NCBI GenBank assembly: GCA_019306075.1
Contig: JAFDME010000001.1
Span: forward strand, 1 to 56,481
Reading direction: 5' to 3'
DNA length: 56,481 bases
Source: Deltaproteobacteria bacterium
Lineage (GTDB): Bacteria; Desulfobacterota; Desulfobulbia; Desulfobulbales; Desulfocapsaceae
Shown here: in pieces, positions 1 to 56,481 of the stretch
Numbering within the stretch: position 1 is the first letter of the stretch
Layout: every line of letters begins with the position of its first letter
Notes under the pieces: generated by a model
Told to the model about the DNA's origin: nothing
What the model saw: only the letters and a program-made list of their open reading frames with translations
Database searches by the model: none
Position numbers and translations under genes: made by a program

Positions 1-542
1 CCCTGACTTTCACAGAGCTCTTCATAGGTAGTAGCAATAAAGGGTTCGCCAAGCCACGGTTTTTCACGGTTCATACGGCTGACAAGACACCCGTCCACCT
101 GACCTGTTCTCAACAGATGATGCAGCAGTCCGGTAACAACACCTCCTCCGGCACCACCCTTTCGTATTATCTCATCTGTACTGTAGCCAACATAGGTGTT
201 GTCGACCCAGCCATCAAATCCCTTATCGATGAAATGCTCGCCAAATACCTGCTCAGCAAGATCGCCGTACTGCACCTGACCACCGGGACAAACTTCCCCG
301 CATAAACCACAGGCAACACATTTCTCTGTCTCCAGCTCCGGATAAAAATTTTCACCAACACGAATCGCGTTACTGGGACACACCCCTGTACAGCTTCCAC
401 ATCGTGTACATAATTCTTTTGAGGAAAAAGCTACGCTGAGAAACGGATCGTCCAGAACTACCGGAACTTGTGTCAACGGCTTCATTCCTCTTTCAGCCAT
501 AAACGCCAGACCCTTTTGATATTCTGCTGAGTACTCAGTCAT
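1..542 (-). CDS. Coenzyme F420 hydrogenase/dehydrogenase beta-subunit (FrhB/FdhB) family protein with two N-terminal 4Fe-4S motifs; runs off the left edge of the window
   Basis: Not in the ORF track (no stop inside window). Manual translation from ATG at 542: MTEYSAEY...LCTRCGSCTGVCP...KCVACGLCGEVCP...YVGYSTDEIIRKGGAGGGVVTGLLHHLLRTGQVDGCLVS; two CxxCxxCxxxCP motifs plus FrhB-like GGxVT segment. Start overlaps the stop of the upstream gene. Confidence 0.85.
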   Translation of the reverse strand, partial: MTEYSAEYQKGLAFMAERGMKPLTQVPVVLDDPFLSVAFSSKELCTRCGSCTGVCPSNAIRVGENFYPELETEKCVACGLCGEVCPGGQVQYGDLAEQVFGEHFIDKGFDGWVDNTYVGYSTDEIIRKGGAGGGVVTGLLHHLLRTGQVDGCLVSRMNREKPWLGEPFIATTYEELCESQ

Positions 543-1311
543 TACCTGCTCCCGCTCCCTCCATACGGTTTCCCCGGGTTACCGCAGGCTGGCCAAACGC
601 AATGGAACCCTCAGCTATATCTTTGTTCACCAGCGAATGGACACCTATAATCGACCCCTTTCCAATGTGCACACCGTCCATGATCATGGCATGCGACCCG
701 ATCCACACATCATCTTCAATAACAACACCCCCTCTGGAGACAAACCCCTGCCTGATCATTGGGATATCTGTTCGATCATAAGCATGATTACCGCCTGCAC
801 AGAGATAAGAATAGGCAGCAATCAGCACATCTTTTCCAACTTCAAGGTTACTGTCAGTTGCAAGAATGCAGTTCGCACCGACATCACTGCCCTCACCAAC
901 TGTCAGTGATGCATTACGCGCGCGCAAAATGGTATTTCGTGAAATCAAAGCCCCACTGCCAATTAAAACCAGTCCGTTCTCTCCACGTGCATCTATAACG
1001 ACGTTATCATCAATAGAAACATGGTCGCCGATATCTATTTTTGCACCGCCGCGAATTGTAACATTACGCCCGATAATTACACCCTTTCCCAGGGAACTGA
1101 CGATATAACGATAGAATTTCTGGCGCAGCCAAAAACCAGCCATACCGGGAAAATTACATAATGTGCCGGTAATAAGTTCATAAAGCAGCAACGCACCGAA
1201 TCGCGACCTGCCAACCGTAAGGAGGGCATAGCGGCGCCATGCGGATACTCTGCAATCTTTCAGCTGCTCCTGGGTCTGCTGAGCAAAAGGTTTTTTATCA
1301 GATACATTCAT
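535..1311 (-). CDS. Hexapeptide-repeat (left-handed beta-helix) acyltransferase, probably polysaccharide O-acetyltransferase
   Basis: Many [LIV]GxxxxI repeats; C-terminal VVIEDDVWIGSHAMIMDGVHIGKGSIIG...FGQPA typical of the family. Confidence 0.85.
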   Translation of the reverse strand: MNVSDKKPFAQQTQEQLKDCRVSAWRRYALLTVGRSRFGALLLYELITGTLCNFPGMAGFWLRQKFYRYIVSSLGKGVIIGRNVTIRGGAKIDIGDHVSIDDNVVIDARGENGLVLIGSGALISRNTILRARNASLTVGEGSDVGANCILATDSNLEVGKDVLIAAYSYLCAGGNHAYDRTDIPMIRQGFVSRGGVVIEDDVWIGSHAMIMDGVHIGKGSIIGVHSLVNKDIAEGSIAFGQPAVTRGNRMEGAGAGND

Positions 1312-1544
1312 CTATCCCGACTTCCACCCCGAATAAAATTGATTTTTGCTTCTTCAGATGGTTCCATAGAAAACAGATGCCCAAATGAAACAATTATTGA
1401 GTCAAAAATCAACTCGACAAAATACCCTTTACATGACCAAAAAGAAACAGTTTATATGAAAGTCATCTATTGTACGAGGGAAAAGAGAATCGAGGAACTG
1501 CTGCCATAACAATCCACATTCACAGGTAGCGGTTAAAAGCATAA

Positions 1545-2411
1545 ATGCCAAACACTCTCGCTCATATCGGACTGCAGGTCCCTCTCGGCAAAACCGGATT
1601 CCCCAAGATCCCCCTGCAGTGGATTCTAGTGGGCTGTATTATTCCTGATATTCCATGGATTTTACAGCGTATTCTCAAGATGATACCATTAATTGATCCG
1701 GTTCCCCTGAGATTATACGCCATTATCCAGGCCAGTTTTTTCTCCTGCTGCATTCTTTCACTGATCTTCGCTCTACTCACTCGAAAAACCGGATTTATAT
1801 TTCTTATTCTTTCCGCAAACAGCCTGTTCCACCTTCTCCTGGATGCCTGCCAGATCAAATGGGGAAATGGTGTTCACCTGCTGGCACCGTTTTCCTGGCA
1901 CACTACAAATTTTGGTTTCTTCTGGCCGGAAGATAGTATCACCCTCATCATAACTGCAATGGGTATTGCCGCACTTATTTACTACTGGCCCAAAGCGAGC
2001 AAAAGCAAATTATTTTTGCAAAATCCGAACAGAACCAAGGCAATCTTCCTTACTGTTTTCACCATCCCTCTTCTGTTCATCAAAGATGCCTATAACGCGG
2101 ATGTCCACTACAGCAAAACCATTCTCAATCAATCGGTACAATCGGGAAAACCGGTGGAGATAGACCGGGGGTACTATAACAGCATTACAAAAACCATTGG
2201 AAATTACGCAGACCGTGCTCTCCCTCTTAACAATCCCCCGAAAATTGATTCCGGATCACTGTCCATCAGAGGAATATTTGACCGGAAAAACAGCATTACA
2301 GTTACAGAATTTCATAAGCACAAAGGTTTTCGCGACTACGCATCTTATGCGGGCCTGTTCTCTATTCTGTTAATCTGGCTGCACTCAATTATTCGAATAC
2401 GGACGAACTGA
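1545..2411 (+). CDS. Hypothetical membrane protein, possibly membrane-bound metal-dependent hydrolase
   Basis: Several hydrophobic segments; LAH, IPD and FHLLLD motifs reminiscent of YdjM-like hydrolases. Confidence 0.55.
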   Translation: MPNTLAHIGLQVPLGKTGFPKIPLQWILVGCIIPDIPWILQRILKMIPLIDPVPLRLYAIIQASFFSCCILSLIFALLTRKTGFIFLILSANSLFHLLLDACQIKWGNGVHLLAPFSWHTTNFGFFWPEDSITLIITAMGIAALIYYWPKASKSKLFLQNPNRTKAIFLTVFTIPLLFIKDAYNADVHYSKTILNQSVQSGKPVEIDRGYYNSITKTIGNYADRALPLNNPPKIDSGSLSIRGIFDRKNSITVTEFHKHKGFRDYASYAGLFSILLIWLHSIIRIRTN

Positions 2412-3299
2412 TCGCTCTATAAACAAGTCCGGTCTGTCACACCCCCCTGTCCAGGTCAAACGGAAGGCTCTCTTCTGCTGTATCTGATGGATATACAGGT
2501 CGCCATTTTTCTCAGACATGGATACCAGCCAGTGAGGGCTGTTTGACCAGAGCTGGTTATCAAACTTTTCACCGGCAGGAGCAGCAATCCTGCCCACCCG
2601 GCTGAGCGAATTCCAGTCATGGAGATTAAGAAAGCGATGCCTCTTCCCATTCACCGTAACAAGCCCTCCATCCGGAGACAGGCTGGCGGAGCACCCGGTT
2701 GCAACAGCTCTATGCCTACCCGTCTGCAGATCAAAGACAAATACTGAATAGCCGAACCTCTTCCTCACTGTTGCAGCAATTCGAACAGGAGCACCGGCAG
2801 CATCTACCTCCAACAGCCTGTACCCTTCAACTACTGTAGTAACTTCATGCCCTTTAATTTTAACATTCTGCAGGGAGGTTCCGTCGGTATAAAAAAGAGA
2901 GCGACCATCAGGAGAAAAAGTGAGAGCCCTTGCCTTGACTGCCGTTGCAATCAGTTCCGATGTTCCTCCTCTTTCAGAAATAAGCATTATCCTGTTGCCG
3001 GAAATATACCCTATATCTGTTCCATGAGGAGACCAGCGGGGCCGACTCCCCCGGACAATAAACTGCGGTTGTGCATCACTTTCCAGTTTTTGAATATAGA
3101 TGCCTCCATTCCGCTGGTAGACCACCTTACCGGAAATATTGTCCGGTATTTCCGGTCCTTTGGATCCCCCTCCGGAATCGGCGGGAAAAATAAAAAAGAG
3201 AACACTCAGTGACAGGGAAAAGGCAACAGTAACAGCCGAACAAAAATTACATCTGACGTGCAACCTGCGCTCCAGATGTCTGATACAGCTGATTACCAT
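2385..3299 (-). CDS. TolB-like/PD40 beta-propeller exported protein
   Basis: N-terminal hydrophobic segment; PRWSPHG, FSPDGR, LSPDGG repeats; true start uncertain. Confidence 0.65.
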   Translation of the reverse strand: MVISCIRHLERRLHVRCNFCSAVTVAFSLSLSVLFFIFPADSGGGSKGPEIPDNISGKVVYQRNGGIYIQKLESDAQPQFIVRGSRPRWSPHGTDIGYISGNRIMLISERGGTSELIATAVKARALTFSPDGRSLFYTDGTSLQNVKIKGHEVTTVVEGYRLLEVDAAGAPVRIAATVRKRFGYSVFVFDLQTGRHRAVATGCSASLSPDGGLVTVNGKRHRFLNLHDWNSLSRVGRIAAPAGEKFDNQLWSNSPHWLVSMSEKNGDLYIHQIQQKRAFRLTWTGGCDRPDLFIERSVRPYSNN

Positions 3300-3362
3300 T
3301 GATCAACCCTGATGGCATCGTAAAAAATCCGATCTCCTTCGTTGTAGGTTTTTCTCAGAACC

Positions 3363-4364
3363 TCAACCATGCTCATCACCGCGATATCCGTTGGGATAAT
3401 GGGAATGCCATTCCCACGCTGTTTCAAGGATTGTTTCAAGGCTGTTAAACTCGGGTTTCCAGCCGAGTTCCCCTATTATTTTTTCCGCTGAGCCAACCAG
3501 AACAGCGGGATCACCAGGCCTGCGATCGTCAAAATGATAGTTAATCTCTTTTCCTGTTACCCCACGGGCTGCAGTAATCACATCCAGAATCGAATATCCA
3601 CTGCCATTGCCAAGATTAAATTTTTCGCTTACTCCGTCATCCAGCAGATAAAGTAAAGACAGATAATGGGCCTGGGCCAGATCAGTAATATGGATATAGT
3701 CTCTGATACAGGTTCCATCCTCTGTTGGGTAATCATTACCAAACACAGTCAGCTCATCCTGTAAGCCAAGGGCAGTTCGTAGAATGAGTGGAATAAGATG
3801 TGTCTCCGGATTATGATCCTCACCCAGATCTCCTTCAGGGTCCGCTCCGGCTGCGTTGAAATATCTGAGGCAGACGGATTTCAGCCCATAGGCTGAATCA
3901 AAGTCATCGAGAATTTTTTCCACCATCCGCTTGGAACGACCATAGGGGTTAACAGGTTGCAGGGGATGATTTTCATCCATGGGCAGACGGGTCGGTTCAC
4001 CATATACGGCACAAGTGGAAGAAAAAATAAGTTTATCCACACCATGCTCAATCATCGACGAGAGCAGCCCCAGAGTTGCAGCAACATTATTCTGATAATA
4101 TTTCAGCGGCGAAATTACCGATTCACCAACAGTTGAAAAAGCAGCAAAGTGCATCACCGCTCTGATATCATGTGTTTTGAAAATCCTGTCCAGCAGCTTT
4201 TCATCGTTCAGGTCTCCCTCATAAAGAGGACCCCAGCGAACTGACTCCCTGTGCCCAATGCTGAGATTATCAAGCACAACCGGACGCATCCCTTTGGCAT
4301 GAAGATATTTTCCCATGTGAGAGCCAATATAACCGGCTCCACCTACTATTAATATTTCAGACAT
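3363..4364 (-). CDS. galE: UDP-glucose 4-epimerase
   Basis: GGAGYIGSH, FSSTCAVYG, YGRSK, LRYFNAAGA, DGTCIRDYIHI, RRPGDP motifs. Confidence 0.95.
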   Translation of the reverse strand: MSEILIVGGAGYIGSHMGKYLHAKGMRPVVLDNLSIGHRESVRWGPLYEGDLNDEKLLDRIFKTHDIRAVMHFAAFSTVGESVISPLKYYQNNVAATLGLLSSMIEHGVDKLIFSSTCAVYGEPTRLPMDENHPLQPVNPYGRSKRMVEKILDDFDSAYGLKSVCLRYFNAAGADPEGDLGEDHNPETHLIPLILRTALGLQDELTVFGNDYPTEDGTCIRDYIHITDLAQAHYLSLLYLLDDGVSEKFNLGNGSGYSILDVITAARGVTGKEINYHFDDRRPGDPAVLVGSAEKIIGELGWKPEFNSLETILETAWEWHSHYPNGYRGDEHG

Positions 4365-4454
4365 TCATTCAATTCCAACAAGGTTTAAGTTTATCCCAAT
4401 TTTCAACAGGACAGGGCGCCGGGGAAAAGTCCAGCCTGTATCTGATGAAAATAC

Positions 4455-5273
4455 TCACCTGCGTATATTGATCCGTAGCTGTTCGAAAATAAAACGAAAA
4501 GATCCAATACGACGACCAAAACCGGTTATGCCCTTTTCATCGCACAACAGCTGAAGCAGAGAGGCTGCAGGACGATCCATGGATAACAGTCCATAAGGTA
4601 TAAAAGTGCCAAAAGAACCGGGGCGGTTAACGTGAAAAGGGAGGGGAAGAGGATCACTGCCTGACAATACGGGAATACAGAGATCAGCCGCCTCAGCAAA
4701 AAGAGCGCCATCAGGCCAAAAACCAGGCCGATTGCCACTGTCCCCGAGAAACAGGGGATACTCATGATCGGATTGCAAAAGACATTCAACTGTCCTGCCC
4801 CGCCCCCCAAACCACTTCCCTGCGCCCCATGGAATAACAGGTAACCCGCCGCTGGCGGCGACGGTTTCAGCCAAATCAGCCAGGGACAGCGTTCGATCCT
4901 TCACGGTAAAGGAACTGCAGAGGGACAGAAGCTCCAGCTTCTCCCTGCTGATGATCTGCCGCCCGGAAACAAGAATCATACAGACATCACCCTTGCGGGC
5001 AATCAGGCTTTCCTGCTCGGCAGTACAATGGAAGCTGAAAGAAAAGGCACTGCCACCTCCATCACCAGTTTCATCCGGAGCCACTGCCTTCTGTTTCAGT
5101 TCATCAAAGACATTAAAACCTTCACTTTCGGTCAAGGCGAGAACGTACTGAATTTCCCCGGCAATTCGATCCATACCGGCAGCCCGGGAAAAATTGACCG
5201 ATGCAGCCTCCAGGAACTGGTCCAGAGAAAAGTCAGGATATATATGGACGTGACCGTCAATAAATACAGGCAT
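4455..5273 (-). CDS. PHP-like metal-dependent hydrolase domain protein
   Basis: DGHVHIY near N-terminus and LSGSD near C-terminus; start placed at ATG 5273 because the upstream extension runs through repeat DNA. Confidence 0.55.
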   Translation of the reverse strand: MPVFIDGHVHIYPDFSLDQFLEAASVNFSRAAGMDRIAGEIQYVLALTESEGFNVFDELKQKAVAPDETGDGGGSAFSFSFHCTAEQESLIARKGDVCMILVSGRQIISREKLELLSLCSSFTVKDRTLSLADLAETVAASGGLPVIPWGAGKWFGGRGRTVECLLQSDHEYPLFLGDSGNRPGFWPDGALFAEAADLCIPVLSGSDPLPLPFHVNRPGSFGTFIPYGLLSMDRPAASLLQLLCDEKGITGFGRRIGSFRFIFEQLRINIRR

Positions 5274-5329
5274 AGATCCTATTACCACATCTGCCTGCCG
5301 ATCAGGCAGGTATCTGTAAGAGTAATCAA

Positions 5330-5437
5330 CAGGTTGTTTAGGCTGAAGGCTGTTAGGGGAGGTTCTTCGCCGTCTTTCGGAGTCTGCGCTTACCTGCTTT
5401 TCTTCACAGCCTAACAATCTAACAGTCTAACAACCTG
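5330..5437. repeat. Long imperfect inverted repeat built from ~8-bp CTAACAG-type units
   Basis: Arm 5330-5357 CAGGTTGTTTAGGCTGAAGGCTGTTAGG pairs with arm 5410-5437 CCTAACAATCTAACAGTCTAACAACCTG. Confidence 0.6.
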
Positions 5438-5457
5438 GGTTACGGGCATCGCCAGCT

Positions 5458-5571
5458 TTAGTGCCTTACTTCAGAATTTCTGTAATAAAAAACAAGAAAC
5501 TGAGTAGGGTCGTTTAAAATTATGTGGATGAATTTACTTCCATGCCACTTACTTGCAGCTTGTCTGCGTTA
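5458..5571 (-). repeat. Dispersed intergenic repeat family A (MITE-like), copy 1
   Basis: Reverse complement starts TAACGCAGACAAGCTGCAAGTAAGT and ends TTCTTGTTTTTTATTACAGAAATTCTGAAGTAAGGCACTAA, matching copies at 45262 and 48730. Confidence 0.8.
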
Positions 5572-5591
5572 GGAGTAACATACTAATATCA

Positions 5592-7478
5592 TTATATCAT
5601 GGCACGGACCTTGTTCTTAATATCTTCAACAGCCAAACCCTGATGCGGCAACTGTTCCGCTATGCCCCCATGACCGAGTTTGCTTGTTCCCATAAGAGAA
5701 TAGCGCGGAGAGAACCCTCTTTCAAGCAGCCAGGTTCCATAACGGACACCAAGACCTGTTTTGCTGTTCTGACTCTCCACAACCAGGGCAAAAGGACTTT
5801 TACCCACCTTTGCCAGCATATCCTCATCAATTATATTAAGGGTCGGCTTATTAATTAGACCGATATTGAATCCCTCCTTTTTCAACTGCTCTACCGCATC
5901 AAGACATCTGTAAACCATTTCACCATAAGTGACAATTACACCATCACTTCCATCCCTTACAATTTCATCCTGATCCGGAGTAAAGACATAATCATCACCA
6001 TAAAGTCTATCTCCCTTCCCTGTAAAAATATACGGTGTGGCCGATCTGGTTGAGAACACAAATCGCAGACCGGGATGATTAAAAATTTCCTTTAACAATC
6101 CCCGCAACTGACCGGCATCAGCGGGGAAATAGAGGCGGGTGAGATCACTCTCGGCAAGGGCATTATCTGCAAAGAAATTATTGATGCCGAAATGGCAGGT
6201 GTTATCAGCCATATCATCAATCCCGGAATGGGAAAAATGAGCGATCACATTGGCGTCATTTAAACGAGCCATGGTTATCTCAGAGACAACCATCTCAAGA
6301 AAGGCGGCAAAGGTCCCAAAGATGCCAACACGCCCCGGCTCCGAACCAAACCCGGCGGCAACAGAGTAGTTGTTTCTTTCCATAATCCCGCCATTAACAT
6401 AAACTTCCGGGTGATTTTTACGGATATGATGCAGCCCGCAGGATCCTTCCAGATCCGAGTCAACCACCAGCACCTTCGAGGAGGCGTCCTCTGTATTATC
6501 CAGAATCTCGCAGATTACCTTACCGAAATCATCCCGCACCTTTGCGGTTTCCGAACTGCTTCCAAGATATTCAGTTGTAACTTTTTCTGTTTTATAGCTG
6601 GTCAGTGCATTAACAGCTTCCGTCAAACCACGACTGGTAAGATAGTCAACAGCAAGATCCACAGCAATAACATCATGCCCCTTTGATGTCCCCTCGATAC
6701 CAGCGATACCCACCGCCATGGGCCTTTTATTGATAAGAGCCGAAGGACCGTCACTGGTCAATGCCTCCCGTATACGATCAAAAAGCGACTCGATATTCTC
6801 TCCGTCTCCGGCATTGGCCGGCAGCCCGTGTCCTTCAAGAGTGGAAACCACATCGTAACCATGCAGGTATTCGCTTGGATGACCGGCAATAGTTACATCA
6901 TTGTCATCGATAAACAGTTTAACCTTCAGGTTTCTGGCAACAGCATAACGCGCTGCTTCGGCATTATCTCCCTCCATCTGAGAACCGTCACTGCCGAACA
7001 TAACGACTGTTTTTTCCGGTTCAGCTTCAGCCACACCATTGACATAACTCCAGAGGTGTCCAAGCCGGCCCGATGAGAAAAAGATCCCATTCTTCTCATC
7101 CCGCTCCGGATGACCATAATACCCCTTATCATATTCCCGATAATGAAGAAGTGATTCCGCCTCACGATAACCGTTCAACACCGCCATCATATACTGAATG
7201 GCAACCCTGTGGCCTGCCTCATCAAAGTAGACAGGGTGAATTGTATCGGTCCCTTTCATAAACCCGTCGACGATGAGGAGTTCCGGAACGATATCAAAGG
7301 CACCTCCTGTATGTCCTCCAAGCCCTTTCACATTGGCCAGGGCAGTAAAAAACACCAGGCTATCCCGGACGAGAGAGATATTTTCTTTTAACGTCTGCAA
7401 CTGGTCATCAGTTAATTTTTCCTGACTTAAATTAAACTTCAAAGGAGTGTAGCGATCTAAATCGAGAGGTAAATCCAT
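5592..7478 (-). CDS. Transketolase-family ThDP-dependent enzyme (single-chain)
   Basis: GGHTGG, EAGH, GHPE, SSGRLGH, GSDGSQMEG...DDN ThDP motif, GIMERN pyrimidine-binding motif; GGAG RBS before ATG 7478. Confidence 0.85.
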   Translation of the reverse strand: MDLPLDLDRYTPLKFNLSQEKLTDDQLQTLKENISLVRDSLVFFTALANVKGLGGHTGGAFDIVPELLIVDGFMKGTDTIHPVYFDEAGHRVAIQYMMAVLNGYREAESLLHYREYDKGYYGHPERDEKNGIFFSSGRLGHLWSYVNGVAEAEPEKTVVMFGSDGSQMEGDNAEAARYAVARNLKVKLFIDDNDVTIAGHPSEYLHGYDVVSTLEGHGLPANAGDGENIESLFDRIREALTSDGPSALINKRPMAVGIAGIEGTSKGHDVIAVDLAVDYLTSRGLTEAVNALTSYKTEKVTTEYLGSSSETAKVRDDFGKVICEILDNTEDASSKVLVVDSDLEGSCGLHHIRKNHPEVYVNGGIMERNNYSVAAGFGSEPGRVGIFGTFAAFLEMVVSEITMARLNDANVIAHFSHSGIDDMADNTCHFGINNFFADNALAESDLTRLYFPADAGQLRGLLKEIFNHPGLRFVFSTRSATPYIFTGKGDRLYGDDYVFTPDQDEIVRDGSDGVIVTYGEMVYRCLDAVEQLKKEGFNIGLINKPTLNIIDEDMLAKVGKSPFALVVESQNSKTGLGVRYGTWLLERGFSPRYSLMGTSKLGHGGIAEQLPHQGLAVEDIKNKVRAMI

Positions 7479-7565
7479 TTCATTCTCCAATCAGCATTAA
7501 TGCCCTTTCCCGGGCTGATAATATTGTTTCCGATATGACAAAAGCAAAGACATTGTTTACCAGAG

Positions 7566-8888
7566 TCAACTCTGCTCTTTTTCCTGCGGTAAAACAAGAT
7601 TTAGAAACAGACCAAGAATTCCTGCCAGACCGATTTTCTCTATGGCAAAAGATCCGGCTGTAAACTTCATGCCGCCAATGCCGCAAACCAGAATTACAGC
7701 CACTATAATCAGATTTCTGGGGGTTGTAAGGTCCTGGCCTGATTTTACCAGGGTGTTAATCCCCATAACAGTAATCATGCCAAAAAGCAGAATCATAATT
7801 CCCCCCATAACAGGGCTGGGAATGGTAGCAAGAAGAGCCCCGACTTTCCCGACAAGAGAAAGTAGAATAGCGGTCAGTGCCGCCCAGGTCATAATTGCCG
7901 GATTATAGGCCTTGGTTAATGCAACAGCCCCGCTCACCTCAGAATATGTTGTGTTCGGGGGCCCGCCAAGCATCGAGGCCAAAGATGTGGCAATACCATC
8001 ACCCAGCAGAGTATTTTCAATTCCCGGATCCTTCACATAATCTTTGCCGGTTATGGCACCAACAGCCAGGATATCACCAAAATGTTCGATTGCAGGAGCG
8101 ATAGCCACAGGAACAATAAATAAGACAGCCTCCCACTTCCACTCAGGCAGCACAAATGCAGGCATCGCAAACCATGCCTTATCCGCAAGGGGAGCCAGTG
8201 AGATCAGCGCAGGAGAAGTCCAGTTCGGCAGGGCACCCGGATCAAACGAGGCCTGTATTGAGGCTGTAAATCCTGTAACATCGAGAAAAAAGGCTGTCAG
8301 ATAACCACCACAGATACCGCAAATGATCGGAATGAGCTTCAGCCAGCCCCGGCCAAGCAGAGACACAAGCACAGTTGTTGCCAGGGAGACACCCGCCACA
8401 ATCATGGCGGTTTTTTCAGGAACCAGCCATGCCGACCCATCGCCCGTGCGTCCGGAGGCCATATCTACGGCAACGGGGGCCAGAACAAGACCGATCACCA
8501 TAATGACAGGACCGGTAACAACCGGGGGCAGAACCCTGTGAAGAACATCGGAGCCAAAGAACCGGATAGCAAGACTCAACAGGACGTAAAACCCACCGGC
8601 AGCGGCAAGACCGCACATGGTCGCAGGAATCCCCCAGGTCTGAACACCGTAAATAATAGGTGCAATAAAGGCAAAGGATGAGGCCAGAAAAACTGGAACT
8701 TTTCCCCTGGTTATAACTTGAAACACCAGGGTCCCGAGGCCGGCAGTAAAAAGAGCCACATTGGGATCAAGGCCTGTCAATATTGGAACAAGAACCAGCG
8801 CTCCAAAAGCCACAAAAAGCATCTGTGCTCCAAGCAGACTGTCACCCAATCTGAATTTATAGTCACTACTCCGCGTCTCACCGGGCAT
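7566..8888 (-). CDS. uraA: Uracil-xanthine permease (NCS2 family)
   Basis: QMLFVAFGA, FLASSFAF, EHFGD, GGPPNTTYSE motifs; directly downstream of upp; GGAGG RBS before ATG 8888. Confidence 0.9.
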   Translation of the reverse strand: MPGETRSSDYKFRLGDSLLGAQMLFVAFGALVLVPILTGLDPNVALFTAGLGTLVFQVITRGKVPVFLASSFAFIAPIIYGVQTWGIPATMCGLAAAGGFYVLLSLAIRFFGSDVLHRVLPPVVTGPVIMVIGLVLAPVAVDMASGRTGDGSAWLVPEKTAMIVAGVSLATTVLVSLLGRGWLKLIPIICGICGGYLTAFFLDVTGFTASIQASFDPGALPNWTSPALISLAPLADKAWFAMPAFVLPEWKWEAVLFIVPVAIAPAIEHFGDILAVGAITGKDYVKDPGIENTLLGDGIATSLASMLGGPPNTTYSEVSGAVALTKAYNPAIMTWAALTAILLSLVGKVGALLATIPSPVMGGIMILLFGMITVMGINTLVKSGQDLTTPRNLIIVAVILVCGIGGMKFTAGSFAIEKIGLAGILGLFLNLVLPQEKEQS

Positions 8889-8982
8889 ACCTTTAACCTC
8901 CATTTATTCGTTTTAAAAAAATTTGTAAACCGGGATGAAATTCCAACAATCCTGCAGGAATCCTCAATGCTGAATGAAGGAC

Positions 8983-9017
8983 AAAAAAAAAGTCATTACA
9001 GAGACTGTAATGACTTT
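8983..9017 (-). terminator. Intrinsic terminator-like hairpin between upp and uraA
   Basis: Perfect stem AAAGTCATTACAG/CTGTAATGACTTT followed by a T-run on the minus strand. Confidence 0.75.
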
Positions 9018-9022
9018 CAGGG

Positions 9023-9649
9023 TTACTTTGTCCCGAAGATTTTATCTCCGGCATCTCCAAGTCCAGGCAATATGTATCCAACCTCATTTAATCGATCATC
9101 CACCGCAGCAACATAAATCTCCACATCGGGATGGGCATCCGTCACTTTTTTTATCCCCTCTGGTGCCGCCACAAGAAAAAGCCCCTTTATTGTTTTACAT
9201 CCAGCTTTTTTCAAGGTTTCAATGGTAGCAAGCAGCGTACCACCGGTGGCCAGCATCGGATCCAGAATCAAAGCAATACGCTCATCGATTTCTTTTGCTG
9301 TTTTAACATAATACTCTACCGGCTGGAGAGTCTCTTCATTGCGGTAATAGCCGACAACACTCACTTTGGCGGAAGGAATAAGATCAATAACACCATCCAT
9401 CATACCCAAACCAGCCCGCAGAATCGGCACAATGGTAATTTTTTTGCCCTTCAATTTCTCAACATCAACTGACCCGGCCCAGCCCTCAATCGTTTTTTTC
9501 TGCAGAGGCAGATCCTTCGTAGCCTCATAGGTCAATAATCTGGCCACCTCCGAGGAAAGGTCCCGAAAATCCTTGGTTGAGATATCATGCCTTCGCATAA
9601 GACCGAGTTTATGTTTAATCAGTGGATGATCCGCTACATGTACTGTCAT
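9023..9649 (-). CDS. upp: Uracil phosphoribosyltransferase
   Basis: [44 protein letters not shown]. Confidence 0.97.
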
Positions 9650-9777
9650 AATCGTCTCCTGGAGTACAAATTTATCAACTCACATTTTTTCTTTGACAAA
9701 ATATATGTGGGTTCCTGTTATAAAAAAATACCGGGAAATAGCAAGGTATTTTCCACACGCCAGGCAGGCAAAAAGTA

Positions 9778-10680
9778 TCAATCCAGGCTTCGAACTCTAC
9801 CAATCCTGGTGTAGGGCAAAAGTTCCACCGCGAGAATACTGGCAAAAATCAGGAAGCCTCCCATAAACTGCATAATCGTAAGTCGCTCACCTAAAAACAA
9901 CATACCACTGATTGCTGCAAAAACCGCCTCTGAACTGAGAATGATTGCTGCATCCGGTGCCGGAGTATATCTCTGGCCGACAACCTGCAGAGTAAAAGCC
10001 ATACCAACAGAAAAGAGGCCGATATAACAGATACCCCAGGCAGCTCCCAAAAAATCGGCGACGAGAGGTTTTTCAACAAAGCAACCGAGAGTCAGCCCTA
10101 AAATACCGCAGACAGTAAACTGTGTCGCGGCGACAACAAGGGGAGCCCTGGTCCTTGAAGCCATAGCCCCGACCAGCATGACATGGACAGCCCAGAACAG
10201 CGTACTGGAGATTACCCAGAGATCACCCTCGACAAGTTCAACTCTGTGAGCCCCACTCATAATATAGGTGCCGATAAAACAACAAATTGATGCAGGCCAG
10301 ACAATAAAAGGCACTTTACGTCTTAAAAAGAAAAACCCGAGAAACGGTACAAGGGGAACATAGAGAGAGGTCAGGAAACCTGAATTAATCACACTGGTTC
10401 GAAGAATGCCATGCTGCTGAAGAACAGCAGCCGTGAGCAGCACGGTTCCGGTAATGACCAGCACCAGCCAGTCATCTATCTTAAATTTCCTCACATCTCT
10501 CTCTACCCTGTGAAACTGCTTCAGGGCGAAAGGAAAAACGATGAGTGCACCTACCAGAAAGCGAGCTCCGGTAAAGCTTATTGCACCGAGATTTCCAACT
10601 CCTATCTGCTGCACTACGAAACTTGAACCCCAGATCGCTGCAGCCAGAGTCAGGAGCAAGTTAGCCTGTAACCGATTCAT
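9778..10680 (-). CDS. DMT/EamA family transporter
   Basis: ~10 hydrophobic helices in two EamA repeats; IWGSSF, AIILSSEAVFAA, FLGE motifs. Confidence 0.9.
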   Translation of the reverse strand: MNRLQANLLLTLAAAIWGSSFVVQQIGVGNLGAISFTGARFLVGALIVFPFALKQFHRVERDVRKFKIDDWLVLVITGTVLLTAAVLQQHGILRTSVINSGFLTSLYVPLVPFLGFFFLRRKVPFIVWPASICCFIGTYIMSGAHRVELVEGDLWVISSTLFWAVHVMLVGAMASRTRAPLVVAATQFTVCGILGLTLGCFVEKPLVADFLGAAWGICYIGLFSVGMAFTLQVVGQRYTPAPDAAIILSSEAVFAAISGMLFLGERLTIMQFMGGFLIFASILAVELLPYTRIGRVRSLD

Positions 10681-10689
10681 ATCTCTCCC

Positions 10690-10872
10690 GAGAATTGCAC
10701 AAAAATTTTTTGGTTATCACTCAAATTCAGCTGGCAGCAGGTGTTGCAGCGGGGTGCTGGCAAACAATCCCGCAGCGGGGCACGAGCGTGGACGTTTGCA
10801 GATATCCTGCTGCACACCTGCTGTTCCAGAAAGCTACCAGATAATGGAGCTAAGGGTCAGTAGTAATCAGAT
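10690..10872 (+). repeat. Non-coding repeat family B, copy 1 (upstream of glpR1)
   Basis: Aligns by eye with the reverse complement of 21352-21558 (e.g. CAAACAATCCCGCAGC..GAGCGTGGACGTTTGCAGATATCC and CCAGATAATGGAGCTAAGGGTCAGTAGTAATC). Confidence 0.75.
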
Positions 10873-11008
10873 ATCTTTTAGCTGGAGGAAAATATACACC
10901 GGAAGAACAAATTTACAACATTTCGCGAAATTGCCCCGACTCACGAAGCATCCCCCTTCTTTCACCCTGTTCGCTTAGACAGAAGAACACTTTCATATGA
11001 AATAGCAA

Positions 11009-11037
11009 TTGACTTTATTTAACCTTCTTTGGATAAT
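11009..11037 (+). promoter_or_regulatory. Putative sigma70 promoter for glpR1
   Basis: TTGACT-17 bp-GATAAT; palindromes ATTTCGCGAAAT (~10920) and TTTCATATGAAA (~10991) just upstream. Confidence 0.45.
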
Positions 11038-11169
11038 GACTGTCAATTATCAATTATCACCGTAGAGATTGAGCACTTCTTTGTCATCCTGGCAGTTATT
11101 CTTCAGCCACTGGACGGTGTCTTCATATTTGTTTTAAGAGCATTCTATCTATCCTGGAGGTTTACCCAT

Positions 11170-11937
11170 ATGGAAATTCTCTCCTCGCGGCAAAACAGTA
11201 TCCTCGCTCTTGCAGGAAAACAGGGAAGAGTTGATGTGGAAGAACTGTCCCTCTCCTTTCAGGTCTCACCGCAAACCATCAGAAAAGACCTGAACAGCCT
11301 CTGCGACAGGCAACTCCTGCAGAGAGTCCATGGTGGTGCAATTGTCGGCTCAGGCATTGTAAATGTAAACTATGAGGCAAGACGCCTTCTTGCACCACGG
11401 GCAAAAAAAGCGATAGGACAAAAAGCTGCAGCGCTAATTTCCGACAACAGTTCTCTGCTTATTAATATTGGTACCACCACAGAACAGGTTGCCCATGCGC
11501 TGAAAATCCACAGGGGCTTGCTGGTCATTACCAACAACATAAATGCTGTTGATATTATGAAAGATTTTCCCGGCATAAAGATGATTATTGCCGGCGGACT
11601 GGTTAGACGCTCAGATGGAGGGATCGTTGGAGTTGCCGCCGTTGACTTCATTAACCAGTTTAAAGTTGACTATGCTGTCATAGGTGTTTCCGCGATAGAC
11701 GAAGATGGCTCCCTGCTCGATTTTGATTTCAGGGAGGTTCGGGTTGCCCAGGCGATAATAGCAAATGCCCGTCATGTGATCCTGGTTGCCGACACGGCCA
11801 AACTCGAACGTACTGCACCGATTCGCATCAGTCATATCTCGCAGATCAGCACCATAGTGACCAACAGAGACCTGCCGGAAAAACTCGAAAAAATTTGCAA
11901 TGACAACGATGTACGAGTAGTTGTTGCCGCTGAATAA
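11170..11937 (+). CDS. glpR: DeoR/GlpR family glycerol-3-phosphate regulon repressor (paralog 1)
   Basis: HTH VSPQTIRKDL, RVHGGA, INIGTTTE; directly upstream of glpD; GGAGG RBS before ATG 11170. Confidence 0.9.
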   Translation: MEILSSRQNSILALAGKQGRVDVEELSLSFQVSPQTIRKDLNSLCDRQLLQRVHGGAIVGSGIVNVNYEARRLLAPRAKKAIGQKAAALISDNSSLLINIGTTTEQVAHALKIHRGLLVITNNINAVDIMKDFPGIKMIIAGGLVRRSDGGIVGVAAVDFINQFKVDYAVIGVSAIDEDGSLLDFDFREVRVAQAIIANARHVILVADTAKLERTAPIRISHISQISTIVTNRDLPEKLEKICNDNDVRVVVAAE

Positions 11938-12079
11938 TCCGGATCAACTGTGGTCGTGGATGCAAAAATAAAACACTTTGATTTCAATCGAATCAGTACT
12001 TATTCTGCAGTAATTATCATTCGTAAAACTAGCGGGACATGCCAGCCCGCGTTAAAATCGTTCCACAACGATTACCAAT

Positions 12080-12185
12080 GAACCCCGGCGGCCAGCAGAC
12101 GCCCTTTTTCCGATAGAGCTGACAGCGGGTGTTGCAGCGGTTTCCGGAAACTGCCAGACAATGAAACTGAGGTTCAGTGGTAATT
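12080..12185 (+). repeat. Non-coding repeat family B, internally deleted copy 2 (just upstream of glpD)
   Basis: GGTGTTGCAGCGG identical to 10740; CCAGACAATGAAACTGAGGTTCAGTGGTAAT matches the 3' end of copies 1 and 3. Confidence 0.6.
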
Positions 12186-12212
12186 AAAAACAATTATGAC
12201 AGAGAGTGAGAT

Positions 12213-13748
12213 ATGAACAGCCCTGTTTTTGATATAGCCATAATCGGCGGCGGCATTAATGGCTGCGGCATTGCCCGTGATGCCGCTGGACGCGGTCTGT
12301 CTGTTTTCCTCTGTGAACAGAATGATCTGGCCAGCGGCACTTCTTCTGCCAGCACTAAACTCATCCACGGAGGGCTTCGCTATCTCGAATATTACGAATT
12401 CCGCCTGGTCAGAGAATCGCTTCGGGAGCGGGAAATTCTTCTCAACGCGGCACCCCATATCATCTGGCCGCTGCGCTTTATACTTCCCCATCACAAGGGA
12501 TTACGCCCTGCCTGGATGATACGGCTGGGGCTCTTCCTCTACGACCATATCGGCGGCAGAAAACTGCTTCCATGCACCAGCAGTGTGAACCTGACCACAG
12601 ATGAGGCTGGGGCATCACTGAAAGGTAACTATACCAGAGGATTTGAATATTCCGACTGCTGGGTTATGGACAGTCGCCTGGTTATTCTCAACGCCCGGGA
12701 TGCGGCTGCCAGAGGAGCAGAGATAAAGGTCCGAACTCCACTCCTCTCCGCAGAGAGAACAAAAGAGATCTGGATACTGAAAACTCTTGATAAAAACAGC
12801 GGAAAAGAGAGTACGGTGAAGGCCAGAACTCTTATCAACGCAAGCGGTCCCTGGCTTGATTCCACCCTTACCCGCATTTCCCACAGTAAAACTACGGAAC
12901 ATATCCGCATGGTAAAGGGAAGTCATATACTGGTGAATAAACTTTTCGAGCACGACCGGGCATATATTTTTCAAAATGATGATAATCGAATCATCTTTGC
13001 AATCCCGTTCCAGAACAGATTCACCCTGATCGGCACTACCGATGTAGATTTCATCGGCAAACCGGATGAAGTGGCAATTGACGATAACGAGATCAATTAT
13101 CTTTGTGAGGCTGCCAATGAATATTTCACCACACAGATCAGTCCTGAAAGTGTCGTTTACAGCTACTCCGGAATTCGACCTCTTTTTGATGACGGTAAGA
13201 GTGAGGCCAAGGCAGCAACCAGGGATTACGTACTTAAACTTGACACCGGAGATAACGAACCGCCTCTACTCTCCATCTATGGCGGTAAAATTACCACATA
13301 CCGGAAACTCGCTGAATCTGTACTGGAAAAACTCGAAGATTTTCTGCCGGAAATGAACAATCCATGGACGGAAACAGCAAATCTTCCCGGTGGAGACTTT
13401 TCGCCGGATGGTTTTGCGGACGAGGTAAAAAAACTCACAACGGCCTGCCCGGTTATCTCAAAAGAACATGCAACACATCTCATCAGAACTTATGGAACCT
13501 GTGCCCATGAGATGAGCAGGAATATTCAGACAAAAGAACAACTCGGTACTCATTTCGGTCACAATCTTTATAGCTTTGAAGTGGATTATCTACTCTCTAA
13601 GGAGTGGGCACAAAGCAGTGAAGATATACTCTGGCGACGGACCAGGACGGGCCTTTTTTTAGATGCCGGGGAGACAGAGCGGCTGGAAAACTATCTGAAT
13701 AAAAAACTTTCGGAACCATCCGGAAAGGAGAAAGAACAATACAGGTAG
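12213..13748 (+). CDS. glpD: FAD-dependent glycerol-3-phosphate dehydrogenase (aerobic, GlpD type)
   Basis: IGGGINGCGIARDAAGRG, SGTSSASTKLIHGGLRYLE, GGKITTYRKLAE, DILWRRT. Confidence 0.95.
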   Translation: MNSPVFDIAIIGGGINGCGIARDAAGRGLSVFLCEQNDLASGTSSASTKLIHGGLRYLEYYEFRLVRESLREREILLNAAPHIIWPLRFILPHHKGLRPAWMIRLGLFLYDHIGGRKLLPCTSSVNLTTDEAGASLKGNYTRGFEYSDCWVMDSRLVILNARDAAARGAEIKVRTPLLSAERTKEIWILKTLDKNSGKESTVKARTLINASGPWLDSTLTRISHSKTTEHIRMVKGSHILVNKLFEHDRAYIFQNDDNRIIFAIPFQNRFTLIGTTDVDFIGKPDEVAIDDNEINYLCEAANEYFTTQISPESVVYSYSGIRPLFDDGKSEAKAATRDYVLKLDTGDNEPPLLSIYGGKITTYRKLAESVLEKLEDFLPEMNNPWTETANLPGGDFSPDGFADEVKKLTTACPVISKEHATHLIRTYGTCAHEMSRNIQTKEQLGTHFGHNLYSFEVDYLLSKEWAQSSEDILWRRTRTGLFLDAGETERLENYLNKKLSEPSGKEKEQYR

Positions 13749-13774
13749 TATGTTGAAGTAAAGCAACAGAATAT

Positions 13775-15055
13775 CAGCAATTCCCGAAGCAAGCCTCATT
13801 GTAGTCTAAAAACGGGTACGTCGGTCATTTGATTTGGCAATATAGCGTTTCTATCAAAATTCGATCAAGTTGTCGCTTCTGGACAATAAAAAAGGCTGCA
13901 GATTACATTTTTTGAGCATAATACTCCATCAGTCTCTTCTTGTTATTTTTCAGGAAGAGAGCCACTGTTCTTTGAAAATTGAAAGATCTGTTATCGCAGA
14001 TCGATTGGCACCCAGCCCAGAAGAATTCGGTACAGATGCTCCATGATTTCAAATATAAAGCCGTGGAACCAATAACGGATATTCTCCCAGAGAGACTTCT
14101 TTGTCTTCCATTCTTTCCATAATGCATTGAACAAGGGGCAACATCGTTGTCGGATCTGGTCAACCAAAAAGGCAAGCATCATGAGCAGGACAAAGACTAC
14201 GCTCACAATCAGTTTTATTGTCGCCATCCTGTTGCATAATCATCTCCGGACAAAGAGGAAAAACTTCCTTATAGTCTGGGTGGACAATGGCTGCGCCAAG
14301 CATCTGAAGGTAATAAGTGACCTCTCCTGTGGTACGTCGAACCTTCTCCATGCAGGATTTGTTGTGTCGTACCTTGGATGAAAAATACCCAGTGCCATCA
14401 AGATTTAAAAGGTAGCATCCTTCCATAAAGATCATTTTTTCAAGAACTTTCCCTCGTTGTAACTGGCGAAAAGCATCTTTAAAAAGAGGTCTGAGATCAT
14501 TTGGGTCTACATCATCAAGAATATCACGCATAGAGGTGTTTCACATGGTATTTTACCGATACCGTAGATACTCATGAGATTTTGAGGCCCCTTGCGCCGT
14601 CTTTCATCAGGTAAGCGAAGACTCCGAAGGCTAGCAGAAAAGGATCTTTTAATGAAAAAACAGCAAAGCCCGACATCAACGTATCTGTCAGGGAAATTAC
14701 TGTTGTTCCCTTACGATGATCATCGATCTTGTCAAATCCTTTACGTAATGTGCCGAAGAGGGCGTCAGCATTGAGATGCTTACGTAATTTGATTTTGTTA
14801 GCATGATCAAGTGCTTTCTTTGCTTGTTTCATTAGTGATTTGATAATGACATATGGCGACTCCTTGTAAGTGATTAATATCCTAACAGAAAAAATCGCCA
14901 TTTTCAGATACTATGTCAAGCTAAATATCTCCTTTTGAAATCTTTTTTATAATATAAATTCAGTTAGCTACCCATTTACAGCTCGTTGCTGACGTGGGGG
15001 GTCTAATGTGGTTAAAATTCATAAAAGTTTACGAAACTAAAATTCAGAATTGCCA
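13775..15055 (-). mobile_element. Decayed insertion sequence (DDE transposase, frameshifted and internally deleted)
   Basis: Candidate imperfect terminal inverted repeats CAGCAATTCCCGAA (13775) and TTCAGAATTGCCA (15043-15055) enclose transposase fragments; the right end lies at the truncation point of the FIST gene. Confidence 0.65.
13991..14901 (-). pseudogene. Transposase pseudogene in three fragments
   Basis: Fragments LRKHLNADALF...DHRKG...SLTDTLMSGFAVFSLKDP (14572-14901), LDGTGYFSS...YYLQML...PE...QDGDNKTDCE (14160-14531), LMMLAFLVDQ..CCPLF (13991-14227); the central part appears to be missing. Confidence 0.75.
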
Positions 15056-15531
15056 CTATTGATGCGATTCAGGCTGCTTCGGGAATCGCTGATGAGAGAG
15101 AGATTTTCCGCAAAAAGAAGAATTGGTACCGCGTCGGAATAGACCTCAGTGCCAAAAAATTGATATGTCTGCTTAAGCAGGTAATGATCCCCCGCAGTCC
15201 CACCCAGAAAAGGCAACAATTCTCCGAACGAATCTCTAATAACCTTATCCAGCAGAATACCAATAGTGGTCAGCCCATCGGGAAAAATGAGCCCACATGC
15301 AGGGGCACGAGTTATCTGGGAAGAGCAATCCCGAAAAGCATCATGAAAAACCGTTTCCCGGTTCTGTGAGATATCAGTGGCAATGGTAGCAGCAAATTCA
15401 ATTTGGTCTGAAGAAAAAAGTGTAAGCGTAATTGAATCTTCCGTAAAACCCATGGTGGAACTCATCTCACTATCAGTGGTGCAACCGATAAGCTTGACTC
15501 CAGGGAAAGCTTCAACGATCATCGAAAGCAT
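15037..15531 (-). pseudogene. FIST N-terminal domain signal-transduction protein, truncated
   Basis: LIGCTTDSEMS, FPDGL, FLGGTAGD, VYSDAV motifs of FIST-N; no FIST-C domain; ORF ends inside the IS end; 5' part fragmented. Confidence 0.7.
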
Positions 15532-15801
15532 GTTTTGATAATCAGCCCCGCCTGAGCTCTATTATCGCCAAGCCGACTTCTGCATTCATTGATCACATTT
15601 GCAACAGCCTCTACAGGGTCTACCACGTCGCTGGTACTGTTCACGGATAGTAGCATATATTACTCTCGGAAAATATCTTTCAGCGTCCTCAGACCGATAC
15701 GCCAGATGGACAGACGATAATTTCTTTTACACTCATAAAATAATTTTCAAAACGACGATACCACATTACTGTTAGGAAAGCCATGCAGCCGAAAATCGGA
15801 A

Positions 15802-16077
15802 TTATCGCTGAAACCGGGAGGAGATACGAGAAAGGACTGCATAGAAAATAAATCCGTTAACGAGCCCGCCAGCAAGCAGGAACAACCCGTTAAAACCTGC
15901 AGAGTTAACATGAAGAACGTCCTGCGCCCGGGTTAACACCATCGACCACGGAAAAGTCAACATGACAAGAAAAATACCGGACATCGGCGTATCATCCGCC
16001 GTAATCAGCATGACAACAAATGCAGCGACAACAGCAAGCAGGTACAGGGATGATACCATTACAGCAAATTTGCGCAT
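15802..16077 (-). CDS. Small hypothetical membrane protein
   Basis: 91 aa, about three hydrophobic segments, GAGG RBS upstream of ATG. Confidence 0.6.
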   Translation of the reverse strand: MRKFAVMVSSLYLLAVVAAFVVMLITADDTPMSGIFLVMLTFPWSMVLTRAQDVLHVNSAGFNGLFLLAGGLVNGFIFYAVLSRISSRFQR

Positions 16078-16086
16078 TCAGAGTCC

Positions 16087-16298
16087 TCATTTCCGATTTA
16101 TCAAGTTGACAAACAGACCTGTGCCCTGCTCATTTATCAGGGGCAGCCTGCCTGCGAGTTTTTTGTTCGCTATAAGTACACTGGAACTATGACTGTACGG
16201 CTCTGAAAAATTTATCAGCAATGCACGCTGAGGTGTCAGAGACAGGCCGGAAATAATAATATCGTATTCATCTTTCAGCAGATCCATCCCATATCGGT
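16087..16298 (-). pseudogene. Fragment of a polar amino-acid ABC substrate-binding protein
   Basis: LLKDEYDIIISGLSLTPQRALLINFSEPYSHS is the typical SBP family 3 segment, but only about 50 residues remain, with no signal peptide. Confidence 0.6.
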
Positions 16299-16580
16299 CT
16301 ATACGTATCTGAACACAATGATAAACCAGACGATCGCCAGAGCAAGTCCGCCCCACAACGGCGCACCAAAAAAAGCCAGCCAGCCCAGGTTGATAAAGCC
16401 GGTACCAAGCCAGGAAATAAACAACCTGTCACCACGGGTGGTATCAAGGCCCAATATGCCGTGCCGTGGATTCCCGCCGGGACTGAAGCGTTCCCATACT
16501 CCCATGGCAGTGATCGATAAAAATAAAACTACGAAAAAAGCTGCTGTTGGCCAAGTCCAGGCCATCCATGATAAACCCAT
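16299..16580 (-). CDS. glpU: Small membrane protein of glycerol ABC operon (DUF2160 type)
   Basis: WMAWTWPTAAFF...RHGILGLDTTRGDRLFIS; last gene of the ABC operon (Rhizobium nomenclature). Confidence 0.85.
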   Translation of the reverse strand: MGLSWMAWTWPTAAFFVVLFLSITAMGVWERFSPGGNPRHGILGLDTTRGDRLFISWLGTGFINLGWLAFFGAPLWGGLALAIVWFIIVFRYV

Positions 16581-16594
16581 GAAAACCCCTCCGG

Positions 16595-17398
16595 TTAAAC
16601 CCGCCCGAGAGCGAAGCCCTTGGCGATGTAGTTACGGACAAAATATATAACAATCGCCCCGGGAATGATAGTCAGAGAACCCGCTGCGGCCAGCAACCCC
16701 AGCTCATACCCCGAACTGCTCGCCGTGCGTGTCATTGTTGCTGCTATCGGTTTGGCCGCAACTGAGGTCAATGTTTTCGCCAGCAGCAGTTCAACCCACG
16801 AATACATAAAACAGAAAAACATGGTTACTCCTATACCTGCTGCAATGGTCGGAATAAAAATACGTACAAAAAATCTTGAAAACGAATAGCCATCAAGATA
16901 AGCAGTTTCATCAAGTTCTTTGGGAATACCTGACATAAATCCTTCAAGAATCCAAACTGCGAGCGGAATATTAAACAGACAGTGCGCCAGCGCCACAGCG
17001 AGATGGGTGTCGAATAGACCAATTGCGGAATAGAGTTGAAAAAACGGCAGTGCAAATACTGCCGGCGGTGCCATGCGATTGGTCAGCAGCCAGAAAAACA
17101 GATGCTTATCACCGAGAAAACGATAACGGGAAAATGCATAGGCAGCCGGCAACGCTACTGACACCGAGATCACAGTGTTGATCACCACATAAATAATGGA
17201 GTTAATGTAACCATTATACCAGGTCGGATCGGTGAAGATAACCTTATAATTTGCCAGGGTAAAATTCTGCGGAAAAAACGAAAACCCACCGAGTATTTCG
17301 CCCGTAGTCTTAAACGACATCGCGATCAGACCATAAATCGGCAGCATTAAAAACAGAATATAGAGTGTCGGTACAAACCACTTTCTTGAATAAGTCAT
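16595..17398 (-). CDS. glpQ: Glycerol ABC transporter permease 2
   Basis: CUT1 permease; FFWLLTNRMAPPAVF, ELDETAYLDG EAA loop (Rhizobium GlpQ, not the E. coli phosphodiesterase). Confidence 0.85.
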   Translation of the reverse strand: MTYSRKWFVPTLYILFLMLPIYGLIAMSFKTTGEILGGFSFFPQNFTLANYKVIFTDPTWYNGYINSIIYVVINTVISVSVALPAAYAFSRYRFLGDKHLFFWLLTNRMAPPAVFALPFFQLYSAIGLFDTHLAVALAHCLFNIPLAVWILEGFMSGIPKELDETAYLDGYSFSRFFVRIFIPTIAAGIGVTMFFCFMYSWVELLLAKTLTSVAAKPIAATMTRTASSSGYELGLLAAAGSLTIIPGAIVIYFVRNYIAKGFALGRV

Positions 17399-17399
17399 A

Positions 17400-18263
17400 T
17401 CACTGCTCCTCGTTACGCATCATGATGGTGTAGAACACCCAGCAGATCAGCAAAACCACCAGGAAATAAATCAGAGACATCGCTGCAGCCGGCCCCAGAT
17501 CAAACTGACCGAGCGCAATCTTGACCAGATCGATGGAGAGGAAAGTTGTTGTATTGCCGGGCCCGCCACCAGTCAATACAAACGGTTCAGTATAGATCAT
17601 GAAACTGTCCATGAAACGCAACAGGATAGCAATAGTCAGCACCCGTTTCATCTTCGGCAGCTGGATAAAACGAAATATTGCCCAGCGGCTTGCACCATCG
17701 ATATTGGCGGCCTGATAATAGTCATCGGGTATGGAACTAAGGCCCGCATAGCAGAGCAGCACAATCAGCGAGGTCCAGTGCCACACATCCATAAGTACAG
17801 TGGTCATCCAGGCTGCCACCGGCTGCCTGGTGAAATTATAGTCGATGCCCATTGAGTTCAGAGTATGACCCAGCAGACCTATTTCAGGCAGAGCAAAAAT
17901 ATTCCACATGGCGCCGACTACGTTCCACGGAATCAGCAACGGAAGCGCCATCAGCACCAGACAAACGGACGCCCAATGACCTTTACGCGGCATGGTCAAC
18001 GCAACTCCGATACCAAGTGGAACTTCTATCGCCAGAATCATACCGGTAAAAAGCAACTGACGTACGAGGGCATCATGGAAGCGGTCTGAGCGCAACACCT
18101 GTTCGAACCAGGTTGTCCCCTCCCAGAAGAAGACATTGTTGCCAAAAGTTTCCTGGAAAGCATAATTGACCACCGTCATCAGCGGAATAAATGCATTGAA
18201 GGCAACCAGTATCAGCACGGGCGTCACCAACCACCAGGCTTTTTGATTCAATGTTTTATTCAT
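17400..18263 (-). CDS. glpP: Glycerol ABC transporter permease 1
   Basis: PLMTVVNY, DVWHWT, YYQAANIDGAS EAA loop, LLRFMDSF (Rhizobium nomenclature). Confidence 0.85.
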   Translation of the reverse strand: MNKTLNQKAWWLVTPVLILVAFNAFIPLMTVVNYAFQETFGNNVFFWEGTTWFEQVLRSDRFHDALVRQLLFTGMILAIEVPLGIGVALTMPRKGHWASVCLVLMALPLLIPWNVVGAMWNIFALPEIGLLGHTLNSMGIDYNFTRQPVAAWMTTVLMDVWHWTSLIVLLCYAGLSSIPDDYYQAANIDGASRWAIFRFIQLPKMKRVLTIAILLRFMDSFMIYTEPFVLTGGGPGNTTTFLSIDLVKIALGQFDLGPAAAMSLIYFLVVLLICWVFYTIMMRNEEQ

Positions 18264-19335
18264 TGTCGCCCCCTTCTACAAGCCAATCGTCGCAATAAAT
18301 CCGTATCTGATCCGGATTAAAATGGATTTTCGGACTTTCTGCCGGGATCCTCTGATCTTCGTTTACCACCATTTTAATCACTTCGGATTCGTGTTTCACC
18401 GTGACCACCTGGTAGCGGCCAAGATCTTCTATTTTTTCTATGACAACCGGAATGCCGTCATCAGCAAACTCCACAAACTCCGGTCGCACACCCACAACAG
18501 TCCGGCCGTTCAAATCGTCACTTACCGGATGGGAAGTGGCAAGGATATTATTATGAAAGACAGGCTGTCCCCGGTCAATTTTACAGGGCAGAAAATTCAT
18601 CCCCGGCGAACCGATAAAATAGCCGACAAATGTATGCTTTGGCTTATTAAATAATTCCACAGGGGTGCCTACCTGCACCACAGCCCCGTCATACATAACC
18701 ACAACCTTGTTGGCAAAGGTCAACGCTTCTACCTGGTCATGAGTGACGTAGATCATGGTAACGCCAATCTGCTGATGCAGCTCCTTAAGTTTCGAGCGGA
18801 GCTGCCATTTCAGGTGCGGATCGATAACCGTTAACGGCTCATCAAACAGGATCGCATTAACATCGGAACGCACCAGACCCCGCCCCAGGGAAATTTTTTG
18901 TTTACCGTCTGCGGTGAGACCGGATGCCTTTTTTTTAAGATTTGCCGTCAAGTCAAGCATCTCTGCTATCTGATGAACACGTTTTTTTACAGTAGCTTCG
19001 TCCGTTCCCCGGTTACGCAGTGGAAATGCAAGATTGTCGAATACTGTCATGGTGTCGTAGACAACGGGAAATTGAAACACCTGGGCAATCTGCCTGTCTG
19101 ATGTGGGCAGATCGGTCACATCCTGATCATCAAAATAAACTTTCCCTTCAGAAGGGGTGAGCAGGCCGGAAATGATGTTCAACAAAGTTGTCTTCCCGCA
19201 ACCTGAAGGACCCAACAGGGCATAAGCACTCCCGTCCTCCCAGACCTGACTCACTTCTTTAAGTGCATAGACCGGATCCTGGCCCTTGGGTGGGGGGTAA
19301 GCATGCTGTACATTTTTAAATCTGATTGTCGCCAT
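18256..19335 (-). CDS. glpT: Glycerol ABC transporter ATP-binding protein 2
   Basis: Walker A GPSGCGKTT; variant signature LTADGKQKISLGRG; FDEPLT; YVTHDQ (Rhizobium GlpT, not the E. coli MFS GlpT). Confidence 0.85.
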   Translation of the reverse strand: MATIRFKNVQHAYPPPKGQDPVYALKEVSQVWEDGSAYALLGPSGCGKTTLLNIISGLLTPSEGKVYFDDQDVTDLPTSDRQIAQVFQFPVVYDTMTVFDNLAFPLRNRGTDEATVKKRVHQIAEMLDLTANLKKKASGLTADGKQKISLGRGLVRSDVNAILFDEPLTVIDPHLKWQLRSKLKELHQQIGVTMIYVTHDQVEALTFANKVVVMYDGAVVQVGTPVELFNKPKHTFVGYFIGSPGMNFLPCKIDRGQPVFHNNILATSHPVSDDLNGRTVVGVRPEFVEFADDGIPVVIEKIEDLGRYQVVTVKHESEVIKMVVNEDQRIPAESPKIHFNPDQIRIYCDDWLVEGGDNE

Positions 19336-19397
19336 ATTACAACCTGTCTGAATTCATAATGTCAGTCTGATTGGACACAAATACTACTGGTGAGTTC

Positions 19398-20465
19398 TTA
19401 CCTGGAGTCAACATCGATAAGCCTATCATCAGCTCCAAAATACATACAGTGATCGGCATCAAATACAAAACGTGCCTTTTCACCAAATTTGTAGGAATGA
19501 ATGCCGCGGGCCTGACAGACCCAGACATTGTCACCCACATTCAGGCGAATAATGGAATCTGAACCGCTGATCTCTGTAATCTGAACAATGCCATCCAATT
19601 CAACACCCTGCCCTTCTGTCAACAAGTGGTGAGGTCGCAGCGCAATTTTATAATCACCATCGGGCAAAGATGCCAGCTGTCGAGGAACTTTCCACGATAC
19701 GGTTTCAGCCAGATAAGCCATTTCTCCCCGCTTTTTTATAGAGGCGGTGTTAATCGGCGGATCGGAGAATACTTCAGCACTTTCCATTGTTGTCGGTTTT
19801 CGATAAATCGTTGCTGTCTCTCCAAACTGGACGACGCGTCCCTCTTTGAGTGTTGCCGTGTGACCACCCAGCATCAGGGCTTCAAGCGGTTCAGTAGTAG
19901 CATAGACCACTGTCGCACCAGTATCGGCAAATAACTTTGGTAATTCATCCCGCAACTCTTCCCGCAACTTATAGTCAAGATTGGCTAACGGTTCATCCAG
20001 CAGCACAAGTTCAGTACCTTTAACAAGTGCCCTTGCCAAAGCCGTTCTCTGCTGCTGACCGCCGGAAAGTTCACTCGGCAGACGATTGAGTGTGGGTGTC
20101 AGTTGTAGCAGGTCGGCAAAACGATGTACTTTTTCCTCAATTTCTTTTTTCGATAGTCCGGCAACTTTCAGCGGCGATGCAATATTATCATAGACTGAGA
20201 AACTGGGATAATTGATAAAAGCCTGATAAACCATGGCAACACTGCGTTTCTGCACAGGAACTCCGGTCACATTCCGATCCTTCGTCCAAATTTCTCCGGT
20301 CGCCGGTTTTTCCAGTCCTGCCATTAATCGCATCAGAGTGGTTTTGCCACTGAGCGTAGTACCCAGCAGGATATTAAACCCTCCCGGTTCAAGTACCAGA
20401 TTCGTTTCATAGATATGCGTCTCCGCCCCAACACGGAAAGTGACATCTCTCAGCTCAATAGTCAT
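19398..20465 (-). CDS. glpS: Glycerol ABC transporter ATP-binding protein 1
   Basis: GTTLSGKTT, LSGGQQQR, LDEPLANLDYKLRE, YATTEP. Confidence 0.85.
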   Translation of the reverse strand: MTIELRDVTFRVGAETHIYETNLVLEPGGFNILLGTTLSGKTTLMRLMAGLEKPATGEIWTKDRNVTGVPVQKRSVAMVYQAFINYPSFSVYDNIASPLKVAGLSKKEIEEKVHRFADLLQLTPTLNRLPSELSGGQQQRTALARALVKGTELVLLDEPLANLDYKLREELRDELPKLFADTGATVVYATTEPLEALMLGGHTATLKEGRVVQFGETATIYRKPTTMESAEVFSDPPINTASIKKRGEMAYLAETVSWKVPRQLASLPDGDYKIALRPHHLLTEGQGVELDGIVQITEISGSDSIIRLNVGDNVWVCQARGIHSYKFGEKARFVFDADHCMYFGADDRLIDVDSR

Positions 20466-21269
20466 TTAATTATCCCACCGGTTTTTTTTCTTTGACATTG
20501 AAGAATTGACAATTTTCACCTGAACATTATTTTGACGGCATAACTGAAGGAATCTGTCTGAGATACCATCATCGATAACCAGTATATCCAGATCAGTCAA
20601 ATTACCCACTATGATCGAAGCGCTCCGTTCCAACTTCGTCGAGTCAGTAACCATGATGATTGAGCGGGCATGCCGGATGATAGCCTGGGTTACACGGACT
20701 TCCCGTAAATCGTAATCAAAGAATTCACCGCTGTCATCAATTGCAGAACAACCGATAACCGCATAATCAAGTTTAAATTTATTTATAAATTCCTCAGTGC
20801 TTGAACCTACAATACCGCCATCAGACCGGCGAATCGTGCCGCCGGCAATCATCACCTCAATGCCGGGTGATGGCCACAATATACTTGCCACATTGATGCA
20901 ATTTGTAATCACCAGCATATCTCTATGATCCACCAGAAATTCTGCTACACGTTCAGTAGTGGTTCCAATATTGATATACATAGAAGAATTATCCGGGATA
21001 ATTCCAGCCGCAAGTTTACCTATTTCTGCCTTTTCAGCAGCCAGCAGAATTTTTCTGGCACCATATCCGAGATTTTCCACACTCTCTTTTATAACAGCAC
21101 CGCCATGTACACGCTGAACCAGTTCAAGCTCGTATAACCGGTTTAGGTCACGGCGAATGGTCTGCGGAGTAACCTGCAGATTCGCTGACAGGTCACTCAC
21201 CTGCACGGAACCATTTTCGCGGATAAAATCCATAATTGAACGCTGTCGCCTGCTTATATCAGCCGGCAT
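20466..21269 (-). CDS. glpR: DeoR/GlpR family repressor (paralog 2)
   Basis: VTPQTIRRDL, RVHGGA, INIGTTTE; stop codon abuts the glpS start codon. Confidence 0.85.
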   Translation of the reverse strand: MPADISRRQRSIMDFIRENGSVQVSDLSANLQVTPQTIRRDLNRLYELELVQRVHGGAVIKESVENLGYGARKILLAAEKAEIGKLAAGIIPDNSSMYINIGTTTERVAEFLVDHRDMLVITNCINVASILWPSPGIEVMIAGGTIRRSDGGIVGSSTEEFINKFKLDYAVIGCSAIDDSGEFFDYDLREVRVTQAIIRHARSIIMVTDSTKLERSASIIVGNLTDLDILVIDDGISDRFLQLCRQNNVQVKIVNSSMSKKKNRWDN

Positions 21270-21351
21270 GATTAAACCCGGCCGATGTCGTATAAACTCT
21301 TCATATATTTTTTATGGTAAGCCCATCAGAGGTGCACTCGAGGTACAGCAT

Positions 21352-21558
21352 GTATCTTGATTACTGCTGAACCCCGGCTTCATTATCCGGTTGCTTTCGG
21401 TGTTGCTGCGGGATATCGGCAACCGTCCACGCTCATACCTTGCTGCGGGATTATTTGTCGGCATCCGGCTATAACCCCGGCATCGGCTTGATCAGAGAAA
21501 GAGCGCATGTTGGCAGCTGAGTTTGAATAGTGACTAAGAAATATAATATGGAATTCTC
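21352..21558 (-). repeat. Non-coding repeat family B, copy 3 (between glpV terminator and glpR2)
   Basis: Reverse complement aligns with 10690-10872 and 12080-12185. Confidence 0.75.
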
Positions 21559-21582
21559 ATCCTGGTCAGCTCATTTTTACTG

Positions 21583-21614
21583 AAAACCGGGGCCTGCAGT
21601 GAAGCAGACCCCGG
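21583..21614 (-). terminator. Intrinsic terminator after glpV
   Basis: Minus strand CCGGGGTCTGC-loop-GCAGGCCCCGG-TTTT about 30 bp after the stop codon. Confidence 0.7.
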
Positions 21615-21641
21615 CACTTCTTACCGATTACTCAGGAAATA

Positions 21642-23372
21642 TTACTTTTTCCAGCGTTTAACCAGTTCATCGTAACTGATTGTCTCTCCTTTAGGCTTTT
21701 CATTACTCAGCTTGGCCTTTGGTGAACCGGGCTTATTAAGCCATTCATTCGGATCGACTTTCGGATTCAGACGCGGACCACAGCCACCGTAAGTTTTGGC
21801 TCTTTCATCCGCTTTCTGCATACGGGCCATAACCAGATCCATTTCTTCAGCCAGACGATCCATGGCCTGCTGTGGAGTAAAAGCACCGGAATTCACATCA
21901 CCGATCTGCTGCCACCAGATTTGCGCCAGCTTGGGATAATCAGGGACGTTGATACCGGTAGGTGACCACATGACTCTGTCAGGAGAGCGATAAAATTCAA
22001 CCAGCCCGCCGAGCTTCGGTGCTCGTTCAGTAAATGATTTATCATTAATGGTACTCTCACGAATAAATGTCAGGCCGACATGGCTTTTCTTGACATCCAC
22101 GGTCTTGGAAACCACAAACTGCGCATAAAGCCACGCAGCTTTACGACGGTCAACAGGCGTTGACTTGAACAGAGTCCAGGAACCGGCATCCTGATAACCC
22201 AGTTTCTGCCCTTCCACCCAGTAGGGGCCATGTGGAGAAGGAGCCATGCGCCATAAAGGCTTGCCGCTGTCATCGACGGTATTATTACCTTCAGACTTAG
22301 GGGCCACCATCGATGCTGTAAACGCAGTATACCAGAAAATCTGCTGTGCTACGTTACCCTGAGAGAGGGCCGGCAGAGACTGATAAAAGTCATAACTGGC
22401 GGCGCCTGGAGGGGCATATTTACGCAGCCACTCATCCCATTTACGGATAGCGTAGACGGCCGCAGGACTATTAGCAGCACCCCCGCGCGAAACTGAAGCA
22501 CCTACAGGGTTACAAGTCCCTTTTTCCATACGAATGCCCCATTCATCTACAGGGACACCATTAGGTAAACCTTTGCTGCCCTCGCCGGCCATGGATAACC
22601 ATGCATCCGTCATACGCCAGCCGAGGTCAGGAGCACGCTTACCGTAATCCATATGTCCAAAAACTTTTACGCCATCAATCTCCTTGACGTGAACTGAGAA
22701 AAATTCAGCGATGTCTTCATAAGCTGACCAATTTACAGGTACGCCCAGATCATAGCCGTAAAGTTTCTTAAATTTCTTCTGCAGTTCAGGACGATCAAAC
22801 CAGTCTTTGCGAAACCAGTAGAGATTGGCAAACTGCTGATCGGGTAACTGGTAAAGTTTTCCGTCAGGTCCGGTAGTAAATGACTTACCTATAAAGTCAT
22901 CAACATCCAGCGACGGATTAGTGACATCCTTACCTTCACCGGCCATCCAGTCAGTCAGGTTAACTGCCAGCTGCAGACGTGAATGAGTACCAATTAAATC
23001 GGAATCGTTGATATAAGCGTCATACAGATTCCGCTTGGTCTGCATCTGTGTCTGAACAGCCTGTACCACTTCACCCTCACCAAGCAGCTGGTGATTAACT
23101 TTAATTCCGGTAATTTCCTCGAATGCCTTAGTGAGTGTTTTAGACTCATATTCATGTGTTGGAATCGTTTCCGACAACACATTAATTTCCATACCCTTGA
23201 AAGGTTTTGCGGCGTTAACGAACCAGTCCATCTCCTTTAACTGTTCGGCTTTAGTCAAAGACGATGGTTGAAACTCATCATTAACCCATTTTTTTGCCTC
23301 ATCCATGCCGGCATAAACATTTTGAACGCCCAGTACAGCTACAGCAGTAATCAGCACAATCTTCTTCAACAT
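21642..23372 (-). CDS. glpV: Glycerol ABC transporter substrate-binding protein
   Basis: Signal peptide; EFQPSSL, SETIPTHEYES, QLPDQQFANLYWFR, SPHGPYW, PDYPKLAQIWW; context between glpK and the ABC genes. Confidence 0.9.
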   Translation of the reverse strand: MLKKIVLITAVAVLGVQNVYAGMDEAKKWVNDEFQPSSLTKAEQLKEMDWFVNAAKPFKGMEINVLSETIPTHEYESKTLTKAFEEITGIKVNHQLLGEGEVVQAVQTQMQTKRNLYDAYINDSDLIGTHSRLQLAVNLTDWMAGEGKDVTNPSLDVDDFIGKSFTTGPDGKLYQLPDQQFANLYWFRKDWFDRPELQKKFKKLYGYDLGVPVNWSAYEDIAEFFSVHVKEIDGVKVFGHMDYGKRAPDLGWRMTDAWLSMAGEGSKGLPNGVPVDEWGIRMEKGTCNPVGASVSRGGAANSPAAVYAIRKWDEWLRKYAPPGAASYDFYQSLPALSQGNVAQQIFWYTAFTASMVAPKSEGNNTVDDSGKPLWRMAPSPHGPYWVEGQKLGYQDAGSWTLFKSTPVDRRKAAWLYAQFVVSKTVDVKKSHVGLTFIRESTINDKSFTERAPKLGGLVEFYRSPDRVMWSPTGINVPDYPKLAQIWWQQIGDVNSGAFTPQQAMDRLAEEMDLVMARMQKADERAKTYGGCGPRLNPKVDPNEWLNKPGSPKAKLSNEKPKGETISYDELVKRWKK

Positions 23373-23404
23373 AAGGCTCCTCCTGTTTCTATTGGTTGAT
23401 CTGA

Positions 23405-23470
23405 TTTGCGAAAATTACACTCGTTTTTTCGTAATGTCAATAATACCTTTTCGAAATGTTCGAAAAGTGA
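23405..23470 (-). promoter_or_regulatory. Putative sigma70 promoter of glpV overlapped by candidate GlpR operator sites
   Basis: Minus strand TTGACA (23440-23435)-17 bp-TAATTT; near-palindrome TTTTCGAAATGTTCGAAAA (23448-23466) containing ATGTTCG; additional CGAAA/TTCG units across the promoter. Confidence 0.6.
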
Positions 23471-23685
23471 TAGATAGTTGCATTATATGAAAATCATATG
23501 CTCCACCAGAAAAGAGGCAATCACATAAGTCTGTTACAACAATTTACGACCTGCGGAAACGTCAGGCAACAGTTCATCGACTCCCGGATTCATTACTTTC
23601 ACAGGGTCAGGACGGTACCAGTCAAAATCTCCTGGCTTTCTCCATGGCCCCTGACAATCTATCATTTTTTTGCTGTTTTCTTATC

Positions 23686-23859
23686 TGACCCGAATAAATC
23701 GGAATTTTTTTTAGTATGACTGGATAAGTACCATGGTGCTATACATAGGCACATAATTTCAAAATACACTCCTCAATTTCTCGGAGTCGGAGTTTATGCC
23801 CTGGTTTTTAAGGGTGCTTACCTGTTTTTTATTACAGAAGTTCTGGAGTAAGGTACTAA
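23686..23859 (+). repeat. Dispersed intergenic repeat family A, copy 2 (long variant, upstream of glpK)
   Basis: Starts ACCCGAATAAATCGGA..CTGGATAAGTACC; ends CTTACCTGTTTTTTATTACAGAAGTTCTGGAGTAAGGTACTAA. Confidence 0.75.
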
Positions 23860-23891
23860 ATGCCTGACACCAATGCTCAAGGAGGAATACA

Positions 23892-25382
23892 ATGCCTGCA
23901 CATATACTCGCAATAGACCAGGGAACTACCTCCAGTCGTGCAATTATCTTCAACGATCAGTTTGGGATAGTTGCTTCAGCGCAACAGGAATTTGAACAGT
24001 TTTTCCCCCGCTCCGGATGGGTGGAGCATGACCCTGAGAAAATCTGGAGCAGCACACTGGCCACATGCCGGCAGGCATTAAAAAAAGCAGCACTGTCTGC
24101 TTCAGAAATAACCGCCATCGGTATAACAAATCAGAGGGAAACCACTGTCATATGGGACAGAGATACGGGCAAGGCTGTCTATAACGCTATTGTATGGCAG
24201 GATCGCAGAACTGCCGAATTCTGCAGAAAGTTAAGAGACGCAGGACATCAGCACCTGGTAACTTCAAAGACCGGCTTGTTGCTCGACCCCTATTTCTCCG
24301 GCACCAAAATAAACTGGATACTCAATAACGTCGAAGGTGCTAAAGAAAAAGCCCTGGCCGGCAAACTTGCCTTCGGCACCATTGATACCTTTCTCCTCTG
24401 GCGACTGACCGGAGGAACGGAACATGTGACGGATGCCACTAATGGTTCCCGAACCATGCTCTATAATATTCATGATGACTGCTGGGACGACGAGCTTCTC
24501 AGGCTTCTTGATATCCCCGCATCACTCCTGCCGGAAGTTAAAGACTCTTCCGCTGATTTCGGCAGCACCATCCAGTCACTTTTTGGTAACCCTATTCCCA
24601 TTCGAGGGATCGCCGGGGATCAGCAGGCTGCTCTGGTGGGTCAGGCATGCTTTGATCCCGGGATGGTTAAATCCACCTATGGCACCGGCTGCTTTATTGT
24701 ACTCAACACCGGCAGTGAGCCTGTCTCATCAACCAATAAACTGCTCACTACCGTAGGTTATCGCCTGGACGGTGTCACGACCTATGCTCTTGAAGGTTCT
24801 ATTTTTGTGGCAGGAGCCGCTGTCCAGTGGATGCGGGATGCAATGGGGCTTATTGACAACGCCTTTGAAGCCGGAACCCTTGCCCGCAAAGCGGACATAA
24901 ATCAGGATGTCTACCTGGTTCCCGCCTTTACCGGACTCGGAGCACCCCATTGGGATCCTGATGCACGCGGAGCAATTTTCGGCATCACCAGGGCAACAGG
25001 ACCCGCTGAACTCTCACGGGCAGCCCTGGAGTCTGTCTGCTATCAGACCCGCGACCTTCTTGAGGCAATGGCTGGCGACTGGGAGGGTATGGGGGACACT
25101 GTACTGAGGGTGGATGGCGGTATGGTGGCCTCAAACTATACCATGCAGTTTCTGGCAGATATCCTCAATGCCCCAGTGGACAGGCCGATGGTTCTTGAAA
25201 CAACGGCGGTGGGTGCAGCCTACCTTGCAGGACTGTATGAAGGAATCTTCCCGTCCCCAAAAAAGTGGAGTACAGAGTGGAAACGGGATAAACGTTTTGA
25301 ACCATCTATAGATGAGCCGCTGAGAAGCAGAAAGTATAGTGGCTGGAAGGACGCTGTGGCCAGGACTTTAACAACGAGATAA
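23892..25382 (+). CDS. glpK: Glycerol kinase
   Basis: [54 protein letters not shown]; AAGGAGG RBS. Confidence 0.97.
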
Positions 25383-25653
25383 CCGCAATGAGCCTGCATG
25401 CGGGGGGGCAGAAGAACTTTCTCCGGGTCCCCTTCACCTGCAGACGCAGTTCTGTTAACCCGTATTTCCCATGAACCGGCTATGGTTGTTGCCTCAGAGA
25501 CAAAACCTATCCTCACACAGTTATCGGCAGCTGAAGAATAGTTTCGGTTATAACCGTTTTCACCTTCAATCGAACTTTTGTTCATTTTCACTTGAACTAT
25601 CGAACCAACAGGATTACAAGTTAACAAAGAGAAAAATTGTGCGATCAAATATC

Positions 25654-27240
25654 ATGACAGAAAAGCCTACAGAACAAACTATCGAGACAGAAGTCCTGAT
25701 CATCGGCGGTGGTGTTACCGGTGCCGGTATCATGCGCGATCTTTCGCTCAGAGGAATTCAGACTCTGCTTATCGACAAAAAGGATCTATGTGCAGGCGCC
25801 TCCGGTGGAAATCATGGCCTGCTCCACTCAGGCAGCAGGTATGTCTTCAGTGACCTCCATTCGGCAATTGAATGCAGGAGAGAGAGTACTATTCTCAAGC
25901 ATATTGCCCCCCAGTGTATCGAAGAAACCGGGGGGCTTTTTGTTGCTGTTGCAGGAGACGACCCGGAGTTTGCGGAAAACTTTGGATCAAAGTGTGAACC
26001 TGCCGGAATAGAGTGTACTCCAATATCTACCTCCAAAGCCAGGGAGCTGGAGCCACTTCTCTCTGACCGACTTTTCAAAGCGTACAGAGTGCCGGATGCA
26101 ACTGTTGACCCATTCCATCTGGCTCTCCTCAATGTAGCTCATGCCGAAATGGTAAACGGCAGCTCTTTTCGGCCACATACCGAAATCCTCTCTTTCATAT
26201 GCAAAAATGGAAAAATAGAGGCGGCAATCTGCCGAGATAACAGAACACAGTCCACCATAACCGTTCGGGCTGGGCAGTACGTTAATGCAGGTGGGGCCTG
26301 GGCCATGGATATTGCCCATATGGCGAACTGTAAAGATGTCAATCTTCTCTACTCCAAGGGCACCCTCCTGGTCAGTCATGATCGGCTGACAACCCATGTG
26401 GTCAACCGATTGCGCCCCCCGGGAGATGGCGACATTCTGGTGCCTGGAGGCACAGTCTCTGTTCTGGGCACCACATCTCTGCGGGTCGATGATCTGACAA
26501 CAGTCAAGCCAACCGTTGCAGAAATCGATATCAACGTCCGGGAAGGAACAGCGATGATACCGGCGCTTGCCACAGCAAGATATATCAGGGCATTTTCCGG
26601 AGTACGCCCCCTTCTACAGAGTGCTGACAATGCTGATGACAGGGAAGTAACCAGAGGTTTTGCCCTGCTCGACCACTCCTCACAGAACCTCTCCAACTTC
26701 TGCACAATTACCGGAGGTAAATTGACCACATACAGGTTAATGGCTGAAAAAACATCAGACCTGATTGCTGAACGAATGCACAACAGCAAACCATGCCAGA
26801 CTCATACAACCTCTCTGCCCGATGAGGAGAGCTGCCGCTGGACAGAACCGGGAGCCTCTCCTAAATACTGGTATAGAGCGAACGATCCGGAGGATATGAT
26901 CCTCTGCGAATGCGAGATGGTACCTCAATCGGCAATTGATGAAATCATCACAGATGCACCCGGTGCCGAAGATGAAATGAACCTTGAAGCCATTGCGCTC
27001 CGTTCCCGTGCCGGCAAAGGACCGTGCCAGGGATCTTTCTGCGGCATCCGTATCACCTCCCACCTTTATGACCGGGGGCATTACCATGACAAAACCGGGC
27101 TCATCCATATGCGTGATTTCTTCAATGAACGTTTCAAAGGGATGCGGACCATCATCTGGGGACAGCAGGCTGCCCAGATGGAGCTGGCAGAGGCACTGCA
27201 TTGCGGGCTCCTTGGCCTGAACAACTTAGAAGATGACTGA
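25654..27240 (+). CDS. glpA: Anaerobic glycerol-3-phosphate dehydrogenase subunit A
   Basis: IGGGVTGAG, GNHGLLHSGSRY, GGKLTTYRLMAE, C-terminal CECE...GPCQGSFC Fe-S motif; start placed at ATG 25654. Confidence 0.92.
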   Translation: MTEKPTEQTIETEVLIIGGGVTGAGIMRDLSLRGIQTLLIDKKDLCAGASGGNHGLLHSGSRYVFSDLHSAIECRRESTILKHIAPQCIEETGGLFVAVAGDDPEFAENFGSKCEPAGIECTPISTSKARELEPLLSDRLFKAYRVPDATVDPFHLALLNVAHAEMVNGSSFRPHTEILSFICKNGKIEAAICRDNRTQSTITVRAGQYVNAGGAWAMDIAHMANCKDVNLLYSKGTLLVSHDRLTTHVVNRLRPPGDGDILVPGGTVSVLGTTSLRVDDLTTVKPTVAEIDINVREGTAMIPALATARYIRAFSGVRPLLQSADNADDREVTRGFALLDHSSQNLSNFCTITGGKLTTYRLMAEKTSDLIAERMHNSKPCQTHTTSLPDEESCRWTEPGASPKYWYRANDPEDMILCECEMVPQSAIDEIITDAPGAEDEMNLEAIALRSRAGKGPCQGSFCGIRITSHLYDRGHYHDKTGLIHMRDFFNERFKGMRTIIWGQQAAQMELAEALHCGLLGLNNLEDD

Positions 27241-27275
27241 GCACTCGGCCATCGCATACTTCCAACACCCTATTT

Positions 27276-28571
27276 ATGAGTCCATCCATGATTGAAGAAG
27301 CCAGGCATTTCACAGCGGAGCTGGCAGTTATCGGTTCAGGTCTTGCGGGTTTTGCAGCATCCATCTTTGCCCTGAACCGAAATATCAAAACTGCCCAGAT
27401 CGGCAACACAGGAGCAATAGCCTATACCACCGGATATCTGGACCTGCTTGGGTCCCTTGCACCTGACTACGCTGCCTCAATCGAGGATCCGTGGCAGGGT
27501 CTGGAACTGCTGCGCAGCTCCTATCCGGAACATCCACTTTGCCGTATCCCTCAAACTGACATACATACAGCCTTTGAGCAATTCACAGGTTTTCTGGGAG
27601 AATGCGGCATCAGTTACTCATCTCCCGGAAAAACAAACGCAAGAGTTCTCACCCCTGCGGGAACCCTCAAGCCCACCCTCTGCATGCCTGCAACTATGCA
27701 GATCGGGACCACCGCTTTTTCCCGACAAGAACCCTGTGTTATCATTGATTTTAAGGGATTAAAAGGTTTCAGCAGCAGCCAGATTGCAGCCAACCTGAAA
27801 GACCAGTGGCCGGAACTCAGAAATACTACAATTGAATTCCCTGATATGAGCCTCGGAGAAATATACCCTGAAGTGATGGCACGTGCTCTTGAAGTCCCTG
27901 AAACCCGTGAGAAACTGGCAAAAATTCTGGTCGGAGCAGCAGGAGAGACAAAAATTATCGGTCTGCCGGCAATCCTCGGCATGCATTCTCCGGATCTGGT
28001 AAGAAAAGAGATGGAACAACTCACCGGACTGGAAATTTTTGAGATACCAACTATGCCGCCATCTGTTCCAGGAATTCGGTTACGGGAAATGTTTGAGCAG
28101 CTCTTCCCGCAAAAAGGAATCACCCTTATCCCACAGCAGAAAGTGGACAAACTGAAAATCGAGCAGGACGGAGCCCGGCTCTTTCTCAGTGATTCATTTG
28201 GGCCGATAACAGTTGACGCCAAAAGTGTTATCCTCGCCACCGGTCGTTTTCTGAGTGGAGGACTGGAGGCCAGCATCGACGGCATAACCGAACCTCTGCT
28301 TAACCTCCCTGTAACTCAACCGGGATCACGAGAGGAGTGGTACAGGGAAAAATATACAGACAGGCGAGGTCACGAAATCAACAAAGCGGGGATTGAGGTT
28401 GACGCCTCTTTCAGACCCCTGGATAACAACGGTGCCCCGTACAGCAATAATCTTTTCGCGGCGGGTGTTATTCTTGCCCACCAGGACTGGATTCGCGGTC
28501 GCTGTGGAGCGGGTGTTGCCATTGCCACGGCGTATAAGGCTGTAGAAGAAGTGGAAAAATACTTATCCTGA
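27276..28571 (+). CDS. glpB: Anaerobic glycerol-3-phosphate dehydrogenase subunit B
   Basis: VIGSGLAG, EIPTMPPSVPGIRL, LATGRFLSGGL, CGAGVAIATA; follows glpA. Confidence 0.92.
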   Translation: MSPSMIEEARHFTAELAVIGSGLAGFAASIFALNRNIKTAQIGNTGAIAYTTGYLDLLGSLAPDYAASIEDPWQGLELLRSSYPEHPLCRIPQTDIHTAFEQFTGFLGECGISYSSPGKTNARVLTPAGTLKPTLCMPATMQIGTTAFSRQEPCVIIDFKGLKGFSSSQIAANLKDQWPELRNTTIEFPDMSLGEIYPEVMARALEVPETREKLAKILVGAAGETKIIGLPAILGMHSPDLVRKEMEQLTGLEIFEIPTMPPSVPGIRLREMFEQLFPQKGITLIPQQKVDKLKIEQDGARLFLSDSFGPITVDAKSVILATGRFLSGGLEASIDGITEPLLNLPVTQPGSREEWYREKYTDRRGHEINKAGIEVDASFRPLDNNGAPYSNNLFAAGVILAHQDWIRGRCGAGVAIATAYKAVEEVEKYLS

Positions 28572-28604
28572 ACCTCATAAACATACCCTCTAAACGGAAT
28601 CAGC

Positions 28605-29882
28605 ATGGCGGAACCGACAATACCGACAATTAATTTTAAAGAAAAGGCTGAAGAACTGTTGCCGCAAGGGGCCAGTTTTGAATCCTGCCTGACCTGTGGC
28701 CTCTGCTCCTCCGGCTGCCCCGCGTCAGGCATTGAAAATATGGATCCCCGCAAATTCATTCGTATGGCTATGCTCGGTATGGACGAAGAGCTGTCCAGCA
28801 GTAAATGGATATGGGCGTGTACCCAGTGCAAACGCTGTCAACATGTCTGCCCCATGTCCATTGATATCTCCCAGCTGGTTTTTCTTGCCCGCAGCAACTG
28901 GCCCCAGGAGAAAAAACCGGCAGGTATTGTCCGCTCCTGCCAGCTCATCCAGTCAACCGACTCAACCAGCGCCATGGGACTGCCGCCAGAGGATTTTGTC
29001 TTTGTGGTCAATGACGTACTTGAAGAAGTTCGGGAATTACAGCCGAAATTCAAAAATTTAGAGGCACCTATGGATAAAAAAGGTGCCCACTTTTTCGTCA
29101 ATCAGAATTCTCGTGAACCGATGAGTGAACCGGATGAAATGGTCCCTCTATGGAAAATTTTCGATATTGTCGGCGCTGACTGGACATACTCATCGAAAGC
29201 ATGGGCCGCAGAAAATTTCTGCATGTTCTCAGGCAACGAAAAGGCTTGGTTTGAAGTGATCCGAAAAAGAGTCGATGCAGTGAATAAGCTTGGATGCGAA
29301 GTCTGGCTGAATACGGAATGTGGTCATTCCTACTACACAATGTGGAATGGTATCAACCGATTTGGCATGGAGGTTGATTTTAAACTTGAAAGCCTGGTAA
29401 CCTACTATGCCAGGTGGATCAGAGAAGGGAAATTACCGGTAAATTCAGATTGGAACAGAAAAAATATTAAATTTACAGTTCAGGACCCCTGTATGATCGT
29501 CAGAAAGGCCTACGGTGACTCGATCGCCGAGGATATGCGCTTTGTCACAAAGGCCCTGGTAGGCGAAGAGAATTTCATCGACATGCAACCTAATCGCAGT
29601 GCCAACTACTGCTGTGGAGGAGGGGGCGGTTTTTTACAGGCGGGCATGACTGAACATCGAAGAACCTACGGCAAACGAAAATTTGACCAGATAGCGGCAA
29701 CCGGTGCCGCTTATGTACTCACTCCCTGTCATAACTGTCACTCCCAGATGGAGGATATCGGCCATCACTATGGTGGCAGTTACGGAGTTGTCCACTTCTG
29801 GACTCTTATCTGTCTCTCTCTCGGTGTCCTCGGAGAAAATGAGCGAACATATCTTGGCCCCGATCTGCTTGAATGTATCTAA
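28605..29882 (+). CDS. HdrD-like Fe-S oxidoreductase (two 4Fe-4S motifs plus CCG domain), in the position of glpC
   Basis: CLTCGLCSSGCP, CTQCKRCQHVCP, TECGH, QDPC, CCGGGGG, TPCHNC. Confidence 0.85.
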   Translation: MAEPTIPTINFKEKAEELLPQGASFESCLTCGLCSSGCPASGIENMDPRKFIRMAMLGMDEELSSSKWIWACTQCKRCQHVCPMSIDISQLVFLARSNWPQEKKPAGIVRSCQLIQSTDSTSAMGLPPEDFVFVVNDVLEEVRELQPKFKNLEAPMDKKGAHFFVNQNSREPMSEPDEMVPLWKIFDIVGADWTYSSKAWAAENFCMFSGNEKAWFEVIRKRVDAVNKLGCEVWLNTECGHSYYTMWNGINRFGMEVDFKLESLVTYYARWIREGKLPVNSDWNRKNIKFTVQDPCMIVRKAYGDSIAEDMRFVTKALVGEENFIDMQPNRSANYCCGGGGGFLQAGMTEHRRTYGKRKFDQIAATGAAYVLTPCHNCHSQMEDIGHHYGGSYGVVHFWTLICLSLGVLGENERTYLGPDLLECI

Positions 29883-30010
29883 CCCGACAAGCCGGAAAAC
29901 TTTTTAGCTACACTGGATAAGTGCCTCCTTGCTGATATTCACCAAATTGATTTAATAGCATTTAATATTTTCTTGTTTTTTAATACAGCTTTTATCGAGT
30001 AAGGCACTAG
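29880..30010 (+). repeat. Dispersed intergenic repeat family A, copy 3; fills the whole gap between two convergent genes
   Basis: TAACCCGACAAGCCGG..CTGGATAAGTGCC...TTTTCTTGTTTTTTAATACAGCTTTTATCGAGTAAGGCACTAG; both ends coincide with stop codons. Confidence 0.8.
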
Positions 30011-31230
30011 CCCCCATTTTCCTCACACGGATTCCAGCCATGGAGCCCCCAGAGCAGAGAAAGCAGGCCAAGTGCGCTGAGACCGGAAGCTGTCCATGCC
30101 ACTCCGGCAATTCCTCCCATCTCCCATAAAAATGTGCCGATAAGAACACCGATCATCCTGCCAATTCCGGCGGTGGCGTAAAAACCTGCCATCATAGTTG
30201 CACGGGACCCGGGCATAAGTTCAGTACTCAGAGAGAAACTGCAGACCATGGAAAATTCAAAAGAGACAAAAACCATAAACATTCCGATCAGTGCCAGAGG
30301 AAGAGTCAGGCCAACCAGGGGTAAAAGGGCGTAGGATATCACAACTAAGACAAGCCCCAGCACGGTAGCCCGCTTTCCCCCGAGCCTGTCAGCGAAAAGC
30401 GCTGTCAATGATTCTCCGCAGAGTTCTGCGGCACCAATTGCAATAGTACTGAATCCGAGGGTGAGCAGTGTGACATGGAAATTCTGTTCAAGCCACACGC
30501 CATAAATGACAAAGAGACTATCATTGGCAATGGAGATCCAAAAACCGAAAGCGAGCATGCCTGCGGCTGGACGGATCCTGACAAGCTGTTTCAAAGATGA
30601 GAACAGTTCTGCCCTGTCCCTCCGGCCCGTATCATGTTTGACTTCTGCCGGAATAATCCGTTTTAAACTGAACCAGCTAATCAGTGCAAGCAGTGAAAGA
30701 AGATAGAACGAGAAGATCAGGCCAGCCTGGTCTATCACCAGGCCAAGAAAGGGAATACCTATGAGAGTGCTGCCCGCCCAGGACATCTCAACCAGACCTA
30801 TTACCCGGCCCCTTCTCTGGAATGGCACATTTTGACCAATAAAAGCCTGAACAGCGGGATCGAAGACCGTTTTCCCCAAACTTGTTACCAGCAGTCCAAG
30901 AAAAACCAGCCAGTAAAAAGGGAAAAAACCACAGAGCAGCATGCCGGCAAACAGGCAACCCAGACCATATCCCATCATCGCCCGATAGCCCAGCCGATCA
31001 GCAAAAGGACCGCAAAAAAAGCCAATAATGGAGGTGAACTGTCCGGCTGCAATAATAGTGGTAATAGCCGCAAGAGGAACATCAAGCCCGCGGCTGAGAA
31101 CGGGGGCAAACGGGTAGACAAAGCGACGGCTCGTATTCACCAGCAGTTTAAACAGGGCCAGCGCAATCACCTGTTTATACAGGGGTATCTGTCTTGATTG
31201 TGGCTGCCCGGGCAGCAGTTTCGTAGTCAA
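30007..31230 (-). CDS. MFS transporter
   Basis: ~12 TM helices; GPFADRLGYR motif A and ADRLGGKR repeat. Confidence 0.9.
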   Translation of the reverse strand: MTTKLLPGQPQSRQIPLYKQVIALALFKLLVNTSRRFVYPFAPVLSRGLDVPLAAITTIIAAGQFTSIIGFFCGPFADRLGYRAMMGYGLGCLFAGMLLCGFFPFYWLVFLGLLVTSLGKTVFDPAVQAFIGQNVPFQRRGRVIGLVEMSWAGSTLIGIPFLGLVIDQAGLIFSFYLLSLLALISWFSLKRIIPAEVKHDTGRRDRAELFSSLKQLVRIRPAAGMLAFGFWISIANDSLFVIYGVWLEQNFHVTLLTLGFSTIAIGAAELCGESLTALFADRLGGKRATVLGLVLVVISYALLPLVGLTLPLALIGMFMVFVSFEFSMVCSFSLSTELMPGSRATMMAGFYATAGIGRMIGVLIGTFLWEMGGIAGVAWTASGLSALGLLSLLWGLHGWNPCEENGG

Positions 31231-31259
31231 TCTCTCCCCTCTTCACACCTTCAAACAAC

Positions 31260-31898
31260 TTATCCAGCGTAACTAAAAAGTTTGCCGACTTGTCGGGTAA
31301 GCCATTTCCAGGGAAAGAGCATGGAAACATGTCTCTGATAAAGCCGGTAATTTTCACCATATTCGGCCAGAATTTTCCTCTCTTCCAGGAGTGTTCCCGC
31401 AAAAAGATACACAGTTAAAATAGAGGAAACGATCATGGTTGCCACAGTATAAGCGGGAAGAGCTGACCAGACCAGCAGCAGAGACCCGGCGTACCAGGGA
31501 TGACGGATAAGCCCGAAAGCTCCTGTCCTGGCAAACGTCTCCCTGTCACTTAACAGAGCATTGCTTTTTCCGGTCTGCAGCTGCTTGACCCCCAGAAAAT
31601 AATCGAGAGCATACTTCTTTGCTCCCTCCCTGAAAAGAACAAAAGCCAGCACAAGCAGAAAAAATCTCAACAGAAGCCAATATCCATGCCATCTAAAAAC
31701 TACAGTGTTTTCAAATAATCTCAGAGAATAGATCAATGGTATCAAAGTTATCAGGGAGAGACTGTTAAAAATAATCCTGTACCAGCGATGATATCCGGAA
31801 TACCTGGATTGCAGATAACCGGTTACGGCAGTGGAAATAAGAAAGCTGTGCATTACACACCAGCTCCCCCATGCAGCAGTCAATAAAAAATAGCTCAT
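31260..31898 (-). CDS. Isoprenylcysteine carboxyl methyltransferase/NnrU-like membrane protein
   Basis: GLIRHPWY, EERKILAEYGENY..Y...V..L.P signature. Confidence 0.8.
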   Translation of the reverse strand: MSYFLLTAAWGSWCVMHSFLISTAVTGYLQSRYSGYHRWYRIIFNSLSLITLIPLIYSLRLFENTVVFRWHGYWLLLRFFLLVLAFVLFREGAKKYALDYFLGVKQLQTGKSNALLSDRETFARTGAFGLIRHPWYAGSLLLVWSALPAYTVATMIVSSILTVYLFAGTLLEERKILAEYGENYRLYQRHVSMLFPWKWLTRQVGKLFSYAG

Positions 31899-32175
31899 TC
31901 CGATACAGTCTCAACTATATGGTTCCAGTCATCAGAGTCGACTGACAACAGTTCTCACGTTAATATCCATAGCAGGCACCCCATTTTAGCTCTCTTTTTA
32001 CCAGAGTGGAAAACCTTCAGGTAAAGGTAGGACAGATCACCATTCTAATCAAGTCGATTGCAAATCTCAGATATTGACACCACCAGCCCGGTGTCATAGA
32101 GTTGCTACGAATCTGTCACAGGCAGGGATGACATCTCTATTAAAAATCTTCAAAACTGTTCAGAATGAGGGTTAC

Positions 32176-33357
32176 ATGGGAACTAGAAGGTATCGAATAT
32201 CGGAATTCATGAAGCTGGAGTCTGCCGGCGGTATTTTACTCATGATTGCAGCAGCATTGGCCATGATTATTGCCAACAGTCCCCTGAGTTTTATTTATGA
32301 TCTTTTTATAACAACTCCCGTACACGTCCGCATAGGCCCCCTGGAGATTGCAAAGCCTCTGCTCCTCTGGGTGAATGACGGCATGATGGCCGGATTCTTT
32401 TTTCTGGTGGGACTGGAATTAAAAAGAGAGCTGATGATCGGTGAGCTTTCAGACAGATCAAAACTCATCCTTCCCGCTGTAGGCGCCATCGGCGGGATGG
32501 TTGTCCCCTCACTGATCTATCTTGCGATGAACTACCACGATCCTGTTGCGGTGAAAGGCTGGGCGATCCCCGCGGCCACAGATATCGCCTTTGCCCTGGG
32601 CATACTTGCACTACTCGGGTCACGGGTTCCGACAAGCCTGAAAATCCTTCTTACATCCCTGGCCATCTTTGACGATATCGGCGCAATTCTCATTATAGCG
32701 ATCTTTTACACCGACAATATCTCCCTTACATCTCTGCTTATTGTTTTTGTCTGTATCTGCATCCTGGCACTGATGAACAGAAACGAACAGACTGCAATCG
32801 GTATGTACATCTTCATAGGGACTATTATGTGGGTTGCCCTGCTGAAGTCAGGCGTACACGCGACCCTTGCCGGTGTCATCCTTGCCATATTCATCCCCAT
32901 GCACTCCTCAAAAGATCCGAAACACTCGCCCCTTATCCGGCTGGAACATGATATGCACGGCGCCGTGGCTTTTTTCATCCTGCCTATATTTGCCTTCTGC
33001 AATTCGGGAATAAACATCTCCAATGCAACAGCGGATTTCTTTACCCACAGTGTACCCCTGGGGATTGCTCTAGGTCTCTTTGTCGGTAAACAGGTGGGGA
33101 TTTTTGGTTGTATCTGGCTGGCTATTTCGCTGAAACTGACGTCAATGCCGACAGGAATGAACTGGAAGTCCCTCTACGGCATGTCCGCCCTCTGCGGCAT
33201 AGGATTTACGATGAGTCTTTTTATCGGCTCGCTGGCTTTTAATCAAAACGCCCAGGATCTGGTATTTGATGAACGTCTCGGTATTGTTGCAGGTTCTCTT
33301 CTTTCAGGTATTGCCGGATATCTTATCCTCAGAAAAGCCCTGCCTGAATCCGGCTGA
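32176..33357 (+). CDS. nhaA: Na+/H+ antiporter NhaA
   Basis: [50 protein letters not shown]; start placed at ATG 32176. Confidence 0.95.
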
Positions 33358-33435
33358 GACAGAAGACCGGCACAGACGGAGGGAATTCTGAGTCAAATAT
33401 CTCCCCCGGCACGTGCCGGCCGGTTCATATCACCG

Positions 33436-34011
33436 TTACCAGTTCTCAGCGAGCAGTTCAAAATGTGCCTGGGGATGAGCGCAGGCGGGGCACATCTCCA
33501 ATGCCTCCTCTCCCTCGTGAACATATCCGCAGTTCCGGCATCTCCAGGTTACCTTCATAGATCTCCTGAAGACATGACCTGCTTCAATATTGGAAATAAG
33601 GGCTTTATAACGTTTTTCATGCTGTTTTTCCGCCACCGCTATAGCTTCAAAAATAGCAGCTATAGCAGGCAAACCTTCCTCTCTGGCCGTAACTGCAAAC
33701 TCCGGATACATTATCGTATGCTCATAATTCTCCCCGGCAGCCCCCTCTGTTAAATTTTCCACAGTGGTGCCGATCACCCCGGCCGGAAAAGCAGCCGCCA
33801 CCTCAACTTCTCCACCCTCAAGTAATTTAAACAGCCGTTTGGCGTGTTCCTTTTCCTGGTCAGCAGTTTCCTCAAAAATATGCTGAATCTGCACATAGCC
33901 CTCTTTTTTTGCCTGGGAGGCAAAGTACGTATAACGATTACGAGCCTGCGATTCACCACAAAATGCTGTCAGGATATTCTTCTCTGTCTTGGTACCTTTA
34001 ATACTTGGCAT
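33436..34011 (-). CDS. rbr: Rubrerythrin
   Basis: [19 protein letters not shown] diiron motifs; WRCRNCGY...CPACAHP rubredoxin domain. Confidence 0.95.
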
Positions 34012-34078
34012 AGTTCCCTCCCTTTACTGGAATACATCTGAAAAGCCGGTTTTGCACCAGCCGCCACCCCTGGTAAAT

Positions 34079-34606
34079 TTAATCGTTATGCAATTCTTTA
34101 TCAAGAAGTACTCCCCATCTGCTATTATATGGATGAACCTTATATGCGTTTCTCCCTTTCCTTACCGTGGGATAACCCTTGTTGGCCCACCCAAAAATCG
34201 ACCCCTTCAGGTTATATACATGGGAGTACCCCCGCCGCTGGAGATCATCGACAAAGGCGGCGGATCGGACACCAACCGCACAATAGGCAATAATAAAAGC
34301 ATCCCCGGGAAGATTCACTTCTTCCACCTTTTCCAGCCGAACAGCACCGGCGAGATGGCTCACCTCAAATTCTTCAGGCGTACGGATATCAAAGAGATAA
34401 AATTGCCGGCCGCTTTTATACAGAGACTGCAAATCCTCAGTGGAAATATGATTTACTTCCGGGTATCTGCTGGAGATGAAATTGTCAACATCAGCCCAAC
34501 TCTTATGGCCACCGGGCCAATGCCAGCTGAATCCGGCAAGAAGAGATAAAACGAGCAGCCAGAGCAGACAGTGAAAAGTAGTCCTTACTCCATCTGAATT
34601 CGGCAT
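34079..34606 (-). CDS. Rhodanese-like domain protein, N-terminally anchored or exported
   Basis: FDIRTPEEFEVSHLAGA, YCAVGVRS, NLKGSIFGW; hydrophobic N-terminus. Confidence 0.85.
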   Translation of the reverse strand: MPNSDGVRTTFHCLLWLLVLSLLAGFSWHWPGGHKSWADVDNFISSRYPEVNHISTEDLQSLYKSGRQFYLFDIRTPEEFEVSHLAGAVRLEKVEEVNLPGDAFIIAYCAVGVRSAAFVDDLQRRGYSHVYNLKGSIFGWANKGYPTVRKGRNAYKVHPYNSRWGVLLDKELHND

Positions 34607-34655
34607 GAGCCGACCCTCCCTTCAAATTTTCACTCTCACACCACCGACCGGACAA

Positions 34656-36533
34656 TTACTCTTTTTCTTCAGGGAATTTACAGTCCAGACTGATCATGTC
34701 TCCCTCTGTCACTATCTTCACTTCATAGCCAAGAGATTTAAAAAGCTTTACCATCCTCCTATTTGCAGTTGAAGTATACGCTGTCAAACCATCTATGCCA
34801 TTTTCTTTTGCCGCCTCTGAAAGTTTCCTGATAACAGTACTTGAAAGTCCCTTCCCCTGCCATTCCTTCACCACAGAAAACGCAATTTCAGCCATATTTA
34901 TCCCAGAATCGAGATAATATTCACCAACAGCAAGTATTCGTTCGTAACCCGGCTCTCCCTCAACTGCAACAATCGTCAGATCTTTTATATAATCAATTAA
35001 AAACGTGCTTTCTATCTGCTGAGTAACAAAGCTGCTTCTCTCGTTAAAAAATCTCGATATGACATCATCCTTTTCCAGACCGTAGTAGTGTTCCTGAATA
35101 GACCGTTCATCAGTCGGTTTCACCGGCCTGAAGGTTATTTTTTTATTATCGATAACATGGATCTCTTCAAGTTTAAGGGGATAGATAGAATGCATGTCTT
35201 CATTGAGAGAGCGCTCCGGGCCGAGAAGCCCCATCTTTCTTGCCTCTTCAAAAAGCCAGTCCCTGAAATCGGGATGGGCTATACTTATCAAGGCGATAGC
35301 TCTCTCCTGAAGACTCTTGCCAAAAAGATTCACCGAACCATACTCAGTCACTACATACTGAACCTCGCTGCGTGGAACAACCACTGCAGAGTTCACCAGT
35401 TGAGGTACTATCCTGCTCTCTGTGCCATCCGTCTGTGTAGCGGTGAGCATGAGAATCGATTTGCCACCTTTTGACATGGACGCGCCGCGAAAGAAATCAA
35501 GTATCCCCGTTACACCGGAAAAGTTATTAAACGGCAGAGCATCTGCAGCAACCTGGCCGGTCAAATCTATCTCCCGGCCGATATTCATCGCAATCATTTT
35601 GCTGTTGCGGGAAATAACCCTGGGATCATTGACATATTTTGAAGGGTGAAACTCAATTGCAGCGTTGTTGTCCAGCAGATCATACAGATCTTTATTACCG
35701 ATAGCATTGCTGGCAATGAGTTTACCGTTGTTATATCCTTTCTTTTTGTTGGTCACCACTCCCATGGCCACCAGTCTCATGATGGTATTAGAAAGAAACT
35801 GAGTATGTATTCCCAGATCATTTTTTGTCATCATGGCCCGGATATTTGCCTCAGTGGTGGTTCCAAGGGACATCTGCATGGTCGATCCGTCATCAATAAG
35901 CCTGGACACATAGCGGGCCATGGTATCGGCCGAAGCAACATCAGGATATGTCCCTATCTCAATGAGAGGTTCATCGTATTCTACAAAATAATCTATATCA
36001 CTGACATGGATATAACTCCGGCCCAGCAATCTCGGCATATTCTGGTTCACCTGAGCAATAACAATATCTGCTGCCACGGCTGCAGATTCCGTGATATCAA
36101 CGGAGATTCCAAGGCTCATCCAGCCAAAATCATCGGGGGGAGTTACCTGAATAAAGGCTACCTGGATAGGCAGGAGTCTCGACCTGATAAGCCTGTGCAC
36201 ATCAGAGATATTTATCGGTGTGATAAAACGCAAATCCCCCTTAAAACTCTGGGAATTAGCGGAACCAAGATAAAAAGAACGAATATTCAAATTCTGGGAT
36301 TTCGACTTTTTTGCAATGCTCGAAAGCGAAGTCGACTCCCCGCTGAAAAGCCTGACAATCTCCAAATCGGTAAAAAAAGCACTGCCGTCGGCAAGCCCCT
36401 TAACCAGATGCTGAGGCTCCCCGCAGTAGGAACCGATAAAAATCCTCTGTCCCGATTGAATCTTTGAAATGGCCTCTTTAACTGACAGTCTGTTCTCCTG
36501 GTAATGATCCGCCCAATATCCTGACCTTCCCAT
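34656..36533 (-). CDS. Acetyl-CoA hydrolase/transferase domain fused to a C-terminal GNAT acetyltransferase
   Basis: IQVTPPD..GWMSLG, EIDLTGQV, YVVTEYG..NLFGK, LISIAHPDFR; C-terminal AEIAFSVVKEWQGKGL GNAT motif. Confidence 0.9.
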   Translation of the reverse strand: MGRSGYWADHYQENRLSVKEAISKIQSGQRIFIGSYCGEPQHLVKGLADGSAFFTDLEIVRLFSGESTSLSSIAKKSKSQNLNIRSFYLGSANSQSFKGDLRFITPINISDVHRLIRSRLLPIQVAFIQVTPPDDFGWMSLGISVDITESAAVAADIVIAQVNQNMPRLLGRSYIHVSDIDYFVEYDEPLIEIGTYPDVASADTMARYVSRLIDDGSTMQMSLGTTTEANIRAMMTKNDLGIHTQFLSNTIMRLVAMGVVTNKKKGYNNGKLIASNAIGNKDLYDLLDNNAAIEFHPSKYVNDPRVISRNSKMIAMNIGREIDLTGQVAADALPFNNFSGVTGILDFFRGASMSKGGKSILMLTATQTDGTESRIVPQLVNSAVVVPRSEVQYVVTEYGSVNLFGKSLQERAIALISIAHPDFRDWLFEEARKMGLLGPERSLNEDMHSIYPLKLEEIHVIDNKKITFRPVKPTDERSIQEHYYGLEKDDVISRFFNERSSFVTQQIESTFLIDYIKDLTIVAVEGEPGYERILAVGEYYLDSGINMAEIAFSVVKEWQGKGLSSTVIRKLSEAAKENGIDGLTAYTSTANRRMVKLFKSLGYEVKIVTEGDMISLDCKFPEEKE

Positions 36534-36804
36534 AAGGTTCCCTCCTCAACTCATTTTAAACCAGACATCAACAGGGATTCACTCTCAATAAAACCGTGCT
36601 CCCGCTCACTCTATTCGGTAATCAACTATTAATTCAAGCTGCATTCCTTCTCTCCGGGCAATGGAAGCTTCTTGATTTAAACCCTTCAACTTGATAGGTT
36701 TCCCGTTAAGAGAACAGTTTATTCCACTGCCCCGGATTTCTCTCCGCCCCCCCTGAAAAAACCGGGGAAGATATACAGGCGACAAAGAAGGAGGAAACAG
36801 TACT

Positions 36805-38151
36805 TTGCATTCAGCCGGTGAAACAATACTCCTCCTTGGCCTATCCGCTTCCGAAACCAGGCTTATTACGAGGCTGGTTTCCTCGTTCACAGTTGATGCG
36901 GAGTCCATCACCGTCAATGAACTGGAAAATTTCAAAAACAGTTCCCCCAACAAAAAAGTCTGCCTTATCGTTTTTCAGGTTGATGAAGACTCTGGCCAGC
37001 AACAACGGGAGATCAGCAGAATCCGACAAGTACTTGGTGATTTCATACCATTACTGATTCTGATTCCCCCAAAAAACATCCCTGAGATCAAGAAATATCT
37101 TAAAGCCGGCGGCGACGATTATATAACACTTCCGCTTAACGAAAACCATTTCTCCGTCACGTTCCTCATCCTGCTCGAAATTGGTCAGGCAATGGCCCAG
37201 CTTCCACAGGAAAAAACGTCAAAAAGCGGCGGCTACATATGGAACAGGATGGTCAACTACTTCCAGGCGGAAGAAAGTTATTTTTCACCCAGATCCCTTA
37301 CCGGAAAAAGCGAAAATAACCATATTCTTCATAAATGGAAACGGGTTCGCAGGATTGGTCTTGGCGGTTTTGGCGTAGTCTGGCTGGTAGAAGAAATTGC
37401 CACAGGCAGACTGGCCGTTTCCAAAGCACCACATTCAGCTCAAATGAATATCAGAGTACTGCGCTCCGCAGCCATCCTTAAACGTCTGATTCACCACCCC
37501 AATATCGCCCAGCTGATTGAAGTACTCAAACAGGATGGCAAATTTATTCTCATTCAGGAATATGTCGACGGGTTTACCCTGCAGGAACTGCTCAAAACAG
37601 GTATAACACCGCAGGATAAAGAAAAATATTTCCTCCAGCTCCTCTCCGCTGTCGCCTATTCCCACAGCCACAAAATACTGCACAGGGATATAAAACCGGA
37701 AAATATTATGATCACCAGAACCGGCCAGCTTAAGTTGCTCGACTTTGGAATAGCAAAGGATTTATCCTGGCTGCCTCCCGGAAAAAGCTCAGAAGGCACT
37801 CTGGATTTCATGTCACCTGAACAGTACGACGGAAAAAGCTGTCTTGCAAGCGACGTTTGGTCCCTGGGTGTTATCCTCTATATATTCGCCACAAACTCAG
37901 CACCTTACCACCAATACGGCGACATGTATCCAGTGGACATAGAAACTGTCCTCAAGCAGAGAGCCCCACGCAGGATCAAACCCGATATTTCCCCTGAACT
38001 CGACAGGATTATTATGACCTGCCTTACAAAAGACCTTGACCGTCGATATGAGGACGGCAATGAACTGCAACAAGACCTGCTGTCAACCCTGCCCCTGTTC
38101 GGGTCGGGAGCCCTTCTAACTGATTTCAATACACCGAAGTCTGTTCTATAA
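36805..38151 (+). CDS. Hanks-type Ser/Thr protein kinase with an N-terminal degenerate receiver-like domain
   Basis: GLGGFGVV, AVSK, HRDIKPEN, DFG, GTLDFMSPE, DVWSLG; N-terminal AGGDDYITLP resembles receiver GADDYxxKP; AGGAGG RBS before TTG. Confidence 0.9.
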   Translation: MHSAGETILLLGLSASETRLITRLVSSFTVDAESITVNELENFKNSSPNKKVCLIVFQVDEDSGQQQREISRIRQVLGDFIPLLILIPPKNIPEIKKYLKAGGDDYITLPLNENHFSVTFLILLEIGQAMAQLPQEKTSKSGGYIWNRMVNYFQAEESYFSPRSLTGKSENNHILHKWKRVRRIGLGGFGVVWLVEEIATGRLAVSKAPHSAQMNIRVLRSAAILKRLIHHPNIAQLIEVLKQDGKFILIQEYVDGFTLQELLKTGITPQDKEKYFLQLLSAVAYSHSHKILHRDIKPENIMITRTGQLKLLDFGIAKDLSWLPPGKSSEGTLDFMSPEQYDGKSCLASDVWSLGVILYIFATNSAPYHQYGDMYPVDIETVLKQRAPRRIKPDISPELDRIIMTCLTKDLDRRYEDGNELQQDLLSTLPLFGSGALLTDFNTPKSVL

Positions 38152-38880
38152 ACCACTAAGCAATCTTCGCCCGAGGCTTTCAGGAAGTCCGGCGGTCACT
38201 ATCTTTTCCTTTGCCTTGCCATAATCATACTCAAAACGGTAAAACTCAACCAGCCATTTATTGGTATCATAAACCAGATAGGCACCTCTGGGATCGCCAT
38301 CACGCGGCTGTCCGACACTGCCACAGTTAAAAATTTGGCGGTTTGATGCTGCTACGGGGACAACAGACTGATGCCTGGGCGATCGGATATAGACACAAAA
38401 AAAGTTTTTCCTGGTAATTGCCACAGGTACATGGGTATGACCGATAAAAAGAATTTTTGCCTTGGAACGGGCGAATGATCTTGAAATAGACGCCTTTTCA
38501 GAAACGTAATCCCAGTTACGCGGCTTATACGGGTTGGAATGGCAGAAAACAGCATCATCCCATCTGATAATATCCGACATTTCCCGTAAAAAATAAAAAC
38601 TTTCATCGGAGAGTCTTTTCCGGGTCCAGTTAATTGCCTGACGCGCCTCCTGCGTCATATTCACGGGAACACCCAAAACAGCAGCATCATGGTTCCCGAG
38701 GACAAAAAGCCCATGGGGCAGGAGACGCAGTCTGGCCACACACTGATTAGGATTAGCACCATAACCAACCACATCGCCAAGGCACATATAGCGATCAACA
38801 CTTTGAGTCGCACTGTGATCAATAAAGCTCTGGAGCGCCTCCAGGTTCGAATGTATATCTGCAAAAACTGCAACTCTCAT
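38146..38880 (-). CDS. Calcineurin-like metallophosphoesterase
   Basis: DIHSN, GDVVGYG, GNHD, GHTH, NCGSVGQPRDGDPR. Confidence 0.9.
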   Translation of the reverse strand: MRVAVFADIHSNLEALQSFIDHSATQSVDRYMCLGDVVGYGANPNQCVARLRLLPHGLFVLGNHDAAVLGVPVNMTQEARQAINWTRKRLSDESFYFLREMSDIIRWDDAVFCHSNPYKPRNWDYVSEKASISRSFARSKAKILFIGHTHVPVAITRKNFFCVYIRSPRHQSVVPVAASNRQIFNCGSVGQPRDGDPRGAYLVYDTNKWLVEFYRFEYDYGKAKEKIVTAGLPESLGRRLLSGL

Positions 38881-39102
38881 ATTTACAGCCAAACCCGGAT
38901 AAACCGAAATTTTAAAATGCCTGAATAAGCACCATAAAAACAGTGGTCACTGTCAGTGACCGACCACGATAAACAGAATAAGATTCTTGTTTTTCCACGC
39001 ATCCTGGTGTTCTATATAACTGGTCAGCTATTTGACTGCACCAGTCCCGGCGGTTTTTTCCCTTTCTTTCCCGGAAAACCTGAACCTGAACAGGAGAACT
39101 CC

Positions 39103-39723
39103 ATGGCTAAATCTTTTCCCCTACTCTTTTTCACTCTCCTCTTTCTCACCTTTTCCGGATGCTCTTCCACTAAACTTGTCCAGAGCTGGAGTGAAACTAA
39201 CTTTGAAGGGCAACCACTTAAACGAATTCTGGTGATCGGTATAATGCGCGGCGACCAGCAGAGGAGAATATATGAAGACACTCTTGTAACCCGCCTGAAA
39301 GCTGCAGGTATCAATGGAGTTGCCGGCTACACTCTGATATCAGACACTGAAGATTATAACGACAAGGCCATTATAAAAGATGCCGTACGAAAATCCGGAG
39401 CAGATAGTGCACTTATCGCGACACTCGTCAGCGTTAAAGAAAAAGAACGCCATGTACCTCCTTCCGTTTATTATGAACCGATGTACGGCTATCGCCACGG
39501 ATTCTATGATTATTACGGAATGTCACATCGGGCAGTCTATTCCCCGGGGTATACAACAATTGACACTGTAGTGAAGCTGGAAACCACAGTCTTCACTCTT
39601 TCCCCCGAAAAAATGATATGGGCCGGAACCACTGAGAGTTTTAATCCACCATCCCCGCTGAAAATAATTGAGGAAAACGCAGATATCATCATAAAGAGTA
39701 TGAAAGCATCAAATATGCTATAA
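39103..39723 (+). CDS. Putative lipoprotein
   Basis: Lipobox-like FSGC after a hydrophobic stretch; Tyr/Gly-rich loop; AGGAG RBS before ATG 39103. Confidence 0.75.
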   Translation: MAKSFPLLFFTLLFLTFSGCSSTKLVQSWSETNFEGQPLKRILVIGIMRGDQQRRIYEDTLVTRLKAAGINGVAGYTLISDTEDYNDKAIIKDAVRKSGADSALIATLVSVKEKERHVPPSVYYEPMYGYRHGFYDYYGMSHRAVYSPGYTTIDTVVKLETTVFTLSPEKMIWAGTTESFNPPSPLKIIEENADIIIKSMKASNML

Positions 39724-39724
39724 C

Positions 39725-40318
39725 TTACTTGTTTTTCCAGGTTTTTTCATTCCCCCGAAACAATCTGCCGATATTCTCATGATGTTTGACCCAGATAAAA
39801 AGGGCAATTATGGCTGCGGTCACAACGGTAATGTTTGAAGAACCAAGCAGCCACAGCCAGAGAGGCATCAATCCCGCAGCCAGAAGAGATCCGGCTGAGA
39901 CAAAACCGGATAAGGCGACTGTAGCAAGGAACACAGCGAGACTGATAAGGATTGCAGGAAAGGAAAAAAAAAGAAAAACACCAAGTCCCGTAGCAACGCC
40001 CTTTCCTCCTTTAAAACCGAGATAAACCGGGAACATATGCCCTATCACAGCCATGATCCCGGTCAAAGCAACTATTAACGCTCTGTTATCCGACTCCGGC
40101 AAAAAAATATTTGCTGAATAGATGGTCAAAAAACCCTTGAGGCAGTCACAGACAAGAGTGAGAAAACCCAGTTTTTTGCCCAGGACACGGTTCACATTTG
40201 TGGCACCGATATTACGGCTGCCCTCGGTTCTCACATCTGTCCCGACCATCCTGCCAATAACAAGACCAAATGGCACAGCCCCGAACAGGTACCCGATTAA
40301 TGGAAAAAAGAAGCTCAT
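39725..40318 (-). CDS. plsY: Glycerol-3-phosphate acyltransferase PlsY
   Basis: GSRNIGATNVNR, DCLKG, GHMFPVYLGFKGGKGVAT, KHHENI. Confidence 0.95.
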   Translation of the reverse strand: MSFFFPLIGYLFGAVPFGLVIGRMVGTDVRTEGSRNIGATNVNRVLGKKLGFLTLVCDCLKGFLTIYSANIFLPESDNRALIVALTGIMAVIGHMFPVYLGFKGGKGVATGLGVFLFFSFPAILISLAVFLATVALSGFVSAGSLLAAGLMPLWLWLLGSSNITVVTAAIIALFIWVKHHENIGRLFRGNEKTWKNK

Positions 40319-40364
40319 GTTTATGGGCAGATTTTGAGATACAAGCTGTAGTCCGAGAAGAGTA

Positions 40365-40868
40365 TCACTCTGTTTCCTTTCTCCTGTGTCTGGTAAACTT
40401 CTTCAGTAACCGTTCTGATATTTCATCGTCACGATATGAGAGGATAGTCACAGGGCATTTTCGAAACATCCTCTCCGCCACCGATCCTGCAAAAATATGC
40501 CGAACATCGTGAGTTTTAATGCCCATAATGACCATATCGATATTTTTATCAACAACCAGTTTCAGCAGCTCGTTGGTAGGATCACCAACCCTGAAGGAAA
40601 AGGAAACCTGCTTATCCGGCAGAGTCATCGGTTCCATCAGTTTTTTTAACTCCTCGCGCCGCTCTTTCTTTAAAGTTGCAAGATAGTGCTCAACATCCAC
40701 CTTGTAGCCAAAGGATGTTATCTTATCAACAGCCTCCAGGTCCCTGGCATTGATTACATTCACAACCAGCAGTTCAGCACCAAAAGGTTCAGCTACGCCG
40801 GAGGCATAATTAAGGATACCCTGAGAATATTTTGAAAAAGCGATGGGAACCAGTATCTTTTTTACCAT
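40365..40868 (-). CDS. Universal stress protein
   Basis: KILVPIAFS, DMVIMG, GSVAERM..CPV; adjacent to the TRAP genes. Confidence 0.9.
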   Translation of the reverse strand: MVKKILVPIAFSKYSQGILNYASGVAEPFGAELLVVNVINARDLEAVDKITSFGYKVDVEHYLATLKKERREELKKLMEPMTLPDKQVSFSFRVGDPTNELLKLVVDKNIDMVIMGIKTHDVRHIFAGSVAERMFRKCPVTILSYRDDEISERLLKKFTRHRRKETE

Positions 40869-40917
40869 TACTTCAACTCCTGCAAAAGGTGATTTAAAAA
40901 CTCACACTCAGCCATGG

Positions 40918-43503
40918 CTACGCAGCCACAAGCTCATCCTCTTTTCGTATACGGCCCTTCTGAATCTTCCAGATTAAAGCCAAAAATAGAAATGCCGGAA
41001 TAAACATCAACTGCTTGGGCGGCCTGTGAGTCTCCATCTGAACAGAGAGAATCTCCTGATCAAAGTCGATTTTTGCCTTTTCGGCAGGACTTGCAAAAGC
41101 AACCAGATCAACAATAATCTTTCCCTCTTCATTGCGGGTCTCAATCCCTATGGTGCTGAGTCTTTCTTCACCGGTTGCTTCATCACCAACCGGAAGCATT
41201 ACAGTCATCTGGTACTCTTTGCCGTTGTCCTTTTCACCCTTAACCTTTAACCGAAGCTGAGAACCGGGATCCATTTCACCCAGTACCTGCGTCAGTTCAG
41301 TTGCTGGTTTCTCAACCAGCGGTGGAAAAAACTTGTCCCAGACAAAACCGGGCCTGAAAAGTATAAAGGAGATAAGGATCAGGGCGGCTGTCTCCCACCA
41401 GCGGTTTTTAGTGAGAAACCATCCCTGAGTACCCGCGGCAAAAACAAGCATGGCCAGAACAGCTGCACCAACCACAACAACAAAATGGAACCAGCTGTTA
41501 ACTCCAATCATCAGGAGCTCGGTATTAAAAATAAAAATAAAAGGCAAAATCGCGGTTCGGATATCATAGCCAAACCCCTGGATACCCGTGCGTATGGGAT
41601 CACCTCCCGATATCCCTGCGGCCGCAAAAGCTGCAAGCCCGACGGGAGGAGTATCATCAGCCAGAATTCCAAAGTAAAAGACAAAGAGATGTACAGCAAT
41701 AAGTGGCACAATAAGGCCATTCTGAGCTCCGAGACCAACAATTACCGGCGCCATTAAAGTTGACACAACTATATAATTTGCAGTGGTCGGCAGTCCCATG
41801 CCAAGGATAAGGCTGATAACAGCTGTAAAGAGAAGTATCAACATGAGATTCCCGCCGGAAATATACTCGACGAACTCGGTCATTACCAGCCCAATTCCGG
41901 TCAGCGTTACAGTACCGACAACGATACCGGCAGCAGCGGTGGCTACACCGATACCTATCATGTTTTTGGCTCCGGCTACCATACCTGAGATCATATCCTC
42001 CCAACCGCGTTTGGCGGCAAATTCCTCTCCCTGAGCTTTTCTGAAAAATCCTTTCAGGGGACGCTGGGTAAGAACAATAACAAACATCAGAACAGTCGCC
42101 CAGAAGGCAGATAGGGACGGCGAGAGGCGCTCCACAGTAAGACACCACATCAGGACAACAACCGGCAGGAGAAAATAATAACCAGCCTGGGCAGTTTCTC
42201 CAAGATCCGGCAGTTCTTTTATATCAGTATCGGTATCAAGTTCAGGCACCTTACAAGCATACCAGAGGAGAAGCAGATACGATATGGCCAGCAGAATACA
42301 AACGACATAAATTGTTGCCTCTCCTGCGACTGTTTTAATCCAACCCAGGCCAAAATATGTAACGCCCCCAATGATTATAATGGTGAGCACGGTGACAACA
42401 AAACTGATCAAACTCTGGGGCAGCGTCTTGACCTTTTTTTTCTCCATTCCCTCGAGCCCCATCTTGCAAGCTTCCAGATGGACAATGTAGACAAGAGCGA
42501 TATATGAAATAACGGCTGGCAAAAATGCGTGCTTGATTACTTCTATATAGGAGATACCAACATATTCAACCATAAGAAAAGCTGCAGCCCCCATTACAGG
42601 AGGAGTCAACTGGCCGTTTGTTGAAGAGGCGACCTCGACTGCACCGGCTTTTTCGGCACTGAAACCAACTTTTTTCATCAGAGGAATAGTGAAGGTTCCC
42701 GTAGTAACAACATTCGCGATCGAAGAACCGGAGACAAGGCCGGTCATTGCTGAGGAGATTACTGCCGCCTTGGCCGGCCCTCCGCGCAGATGGCCAAGCC
42801 CGGCAAAAGCTGTCCTGATAAAATAGTTGCCGGCTCCGGCTGCTTCAAGAAGAGAACCAAAGAGAACAAACATGAAAACCATACCGGTGGAAACTCCCAG
42901 AGCAACACCGTAAACACCCTCAGTAGTGAGCCAGTAGTGATTCATTCCCTTAACAAGACTGGCACCCTTATGAGCTATCACGTCCGGCATATAAGGACCG
43001 GCAAAGGTGTAAATAATAAAAACCGCTGCCACAACCATAAGAGGAGGACCAAGCGCCCTCCTGGTAGCTTCAAGCAGAAGGATCAGCCCGGTAACAGCGA
43101 CAACGAGGTCAAGGGTCGTCGGCTGACCGGGGCGTTCAGCGAGTTGGGCATAAAAGATATAAATGTAGGCAGCACAAAATGCGCCAATAAAGGCGAGAAC
43201 CCAATCCTGAACGGGAATATACTTTTTGGGTGAGGTCTTAAAAGAGGGAAAGGCAGTGAATGCCAGAAATACGGCAAAGGCAAGATGAATCGATCGGGCC
43301 TCAGTGTCGTTTATAACAAAAAAATTCAGCATAAATGGCAGCGGAGAAGCATACCAGAGTTGGAATAAAGTCCAGACAAGGGGTACAAAGAAGAGAACAT
43401 TTCTGGAGATCTTTCCCTTAGGGGCTCGACCTCCTGTATCCGCCTCGGCTATCATTTCCTGAATATCTTCCTGTGGCAACGGATTTTCAATGGGGTTTGT
43501 CAT
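40918..43503 (-). CDS. TRAP transporter fused permease (4TM/12TM, TAXI type)
   Basis: GGPAKAAV, SGSSIANVVTTG, GQLTPPVMGAAAF, GMGLPTTANY, DDTPPVG. Confidence 0.92.
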   Translation of the reverse strand: MTNPIENPLPQEDIQEMIAEADTGGRAPKGKISRNVLFFVPLVWTLFQLWYASPLPFMLNFFVINDTEARSIHLAFAVFLAFTAFPSFKTSPKKYIPVQDWVLAFIGAFCAAYIYIFYAQLAERPGQPTTLDLVVAVTGLILLLEATRRALGPPLMVVAAVFIIYTFAGPYMPDVIAHKGASLVKGMNHYWLTTEGVYGVALGVSTGMVFMFVLFGSLLEAAGAGNYFIRTAFAGLGHLRGGPAKAAVISSAMTGLVSGSSIANVVTTGTFTIPLMKKVGFSAEKAGAVEVASSTNGQLTPPVMGAAAFLMVEYVGISYIEVIKHAFLPAVISYIALVYIVHLEACKMGLEGMEKKKVKTLPQSLISFVVTVLTIIIIGGVTYFGLGWIKTVAGEATIYVVCILLAISYLLLLWYACKVPELDTDTDIKELPDLGETAQAGYYFLLPVVVLMWCLTVERLSPSLSAFWATVLMFVIVLTQRPLKGFFRKAQGEEFAAKRGWEDMISGMVAGAKNMIGIGVATAAAGIVVGTVTLTGIGLVMTEFVEYISGGNLMLILLFTAVISLILGMGLPTTANYIVVSTLMAPVIVGLGAQNGLIVPLIAVHLFVFYFGILADDTPPVGLAAFAAAGISGGDPIRTGIQGFGYDIRTAILPFIFIFNTELLMIGVNSWFHFVVVVGAAVLAMLVFAAGTQGWFLTKNRWWETAALILISFILFRPGFVWDKFFPPLVEKPATELTQVLGEMDPGSQLRLKVKGEKDNGKEYQMTVMLPVGDEATGEERLSTIGIETRNEEGKIIVDLVAFASPAEKAKIDFDQEILSVQMETHRPPKQLMFIPAFLFLALIWKIQKGRIRKEDELVAA

Positions 43504-43749
43504 ATCGACGACTACTCCTTTTATTTCTGAAAAATTCAGTTATCACCGTCAACACACCGCCTGTATCAATATTTAACACCAGCGGAGAAACACTGTCGAC
43601 GCAATTACAAACGCATCCATAATATTTTCGGTATCGTTTCGGAGGCAGCACTTACAACTGCAGATTCATTGGCGGGGCAAACAGAAGAACATTTATCTGC
43701 GAAAAACCGGGCACATCAAGAGCCACATTCCGGAACATGGCTGAAACCT

Positions 43750-43790
43750 AAAAAAGAAGATGTGCAGCCGGATGAATACGGCTGCACATC
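43750..43790 (-). terminator. Intrinsic terminator/stabilising hairpin after the TAXI binding-protein gene
   Basis: Perfect 12-bp stem GATGTGCAGCCG/CGGCTGCACATC followed by a T-rich run on the minus strand. Confidence 0.75.
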
Positions 43791-43807
43791 AAAACTGAAC
43801 CAGGTGA

Positions 43808-44788
43808 TTACATCAGACCTGCTTCTTTGTAATACTTTACGGCACCATCATGCAGAGGCGCGGAAAGACCATCTTTAATCATTGTTTTCTTTTCAAGAGT
43901 AGCAAATGCAGGGTGGAGTTTTTTGAACTGATCAAAATTCTCAAATACTGCCTTAACGATCTGATAGATGGTCTCTTCAGGTACATCAGAGGAAGTAACA
44001 AAGGTAGCAGCTACACCGAAGGTATGAGTATCGGCATCAGTTCCTTTATACATCCCGCCGGGAATAGTGGCTTTCTTATAGTAGCTGTTATCAGCAACCA
44101 GTTTATCAATCTCCGGCCCTTCAACCGGAACAAGAATAGCGTCACAAGTAGTGGTAGCTTCTTTAATAGATCCACTCGGAAAACCAACAGTGTATATCAT
44201 TGCGTCAATTTTGTTATCACAGAGGGCCTTGGATTGCTCCGCTGCTTTCAGCTCTGAGGCAAGTTTGAAATCTTTTTTGGTCCAGCCCAATTTTCCCATC
44301 ACTACTTCCATAGTACCTCGCTGACCGGAACCGGGATTACCAATATTTACTCTCTTACCTTTCAGATCTTTAAATGTTTTAATACCGGAGTCAGCACGCG
44401 CTACAACGGTGAAAGGTTCTGAGTGGATGGAAAAAACAGCACGGAGTTTTTTGTTTGGACCCTGCTTCTCAAATTTGCTTGTTCCATTGTATGCATGATA
44501 CTGCCAGTCGGACTGGGCAACGCCCATGTCGAGCTCGCCAGCTGCAATGGCATTGAGATTGTAAACAGAACCACCGGTACTCTCAACCGTGCACCTCAGT
44601 CCATGCTCTTTCTTTCCCTTGTTGACCAGGCGTGCAATAGCCCCACCTGTTGGATAGTAGACACCCGTCACACCACCGGTACCGATGGTTACAAAAGTCT
44701 GATCTGCTGCCATAAGGTTGGTGGCTGCACCAAAAGCGGTCACACAACCAAAAGCAATTGCTGCCATCAAAGATACTTTCCCTTTCAT
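43808..44788 (-). CDS. TAXI family TRAP substrate-binding protein
   Basis: [35 protein letters not shown]; signal peptide; AAGGAG RBS before ATG 44788. Confidence 0.93.
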
Positions 44789-45261
44789 ACTGTTTCTCCT
44801 TCGTTCTATTAATTGCTTGTAATTCCTGGGGTTCATTACCGTAATAATAATTTCGTCAAACCACATCCCCTGCAAGGGAGAAACGAAAACAGCCCCGTTT
44901 GTCGGGGTCAGGTAAACACACCAGGAAAATAAGAACACCTTACCAAGAAAAGCGTAAAGCGTTTTCCTCATTATCCAGCACAGTAAAACCGGTTCAGTAA
45001 TAAACCTGAACCATCGTCGCATGTCACAACAATTTTGATAATATGTCAAGGGTTTTCAAGGGGGCTGACCGCTGATTACCCTCTATCTTTTTAAAAACAA
45101 CCTTAATGTATTCTTTTAGCGACAAAAACAAACTGAAATTCTCTTAAATGGAAATAGAATTTACCACAACAGTGGTTACAGTTTTCAACCGTAGCAGAAA
45201 AAAAACTGCTGTGGTAAATTGCCACGATTCAAAATGTACTTTACAAAAGATGAAAATCTCT

Positions 45262-45374
45262 TAACGCAGACAAACTGCAAGTAAGTACCTTGGAGGTATC
45301 TGCCTAGTTTTTGGTTAAATAACCTTCTCCATTTTCTTGTTTTTCTTTACAGCTTTTACGGAGTAAGGTACTAA
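45262..45374 (+). repeat. Dispersed intergenic repeat family A, copy 4 (just upstream of def)
   Basis: TAACGCAGACAAACTGCAAGTAAGTACCTTGGAGGTATC...ACAGCTTTTACGGAGTAAGGTACTAA; ends nearly identical to 48730-48860. Confidence 0.85.
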
Positions 45375-45388
45375 ACGCACCTAATAAA

Positions 45389-45898
45389 ATGAGTATTAGA
45401 AAAATATACAAATACCCGGATCCTGTCCTGCGAAAAAAGGCAGCAACAGTGACTTCATTTGACGAAAAACTTGAAGAGATTATCAGTGATATGGCGCAAA
45501 CCATGTACGATGCCCCCGGAATTGGACTCGCAGCTCCGCAGATAGGGCAATCAATCAGACTCATTGTCGTCGATATAACAGAAGAGCCGGATGATGAGAA
45601 AAAATATATGACAATGATCAACCCTGAAATCTCTATACACACAGGAAACCAGCTTGATGAGGAAGGGTGCCTTTCAGTTCCCGAACTCACGGCCAATGTA
45701 AAAAGATATAAAGAAATAACAGTCTCCTACCAGGACACTAAAGGTGATTCCCGGGAATTATCTGCAGAGAACCGCTTTGCTGTGGTTCTGCAGCACGAAA
45801 TTGATCATCTAAACGGCGTGCTGTTTCTGGACCATCTCAGTTCACTCAAAAGGGGTCTCTATAAGAAAAAAGTGAAAAAATGGCTGGCGGAGAAATAG
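45389..45898 (+). CDS. def: Peptide deformylase
   Basis: GIGLAAPQIG, EGCLS, QHEIDHLNG. Confidence 0.97.
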   Translation: MSIRKIYKYPDPVLRKKAATVTSFDEKLEEIISDMAQTMYDAPGIGLAAPQIGQSIRLIVVDITEEPDDEKKYMTMINPEISIHTGNQLDEEGCLSVPELTANVKRYKEITVSYQDTKGDSRELSAENRFAVVLQHEIDHLNGVLFLDHLSSLKRGLYKKKVKKWLAEK

Positions 45899-45907
45899 GA
45901 GATAACA

Positions 45908-46858
45908 ATGCCCAAACAACCATTACGAATTATTTTTATGGGAACTCCCGACTTCGGGGTACCGAGCCTCCAGGCACTTACGGATGGTCCAGACGAGGTA
46001 GTGGCAATAGTAACCCAGCCTGACAGGCGAAAAGGCAGAGGGAAAAAGCTGGCTCCGCCGCCGGTTAAACTCCTTGGAGAGTCCCTTGATATCCCTGTGC
46101 TGCAACCGACCAAAATCAGGACGGAAGAATTTCGGAACGGACTGCTCAGTTACCAGCCTGACCTGATTGTGGTCACCGCATATGGCAGAATTCTCCCACC
46201 CTCCCTGCTTGAACTCACTCCGATGGGCTGTATTAATGTCCATGGCTCTCTTCTGCCCCTCCACCGCGGAGCTGCACCAATCCAGTGGTCTGTAATTAAA
46301 GGTGATAAAAAAACAGGCGTCACCATTATCAGAATGAATGAAGGTATGGATACAGGCGATATATTGCTGAAAGCTGACATCATACCTTCTCCCGAAGAGA
46401 CAGCAGGTACACTTTTTAATAAACTGGCACAACTTGGCAGTGAGACCCTGCTCAGAGCTATCCAGGGACTGAAAGATGGTACAATAGCTGCGACTGCCCA
46501 GGAGCATGAGCAGGCAACCGAAGCTCCGATGCTGAAAAAATCAGACGGACTGATTGATTGGTCAAAAAATGGAGAGAATCTCGAATGTCTTGTTCGGGGC
46601 CTTGATCCGTGGCCATCCGCCTTCTGTTTTTGCGAGGGCAAACGGTTGCGCCTTTTCAGACCCGAAGTTGTCTATAAAGAAAGTGGCGCCCAGCCAGGCA
46701 CCCTGCTACAGGCCGACAAACGTGGGCTACTGGTTGCCTGTGGTGAAAACACTCTGCTGATCAGAGAAGTTCAGCCGGAAGGAAAAAAACGAATGATGGT
46801 TGAAGCTTTTCTCTGCGGCTACCCACTCAAGCCGGGGACACTTCTCAGTCAGTGTTGA
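45908..46858 (+). CDS. fmt: Methionyl-tRNA formyltransferase
   Basis: IIFMGTPDF, TQPDR, NVHGSLLP..RGAAPIQ, MDTGD; follows def. Confidence 0.97.
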   Translation: MPKQPLRIIFMGTPDFGVPSLQALTDGPDEVVAIVTQPDRRKGRGKKLAPPPVKLLGESLDIPVLQPTKIRTEEFRNGLLSYQPDLIVVTAYGRILPPSLLELTPMGCINVHGSLLPLHRGAAPIQWSVIKGDKKTGVTIIRMNEGMDTGDILLKADIIPSPEETAGTLFNKLAQLGSETLLRAIQGLKDGTIAATAQEHEQATEAPMLKKSDGLIDWSKNGENLECLVRGLDPWPSAFCFCEGKRLRLFRPEVVYKESGAQPGTLLQADKRGLLVACGENTLLIREVQPEGKKRMMVEAFLCGYPLKPGTLLSQC

Positions 46859-46862
46859 TATC

Positions 46863-48050
46863 GTGATATCTTCATCGCAAACCAAAATCGGATACGCCGA
46901 CTGCTTTTCCGGCGTCAGTGGCGATATGCTGCTCGGCGCCCTCATCCATTGCGGCGCTGACCTGGATCTGCTCAGGGATGAGCTTGACAACCTTAATCTT
47001 GGAGATTTTGAGTTCCAGGTGGAGCGAAAAAATGTCCAGTCGATCGAAAGCTGTAAAGTGACGATTTGCAGCAAACGCAGGCAGGAACTGCGTACCCTTT
47101 CCTCCCTTACAACTATCCTTGAGAGAAGTGGCCTTGACGATGCCATAGCCCGCAGATCAGCAGCAGTCTTTACCACCATTGCCCGGGCTGAGGCGAAAGT
47201 ACACGGAATTGCCGTGGAAGATGTACATTTCCATGAAATAGGTGCCCTTGACACAATCATTGATGTTGTCGGCACAGTAACGGCGCTGCATCAACTTGGA
47301 ATAGAGAGACTGATCGCATCCCCTCTCCCCCTCGGCAGAGGATTTGTTGACTGTGACCACGGCAGACTACCGCTTCCGGCCCCGGCAGTCGTTGAGATCC
47401 TACAGGACAGTCCTGTTTACGGCGTTGATATCAAGCGGGAATTGGTTACTCCCACGGGGGCAGCTTTAATTCGCACCCTGGCAGATGAGTTTGGCTCCAT
47501 GCCTCCCATGACGGTCACTGCTGCCGGCTACGGCTCAGGAACCTGTACCCTGCCCGACAACCAGCCAAATCTATTACGTATTATTACCGGCTTTGCTCAG
47601 CAGGTCAGTGAGAGCCAGACCGTTGAAGTAATTGAAACCAATCTTGACGACTGGAATCCGGAGATATTCCCTTTTCTCTCGGAAAAACTGTTTACAGCCG
47701 GGGCACTTGATGTCAGCCTGACTTCCATCCTGATGAAGAAGGGAAGGCCAGGTTTTACCCTGCAGGTGATCTGCTCCCCGAGCCACTCATTTGAACTGAA
47801 ACGGATTATCTTCTCCGAAACCACAGGAATCGGACTCCGCTGCCGAAAGGAGGAGCGCCAGACTCTTGCCCGTGAAGAAATCAGCATCACAACACCATGG
47901 GGGACAATTAAAGCGAAAAAGATTATGGCACCTTCCGGCCCAATCATATATCCGGAGTATGAGGAGTGTAAAAAGATTGCCTGCCGCCACCATGTTCCGC
48001 TGAAGGATGTGTACAACGAAATACGCTGCGGACAGCAACGACAAAAATGA
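46863..48050 (+). CDS. larC: Nickel pincer cofactor biosynthesis protein LarC family
   Basis: DCFSGVSGDMLLGAL, AEAKVHG..VHFHEIGALD, LVTPTGAA, ETNLDD, MKKGRPG, PEYEEC; start at GTG 46863 is approximate. Confidence 0.9.
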   Translation: MISSSQTKIGYADCFSGVSGDMLLGALIHCGADLDLLRDELDNLNLGDFEFQVERKNVQSIESCKVTICSKRRQELRTLSSLTTILERSGLDDAIARRSAAVFTTIARAEAKVHGIAVEDVHFHEIGALDTIIDVVGTVTALHQLGIERLIASPLPLGRGFVDCDHGRLPLPAPAVVEILQDSPVYGVDIKRELVTPTGAALIRTLADEFGSMPPMTVTAAGYGSGTCTLPDNQPNLLRIITGFAQQVSESQTVEVIETNLDDWNPEIFPFLSEKLFTAGALDVSLTSILMKKGRPGFTLQVICSPSHSFELKRIIFSETTGIGLRCRKEERQTLAREEISITTPWGTIKAKKIMAPSGPIIYPEYEECKKIACRHHVPLKDVYNEIRCGQQRQK

Positions 48051-48499
48051 ACCGGCTCATCATGACCCTGGCCACCGGTTTCTATGTCGGCATGATACCA
48101 AAAGCACCGGGAACATGGGGGTCTCTTGCGGCATTTTTGCCCTGGTTTTTTTTAAAAGACCTCCCCCTGCCGGCATACCTCACCGCCATGTTCCTTATCT
48201 TCATAGTTGGATTTTTCGTCTCCGGATCCGCAGAAAAAATCCTTGACCGTCCTGATGCCGGCCCCATCGTCATTGATGAAATCCTCGGCATGCTTATCAC
48301 CCTTACTCTTGCACCACCCTCTCCTGCAGCCTGGATTCTTGGTTTTATTCTCTTCAGGATATTTGATATCTTCAAGCCTTTTCCGGTATCATGGTTCGAT
48401 CAGAAAATTCATGGAGGAGCAGGAATAATGATGGATGATGTGATGGCAGGGTTATATGCCCTGGCTTCACTGCAACTGCTATGGCTTGTTATAAAATAA
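48047..48499 (+). CDS. pgpA: Phosphatidylglycerophosphatase A
   Basis: APGTWGS, IVIDE, FRIFDIFKP, GIMMDDVMAG. Confidence 0.93.
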   Translation: MNRLIMTLATGFYVGMIPKAPGTWGSLAAFLPWFFLKDLPLPAYLTAMFLIFIVGFFVSGSAEKILDRPDAGPIVIDEILGMLITLTLAPPSPAAWILGFILFRIFDIFKPFPVSWFDQKIHGGAGIMMDDVMAGLYALASLQLLWLVIK

Positions 48500-48575
48500 T
48501 CTGCAGAGAACGCAGAGTCACCTTTCCCCGAAAAAAACTGCTCTCCATGTTCCCTGCAGTATTGCCTCAATAGAC

Positions 48576-48668
48576 TCACATATTATCAGTCTTTTCCAAA
48601 ACAAACACTATCGCCTTATAGGAAACACCAATCAGTGCAACCCAGCTGATAAGTAAAAATGCACTCAT
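48576..48668 (-). CDS. 30-aa single-TM small protein, candidate cytochrome bd small subunit (CydX-like role)
   Basis: Manual translation MSAFLLISWVALIGVSYKAIVFVLEKTDNM; strong TAAGGAG RBS 5 nt before ATG; same strand as and downstream of cydB; below the ORF track length cut-off. Confidence 0.6.
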   Translation of the reverse strand: MSAFLLISWVALIGVSYKAIVFVLEKTDNM

Positions 48669-48729
48669 GACTACTCCTTATCTCTTATATTTGTAAACCA
48701 CCGACTCAACAAACAGAACACGTTTGCAC

Positions 48730-48860
48730 TAACGCAGACAAGCTGCAATTAGGTACCTTGGAGGTATCTACCTAGTTTTATAGTTAAATACCCTTCCTCA
48801 TTCTCTCGGAGTCTTCGCTTACCTGTTTTTCTTCACAGCTTTTACGGAGTAAGGTACTAA
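48730..48860 (+). repeat. Dispersed intergenic repeat family A, copy 5
   Basis: TAACGCAGACAAGCTGCAATTAGGTACCTTGGAGGTATC...ACAGCTTTTACGGAGTAAGGTACTAA. Confidence 0.85.
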
Positions 48861-48986
48861 CCCGAATAGATCGGAATATTTAAAATGCCTGGATAAGTGC
48901 CTTGCTGCTGACATCAACCAAACGAGTTTAATAGCACTATAGATTTTCTTGTTCTTCTTTACAGCTTTTATCAAGTAAGGCACTAA
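48858..48986 (+). repeat. Dispersed intergenic repeat family A, copy 6 (tandem to copy 5, sharing TAA)
   Basis: TAACCCGAATAGATCGG..CTGGATAAGTGCCTTGCT...ACAGCTTTTATCAAGTAAGGCACTAA; end contains the cydB stop codon. Confidence 0.85.
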
Positions 48987-50116
48987 TACGCTTTATCATC
49001 AGCAAGATCCTTCATATCGATCTTCCTCGAATCCATCTGACGCCAGGCATAGGTTACATACCCCAGAACAAAAGGTATCAGAAAGGCGACATAGGTCATC
49101 ACGGTCAAAGTATAATGACTGGAAGACGCATTGTAAATTGAGAGACTCGACTGTAAGTCCACCTTGGACGGATAGAAAGCTGTGTTATTAAATCCGGCAG
49201 TAAAGAAGATGGCCAGACCGACGAGAACCGTACCCAGGCCGCCAAACCATATACCATTGGTCCCGGAGGCAAGGCTTGTGCGAAGAACTCCCATCACGAC
49301 GAGAATAATCCCCACCAGCAGCATTCCCAGAACTGCAGGCATGGCCAGAAGATTGCCCAGATACTTGAAGCTGACCATACTGACAACTCCGTTTTCATCA
49401 AAACCGTAACCGTCAATAACCAGCAAGGCTACCAGTACATAGAGCAGAAATGGCAGAGAATAGAGGAAATTGGCCAAACATGCTTTCCTCAGCCGGACTT
49501 CCAGATCAGGAGTCTCTGTGAAATCTATATTATTTACCAGGTACATGGAACCGAGCACCCGGGCGTTTAATACCAGAAAAATCCCAAGGGACAGATTAAA
49601 AAAAGAGAAGGCCCCCTCAACTCCACGAAGAGAATTCGTCCAGGTAACCTGGTTCATACTATTCAAGGTGAAATTCGAACCGGTAAAGAAAGTACCCACT
49701 GCTACCCCTATCAGGAGAATCCCTACGGAGCCGTTAATAAAAAGGAACAGCTCATACACCTTTTCACCCAGCAGGTTAGCCGGTTTTGTACGATACTCAT
49801 AGCTCACTGCCTGTATAATAAACGAAAAAAGAATAAGCATCCACACCCAGTACGCTCCACCAAAACTGGTGGCATAGAATTTAGGAAAAGCAGCAAACAG
49901 TGCTCCCCCGAAAAGAACCAGCGTGGTGAAGGTCAACTCCCATTTCCTGCCCAGGGAATTTATCACCAGCGACCTTTCTATTTCGCCCTTTGCCACTTGC
50001 CAGAGCAGCGTCTGACCGCCCTGAACGAAGGTTAAAAAGAGAAAGAGGGCTCCAACAACCGAGCAGATAATCCACCAGATCTGCTGCAGTACTACCATAT
50101 CCAGATTAGCAATCAT
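48983..50116 (-). CDS. cydB: Cytochrome bd oxidase subunit II
   Basis: Polytopic membrane protein; GRKWELTFTTLVLFGGALFAAFP, SIYNASSSHYTL; follows cydA. Confidence 0.93.
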   Translation of the reverse strand: MIANLDMVVLQQIWWIICSVVGALFLFLTFVQGGQTLLWQVAKGEIERSLVINSLGRKWELTFTTLVLFGGALFAAFPKFYATSFGGAYWVWMLILFSFIIQAVSYEYRTKPANLLGEKVYELFLFINGSVGILLIGVAVGTFFTGSNFTLNSMNQVTWTNSLRGVEGAFSFFNLSLGIFLVLNARVLGSMYLVNNIDFTETPDLEVRLRKACLANFLYSLPFLLYVLVALLVIDGYGFDENGVVSMVSFKYLGNLLAMPAVLGMLLVGIILVVMGVLRTSLASGTNGIWFGGLGTVLVGLAIFFTAGFNNTAFYPSKVDLQSSLSIYNASSSHYTLTVMTYVAFLIPFVLGYVTYAWRQMDSRKIDMKDLADDKAY

Positions 50117-50117
50117 T

Positions 50118-51650
50118 TTACACGCCCTCCGGTCCTATTTTGATCTGCCTGAGCATAATTTTAATCTCCGCGAGTAACAGCACGGCAAACAACACAAAAA
50201 ACATAAAGAATGTCGCTTTTACATGTCCTGCCGCAATATTGGTGGTGGCAACTTTTACAGGCATCAGATCCTGAATGGCCCAGGGCTGACGACCAACTTC
50301 AGCAACAACCCAGCCAAGCTCTGAAGCAGTCAGTGCCATAAAAAAAGAGAAGAAGCCGAGTACCAGCAGCCATGTTTTATCTTCCAGAGTTTCTTTATAG
50401 GAAAAGTAGAGATAGAGCATCAGAAGAAGAATAAAAAATGAACCAAGAAAAACCATACCATGGAAGGAGTAGTAGGTGGTAGCCACCGGTGGTACAACCT
50501 CTTCGGGAGTGTCAAGATAGCCAAAACCCAGATAATCCTGGTTTTCCCTGAATCGTTTAAGGGCAGCAGCTTTAGCCTGTTCATCACCGGCTTTTCCAGC
50601 CTCCTGTATGGCTGCGAGATCCGCAATGGCTGCCTTCCCTTTCTTCATCTTCTCGGCAACCGGCATAATACCTTCCGCCTCGTTACCATAAACAAGGTCT
50701 TTAATCCCGGGAACAAAAGCATTCCACTCCCTTTTTGCCAATACAGACAGTCCATGTGGAATTGATACTTCAAAGGCAAATGGCTCCTGACCGTCACCAA
50801 GCCTTTTGCCGCTGTTTAAGACACCAAGAGCTACAATCTCCGCCCCTTTTGCTCCGTCAAAAAGTCCTTCATAGGCAGCCAGTTTCATGGGCTGAAATCG
50901 CCCGTTGTTAAAGGCGGATTCATCACCGGTAAAGGCGGTAAACAGGGAGGCGAGAAGACCAAAAACCGAGGCCACTATGATCGATTTTTTTGCCATATCG
51001 ACGTGGCGGCCTCTCAGCAGATAGTAGGAGGAAATCGTAATTACAAAGAGAGAACCGACGACAAAACTTGAGCTGGTGGTATGAGTAAACTTGGCGATCG
51101 CTATTGGTGCGAAAAGAACCTCCCCGAAATTCTGCATCTCAAAACGAGCACTCTCAGGGTTAAAGACCATACCGAGCGGATACTGCATCCAACCGTTAGC
51201 AACAAGAATCCAGAGCGCTGAAAGATTGGAACCTATGGCAACCATCCAGGTAGCAAAAAGATGAAACCCTTTTGAGGTCCGGTCCCAGCCAAAAAACATC
51301 ACGGCGAAAAAGGTTGCCTCCAGGAAGAAGGCGAGAAGACCTTCAATAGCCAGCGGAGCGCCAAAGATATCACCGACCATCCAGGAATAATTTGACCAGT
51401 TTGTACCAAACTGGAATTCGAGAATAATTCCGGTGGCAACCCCAATGGCAAAGTTGATACCAAACAATGTCATCCAAAACTTTGTTATTCTCTTCCAATC
51501 CTCATTACCGGTACGCACATACATCGACTCAAAAAACGCACAAAGAAACGACAACCCCAGAGTAAGCGGGACAAAAATCCAGTGATACATTGCTGTCAGG
51601 ATAAACTGTGCCCTTGCCCAGTTCACCGTGGCCAGATCAATTTCACTCAT
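50118..51650 (-). CDS. cydA: Cytochrome bd oxidase subunit I
   Basis: MYHWIFVP, EFQFGTNW, ANGWMQ, KFTHT, QPMKLAA.EG, FHGM, EVGRQPW. Confidence 0.96.
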   Translation of the reverse strand: MSEIDLATVNWARAQFILTAMYHWIFVPLTLGLSFLCAFFESMYVRTGNEDWKRITKFWMTLFGINFAIGVATGIILEFQFGTNWSNYSWMVGDIFGAPLAIEGLLAFFLEATFFAVMFFGWDRTSKGFHLFATWMVAIGSNLSALWILVANGWMQYPLGMVFNPESARFEMQNFGEVLFAPIAIAKFTHTTSSSFVVGSLFVITISSYYLLRGRHVDMAKKSIIVASVFGLLASLFTAFTGDESAFNNGRFQPMKLAAYEGLFDGAKGAEIVALGVLNSGKRLGDGQEPFAFEVSIPHGLSVLAKREWNAFVPGIKDLVYGNEAEGIMPVAEKMKKGKAAIADLAAIQEAGKAGDEQAKAAALKRFRENQDYLGFGYLDTPEEVVPPVATTYYSFHGMVFLGSFFILLLMLYLYFSYKETLEDKTWLLVLGFFSFFMALTASELGWVVAEVGRQPWAIQDLMPVKVATTNIAAGHVKATFFMFFVLFAVLLLAEIKIMLRQIKIGPEGV

Positions 51651-51664
51651 TGTTACATCCTCCG

Positions 51665-51895
51665 TTAATGATTATTTCCTGCCGACCTTGTCAACTGGTT
51701 AATAACATGGTCAGCCCTTTGCTGATCTGTTGAGAAGTTGCTGTTAAGATAGTTGGGGAAAAAGAAAAGTTTGAGTACAGCAAACATAATTATCAGTTTG
51801 ATAATTATGATTTTCCATAGAGTCTTACCGACGGTCATGCGGCGAAAACCGTCCCGGTAAAATCTGAAGAGTCGTACTGGATATCCCGCTGCCAT
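51665..51895 (-). CDS. Small membrane protein preceding cydA (DUF4492-like)
   Basis: FRFYRDGFRRMTVGKTLWKIIIIKLIIMFAVLKLFFFP; start placed at ATG 51895. Confidence 0.8.
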   Translation of the reverse strand: MAAGYPVRLFRFYRDGFRRMTVGKTLWKIIIIKLIIMFAVLKLFFFPNYLNSNFSTDQQRADHVINQLTRSAGNNH

Positions 51896-52163
51896 CACAT
51901 GCCCTTTTCTATTTTTCAATCCCTTCATCCACGGGTCATCCGCAAGATGCTGGCCCGTTATGCGCATATGCAAGCTCATTTTATAACTCTATATCAGACT
52001 ATGGTCAAGAATAATAATCATTCGCTCAGGATATATCAGCTACGCCCAATTGAACAGGAAATAGCAAAAAGTGTCGTCCTTTCTGGATGCTCATGGAGGG
52101 GGTAAAAATGTTGGCAGGATTACATGAAAGTCCGGGCAAAGCAGAGATTAAATACCACCATCT

Positions 52164-52532
52164 CTACCGGGGAAAGGTCACCTGCACAGATTTGCCACCA
52201 TATCCGTGAACAGAATCATGAGCCCTAACTGTCACTGCGACTATATCATCAGCTATCTTCAACCCGGCCAGGCTGCGGGTAAACGGCTGCTCATCCACAT
52301 GAGGATGATAGAGGGTTCGGGTGCCGATAACGGTACCATCAGGGCCAGCAATCTCCCATTTATCCGCATAATGATCCCAGCCTTCATCGGAATGGGAAAC
52401 GGTGACATCAAACCGAAAGATATTGCTTCCAGTTTTTTCAACTTTCACGGCAACAACATTCGCCTCTCCAGCCTGCAGAACTGACGAAGACATCAACAGA
52501 AACGAAACTACAGGCAACCATATTTTCATCAT
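52164..52532 (-). CDS. Exported hypothetical protein
   Basis: Signal peptide; HSDEGWDHYADKW, LYHPHVDEQPFTRS, AHDSVHG with several His residues. Confidence 0.75.
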   Translation of the reverse strand: MMKIWLPVVSFLLMSSSVLQAGEANVVAVKVEKTGSNIFRFDVTVSHSDEGWDHYADKWEIAGPDGTVIGTRTLYHPHVDEQPFTRSLAGLKIADDIVAVTVRAHDSVHGYGGKSVQVTFPR

Positions 52533-52609
52533 ACACCACCAAAAAATGATACGATTTCAATAATCCTGCCGATCATTTTTTCGTCCTCCCGGTTAAACTG
52601 CAACAACTC

Positions 52610-54934
52610 TCAAGCCAGACCTGCCAACTTCCTGATGGCTACCTTTTCTCGCAAAAGAGTCCGGAATTCCTCTGCGGGAATTGGGGGACTAAAGAAATAG
52701 CCCTGTATCATATCCACTTCCCGATGACGTAAAAAACTGAGCTGTTCTTTTGTTTCAACTCCTTCGGCCACAATTTCCAGTTTCAAACTCTGGCCCATGG
52801 CAATAATAGCCTCAACCAGAGCCCGGCTGTTCCTGTTATCCTCAAGGTCATGAATAAAGCTGCGGTCAATTTTCAACACGTGCAGGGGAAAACGCTTGAG
52901 ATAACTGAGGGAGGAATAACCCGTGCCAAAATCATCCAGTGCCAGCCCTATACCCTGGCGGTCAAGGGTCTTCAGGACAATAAGAGGCTGATCGGAATCC
53001 TGCAGAAGCAGGCTTTCGGTGATCTCAAGTTCCAGCTGACTTTTCGACAGTCCACTGACACTCAAGGCCCTGTCCACAGCCTCCAGCAAAGTACCCGAGC
53101 GAAACTGCTGGGGCGAGACATTGACCGAAACAGTCAGTTTTTCTCCGAAATCACTCTCCCACAACTTTGCCTCACAGCAGGCAACCTCAAGAACCCATGA
53201 GCCAAGTTCATTAATTAAACCGAGATTTTCCGCCAGAGGAATAAATACGTCCGGTGAAACAGTACCGAGTTTGGGATTATACCAGCGCAACAGGGCTTCC
53301 GCACCGGTTATCCGACCTTTTCCTATATCAACTTTAGGCTGGTAGTAAAGAGAAAGTTCTTCTTTTTCAAGCGCATAACGGAGCTGGTTGGCTACAGCCA
53401 TCAACTGTTCCGAGGTGCGCCGCATCTCAAGGGAGAAAAAACGGAAGGTATTCCGCCCATCCTCTTTGGCCTGATACATAGCCATGTCGGCATACTGCAT
53501 CAGTTGGTCAAGGGACTCGCCGTCATCAGGAAAGATACTGATACCAACACTGATGGTAGTATAAACTTCCCTCTCATTAACTATAAACGGCTGTTGGAAA
53601 AGATTGATCAGCTTACGGGCGACGACCTCCGCATGAACATTTTCCTCCAGGCTTTCCAAAAGAATCGTGAACTCATCCCCCCCGGTGCGTGCCGGGGTAT
53701 CACTCTCCCGCAGTAAATCACGGAGGCGGGCTGCAGTCTGCTTCAGGACTTCATCTCCAACGTCGTGACCAAGGGTATCATTGATATTCTTGAAATTGTC
53801 AAGATCAATAAAAAGCAGGGCAACTTTCTTCCTGGATCGACGCGCCCTGGTAAACGCGGAATTCATATAGGACTGCATATAGTGGCGATTTAACAGCCCG
53901 GTCAACTGGTCAAAATTAGCCTGGTAAATCAGCTTCTCTTCCCACTCAGTGCGCTCAGTGATATCCTGCGCTGTAACAACAACAATGGGTGGATCATCCA
54001 GAGTGGAAAGCTGTATCCTTGCCTCAACAGGATAGGTCGAGCCATCTTTGCGGCGATGAGTACCCTTATGGACCACCGCCTCCCAGCGGCCATTGCCCAG
54101 CGGCGCAATAAGTTCAGCAAATGAAGCTTGGTCCTGATCAGTTAATATATCGAGGAAATTTATATTTTCAAACTCCTCTTTGGTATAACCCAGGTTTTCA
54201 ACCGCCCCTCTGTTGACCTGAAGACAGTTTAAAGATTCAGCATCGATAATAAAAATTTCGGTTGAGCCATCATTTAGAACAGACCCAAGTCGATTATTAA
54301 GCTTGTTTTTTTCCTCTTTAAGATCCTCCAATAGATTTTTGTTCTCATAGCGTAGTCGCATGGTAAGGATAAAATTATCATTATATTCCTTGCTGAATTT
54401 CATAAAGGCAATAATCAAAATCAACGTCAACAAGCCAGTACCAAAATATACGCTATCACCACCTAATATGGTTTGATAAACTATGGGCATCATCAACGTC
54501 AGTTCATAAACGCCAAAAGCAAACACGTCGAGCAGAATGGCCACAGCCCCGGCAGTAACTCCACAAGGATAAAAAATTGCTAGAAAAAGATACGACAGAG
54601 GTTCATGCGGGAAAAAAAATAAATTAAGGCTACCTATAGTCAGGCCAATCACAAAAATGCTGGCACGAAAAATGTTCAGCCAGAAAGATAAAGAGTGAGT
54701 ATTTTTGTTAACATTTCCATACAACCGAAAAAGAAACCAACGCCCTAAAAGAACAGAAAGAAAAACCAAATACCAAGCCAAAAGAGGACGCCAAGGGAAT
54801 CTCCAACTAAGTAGCAGTACATATAAAGAACCTGAAATTAATAAACTCAATGAAGCAGACTTTGATCTACGATAAAGCTCATCAACCCTGTTTTGCTCAA
54901 TTCTTTGATCAATGCTAACGTATTGATTATTCAT
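52610..54934 (-). CDS. Membrane-anchored PAS-GGDEF-EAL c-di-GMP enzyme (candidate DSF receptor, RpfR-like output)
   Basis: About 5-6 N-terminal TM helices, coiled coil, PAS/PAC (VNRGA..LGY, RRKDGS.YPVE, QDITER), DQLTGLLNR, RESD I-site, GGDEF, EAL, DDFGTGYSSL. Confidence 0.9.
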   Translation of the reverse strand: MNNQYVSIDQRIEQNRVDELYRRSKSASLSLLISGSLYVLLLSWRFPWRPLLAWYLVFLSVLLGRWFLFRLYGNVNKNTHSLSFWLNIFRASIFVIGLTIGSLNLFFFPHEPLSYLFLAIFYPCGVTAGAVAILLDVFAFGVYELTLMMPIVYQTILGGDSVYFGTGLLTLILIIAFMKFSKEYNDNFILTMRLRYENKNLLEDLKEEKNKLNNRLGSVLNDGSTEIFIIDAESLNCLQVNRGAVENLGYTKEEFENINFLDILTDQDQASFAELIAPLGNGRWEAVVHKGTHRRKDGSTYPVEARIQLSTLDDPPIVVVTAQDITERTEWEEKLIYQANFDQLTGLLNRHYMQSYMNSAFTRARRSRKKVALLFIDLDNFKNINDTLGHDVGDEVLKQTAARLRDLLRESDTPARTGGDEFTILLESLEENVHAEVVARKLINLFQQPFIVNEREVYTTISVGISIFPDDGESLDQLMQYADMAMYQAKEDGRNTFRFFSLEMRRTSEQLMAVANQLRYALEKEELSLYYQPKVDIGKGRITGAEALLRWYNPKLGTVSPDVFIPLAENLGLINELGSWVLEVACCEAKLWESDFGEKLTVSVNVSPQQFRSGTLLEAVDRALSVSGLSKSQLELEITESLLLQDSDQPLIVLKTLDRQGIGLALDDFGTGYSSLSYLKRFPLHVLKIDRSFIHDLEDNRNSRALVEAIIAMGQSLKLEIVAEGVETKEQLSFLRHREVDMIQGYFFSPPIPAEEFRTLLREKVAIRKLAGLA

Positions 54935-54966
54935 AAGTTTAGAATGTTGGCCAGCTTCTCCGACAA

Positions 54967-55962
54967 TTAATGAAACAAACGCCTATCTGGTTTTTTGCGC
55001 CTATCGAACATAATCATCTCTCCAGACCAATCCACCAGGGGAAAAGAATCCTTCTCTGTCATAAAGCGACGATCTTGCTTTGTTCTTATTAAAGATCTAC
55101 TTGTTTGCTTAGAGATTTTCGTGAGCTGCGCTTTTACTAATCTTTCCATCAACTGTAAATCCTTGCTTTCCAGACGCAAGGCAGCGTCAGCCCAAATTTC
55201 TATTACGTCAGTAAATTCTTTGAAATCAATCGGATGGTAGCGTTGTCTGACCTGCTGTAAAGCCCGTCGTCCATTACCCGAACGTTGGTGTTGTCGAATA
55301 TATTTCTCAACACTTGCCATACCTTCATCAGCATTTACCAGAAGGTGCACAATTCCCATTTTATGTAAGGTTTTGGCACCATATGTAACGCCGCTGGTAA
55401 TCATTTTCTCGGCAATTGCTATACCACAGGTACGTGCCAAGAAATTATAGGCTCCCATCCCAGGAAAAAGGTTAAAACGTATTTCAGGAAAACCCATTTC
55501 TGCATTTTCCGTAGCAATCAACACGTTACTCGCTAAAGCTGACTCAAATCCACCGCCAAGGGCCAATCCTTCAACGAGAGAAATTGTAGTAAGAGGCAAG
55601 TGCAAATTCACGAAATTAAGATAGGTCAACTCCACACATAAATTTGCGTATTTATACAATTGCTTTCTGTTTTTCTCTTTTATCAACTTAACAAAAAGAG
55701 CTAAATCTCCGCCTAAATTAAAAATCCCAGGAATTTGGGAGTTCATAACCAAATAACGAATCGGAAATTCCTGACCCTCTTTTCTCGTATTATAATAGTC
55801 AATAATCCTTTGATACATTCGCCGAATATCTTTCAATAAAACCAAGGTAAAGCAGGGACGAGGTATTGGATTATAATAACACCAGATGGTTTGATGCTGA
55901 ACATCATACCTGAGAGAAAGTTCCCGATAGCCTTCAAATATACCAAAAAAATCCTGGTTCAC
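54967..55962 (-). CDS. rpfF: Crotonase-family DSF (cis-2-unsaturated fatty acid signal) synthase, RpfF-like, with C-terminal extension
   Basis: PRPCF, FNLGGDLALF, TISLVEGLALGGGFE, GFPEIRFNLFPGMGAY, WADAAL, MERLVKAQ: RpfF-type motifs including both catalytic glutamates. Confidence 0.85.
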   Translation of the reverse strand: MNQDFFGIFEGYRELSLRYDVQHQTIWCYYNPIPRPCFTLVLLKDIRRMYQRIIDYYNTRKEGQEFPIRYLVMNSQIPGIFNLGGDLALFVKLIKEKNRKQLYKYANLCVELTYLNFVNLHLPLTTISLVEGLALGGGFESALASNVLIATENAEMGFPEIRFNLFPGMGAYNFLARTCGIAIAEKMITSGVTYGAKTLHKMGIVHLLVNADEGMASVEKYIRQHQRSGNGRRALQQVRQRYHPIDFKEFTDVIEIWADAALRLESKDLQLMERLVKAQLTKISKQTSRSLIRTKQDRRFMTEKDSFPLVDWSGEMIMFDRRKKPDRRLFH

Positions 55963-56481
55963 ACCAATACCTTAGATTAAAAAAATTCTTAAATTCTAAA
56001 CTTCACTTTAAATTTTCTCTCACACAGAACAAATCACATAATTTCCAGCTGAACACCCTGAAGATAAGCAACAACTATTACAAAACAGAAAGTTAGAAGT
56101 CAATTTCTTTTAATTATAATGATCCGAAATACGTTGAATTTAAATTGTCTGATTATGCTGTTCCGGCAGAACCTTATAAAAATTCTGCACCATAACCGAT
56201 ATTCTCATAATTGACCTTAAACGTCAAAGTTAACTTTCAGCACTTATATAACACGAACTACAGGCAGAAATATTACCACATATTAATAACATGATTATAC
56301 CATTGAATCAACTGTTTAAGCCCATCCCCAAAAAAGATATTGGTACCACCAAAACAATCACAGAGAAAAAACTTGACGACTCTTTTCCTCTTATATACTT
56401 TAAGGTTAAAGTGATATAGAAATAATATATCTTCAGCCTGTATCCACGATTACAGTCTTTCAACATAAAAAGCGAAGGCTA

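Follow-up and report, generated by a model that had tools for sequence, protein, structure and literature searches.

A conserved gene pair encoding an RpfF-clade synthase and a six-helix membrane c-di-GMP enzyme as a candidate fatty-acid signaling cassette in a sulfate-reducer-like bacterium

Two neighboring genes in a 56,481-nucleotide stretch of DNA from a Deltaproteobacteria bacterium (contig JAFDME010000001.1; the window) form a conserved, patchily distributed cassette that pairs a crotonase with a membrane-bound c-di-GMP enzyme. We favor the possibility, to which we assign a probability of about 0.5, that this cassette is a self-contained fatty-acid circuit, wherein the synthase would supply a signal, the membrane domain of the partner would sense it, the activity of the c-di-GMP enzyme would shift in response and an arginine-rich tail on the synthase would provide feedback.

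The synthase gene (54967..55962; like all features described here, on the reverse strand) has a GTG start and encodes 331 amino acids, and the partner gene (52610..54934) encodes a 774-residue protein of 6TM-PAS-GGDEF-EAL layout that Pfam matches, motifs and co-occurrence mark as a candidate one-component receptor. The open reading frame coordinates confirm the claim of an earlier note on this DNA that an RpfF-like gene lies 32 bp upstream of a co-oriented c-di-GMP gene. The sequence of the gap (54935..54966) is consistent with a single operon, and no terminator-like site was found in it; a promoter scan of the locus returned 12 hits against 9.9 expected, which is chance level. The host looks sulfate-reducer-like: one dsrA match runs off a contig edge and scores 363 bits, short of the cut-off of 393, a second and weaker dsrA match lies just downstream of it, and close relatives are labeled Desulfobulbaceae, Desulfocapsaceae or Desulforhopalus. 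Our genome-wide profile searches covered an 85%-complete genome, in which we counted 10 PilZ, 3 MshEN-family and 2 flagellin-family matches.

Sequence comparison places the crotonase in the RpfF clade and, by analogy with characterized members, it is likely to make a DSF-family fatty acid. Our reasoning for the family assignment is that: (i) it scores 346.6 bits against PRK08788 (cut-off 177); (ii) its four best PDB matches are all RpfF-type (E 4e-50 to 2e-48), with the next crotonase at 5e-18; (iii) E140 (in GGGFE) and E160 (in FPEI; pair at 55483..55545) are invariant in 120/120 homologs and align with E138 and E158 of Burkholderia cenocepacia RpfF, which we take to be the catalytic glutamates of that enzyme and (iv) in a tree made by a quick method with SH-aLRT support only, including no Xanthomonas sequence and leaving out OUT3, OUT4 and P0240, it is nested among RpfFs, with 43 RpfF-like rows separated from two outgroups at an SH-aLRT of 100. 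The earlier note had described an RpfF-like synthase with both glutamates intact and had proposed phylogeny as a check; these results agree with it on both counts. The score against the NCBIfam RpfF equivalog NF053515 was 208 bits against a cut-off of 550, and because B. cenocepacia RpfF (188 bits) also falls below, that family is too narrow to decide membership.

The pairing of the two genes recurs. Once two duplicate loci had been dropped, 17 of the 19 distinct loci with a tailed RpfF and readable downstream DNA carried a co-oriented partner amid unrelated flanking genes, so the synteny that the earlier note had proposed to search for is present. At one locus (L017) a tailed RpfF accompanies an RpfC-like kinase, and at another (L019) it has no nearby sensor; the tail is thus not strictly tied to this partner. 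Across 401 genomes of the phylum, strong orthologs of the membrane domain (E below 1e-70) occurred in exactly the 5 that have a tailed RpfF and in none of the 15 whose RpfF lacks the tail, counts that overstate the association because kin are not independent. One relative (G027) has no rpfF at the locus and a frameshifted partner gene. Among cultured Desulfocapsaceae, Desulfocastanea catecholica has an annotated homolog.

A conserved feature of the synthase that was absent from the earlier note is its arginine-rich C-terminal tail (residues 291-329; 54976..55092), which runs RxxxDRR, then FP with a predicted beta-hairpin, then DRRxxxDRR. This layout of about 40 residues (DRR-hairpin-DRR-DRR) was found in 120/120 homologs of this RpfF clade, all of which retain R293, D297, R298, R299, F307, P308, R321, R322 and R327. 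The tail is nearly as conserved as the enzyme core (73% and 77%, with 48% for the linker). It has a single origin on the RpfF tree and is missing from all 15 other RpfFs of the phylum sample, 13 of which adjoin RpfC-type kinases; the synthases of L018 and L019 bear a divergent form. The module also occurs stand-alone, as tandem copies and in fusions with FHA domains, and only these fused FHA domains were recognized when its relatives were searched against Pfam (25 proteins) and NCBIfam (19), neither of which named the module. PDB searches by profile and by fold gave nothing significant, and an Atlas search with the tail of a homolog gave no usable match. We ignored P0179, P0183, P0185, P0213, P0259 and P0263 among the representative-search matches as repeat-rich noise, and left L069, in which no module was seen, out of the stand-alone set.

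We predict that the tail binds c-di-GMP, given its combination of repeated DRRs and a hairpin like that in the peptide by which Caulobacter CleD binds this messenger. The predicted hairpin (residues 309-317) precedes D320-R321-R322, in a model whose pTM is only 0.35. The motif reported for Caulobacter Cle and the CSP peptide is DRR-x11-(R/K)RxxD (PMC7382256, in excerpt); the DRRs of the tail are 20 and 3 residues apart and do not have this spacing. We also considered ppGpp as a direct RpfF ligand and rejected it, as abstract-level evidence places ppGpp on RpfG rather than RpfF (PMC13382473).

The N-terminus of the partner (residues 1-215; 54290..54934) is a predicted six-helix membrane domain with a signaling helix. 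A crude hydropathy scan found only four helices, whereas the AlphaFold2 model (pLDDT 86) has six, and the predicted fold is like that of the six-helix anchor of adenylyl cyclases. The ten top rows of a fold comparison were all adenylyl cyclases or ImcA: AC9, AC5, AC8 and ImcA matched at Z 11.1-13.0, with the first unrelated row at 8.4 and Rv1625c at 7.2. The best of these was AC9 (rmsd 3.4 over 198 aligned residues), at a Z of 13.0, which for helical bundles lies at the limit where the tool calls for caution; ImcA scored 11.3, and its Foldseek E-value of 0.22 illustrates how weak these values were. No NCBIfam family or Pfam entry matched residues 1-215. Residues specific to the orthologs are Y38, R90 and D136, and R90, kept in 53/53 orthologs and hydrophobic in 8/8 generic homologs, is a candidate carboxylate partner for a fatty acid, although it could alternatively form a salt bridge with D136. 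We count against our preferred reading that the family is generic and widespread, with a paralog in the same genome; at 7/7 distant homolog loci there was no rpfF within 1.5 kb. The suggestion of the earlier note that a multi-TM domain replaces FI holds for position only; the domain resembles a sensor of the six-helix adenylyl-cyclase type. For the feedback role of FI, we consider the synthase tail the better candidate.

The remainder of the partner comprises a PAS domain (PAS_9; residues 227-327; 53954..54256), a GGDEF domain (residues 339-495; 53450..53920) and an EAL domain (residues 516-751; 52682..53389). Its GGDEF (residues 418-422), RxxD I-site (RESD, 409-412), EAL and DDFGTG motifs had been described as intact, and they are conserved in the orthologs as well: GGDEF, EALLR/EVLLR/ESLLR and DDFGTG each in 53/53 and the I-site in at least 49/53.

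A plausible scenario, drawn by analogy with known systems, is that the synthase would dehydrate 3-hydroxyacyl-ACP and release a free cis-2 fatty acid, which would bind within the membrane domain, possibly through Arg90. The PAS domain would relay the signal and net activity would shift to c-di-GMP breakdown, as in RpfR. In what is the least certain step, c-di-GMP would fold the tail and inhibit the synthase; falling c-di-GMP would thus release it and bring about autoinduction. On this view the tail would fill the role that RpfR-FI or RpfC has in known systems, with outputs running through the PilZ and MshEN-type proteins of the host and its flagella. More tentatively, and with odds that we put well short of even, the cassette may represent a third class of DSF circuit, found in anaerobic Desulfobacterota, that combines an adenylyl-cyclase-type six-helix lipid receptor fused to a c-di-GMP enzyme with a synthase that is itself a c-di-GMP effector by way of an undescribed portable DRR-hairpin module.

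A make-and-sense circuit of the DSF type could also operate with the signal sensed elsewhere, either in the PAS domain, by residues other than those of RpfR, or by an unlinked receptor, and with the membrane domain serving as an anchor or as another sensor. RpfR provides precedent for PAS sensing of DSF (PMC6361424, in excerpt), the PAS domain of the partner is strongly conserved in the orthologs (including the polar residues R295, Q308 and Q323), and a generic membrane family would suit this arrangement. However, RpfR S168, N171 and R186 correspond to A273, I276 and G291, and shifting the register by one residue restored no such triad; N201, the fourth member of the RpfR ligand set, was not mapped by our script. 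We set the register from motif anchors because MAFFT, HMMER and hhalign alignments to the RpfR PAS were mis-registered. Profile similarity is negligible (hhalign probability 0.5% to the RpfR PAS and 0.07% to FI), neither RpfR domain was matched in the PDB at E up to 1, and the 85%-complete host genome held no FI match. The option raised in the earlier note that PAS senses DSF as it does in RpfR is weakened, since this PAS does not retain the ligand residues of RpfR. Taken with the invariant polar residues that the membrane domain has in orthologs only, this leads us to regard sensing outside the membrane domain as rather unlikely.

We think it similarly improbable that the circuit runs as described but that the tail, rather than being a c-di-GMP site, is a basic peptide that docks onto acyl carrier protein, phospholipid of the membrane, nucleic acid or the cytoplasmic domains of the partner. 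Acyl carrier protein, the substrate carrier of RpfF, is strongly acidic, which would suit such docking, as would the missing CSP spacing and the absence of any recognized c-di-GMP gene beside the stand-alone tail relatives (0/10 with context, mostly on short contigs and screened with the domains of this locus only). Against this, the arginines of the Asp-Arg-Arg triplets are never lysine in 120 homologs, a pattern better suited to recognition of a guanine edge than to bulk charge; moreover, the module is portable, and tail-less RpfFs manage without it. A reading that departs further from ours, and that we consider quite improbable, is that the crotonase works as an acyl-ACP dehydratase or thioesterase in remodeling membrane lipids or making a non-DSF lipid, and that its neighbor senses the state of the membrane, so that the pair would serve metabolic monitoring and not quorum sensing. 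FabF-like and cyclopropane-synthase-like genes beside the synthases of L018 and L019 fit this reading and also point to a fatty-acid product; some PRK08788-like genes lacking a sensor neighbor (L029, L030, L053 and L054) fit it too. The synthase is only 33% identical to B. cenocepacia RpfF, but the two proteins have in common the RpfF signature around both glutamates, 13 of the 15 relatives in the phylum sample that lack the tail are convergent to a hybrid kinase in the Xanthomonas-type layout, and the cassette is patchy (9/61 relatives), unlike core lipid genes.

DSF signaling has been characterized mostly in aerobic pathogens and acidophiles. In agreement with the earlier note, the literature that we searched yielded no characterized DSF system in sulfate reducers, and a dedicated cassette in anaerobes of this type would extend such signaling to sediment and biofilm communities. 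By pairing a synthase with a sensor, the cassette offers a widespread but orphan family of six-helix sensors a cognate ligand that can be tested, and it is relevant to the still open claim of a lipid-receptor role for membrane anchors of the adenylyl-cyclase type. Should the tail bind c-di-GMP, it would constitute a new binding motif, existing also as stand-alone small proteins, and would place an autoinducer synthase under direct second-messenger control. If the tentative third-class proposal were true, direct second-messenger feedback on a signal synthase and a ligand for the orphan sensor family would come together.

As the earlier note proposed, the architecture differs from that of both the RpfR and RpfC systems. 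The closest parallel is the RpfF-RpfR (BDSF) system of B. cenocepacia and Cronobacter turicensis (PMC6361424, in excerpt), where an RpfF-clade synthase likewise adjoins a one-component PAS-GGDEF-EAL enzyme and the signal is, presumably as here, wired directly to c-di-GMP. The genes of that system are convergent and not co-oriented, and the present partner is membrane-bound through its six-helix domain, has no FI and has a PAS without the DSF-binding residues, while the synthase bears an extra arginine-rich tail. With the RpfF-RpfC-RpfG system of Xanthomonas and Leptospirillum (PMC8357829, PMC12838280) the cassette has in common RpfF, proposed sensing by a membrane domain and c-di-GMP output. 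The RpfC-type layout is the commoner one in this phylum (13/20 RpfF loci), but this locus has no kinase or phosphorelay; the partner membrane domain has no profile similarity to an RpfC-like one (hhalign 0.15%), and no such domain was matched in the 85%-complete host genome.

Class III adenylyl cyclase anchors (AC9, AC5, AC8, Rv1625c) and Pseudomonas aeruginosa ImcA resemble the partner in predicted fold over about 200 residues, at 8-12% identity to the adenylyl cyclase and ImcA anchors. Excerpted accounts report the cyclase anchors to be fatty-acid receptors, with lipid ligands (PMC11606603, PMC12505454), and to share the design of CqsS (PMC4821796); the likeness of the partner to CqsS comes by way of this anchor design. 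Unlike the cyclase anchors, the membrane domain here is coupled to PAS-GGDEF-EAL and genetically linked to a synthase of its candidate ligand. Finally, the tail resembles the arginine-rich region of Caulobacter CleA-E and the CSP peptide in being a short DRR peptide with a small, here predicted, beta-hairpin just before a DRR (PMC7382256). It differs in having three DRRs at its own spacing and an FP-led rather than a YxGP hairpin, and it is fused to an enzyme, whereas the Cle region is fused to a receiver domain.

We favor the reading, at a probability of roughly 0.8, that the two genes form a cassette that makes and senses a DSF-like signal. The upstream gene (54967-55962, minus strand) encodes a 331-aa crotonase of the RpfF clade, as judged from its PRK08788 score, PDB matches and tree position, and the downstream gene (52610-54934, minus strand) a 774-aa 6TM-PAS-GGDEF-EAL partner whose PAS, GGDEF and EAL domains were found by Pfam. 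Both open reading frames, their shared strand and the 32 bp between them were confirmed in the sequence. The earlier note had called the first product an RpfF-like synthase with both glutamates intact, and this held: (i) it scored 346.6 bits against PRK08788 (cut-off 177); (ii) its best four PDB matches were RpfF-type structures (~1e-49), the next crotonase following at 5e-18; and (iii) the alignment pairs E140 and E160 with B. cenocepacia RpfF residues E138 and E158, the catalytic glutamates. Its 208 bits against the RpfF equivalog NF053515 are under the 550-bit threshold, as are those of B. cenocepacia RpfF (188). It is the sole RpfF-like gene in the host genome, where six further crotonase matches were 6e-15 or weaker. 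The host also has a dsrA match, contig-truncated and below cut-off, and the records that supplied close homologues bear the labels Desulfobulbaceae, Desulfocapsaceae and Desulforhopalus.

The proposed pairing of synthase and partner is likewise conserved. Nine of 61 related genomes, every one from the host's family, have an RpfF-like gene, as do 20 of the 401 in a phylum-wide sample. After removal of two duplicates there were 21 distinct loci for RpfFs bearing an arginine-rich C-terminal tail; two stop at a contig edge, and 17 of the other 19, with readable downstream DNA, carry a co-oriented 6TM-PAS-GGDEF-EAL gene. The neighbouring genes change from one genome to the next, so that the pair behaves like a cassette. 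GC content is 39.5% in rpfF, 36.7% in the membrane-domain region and 31% in the upstream DNA, against 46.5% for the genome; this AT-richness (54290-56481) is in line with a mobile cassette. Downstream (48983-52532) come a 122-aa protein that has no annotation but starts like a signal peptide, DUF4492, and a gene pair reading by eye as cytochrome bd oxidase cydA-cydB; none is conserved beside the cassette elsewhere. Of the two remaining tailed loci, L017:7326-10360 (genome G028) is a hybrid of layouts, its tailed RpfF being convergent to an RpfC-like membrane kinase-receiver with no 6TM enzyme, and in L019 the retrieved sequence shows no sensor. L018:5424-11244 and L019:3528-9224 belong to a divergent tailed sub-clade with genes for a FabF-like ketoacyl synthase and a cyclopropane-fatty-acid-synthase-like protein, hinting at a signal that is cyclopropane-modified or otherwise tailored.

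The membrane-domain profile matched 14 of the 401 phylum genomes at 1e-20, and the five strong matches (<1e-70) coincided one for one with the genomes carrying a tailed RpfF; in two of the five, rpfF lies at a contig edge and the partner begins at the edge of another contig. No strong orthologue (<1e-70) was found in the 15 phylum genomes with a tail-less RpfF, 13 of which have it convergent to a hybrid kinase. This Xanthomonas-type pair is carried by 13 of the 401 sampled genomes (L032, L035, L036, L038-L040, L042-L048), so at least two layouts of DSF circuit exist within the phylum. Among the 61 relatives, two strong orthologues are without rpfF: one is cut by a contig start and the other (L082:5279-7571, genome G027) is frameshifted near its 5' end with no rpfF nearby, possibly through decay following synthase loss or a sequence error. 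All of these genomes are kin, and none of the counts is therefore an independent test.

Where the partner would sense the signal has two candidate answers, the PAS and membrane domains. RpfR PAS binds DSF via Ser, Asn, Arg and Asn (excerpts of PMC6361424), and partner PAS differs at the first three of these: A273, I276 and G291 stand at RpfR S168, N171 and R186 in a register resting on motif anchors, automatic alignments being mis-registered. Partner PAS found no RpfR match in PDB at E up to 1, and profile-profile probabilities were 0.5% to RpfR PAS and 0.07% to FI. Judged by sequence, the partner is not RpfR. The suggestion that a multi-TM domain takes the place of FI survives in that a six-helix N-terminus is predicted and no FI was found in the 85%-complete genome, the option of RpfR-like sensing by PAS being weakened. 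The GGDEF and EAL catalytic motifs, reported as intact, are indeed kept across 53 orthologues.

We hold sensing in the putative membrane receptor domain to be slightly more likely than not. AlphaFold2 predicts six helices (pLDDT 86). Foldseek's best match was P. aeruginosa ImcA (weak, E 0.22); structural realignment gave AC9 (Z 13.0, rmsd 3.4, 198 residues), AC5 (11.5), ImcA (11.3) and AC8 (11.1) against 8.4 for the first unrelated row, values on the border at which the tool advises caution for helical folds. Six-helix anchors of mammalian cyclases and of Rv1625c reportedly act as receptors for fatty acids (excerpts of PMC11606603, PMC12505454), and cyclase anchors share the design of quorum receptor CqsS, homology versus convergence being left open (excerpt of PMC4821796). 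The family is generic, with one host paralogue (G000:C125:2311-4686), a distant second 6TM-GGDEF-EAL without R90, Y38 and D136; rpfF was absent within 1.5 kb at 7/7 distant homologue loci. Y38, R90 and D136 occur in 53/53 orthologues versus 0/8 generic homologues, consistent with a putative specialised ligand site. The partner of R90 may be a carboxylate or D136.

The tail (residues 291-329) is a feature absent from the earlier note. A variable linker joins it to the crotonase fold, and its order is RxxxDRR, a predicted hairpin led by FP, and DRRxxxDRR. All 120 top homologues have it; six of its arginines never vary and another is kept in 119. Conservation is 73%, against 77% in the core and 48% in the linker. 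In a core-only tree (quick method, with three rows omitted and without a Xanthomonas sequence) the 24 tailed rows formed one side of one branch (SH-aLRT 91) nested inside the RpfF group, and the tail needs one change versus 15.3 when shuffled. P0028, P0035, P0042 and P0058 have tails longer by ~55 residues, with DRR/ERR repeats of six-residue period. The tail profile found 87 matches among 1.84 billion representatives. Some were tails or fragments of RpfF, many were stand-alone proteins of 46-95 aa (dozens within P0195-P0264), and others were FHA fusions or, in a few cases, noise. Tandem copies are fused to FHA domains in P0199, P0203, P0204 and P0236, and P0214, P0252 and P0254 carry the module behind a single membrane helix. 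Searches of Pfam, NCBIfam and PDB gave no family for it. Of the stand-alone genes, 10 had neighbouring sequence to inspect, and none of these lay near a recognisable c-di-GMP gene. The CleD peptide is the closest precedent: it places a small hairpin ahead of its DRR and holds a c-di-GMP dimer by DRR together with (R/K)RxxD (excerpt of PMC7382256); the hairpin-then-DRR layout is shared, although CleD's x11 spacing is not. By this analogy the tail may bind c-di-GMP, which we rate as slightly less likely than not.

In the model that we consider most likely, the synthase would release a fatty acid of the DSF family, to be bound within the membrane by the six-helix domain; PAS would relay the change and the bifunctional partner would shift toward c-di-GMP breakdown. 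The change would be read by PilZ, MshEN-family and flagellar systems; the host has 10 PilZ, three MshEN-family and two flagellin-family matches. c-di-GMP would fold the tail and inhibit the synthase, so that the signal would free its own synthesis from this restraint; the sign of this feedback is a guess. RpfF was shown to be restrained by RpfR-FI (excerpts of PMC6361424), and similar restraint by RpfC interaction is mentioned (PMC8357829). The locus is without RpfR-FI and RpfC; the tail is a candidate replacement for the restraining domain.

Our literature searches, with most subscription journals outside them, found no characterised DSF/RpfF system in sulfate reducers or Deltaproteobacteria, as the earlier note supposed, and, among the papers listed, no description of a C-terminal extension or arginine-rich tail of RpfF. 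Several synthase homologues are labelled 'DSF synthase' by JGI and annotation of the enzyme is therefore routine. A cold-seep survey reports, in excerpt, DSF-related matches in sulfate-reducer genomes by HMM screening (10.1101/2024.11.15.623595); because 73% of genomes were positive, these probably include generic crotonases. On sequence grounds the cassette is a real, conserved variant of putative DSF-type signalling, and two of its parts were previously undescribed. That its architecture differs from known types was borne out: the host genome, 85% complete, yielded neither FI nor an RpfC-like membrane domain, and the partner's membrane domain does not resemble that of the RpfC-like kinase at L017. 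PAS-GGDEF-EAL is common to the RpfR system and to ours, whereas FI, which inhibits RpfF, gives way here to an N-terminal membrane domain, and the rpfF and rpfR genes are convergent (excerpts of PMC6361424) while those of our cassette are co-oriented.
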